From assembly GCA_030141605.1 (NCBI GenBank), contig JAQGDQ010000437.1, positions 1 through 64,000 of the forward strand: a stretch of 64,000 nt of DNA. Reading direction: 5' to 3'. The notes beneath the pieces are model-generated. The model was not told where the DNA came from, did not search any database, and saw only the letters and a program-made list of their open reading frames with translations. This DNA comes from Tubiluchus corallicola. Taxonomy: Eukaryota; Animalia; Priapulida. This document shows positions 1 to 64,000 of the stretch, piece after piece. How positions within the stretch are numbered: the first letter of the stretch is position 1; each line of letters starts with the position of its first letter. Both the position numbers and the translations under genes were made by a program.

Positions 1-328
1 TTACATGTACAGGCGCGTAAGGTGAATGGAAAACGTGGGGGGGGGGCAGAACAGATAGAGAAACGCACTGCGCAATTTTCATTAAATTTAGTGATTTTGT
101 CGATGCATCGCCACTATTTCAGCCTTGAATATAGAACTGAGTTTATAGATTAATTCAACGAAATCGGACTCGATCAATCCAGATCCGATCACAGTTCGAC
201 CAGTCCACCGGAACCGATTGCCGTCGTAACTCGACGACTATGGTACCTAATCCACGCTCAGTTTTTACTCAAACGTGCAAAACTCGTCAACAATATTTAT
301 CTAATTGAGCTGGAAAGGAATCACTCAC

Positions 329-46823
<46,495 letters not shown>

Positions 46824-49634
46824 CGCACACTCAACAACATTCCTGTTTTAATAATCGCTTCTGTTCAAAGACAGTTTGTTATCTCGACACACTCCAAGAG
46901 TACTGTATATCGTACAGTATGCTAGCTTCTCCGCGCAAGACGGTGATTACTCCGCCGAAGTGAACTAAGTGAATTTTCTTGTACTAAAGTAGTGTCAGAT
47001 TGCACCAAATAACTCGCTAATCTAAGAAAAGTATCATCAATAGCTTTAGATTTACACGGCTAATTAAAACTGGTGATAGTTTTTGACTCAAGAGACACGT
47101 TCACTAGTTTTTTTCTAAACTGTGTTTATTTTTGCAGGCGCATGCATTTAAACGGCACGGTGGCTCAGCTGATATCAGCGGTGCGTGTAATTTCATAGCA
47201 GACGTTTTCCAATTATTTAGCTAAAACCTTTGGCGATTGCTTGAAATTACTTAGTTTAATTAATGTGTCCTATATGAAACAAAGCAACAGTATAGTTTAA
47301 TAACACTAACAAATGATACCGTCACGAGACGTTTAGCTGGATGCTGCTTGTCCTGTCCATGAAATAGAATCCATAGACATCGTAGTCTTGCAGTTGGCGC
47401 TATTACATTTACCACGAGATTATCGGAAACATTCACTGATGACGTGAGAATAATAGAATAATGACCTCTGAGTCTAGAAACGAGTAATAACCTAGAAAAA
47501 AGTAGGAGGTGCGAAAGTGTTATAGCGCCTTGTTGGTAGCAAGTGTTTTTTTCCGATCGTGTCCTCTGTTACTTTTTAATTATTTACTTTTTTCTCCCAG
47601 CTCTCTTTTATGGGATCTTAACAGCTTAGAGCACGGCAACATGCATTGCAAATATCTTAAAACTAAATTAAGTTAACCCACCTAAAATAATTATAAACAA
47701 AAAAATGTTTAACAGCTAGTTGTGCCACCTGTTTGATTTGAAATGTCTTGACACTTAGATTTTATAACCAGTCAAATAGTAAGGCGTCGAAACCTAATGT
47801 GTTCCTAACTGTTCACTTTAAATAGCAAATAGAAATCACTTAAAATTAAGTTTAATAAAATATAAACTATGGAAGGTTTAAAGCTAGAGCTAATGAGTTA
47901 TGCATCTTGTGTCGCAATTAAACGTTCTATAAAGTAGTGTAGTCTAACACAGAGTAACTGTCAATAGAAGTGTGTACACATTTGCAAGGCCCTTTTACCA
48001 CAGAAACTGGTTGGGGTATACTGCTGCATCCCCCCCATACCATCTGCAGCCCCCTTTACCCCACCCAGGATCTGTGTCTTTCTTTCCGTGTTATTATTTT
48101 ATTCTATTTTTGATTTCAGCTCGTAGACATAGTCTTAGGCCATAAACATACAATAATTACTAAAAAAACAACTAATTGCAAATACATAAACTTACCATCT
48201 ACAGAAAAATAAGAAGAAAATTAGTTAAAATGTTTGCAAAAATGATAAACATTAAAAGTACATTACAATTACATTCCAATGGGTAAAAATTTTGGAGCAT
48301 ATACTCTACTATTGTAAATCACATGTTTTAAAAAACCATTGCAAGAATTTAAAACTCTGCGTCTAAAATTATACGTACATTTACGCAAAATAACTTTAAA
48401 ATGATTAATAATTGTAGAAGCTCGCGTACCATATCTGTGTTTTTGAAGAATTTTACCACAACTGTGTAGTAAGCACTCTAGCTTTATTAAAGTTATAAAA
48501 GTAATATTTTTTCAAAGACTGAAACAATAAGACTTGAATATACATCCCATGTTGTTACAGTTGGTCAATTTCCATATTCGTTTTGTTTTCATTATCAGTT
48601 ATAACAATAATTGCTAAAATTAATCTGCGTTCTTGGTTGATATTTTACTTATTTTCCTTGAAATTTAAACTGATTCAGATAGAATAATTGTCTGAGAAAA
48701 TTTTTGTATAAAAAAGAAAATCTTGCGTGCTAGTCGCCAGACCAATATTTCTCAGTGTTGAAATTTCAACCTGTAGATGGCAGCAGGATGCCATGTTTCA
48801 AACATGGATAATAATTATTGCTGATTTTAACCTAGTAATATAATATCAATGGTCTCAATTCTTTCTGCATTCTTCTAAGCTCATTTACTTTTTTGCTTTA
48901 CTATCTTTGCTAGCAGTAGTAGTTTTTATTGACTATTTTTTACAACATATAACATATTTTGGACATTTTGCATATTGTAATTATATTTATATAGTTTTTA
49001 TTATAATTAAAGTATTATCTATAATTATAGTATTTATCTATGATATTGTATTTATTAGTTTTTTGCCAGACCAATATTTCTCAAACGGTTGAGTTCTATT
49101 GTAGACGGCAGTAAGATGCTTAAAATATTTTTATTACTGCGCTGATCATCATCTTCTTGCTGGACTTCTATGTTTTTGAATAAGTTCAAATTTTTGTGTG
49201 TAGATGGCAGGAGGTCGCTGCATTTCAATTCGTTCTGCTAAGTTTATTACCTTTGCTAACACTGCGCTGATTATCATCTTCTTGCTGGACTTCTATATTT
49301 TTGAATGAGTTCAAATTTTTGTGTGTAGATGGCAGCAGGACGCTACATCTCAATTCGTTCTGCTAAGTTTATTACCTTTACTAACATTGCGTTGATTAGC
49401 AAAATGTTTGCAATGGTAAACTGCATACAAATTAATTTCGTATGCGTTGTGTGAACGTTCTTATCTCTGATAACGAGATGTTTGCTGAGCGGTACGACAA
49501 AAACTTTGGTGTGTGTGCAAATGTTCTGTCAACTCGAAATATTGCACCGTGTAGGGCATGGCCACGTAAATCGCGTGTGTGAGAAAGGGTGATTTTAGTC
49601 AATAGTGTTGATTTTTGTGTGACTGAAACAATGT

Positions 49635-49642
49635 TATAAAAG
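49635..49642 (+). promoter_or_regulatory. TATA box of the plus-strand orphan gene
   Basis: TATAAAAG about 60 nt upstream of the ATG at 49699. Confidence 0.5.
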
Positions 49643-49698
49643 CTGAATATGGTGCATGGATTATGTCTGGTCTCTGCAACCGATGAAAAGGCATAGTC

Positions 49699-50143
49699 AT
49701 GGCTAAATTCGAAAAGAAATCTTCGACTTGTTCCTACCTCCAGGACTGTGATTGGAATTTACTAAACGAGCTGCCAGAAACTGACATCGTCGATACTTAC
49801 GTGTTCGATATTGATGATGTCGATGCGATGAAAGAACCGTGGGCTAGTTTAAATGAGGAATACGTTGATGATCCAGCTATGTTTGCCAAGTTCGACGAAA
49901 CTGTTGAACGGTCGGATAGCGTAGTGAATGGAATCCCACTGGAGCTAGTTCACGCGAATGCGTCGGGCAAAGAGACGGAGAAACGCGTACCGCAAAGTCG
50001 TTCGGTTCAGGCGCGGCAATCTCCATTGTCAAAGATTAATAAGGATTTGAGTGGAAGCCCCAGAAACGTTCCCACGAAATGTCGAAGTTCAAGTAATTCT
50101 GCCAGATTAAAACGTGAACATAAAAGATGCCCAGAAGATGCAG
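49699..50143 (+). CDS. Exon 1 of an uncharacterised acidic/disordered protein
   Basis: ATG in gtcATGG context about 60 nt after TATAAAAG; 148 coding-like, GC-richer codons; GCAG|GTAAA donor (phase 1). Confidence 0.7.
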
Positions 50144-50404
50144 GTAAAAATGGGAGGTGTTACTTTCACACTTCGGTTATGATGAAAAATATATAGCTTT
50201 TCGACAGGCTGTAATTAGTTAAGCAGCATGAGATCCTGATGTTGTTGGAGTGCAGGGAGTGCACTGTGCTACTTAACAAATGGACTTGTCTTTTACATCT
50301 CCTAATACAGTTAGTAGTAGCTAAAACAAACTTATCAGTAATGGGTCATTTAGGATTATGTGCAAGTTTCAGCATCACTATTCTAATTGTATTTGCTGTA
50401 CGTG

Positions 50405-50995
50405 CAGCTGTTGCAGTTGTCTGGTAAGTGCAGTGTACAGTGCAGTTGTTGCAGTTGTGCGGTAAGTGCAGTGTACAGCATGTGCGGTTGTTGCAGTTGT
50501 GCGGCAAGTGCAGTGTACAGCACGTGCGGTTGTTGCAGTTGTGTGGTAAGTGCAGTGTAAAGCACGTGCGGTTGTTGCAGTTGTGCAGTAAGTGCAGTGT
50601 AAAGCACATGCGGTTGTTGCAGTTGTGTGATAAGTGCAGTGTACAGCATGTGCAGTTGTTGCATTTGTGCAATAAGTGCAGTGTACAGCACGTGCGGTTG
50701 TTGCAGTTGTGCGGTAAGTGCAGGGTACAGCACGTGTGGTAGTTACAGTTGTGCGGTAAGTGCAGTGTACAGCACGTGCAGTTGTTGCAGTTGTGTGGTA
50801 AGTGCAGTGTACAGCATGTGCGGTTGTTGCAGTTGTGCGATAAGTGCAGTGTACAGCATGTGCGGTTGTTACAGTTGTGCGGTAAGTGCAGTGTACAGCA
50901 TGTGCGGTTGTTGCGGTTCAACTCTCAACCGTGTCATACCAAAGACTTGAAAATTGGCACCGCTGGCTCTTTGACCAACCACGCAGATTTATCGA
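50405..50995 (+). mobile_element. Meta-like SINE whose tRNA head has expanded into a 39-bp minisatellite
   Basis: About 13 copies of a 39-bp unit, then GGTTCAACTC (B box) and GTCATACCAAAGACTTGAAAATTGGCAC, the same core as 15776-15925. Confidence 0.55.
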
Positions 50996-51050
50996 AGTAA
51001 CATGCAGGTATTAATAATCGAGACCACCTTGGAAATAAGTATTGAGTTAC

Positions 51051-51082
51051 TTATTATTATTATTATTATTATTATAATTATA

Positions 51083-51125
<43 letters not shown>
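51051..51125. repeat. (ATT)n microsatellite
   Basis: Seen directly. Confidence 0.95.
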
Positions 51126-51126
<1 letters not shown>

Positions 51127-51412
51127 GGTTATTATTACCATTATTAAGGTGTTATCCTTGGACATTGTCCTAAACGAAATTATTATTGTTAGTATTATTA
51201 GTACAATCCATGTACTGGACAATTGTCCGCAGTCAAATCAATGGTGCCAAGGGATCTTTGCATAGAGTTTTCGCTAAAATAGCTGTTTAGTTCATGGACT
51301 AATCAACTGCATGCAATAGATTTGCAGATTTGCTTTTAGGTGCTCAAGTTTGCTGTTTACTGAACTCAAGTCTATTTCATTTTATTTCTAATCACGATTT
51401 TATTTCTGTCAG

Positions 51413-51604
51413 GTGAAGATCTGCAAGCCAGTCACAACTTTCCCCACAACGAAATCTCTTCTGATGATGCGAGGCTACCATATGACGGTTCCGGCGCATT
51501 TGTGCCGAGGTTATGGGACCAAGCTCCGGATGAACCCAACGATCGGGATGGATCCTGTTGGGATAATAATTCGGCTGAACTGCAGCTGTCTATGCTGAGT
51601 CCAA
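51413..51604 (+). CDS. Exon 2 of the uncharacterised protein
   Basis: ttttatttctgtcag acceptor; open in the phase-1 frame: (G)EDLQASHNFPHNEISSDDARLPYDGSGAFVPRLWDQAPDEPNDRDGSCWDNNSAELQLSMLSP; strong GTAAGT donor. Confidence 0.7.
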
Positions 51605-51907
51605 GTAAGTCCACTCTTTTACCCAGTTTACCATTCTGTAAGCTTGATGATCTTGGACCGTGTGGGAGGTGTATTTAAAGGAAGTCCGATGTAAAGTATA
51701 CATTTCAACGCAATTAATACTGCAAAAGTGTTTCTGATGATTAAATAATAGATTAAAAACTTAATTAATGGCGGCCAACCCGAACTATTGATGACATCAC
51801 AAATTAACATAATTTTCAACATCAAGCACATTCCACGAGTGTATTGCACGTGTCAAACTCACACATCTGAACTGATAGGTTCCTTTTTTTGTGTTTCTGA
51901 AATTCAG

Positions 51908-51978
51908 GCGCTAGTGCCCATCTAACTAGCAAATGGCAAAATGCATATAACAGCAAAGAACTAGTGGCGCGAACGTGA
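51908..51978 (+). CDS. Candidate terminal exon 3 of the uncharacterised protein
   Basis: ttttttgtgtttctgaaattcag acceptor; phase 1 gives (S)ASAHLTSKWQNAYNSKELVART*. An alternative acceptor exists at about 53972. Confidence 0.35.
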
Positions 51979-52469
51979 AACTGTATTTCTGTAGTAATAA
52001 GTCTTTCACATTAGTCATTCTTTAAAAAATAGTATGTTACCTTTCATTATGTTAAAGAGTAGAGTGTTTTGACCTACATTTTAAGATTGGGTCCGGTTTT
52101 GCTTTAATGTGAGTGATAGTGGCAGGACCAACACGTAGTTCATTGTAAATATCAATGCTCTGAGATGGGACAGCAAATCTGCCTGAAACAGCTTAGTCAC
52201 GTGTGAATGCGCTATATCCTCCCTCTACCAGGCAAGCAGTTCGGGGCAGATGTAACTGGTAGATAGATAGGCGGTCACCTATTTATCGACCATGCTCAGT
52301 GTTGGCTTAATTACATCTCCCTCGGAACTTCCCGAACACACCGAATTTCAAGTGGCGAAGAAATATTTCATAAGCTTTATTGTTTAGCAGGTCTAAATTT
52401 AGAAAATAAACAGCCTTGTTTACAGCATTCAAATTAATAAATAGTTGCAAATAAACAAGACGCTTTTAA

Positions 52470-52930
52470 CCCTTTCAGGCCCAAATTAGTTTTTAACAAG
52501 AAAAAAATTTTTGGCTTGCTACTTTTGTTCAGTATATCCATCATGTTTACACATAATAATTATTTTTTTCTACCTGTGCCCGCGTGTTAAATATAGCCTG
52601 TATCCCACGGGATACATTGGGATTCAATGGAATCATAAAATGTGCTTCATTTTGCAACTGCTGATAATTTTTTAAAGTATTTAAGACATTTAGTATGCAC
52701 GCTATACTGATCTGTACAAAGTCGTCTCTAAAGTACTGTACCTTGCGCAGTTTTTTTTATGCTATGTAGATTTTCTAGTTTGCCATTTTATCACCATTTT
52801 TAGTCTATTGTTATTGGCTTAAATCAAAATAACTATTAACAGATCAAATAACTGTCACTTTTAAAATTTTATTAATTTTAAAGGCAGAAAATATTCTCGT
52901 ATCCCACGGGATGCAACGGGAATGAAATGG
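52470..52930 (-). mobile_element. piggyBac-like MITE, copy 4
   Basis: Reverse complement of 5914-6372, TTAA flanks, one mismatch in the TIR. Confidence 0.85.
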
Positions 52931-53282
52931 TTAAGTTAGGGAGATTTTCTTGCTTGATGGGTTCAATCTTGAATTCATCATTCGTCACATTTTAATTTCT
53001 GCTACTGGTTGTACCAGCCAGTTAACGAACGTGATTAATCACAGCACAGCCATTAAAATCCTATCATTGCATGTATTTCTGCTCTGTGGTTATCAAATCA
53101 AGATAATGACTGGTTAAACGAACAATCTTTGATTAAGTGTTTGTGACTAAATTTTGACAATATTAATCACAGTGACAGTGATTAATTCTCTTAAAATTCT
53201 CTTTTCTATACATATATTATACATATATACATTCTTTTTAATGTCAGACCTAAAGACGCCCAGACCGACAGCTAAATGTGAA

Positions 53283-53738
53283 GTTTAATACATTTGATAC
53301 AGCTTAATACGTTTATTGATTGTGTATTAATGCGTTTAATACATTTTAATACGTTTATTGATTGTGTATTAATACGTTTAATACATTTTAATACGTTTAT
53401 TGATTGTCTGTTAATACGTTTAATACTGCTTAATACGTTTATTGATTGTATATTTATGCATTTAATGCAGATTAATACGTTCATTGATTGCGTATTAATG
53501 CGTTTAATGCAGATTAATACGTTCATTGATTGTATATTTATGCATTTAATGCAGATTAATACGTTCATTGATTGTATATTTATGCATTTAATGCAGATTA
53601 ATACGTTCATTGATTGTATATTTATGCATTTAATGCAGATTAATACGTTCATTGATTGTATATTTATGCATTTAATGCAGATTAATACGTTCATTGATTG
53701 CGTATTAATGCGTTTAATGCAGATTAATACCTTTATTG
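53283..53738. repeat. 42-bp AT-rich minisatellite, about 11 copies
   Basis: TTAATACGTTCATTGATTGTATATTTATGCATTTAATGCAGA; 14-aa periodicity in the ORF track. Confidence 0.95.
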
Positions 53739-55119
53739 TTGTTGTAATATATTAGTGTTGTTGTAATATTTCTTTCTTTAATATATTTATACATATATTA
53801 TACATATATCTTTGCTCTTTGATTATCAAATTAGCATACTGACTGACTAAATGAACTATCTTCCTGTGATGAAGTGTTTAGGCTTGTACATTGACTGGTT
53901 AGTTTATGATAACCTACTAAATTTGACAAATTGTTGCTTTCCAAGTAGATATTAATTACTTTTCCTGTACAGTTCGATTCTCTGTATGCTAGCATCCAAC
54001 TTGCCCACTTAACTAAGAGCCTTGTGGTTGTACCGGAACCTAGGCGATTTTACGAGATGGGAAATTGCAAGGGCAAATTTTTTTTAGCATGTTTTGATCA
54101 TTGCTAAATCAGATTAGTTGATGAGGAAGAGTATTCAGTTGTTGTTTTTTGGAACTCACCCATTCAATTACTGGCCAGGTTTGGCGCTATTTAACTTTTT
54201 AACTCTGATGGTTCAGCAAACTTGTGGTTTCGTCAACACCTATTCCTATCCGTAAAGCTAAACGAAGTAAGTAGGCTAAGTGCAAGACACACAACAACTA
54301 TCGTGACACCATGTGGATACATTTTCCGGAAACTCATCCATCCGTTTGCTGGCAAGGCTTAGCATTGCTTCATTTTGTTGCTCAGCATTGAGCTTTACCA
54401 CCTTCATGGATAGCTTTAATGTAGGTTCAGATCTACAGCTAATGAGCATACACCATCATTTTAACACCTGCATAAAATTATGATATTACTGAATATTTGC
54501 TCCAAACGACACACCTTTCTTTCGTCCTGGATTAATGGATTTCATACAGTAATTTCTTAAAGAAGAATCTGTGCAGTATGTTATGCATGTACATGACATT
54601 TATTCAAAAACAAATGATCATACAATTGCATAACAGTTGAATCAAAAATATTTTAATATTTCTAAGAAGTCGTTCTTAGCTTTTCATTTTAAGAGAAAAC
54701 TTCTCTGCACACCTGGCCTTCAGGTGTTGGAATAGCAACCATTTTTAATGGGCGATGCTAGGCATCTGACATTATTGAACAGCCTCTTACAGAGTGACCT
54801 TTGACCTCGATACGAGTACGCACTTTACTTTTTTATCATAATAAAATAAAATGCGATGTTTAGATTTGGCAGTAGAATGAAGTTGTGTACAATAATCAAT
54901 TTTAATCATGACTAAAAAACTTATTGCGAAACAAATAGACCTTCTGTGTTTATAAATAATATAACTTGAAAAACAAAAATGAAATATAAAGCTCAAAATT
55001 TCAGTATCAGCTTAATCGGCTACTCGAGATTGTGCAACATAAAAACTTAGTAGCAATAAACCAAAACTACTCTGCAAGCAAACCCCAATCACACCACGAA
55101 AGACTTAAATTGAGTCATA

Positions 55120-58100
55120 AATACACATGTATAATATACTGCAAGACATGTTATGTCTTGAACAATTAATACTCAAAAAACGATCATATTTATCAATGCA
55201 TGAGTCACAACACACATGTATCACACTAGAGGACAAGCTACGCCTTCAACAAATAATACTCAAAAAGGTAACTGTCATGTTAATCAAGCACATAAGTCAT
55301 AACAAATAATACTCGAAAAGTAACTGTCATGTTAATCAAGCGCATAAGTCGTAACAAATAATACTCAAAAAGGTAACTGTCATGTTAATCAAGCGCATAA
55401 GTCATAACAAATAATACTCAAAAAAGTAACTGTCATGTTAATCAAGCGCATAAGTCATAACAAATAATACTCAAAAAAGCAACTGTCTGTTAATCAAGCG
55501 CATAAGTCATAACAAATAATACTCAAAAAAGTAACTGTCATGTTAATCAAGCGCATAAGTCATAACAAATAATACTCAAAAAAGTAACTGTCTGTTAATC
55601 AAGCGCATAAGTCATAACAAATAATACTCAAAAAAGTAACTGTCATGTTAATCAAGCGCATAAGTCATAACAAATAATACTCAAAAAAGTAACTGTCATG
55701 TTAATCAAGCGCATAAGTCATAACAAATAATACTCAAAAAAGTAACTGTCATGTTAATCAAGCGCATAAGTCATAACAAATAATACTCGAAAAGTAACTG
55801 TCATGTTAATCAAGCGCATAAGTCATAACAAATAATACTCGAAAAGTAACTGTCATGTTAATCAAGCGCATAAGTCATAACAAATAATACTCAAAAAAGT
55901 AACTGTCATGTTAATCAAGCGCATAAGTCATAACAAATAATACTCAAAAAAGTAACTGTCATGTTAATCAAGCGCATAAGTCATAACAAATAATACTCAA
56001 AAAAGTAACTGTCATGTTAATCAAGCGCATAAGTCATAACAAATAATACTCAAAAAAGTAACTGTCATGTTAATCAAGCGCATAAGTCATAACAAATAAT
56101 ACTCGAAAAGTAACTGTCATGTTAATCAAGCGCATAAGTCATAACAAATAATACTCAAAAAAGTAACTGTCATGTTAATCAAGCGCATAAGTCATAACAA
56201 ATAATACTCAAAAGTAACTCTGTTAATCAAGCATAAGTCATAACAAATAATACTCAAAAAAGTAACTGTCATGTTAATCAAGCGCATAAGTCATAACAAA
56301 TAATACTCGAAAAGTAACTGTCATGTTAATCAAGCGCATAAGTCATAACAAATATACTCAAAAAAGTAACTGTCATGTTAATCAAGCGCATAAGTCATAA
56401 CAAATAATACTCAAAAAAGTAACTGTCATGTTAATCAAGCGCATAAGTCATAACAAATAATACTCAAAAAGGTAACTGTCATGTTAATCAAGCGCATAAG
56501 TCATAACAAATAATACTCAAAAAGGTAACTGTCATGTTAATCAAGCACATAAGTCATAACAAATAATACTCGAAAAGTAACTGTCATGTTAATCAAGCGC
56601 ATAAGTCGTAACAAATAATACTCAAAAAGTAACTGTCATGTTAATCAAGCGCATAAGTCGTAACAAATAATACTCGAAAAGTAACTGTCATGTTAATCAA
56701 GCGCATAAGTCGTAACAAATAATACTCAAAAAGTAACTGTCATGTTAATCAAGCGCATAAGTCGTAACAAATAATACTCGAAAAGTAACTCATGTTAATC
56801 AAGCGCATAAGTCATAACAAATAATACTCAAAAAGGTAACTGTCATGTTAATCAAGTGCATAAGTCATAACAAATAATACTCGAAAAGTAACTGTCATGT
56901 TAATCAAGCGCATAAGTCATAACAAATAATACTCAAAAAGGTAACTGTCATGTTAATCAAGTGCATAAGTCATAACAAATAATACTCAAAAAAGTAACTG
57001 TCATGTTAATCAAGCGCATAAGTCATAACAAATAATACTCAAAAAGGTAACTGTCATGTTAATCAAGCGCATAAGTCATAACAAATAATACTCGAAAAGT
57101 AACTGTCATGTTAATCAAGCGCATAAGTCGTAACAAATAATACTCGAAAAGTAACTGTCATGTTAATCAAGCGCATAAGTCATAACAAATAATACTCGAA
57201 AAGTAACTGTCATGTTAATCAAGCGCATAAGTCATAACAAATAATACTCAAAAAGTAACTGTCATGTTAATCAAGCGCATAAGTCATAACAAATAATACT
57301 CAAAAAGTAACTGTCATGTTAATCAAGCGCATAAGTCATAACAAATAATACTCAAAAAAGTAACTGTCATGTTAATCAAGTGCATAAGTTGTAACAAATA
57401 ATACTCAAAAAGGTAACTGTCATGTTAATCAAGCGCATAAGTCGTAACAAATAATACTCGAAAAGTAACTGTCATGTTAATCAAGCGCATAAGTCATAAC
57501 AAATAATACTCAAAAAGGTAACTGTCATGTTAATCAAGCGCATAAGTCATAACAAATAATACTCAAAAAGGTAACTGTCATGTTAATCAAGCGCATAAGT
57601 CATAACAAATAATACTCAAAAAGGTAACTGTCATGTTAATCAAGCGCATAAGTCATAACAAATAATACTCAAAAAGTCTCTGTCGTGTTAATCAAGGGCA
57701 TGAGTTGTGAGGACAGAATATAACACTAGAGGACAAGTTATGTCTTCAACAAATAATACTCAGAAGGTAACTGTTATGTTAATCAAGAACATGGTTCATA
57801 AACACATACGCATAACACTAGAAGACAAGTTATGTCTTCAACAAATAATACTCAGAAGGTAACTGTTATGTTAATCAAAAACATGAGTCATAATGCACCT
57901 GCATCACACTAGAAGACAAGCTATGTCTTGAGCAAATAATATTCAGAAGGTTACTGTTATGTTAATCAACAAGATGGTTCATAAACACATATGCATAACA
58001 CTAGAAGACAAGTTATATCTTCAACAAATACTCAAGAAAGTAACTGTCATGTTAATCAAAGGCATCAGTCATGCAGACAGAATATAGCAGTAAAAGACAA

Positions 58101-58250
58101 GCTATGCCTTCAACAAATACTCAAAAAAGTAACTGTCATGTTAATCATAAGCACGAGTCGTGCAGACACACGTATAATGCTAGAGGACAAGTTGTCTTCA
58201 ACAAATAATACTCAAAAAGAAAGTGTCATGTTAATCAAGGGCATGAGTTG
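55120..58250. repeat. 52-54-bp satellite (about 46 copies, 55250-57675) flanked by older, about 91-bp units
   Basis: Unit CAAATAATACTCAAAAAAGTAACTGTCATGTTAATCAAGCGCATAAGTCATAA; flanking units carry CACTAGARGACAAG at 57724, 57816, 57907 and 57999. Confidence 0.97.
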
Positions 58251-58399
58251 CATTCCTGGAATATAATACGAAAGAAGCTGCCACACTATTCATTATCTCA
58301 AAGAGTTTTGAATAACTCTGAAATAAGCATCTGTCAGTGGTGCACTTCTGTGAGGACTTGACAGACTCGACAAAGCACTCTCACTCCAGCCTCCTTTTG

Positions 58400-58575
58400 C
58401 TACAAACTTGGAAGATTTTCATCTATATAAAGAATTCGTCTCCAGTGATTGGTCACCCATCCTTTGGCTCTGGGCTTCTGATCCGGTTGTACATTCCTCT
58501 GTATCTCTTGGATTAACTCATCCTCAAATTCCTTGATATCCGGTTGAAGAAGCCCTGTTGGAGATGGAACTTTAC
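58400..58575 (-). CDS. Probable terminal coding exon of the ANK-cGLR gene
   Basis: Pyrimidine-rich acceptor tttctcactcgttaccttcgtctag. Phase matches the donor TCAG|GTTCGT at 59378. Reads (G)KVPSPTGLLQPDIKEFEDELIQEIQRNVQPDQKPRAKGWVTNHWRRILYIDENLPSL*. Confidence 0.7.
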
Positions 58576-59378
58576 CTAGACGAAGGTAACGAGTGAGAAA
58601 CTGAATGGTTTCATCTCAGAGAAACAGAATTCATCAAGTTTGAAAAATTCGTCACAAAATTTTGTATAACTTACATGCCGTCTTATTTCATACGGATCTT
58701 GCATTAGCAGTAATGTGGTGTAAAACCTGTAAATTTAGACCCCCATGATGATAATTAAGTGCAGCCATTTTTGCAGTCATTTATTGAGTAAGAAATCCAA
58801 GCAAGTTCATATAACATTATATAAAGTTCGAAAAATAATCAGAGCATTGTTAGTGCACACTGCACACATTAAGCAGACATATAAAGTACTTTACCTTATC
58901 AGTAAGCTTAATAAAATGCTTTTTGATAAGCCAGTGGTGTATGGTACATGCTGGAAATATTTGGTACATGCTGGAAAGGTGAGTCAGTGACGTTTTATCA
59001 GTTGGCATGAACATTTTAAATTAAGAATTTTCTTTTTTGAGTTACATAAGTCTTTCAAACAGCTAACTGTAATGCTAAGCAATGTTACTTTGTATGGCAA
59101 GCTTTTGGCTTTAAAACTTTCTTTCCTTCCCCTCTAAACCTAATTGCTTGGACAGAACATGTCTCAGGTTAATGAACATTTGCAAGCTTTTAGATTCTCG
59201 CTTGGAAAATGTATTACCTTCTGTGCCATATCGTCAACACCACATCTATGATAACCTACTATGTTCATTTCAGAGTTGAATATGCAAAAGAAATATGGTT
59301 AAAAAAACCAAACATGCTAAACAAAATAATGTCACAGCAACTTTGAAAAATAATTATAGAAAAAATAGTTATACGAAC

Positions 59379-61923
59379 CTGACTGGATTAAACCAGCTAT
59401 TGCACCAGCACATTTACTTGCTAAAACCAATATTGATATGCTGTTGATCCGTCTCTGCTTCAGATCTTCAAAGACATTTAGATGTGGCACAAATGGATGC
59501 GGCATTCGTCCTTCGTCACAACAGTCCTTGACGTAGCGAAACATGGACACTGCACGACTTCTGAGCTCCACTTCCCCACACCATTTTTCGGGATCTGGTA
59601 CAATTATTGCCTCTCTGATAAATGCCAGCTTGATCATATATGAATCGATCACCTCATCTGGTTCGTATTTTAGGATCGTAAAAAGTTTTGGTAGATTTAC
59701 TTTTGCTGCCAATAGATACATTTGTTCGACTTTTGCATCACCTCCTATCAAAAACTTCTTTTCCGACGACAACATTGCCGTTATTCTCTCGTAGTGTGAC
59801 TTGCCCCCATAAAGATTCGGTTTTACCAAAATCTTAGCGAGACGTGCTCCATCTTTGATTCTATCATCAAGTTCACGAATAAATGCAGCCTCAGCTACAG
59901 CCATTGATGCTGTGCAACTGAAACGTTCGTCTTTACCCTTACCCAGTGGCTTTGGCACAAAATGAAAACATCTAACGGAGTTAGGCCAGACGTCATTGAC
60001 ACCAGGCGGCTCTCTAGTACTTTCAAAACATGGAGTAACATCCACCGATATGGGAACTGTTTCACCACAATCCAGCTTCACCAATAGTTTAAAACATGTA
60101 CAAACTTTGTTCCATTCTACAATGTATGGAAAGGCGTTGGGCGATATCTTTTGGCCTTTCAGTTTTAACACCCTGGCCATTGCATTGCACAGTGATTTTG
60201 CAAATCTTTCTTTGAGAACTAATGGCTCTAATGGTTCATCCAAGTTGCCACTAAAAACCATAGCAGACACCATGTTTCTTTTACTCAAAACCTCGACAAT
60301 TCGACTGATTCTCACCTTTCTTGCCTTTTTCCTCCTGACGACAAGCTCACCTTTTTTGACGATGACAAAAAAATCAAACTCGTCTGGTAGTCCAACCTTT
60401 ACATCACAAGCTGAACTACCGACCATCACAGGTTCACAGTGCAGATTTGAAAGTCGAGTAATCGTTTCACAAACATTTTCTAATAAATCTAATACCTCTT
60501 TACGAATTTCGTGAAAGACGTCATATTGCTGCAATTTTCCAATTTCTGGCAGGTGCATGATGTCTGCCAATTTCATCTGACTGCGTAGGCCTACATAGTT
60601 GCTTTTAAGCAATGCAGTTTGTAGACAGAGCAGCAGATGGATACAAAACCCAATAATTAATGCATAATCACGTGTAAGTGCTCTGTAGTTGCTCTCGGTA
60701 ACCAAGGATGCCATTTTTGTATTTTGTCTCCTCATTAAAAGATCTGTCCACAGAAATAAGAGCAAAAAGCTGAAAATGTGAAAGAGCGTCAAAGACGATC
60801 TGCCGCGAAGTGAATTGAAATACCTGTAAGTAAGTAGCACACCTGCCGCTTTCTTTTGCGATTTGTATATTGGTGTTTTACCTTTAGTTTTAGTGCACAC
60901 GTCGTATACTGTTTTATTTTCGTAGTTTTTTATTTTATAGTCGGCACCATTGTCTAATAAATACACCACAGTCTGTATGCTTGAGCCAATGTTGTGCGCA
61001 TTGAAACAGGCAAGGTGAAGATTTGTGTTTCCCTGTATGTTTACAGTGTTAACGAGTTTTTTCACATTGTTATTCTGTTGGTTAGCAGTTTGCTCGCAAA
61101 ATATGTTAATCACATCAACGTTACCCCATTTGCAGGCTAAATTCAAAGGCGTTTCGCGTAGATAGTTCTTCGTGTAGATGTTTGCACCGTTATCGATGAG
61201 AAATTTTACGACGTTTGCGTGTCCTTCCCATGCTGCGTGGTGCAGGGGCGTGTTACCACGGTAGTTTTTTGTGTTAACATCTGCACCATTTCTCACTAAC
61301 TTTTCAACAATGACCAGGTACCCTTTCTTGGCTGCGTCATCCAATGCGGTTGTATTTTGAATGTTTTGCAAGTTTATTTGTGCACCATGTCTAATGAGCA
61401 CCTCAGCAACTTCCGGCTGACCGCACCATGCTGCCTGGTGCAACGGTGTACTATCGTCATTCACTTGTGTGCACTGAATGTTAGCACCATGCTCTAGCAG
61501 TGTTTCTACGACATCCGCATGTCCTTTCCTGCACGCAAGTTCTAATGGTCTCCAGCCATTGTTTCTTGTACTCTCTATTTCTGCACCCATATCTAGTAAT
61601 TTATTGACCACATCAACGTGACCCATGGCAGCAGCTATGTGAAGTGGAGTGCCGCCTTTTTCTTCAAATTCATAACGCATTCTGTGCATCTCAGAAGTGC
61701 AGTCGATTTTTGCTCCATTTCTAATCCACTTCTCCACGTCTTCCACTTGTCCGGAGTAAGCTGCTTTTATCAGGGCATTGTCATGAGCTTTCTGCTTGTC
61801 TTTTGGTGTTTGTGTTTTACTATCGTGTCTTTTCCTTGGCATGAAGTTGTCCTCATTGCACGTTACGGCTGCAAAAGTAGAACTTCGTATTCTGACACCA
61901 GCCACTAAATCTGCAGGTTCCAT
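59379..61923 (-). CDS. Ankyrin-repeat + Mab-21/cGAS-like nucleotidyltransferase (cGLR-type) protein, main coding exon (the unspliced ORF continues to a stop at 59332)
   Basis: 863-aa ORF with 8 ankyrin repeats (GxTPLHxAA..G...V..L...GA), two hydrophobic stretches, NTase motifs VGSSACDVKVGLPDEFDF and ISVDVTP, and Mab-21 C-lobe motifs SYMIKLAF and MPHPFVPHLNVF. ATG in gcaATGG context. Confidence 0.9.
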
Positions 61924-62256
61924 TGCTACTTTTCAACAAAGTGAAAGCTTTAAAGTGTCTCTGCCATTTCTTCTTTTAGAGATGTTTGAGCAGCAAGTGC
62001 CTAACGAGTTTATAACCTAGAAATATGGCTTGATACGTTCCCTGAAAAAAAGATGTCTTATTGCTTTCGCTACAGTGTAAGTTTAAGAAAAGCATAATTA
62101 TATGTACTTGCGTAAGTACAATGCAGTATACCATCAACTCTGAAATGCATGCTACGTAAAACAGCAGGCTTCATATGCTAAAGACAAAACATGCCATAAT
62201 CATTATTATTAAAAAATCTTCATACTGATTTTCTTCACTGCAATGTTAGAAATTTA

Positions 62257-62397
62257 CAGGGCCTATTTCAGGGGGGGGGGGAGTGGGGATACTTCCCTAG
62301 GGCCTCGCACCAAGGTAACATTTTTTTTTGCTTTATGCGACCATGCTGCCTCTCTCTCTCTCTCTCTCTCCCCCCCTCTCTCTCTCTCTCTCCCCCT

Positions 62398-62438
<41 letters not shown>

Positions 62439-62637
62439 AGTATTAAGGACTGGTCTTGAGAATAAAGCAGTTTTTCTTTCAATTGTTCTTTCCTTTAACA
62501 ACTGTATAACTCCATATTTTCTCTTCGAAAATGCTTCTCCGGCGTTCTAGCAGTTCAAACATTTTCTGCCCCCCCCCCCCCGAGGGGGCTCACACGTCCC
62601 ACTTCCCCGGGCCTCGCTTAGGCTGTAATAGGCCCTG
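62257..62637. mobile_element. hAT-type MITE with 8-bp TSD, carrying (CT)n(CA)n
   Basis: TIR CAGGGCCTATT...AATAGGCCCTG; GAAATTTA at 62249-62256 and 62638-62645. Confidence 0.85.
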
Positions 62638-63082
62638 GAAATTTAACAACTTGCCGACGATAAATTTAAACGTTAAATTCTGGTCTGGTTTTTACACACG
62701 TACTAATGTTATTTCAACTACAATAAACTTGCCTGCTTCACATGACTGTAGACTTCTGAGTAGACTCCTAAATGCCGTAACATCGCTTTAACGGCGTAAA
62801 CACTACTTTTCTTACAAATAGCTAGTCAATTCATTACATAACTACACCAACAACTCCTTCCAGTTCGTGTCCACGGACTCCAAAACGTTTAAGTAAACGC
62901 ACCATGTCCTGGAACATATCATACATTTCTGCCTTGCAACGTTGCCTGCCACGTACAGTGAAATTAACACCAAGATTTGTTACTGTTTAAGTGAAAAAAT
63001 GAAGTTGGCTGCTTGCCAAACTTAAGGCATAACTTACAGACAGGCGTTCCAGCACGTTGCTACAGTAGATTAATGAACGTGT

Positions 63083-63190
63083 TGCGCATGCGCCGCGCTG
63101 TTTTGCTATTTCGGAAGAGCAGAGCCAAGATTGACGGGCAGGGCGGCAACTAGTTTTAGTAAGAACCGATGTAAGTTTTCGCGGAAGTGG
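63083..63190. promoter_or_regulatory. Candidate promoter (NRF1-type TGCGCATGCGC and ETS-type CGGAAGTG motifs), probably of the ANK-cGLR gene
   Basis: TGCGCATGCGC at 63083-63093 and CGGAAGTG at 63182-63189 in a CpG-richer patch. A minus-strand GTAAG donor at about 63033-63037 and a ctttttttcag acceptor at about 62042 suggest a non-coding first exon. Confidence 0.45.
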
Positions 63191-64000
63191 TGCTGTCTGG
63201 ATTTACCTGTCTGAAGGCAGATTTCTTTGTTTTAGAATTCTGCCTGCCCAATGTCTACAATAGACATGACGGGCGTATGATGATGATGATGATGTAGAAG
63301 TTAAGAACCAATACATTTTCAATGAAGAACACACAACGATTTTTCCATATTTTTTATTTCTATCCCTCCTGACCTAATTAATTTTTGGTACATGACTGTA
63401 TTTCGTAGGCTTACCCGCATCCTATAACTCATTACATATAGTACTTCACGTACATACGCACGCATGTACACCCATATTTAGCTCTGATTAAAAACTTTTT
63501 CAAGAAAGCAAATGTGAAAAAGTCGGGGCGCGGCCTGGATTTGAACTAGCGACCTTTCGCTGATTTTGCAAAGTCATGACTACACGTTTTTATTTCAAAA
63601 GTTAACAATAATTATTGTTGATCTAGTCGGTCGTTAACACTAATCTTGAAATTTGCGGGTGTGAATTATTAATAGGTTGACAAATAGCTTTTTTAATTTT
63701 TTTTGTTTTTTGGTTTTAGTTAATATGGATTCTATGTTTCTCCCGTAATTGTTTGCCATTAATTGCCTGTGATTTTTTCTGTGTGTTTTTGGTGAATGTG
63801 GTTATATTAAAAAACAAAAATAGTGTGAAAGTCATGTTTGAGGTACACTGAAAACTGAAAAGCGTTTATTAGACAACGTACACATATGTAGAATGACTGC
63901 TACACTGAACACTGAGAACAAGAGTGTCCTGCACTGATCACTGAGAGCTAGACAGTAAGTAAAATGAGGATCACGACTGCTGCACTGCACTGAGAGTGTG

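What the first reader, a model, noticed from the sequence alone, without database searches (positions are those of the whole stretch)
58400..61923. Ankyrin-repeat + two hydrophobic helices + catalytically intact cGAS-like NTase: candidate membrane-anchored cGLR immune sensor
Seen: 8 N-terminal ankyrin repeats; two hydrophobic segments (LTLFHIFSFLLLFLW, about 60749-60793; YALIIGFCIHLLLCLQTALL, about 60607-60666) joined by a short polar loop; then a Mab-21 fold with the G-S loop and acidic triad (GSSACDVKVGLPD-E-F-D ... SV-D-VTP) and C-lobe motifs SYMIK and PHPFVPHLNVF. No vertebrate-cGAS Zn-thumb is evident. Established: cGLRs (cGAS/Mab-21 family) make cyclic dinucleotides upstream of STING, and ankyrin-fused cGLRs occur in invertebrates. 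Inference: a two-helix hairpin would anchor the protein in a membrane with both the ANK and enzyme domains cytosolic. That would be a receptor activated by a protein or membrane cue rather than free nucleic acid. I do not recognise this architecture as characterised.
Basis: partly seen in the sequence, partly recalled or inferred. Interest (0 to 1): 0.85.

Follow-up and report, generated by a model that had tools for sequence, protein, structure and literature searches.

The report
Ankyrin cGAS-like enzyme, private greasy linker
This animal gene joins ankyrin repeats to a cGAS-like immune enzyme with intact catalytic residues, a build already catalogued, and the two water-repelling stretches in its linker are missing from every relative found, are likely translated, and would at most make a weak, untested membrane tether.

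Summary
The architecture is real. A minus-strand gene (61923-59379, plus a last exon 58575-58400; 906 codons) encodes eight ankyrin repeats and a Mab-21/cGLR domain with G502-S503, E515, D517 and D628 intact. The modelled fold matches oyster Cv-cGLR1 (Z 23.9). It nests in an ankyrin-cGLR clade with a Priapulus protein already listed in the cGLR catalogue of Li et al., so ankyrin plus cGLR is known.

The two hydrophobic segments lie where stated, but they are a private insertion of about 52 residues. The linker is 102 residues against 45-54 in 9 of 10 clade relatives, and none of those 10, nor 22 distant genomic relatives, has a hydrophobic linker. Splicing them out needs weak sites or removes conserved residues, so they are probably translated (about 75%); RNA could not test this. 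As membrane helices they are marginal: insertion energy near zero, no charge bias, no conservation, low model confidence.

A membrane-tethered active cGLR remains possible (about 25%) and appeared in none of six paper-search listings. Activation by a membrane cue has no support.

The parts
59379..61923 (-). Main coding exon, ATG at 61923; ankyrin repeats, linker and nearly all of the cGLR domain in one open frame (whether the linker holds introns is untested)
60889..61806 (-). Eight ankyrin repeats and a short ninth element, residues about 40-345
   Evidence: Pfam; model helices; ankyrin fold matches
60799..60864 (-). Capping helix, residues 354-375, conserved in the clade (G361 invariant); runs past the GT at 60823
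   Evidence: (pLDDT 82-93 for residues 351-370)
60748..60792 (-). Hydrophobic segment 1, residues 378-392; private insertion
   Evidence: KD19 1.91, best insertion sum -0.1 kcal/mol; absent in relatives
60667..60732 (-). Polar loop, residues 398-419; likely the remnant of the family's normal linker
   Evidence: the best-scoring linker variants keep this loop in frame and drop both hydrophobic segments; residues 397-419 hold 5 K/R and 2 D/E
60607..60666 (-). Hydrophobic segment 2, residues 420-439; private insertion
   Evidence: KD19 2.30, best insertion sum -0.44 kcal/mol
59379..60570 (-). cGLR / Mab-21 domain (nucleotidyltransferase core and helix bundle), residues about 452-848
   Evidence: Pfam; PDB sequence hit 8gjy E 0.0025; fold match 8gjw Z 23.9, rmsd 3.2, 318 aligned
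60373..60420 (-). GS loop and first two catalytic acids (G502, S503, E515, D517)
   Evidence: invariant in 11 of 11 aligned; coordinates
60268..60351 (-). Basic stretch, residues about 525-552, low model confidence; not basic in relatives
60031..60048 (-). Third catalytic acid, D628
   Evidence: invariant in 11 of 11 aligned
58576..59378 (-). Predicted last intron, 803 nt, GT..AG
   Evidence: inferred from homology of the next exon, not from RNA
58400..58575 (-). Predicted last coding exon, ends at TAG 58402-58400; total 906 aa

Best explanation
This gene encodes eight ankyrin repeats joined to a cGAS-like domain with its catalytic residues intact, and it likely works as an ordinary ankyrin-fused cGLR that would make a cyclic dinucleotide for STING-type receptors, while a private, likely translated pair of hydrophobic helices would add at most a weak membrane tether. 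Shown: the domains, the catalytic residues, the place in the ankyrin-cGLR clade, and that the helices are an insertion of about 52 residues found only in this gene. Inferred: the ankyrin arm gates the enzyme and a ligand releases it; the enzyme then joins two nucleotides, most likely into 2'3'-cGAMP, the commonest product in the screen of Li et al.; the hairpin enters a bilayer from the cytosolic side with both domains left in the cytosol, because no hydrophobic leader precedes a large folded ankyrin block. The tether would be a recent add-on to a soluble design, not the basis of a distinct receptor class.
For: Domains and fold. G502, S503, E515, D517 and D628 are invariant in 11 of 11 aligned.

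Clade: in a quick tree of 40 rows, P0001 is sister to P0002 (SH-aLRT 99) inside an 11-row clade (99) that holds P0006 = XP_014668761.1. That protein is in Tables S1 and S2 of PMC9980059 as an ankyrin cGLR.

Private insertion: linker 102 aa against 45-54 in 9 of 10 relatives (208 in P0011, which has extra ankyrin-like motifs there); linker KD19 at most 1.07 in 10 of 10. BLASTP against P0002 puts gaps of 28 and 24 residues at or beside the two segments.

Likely translated: (a) 73-codon open frames are only 1.4-2.1% of non-coding windows here. (b) Only 3 of 209 open linker models (208 spliced, 1 unspliced) use only sites scoring 0.5 or more, the lowest score among 16 sites inferred from homology; two of the three leave segment 2 and the third cuts the linker to 3 residues. 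(c) The usable donors at 60842 and 60823 cut into the conserved capping helix. (d) In 17 of 22 distant genomic relatives ankyrin-like motifs and the enzyme lie in one open frame. (e) The shortest gap between the neighbouring Bicaudal-C exons found is about 1.2 kb.
Against: No activity, ligand, product or location was measured. The helices are marginal: best insertion sums -0.1 and -0.44 kcal/mol on a recalled position-independent scale, each has a His and other polar residues, and K/R counts are 3, 5 and 3 for N-flank, loop and C-flank, so no positive-inside bias. Residues 828-846 reach the same KD 1.91 yet are a confident helix of the enzyme fold, so the threshold is not specific. Residues 377-462 have pLDDT under 50, so the model says nothing on packing. 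A two-intron reading gives a family-length linker of 45 or 52 aa. Both segments are T-rich (0.46, 0.39) like the last intron (0.35). Three of the four best acceptor-like sites among 170 AG in the frame lie at this linker. The splice scores rest on recalled, approximate matrices.
Confidence: 0.4

Rival explanations
1. The hydrophobic segments are read-through introns, and the real protein is an ordinary soluble ankyrin-cGLR. The best version is two short introns, 60823-60744 (80 nt) and 60671-60581 (91 nt) or 60671-60602 (70 nt), around a 72-nt exon read in another frame.
For: These give linkers of 45 or 52 aa, inside the family's 45-54. The first intron's sites score 2.0 and 2.3, within the range of the homology-inferred sites (donors 0.5-8.2, acceptors 0.8-4.9). 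The segments are T-rich while the loop is A-rich like exon DNA.
Against: The second intron needs a donor of -0.2 and an acceptor of -0.8 or -5.2, below all 16 reference sites. Profile scores are 55.7 and 58.0, not above the unspliced 59.2, whereas clean 50-codon deletions reach 62.8. 209 of 983 models are open, so a fitting GT..AG pair is easy to find. Both introns would have to be stop-free and sum to a multiple of three by chance.
Confidence: 0.22
2. The insertion is translated but is not a membrane anchor: it packs on the protein, lies on a membrane surface, or is a tolerated accident in a gene copy under relaxed selection.
For: No conservation in any relative, marginal energies and no charge bias. 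T-rich non-coding DNA of this window gives one such segment in 12% of stop-free draws. Of 7 differences in near-identical contigs of run X1, 5 change the amino acid and 2 do not, which shows no clear purifying selection, though the count is tiny.
Against: The 906-codon frame and all catalytic residues are intact. The X1 contig over 60427-60771 has 2 differences and no gap. Two segments together are rare by composition alone (0.05-0.42%).
Confidence: 0.23
3. One reading: a selected two-helix anchor makes this a membrane-bound receptor switched on by a protein or membrane cue instead of free nucleic acid.
For: Two hydrophobic helices of membrane length with a 22-residue polar loop, placed in the one flexible linker where a hairpin would leave both domains on the same side. 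Membrane-attached Mab-21 folds exist (ITPRIP family; PMC6550788 passages).
Against: One gene copy only, with no relative that shares the feature. Nothing points to the kind of ligand. The enzyme half is basic (pI 8.8-8.9), as would suit nucleic acid.
Confidence: 0.15

Closest known systems
Ankyrin-fused cGLRs catalogued by Li et al. (PMC9980059), in particular Priapulus caudatus XP_014668761.1 (P0006)
   Same: N-terminal ankyrin repeats, capping helix, cGLR domain with GS/E/D/D, the WNKVC motif, same clade; about 31% identical in the enzyme half. P0006 is in Tables S1, S2 and S4.
   Different: Linker 102 aa with two hydrophobic segments against 48 aa and polar. A basic stretch at 525-552. XP_014668761 had no hit in supplementary file 3, which I take to be the screen list, so it appears untested.
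Characterised invertebrate cGLRs with structures: Cv-cGLR1 (PDB 8gjw) and cGAS-like receptor 1 (PDB 8gjy)
   Same: Same two-lobed fold: Z 23.9, rmsd 3.2, 318 of 346 aligned, 17% identity; sequence hit to 8gjy E 0.0025.
   Different: The solved chains are 346 and 376 residues and match only the enzyme half; here ankyrin repeats and the linker insertion are added. Ligand and product here are unknown.
Membrane-attached Mab-21-fold proteins: ITPRIP, ITPRIPL1/2, MiD49/MiD51
   Same: Mab-21 fold on a membrane. ITPRIP has a predicted TM segment and sits at the outer nuclear membrane (PMC6550788 passages). They belong to the cGLR superfamily (PMC10732462 passages). ITPRIPL2 clusters were low-score feature leads (0.79).
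   Different: They have no ankyrin repeats and, as I recall (not from a call), one anchor near the N-terminus and degenerate active sites. Here the anchor would be an internal hairpin on an enzyme with intact acids.
Vertebrate cGAS
   Same: Fold, GS loop, three acids, the S-Y-x-x-K helix motif (recalled).
   Different: No zinc-thumb cysteines (sequence; motif recalled); ankyrin arm instead of an unstructured N-terminus.

Membership tests
cGLR (three criteria of Li et al., PMC9980059 section 5) | Active site: GS loop, two acids, third acid, each flanked by hydrophobic residues | tested here: met
   G502 S503, 11 residues, E515 F D517 F, V627 D628 V629
cGLR (three criteria of Li et al., PMC9980059 section 5) | Literal motif: Q or T before GS, and 50-90 residues before the third acid | tested here: inconclusive
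   V before GS and a spacer of 108. The catalogued member P0006 departs in the same way (V, 97), so the authors' list does not enforce the letter
cGLR (three criteria of Li et al., PMC9980059 section 5) | Homology over both the nucleotidyltransferase core and the helix bundle | tested here: met
   Mab-21 26.2 and Mab-21_C 31.1 bits, cut-offs 24.1
cGLR (three criteria of Li et al., PMC9980059 section 5) | Predicted structural match to known cGLRs | tested here: met
   AlphaFold2 model (mean pLDDT 73.7, pTM 0.69, 11 sequences) against 8gjw: Z 23.9, rmsd 3.2, 318 aligned
cGLR (function) | Makes a cyclic dinucleotide on activation | not testable with these tools
   needs a biochemical assay
cGLR (function) | A STING receptor in the same genome | not testable with these tools
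   no genome is held; unreviewed notes on the same genome mention STING-domain fusions, a lead only
Ankyrin-fused cGLR | Ankyrin repeats N-terminal to the cGLR domain in one protein | tested here: met
   one open frame; Pfam; clade with P0006
Two-pass (hairpin) integral membrane protein | Two segments hydrophobic enough to insert | tested here: inconclusive
   KD19 1.91 and 2.30; insertion sums -0.1 and -0.44 kcal/mol; a non-membrane helix of the fold also reaches 1.91. No TM predictor was available
Two-pass (hairpin) integral membrane protein | Positive-inside charge bias for a cytosolic N- and C-side | tested here: inconclusive
   K/R 3 + 3 on the flanks against 5 in the loop
Two-pass (hairpin) integral membrane protein | Hairpin conserved in relatives | tested here: not met
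   0 of 10 clade relatives and 0 of 22 genomic loci; the nearest relative is only 33-40% identical, so close orthologues were not seen
Two-pass (hairpin) integral membrane protein | Segments present in the mature mRNA | tested here: inconclusive
   indirect tests favour retention; no direct RNA test was possible
ITPRIP / MiD49-51 type membrane Mab-21 proteins | Single anchor near the N-terminus, no ankyrin arm (recalled) | tested here: not met
   no hydrophobic window of KD 1.5 or more before residue 378; ankyrin repeats fill residues 40-345
Vertebrate cGAS | Zinc thumb with one His and three Cys before the SY-x-x-K helix (recalled) | tested here: not met
   no Cys in residues 715-760

The most novel reading that the evidence does not exclude
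A catalytically active cGLR that has gained an internal two-helix membrane anchor between its ankyrin arm and its enzyme. It would be held on the cytosolic face of an organelle and make cyclic dinucleotides locally, beside STING-type receptors: a membrane-tethered active member of a family whose membrane-bound members are thought to be pseudo-enzymes.
Probability: 0.25. Interest if true: 0.72.

Novelty: new variant of a known kind. Interest (0 to 1): 0.4.

Why it matters
Ankyrin-fused cGLRs are catalogued across invertebrates, but I saw no report of their ligand or product in the passages read. If the hairpin is real, this gene is a natural with-and-without pair against its hairpin-free sister P0002 for asking whether location on a membrane changes what a cGLR senses. 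It would also be an example of a membrane anchor gained by insertion of T-rich DNA into a linker. If it is spliced out or not inserted, the gene is one more member of a known class.

Tried and rejected
Genome: none is held for this window, so paralogues and STING could not be searched.

RNA: no RNA holder listed; this blank is no evidence. Run X1 is of unknown kind. One of its contigs runs unspliced across the predicted acceptor at 58576 (58118-58666), so its contig across 60427-60771 cannot be read as mRNA. X1 may also be the window's source sample. X2 laid only 2 partial records on the stretch. The X1 joint 60132-60365 is non-canonical with a 22-base side and was set aside as a paralogue match.

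Protein searches: the search for shorter proteins with residues 310-640 scored none of 1,666 candidates. The near-length search gave 2 of 7,994 scored. The ESM Atlas gave only sub-0.9 leads for residues 340-863 and no usable hit for 350-470. The weak Colicin_V match on residues 374-449 (E 0.082, under the cut-off) was read as hydrophobicity, not homology.

Structure: the single-sequence model was too poor beyond the ankyrins (mean pLDDT 39). Foldseek rows shown were filled by ankyrin matches.

Origin of segment 2 by a 90-nt tandem duplication: not supported, 440 of 2,000 codon shuffles scored as high.

The two strongest donor-like sites in the frame (60350, 60315) have no usable in-frame acceptor: 9 of 10 score -3.6 or less, and the tenth would delete part of the core.

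The careful tree did not finish; the quick tree is quoted, and fragments P0012 and P0013 were left out for lack of the motif.

Papers: six searches (listings and abstract starts only, up to 25 rows each of 5 to 67 papers) showed no title or abstract on a membrane-anchored active cGLR. Table S2 of PMC9980059 had no hit for five membrane terms, but it lists conserved-domain hits, not TM predictions. The figure supplement (with Fig. S2A) was too large to read and table cells are cut at 400 characters, so the catalogue's own sequences were not screened for hairpins.
Full report
The sequence. The window is animal DNA, rich in tandem repeats (17,300 of 64,000 bases masked), with a many-exon Bicaudal-C gene on the minus strand from about 46.8 kb down to 0.3 kb. 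The finding is an 863-codon open frame from the ATG at 61923 to a stop at 59332. A GT at 59378 and an AG at 58576 join it to a last exon that ends at 58400 and gives 906 residues. That exon matches the C-terminus of relative P0013 (46% over 26 aa, E 3e-6), so the splice is inferred from homology, not from RNA.

Domains. Pfam finds ankyrin repeats (Ank_2 E 1.3e-60), Mab-21 (26.2 bits) and Mab-21_C (31.1 bits), the last two above their 24.1 cut-offs. An AlphaFold2 model built on 11 sequences (mean pLDDT 73.7, pTM 0.69) has eight ankyrin helix pairs and a capping helix at 354-375. Its enzyme half matches oyster Cv-cGLR1 at Z 23.9, rmsd 3.2, 318 of 346 residues. G502, S503, E515, D517 and D628 are invariant in 11 of 11 aligned proteins. 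The literal motif of Li et al. is missed in two details, V before GS and a spacer of 108, but a catalogued member misses it the same way (V, 97).

Relatives. A full HMMER scan with residues 360-863 gave 17 hits. Ten are full-length ankyrin-Mab-21 proteins sharing a WNKVC motif, 26-35% identical over the alignment. Four of the ten are named Priapulus caudatus proteins and six are unnamed; at this distance the window's organism cannot be named. One, XP_014668761.1, is in Tables S1, S2 and S4 of PMC9980059 as an ankyrin cGLR. That paper states that some cGLRs carry ankyrin modules (section 5 read). In a quick tree of 40 enzyme domains, P0001 is sister to P0002 (SH-aLRT 99) inside an 11-row clade (99) holding XP_014668761.1. 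Ankyrin plus intact cGLR is therefore a known class.

The hydrophobic segments. Both lie at the stated places, with KD19 means of 1.91 and 2.30. They are private. The linker from G361 to G462 is 102 residues, against 45-54 in 9 of 10 clade relatives, and linker KD19 is at most 1.07 in 10 of 10. None of the 17 hits has any window of 1.9 or more (highest 1.73). A metagenome scan confirmed 22 of 130 candidate stretches as more distant relatives; in all 22 the stretch before the enzyme has KD19 of 1.01 or less. Against the sister P0002 the excess falls into gaps of 28 and 24 residues at or beside the two segments. The feature was thus gained on the branch to this gene.

Intron or exon? For introns: both segments are T-rich like the last intron; 3 of the 4 best acceptor-like sites of the frame lie at this linker; and two short introns would restore a family-length linker of 45 or 52 residues. 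For exon: the usable donors (60842, 60823) cut into a helix conserved in the clade and modelled at pLDDT 82-93. Removing segment 2 while keeping a family-like linker needs sites scoring below all 16 reference sites. Open frames of 73 codons are 1.4-2.1% of non-coding windows. In 17 of 22 genomic relatives ankyrin-like motifs and enzyme share one open frame. The Bicaudal-C exons found are 1.2 kb or more apart. The splice matrices are recalled and approximate. I put retention at about 75%.

Membrane anchor? Two such segments arise in 0.05% of draws from the protein's own composition and 0.42% from stop-free non-coding composition, but in 36 of 1,275 overlapping open non-coding frames of this window, at about four places. 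Best insertion sums are -0.1 and -0.44 kcal/mol, which is marginal, and K/R counts of 3, 5 and 3 give no positive-inside bias. A helix of the enzyme fold reaches the same KD 1.91. The model leaves residues 377-462 under pLDDT 50, so packing is not tested. The geometry allows a hairpin, since it sits in the family's flexible linker. Membrane-attached Mab-21 folds are known (ITPRIP family; passages of PMC6550788, and PMC10732462), and PMC2794190 notes that only some Mab-21 members keep catalytic residues (passages). I put insertion at about even odds if translated.

Mechanism. Most likely it works like other cGLRs: a ligand relieves a resting state and the enzyme makes a cyclic dinucleotide, most often 2'3'-cGAMP in the screen of Li et al., for STING-domain receptors. 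Gating by the ankyrin arm is inference. The enzyme half is basic (pI 8.8-8.9, highest of the 11) with a basic stretch at 525-552, which fits nucleic acid or anionic lipid. Unreviewed notes on the same genome report STING-domain fusions; I could not check them. Seven differences in near-identical contigs of run X1 are 5 amino-acid-changing and 2 silent, too few to judge selection.

Verdict. Observation confirmed; interpretation partly supported. It is a member of the known ankyrin-cGLR class with a single-gene linker insertion that may be a weak membrane tether. Six paper searches showed no listing of a membrane-anchored active cGLR, and passages of bioRxiv 10.1101/2025.09.04.674280 mention transmembrane segments only for STING. 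The catalogue's sequences were not screened for hairpins. Interest 0.4; the novel case has probability 0.25 and would merit 0.72.

Noticed in passing
window 46830-300, minus strand: A Bicaudal-C (BICC1) gene: KH-domain exons near 46.7, 25.5, 24.1, 7.3, 3.8, 2.45 and 0.4 kb, running off the window's low end. Used only as a source of reference splice sites.
   Followed up: partly
window 24260-24100, minus strand: The acceptor and first part of one Bicaudal-C exon are duplicated head to tail (about 76 nt), giving a decoy acceptor just upstream of the full exon.
   Followed up: no
window 60351-60268, minus strand: A basic, low-confidence stretch inside the enzyme core that holds the two strongest donor-like sites of the frame (60350, 60315) with no usable in-frame acceptor; it could bind nucleic acid or anionic lipid, or allow a non-productive splice.
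   Followed up: partly
window 60440-60281: Run X1 has several contigs that match only the GS/DEFD motif or differ by about 7%, which suggests further cGLR paralogues in that sample.
   Followed up: no
window 62042 and 61967, minus strand: An acceptor-like site at 62042 suggests a 5' untranslated intron; a five-codon upstream frame starts at 61967 before the main ATG.
   Followed up: no
window residues 382 and 429 of the frame (60780 and 60639, minus strand): Each hydrophobic helix carries one His on a narrow polar stripe; whether they face each other is unknown.
   Followed up: no
P0014, P0015: Distant relatives of over 2,200 aa with two ankyrin-plus-Mab-21 units and a MYND finger.
   Followed up: no
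window 5910-6377, 15100-15560, 20191-20660, 52465-52934: A dispersed repeat of about 470 bases, 93-94% identical, in four copies on both strands.
   Followed up: no
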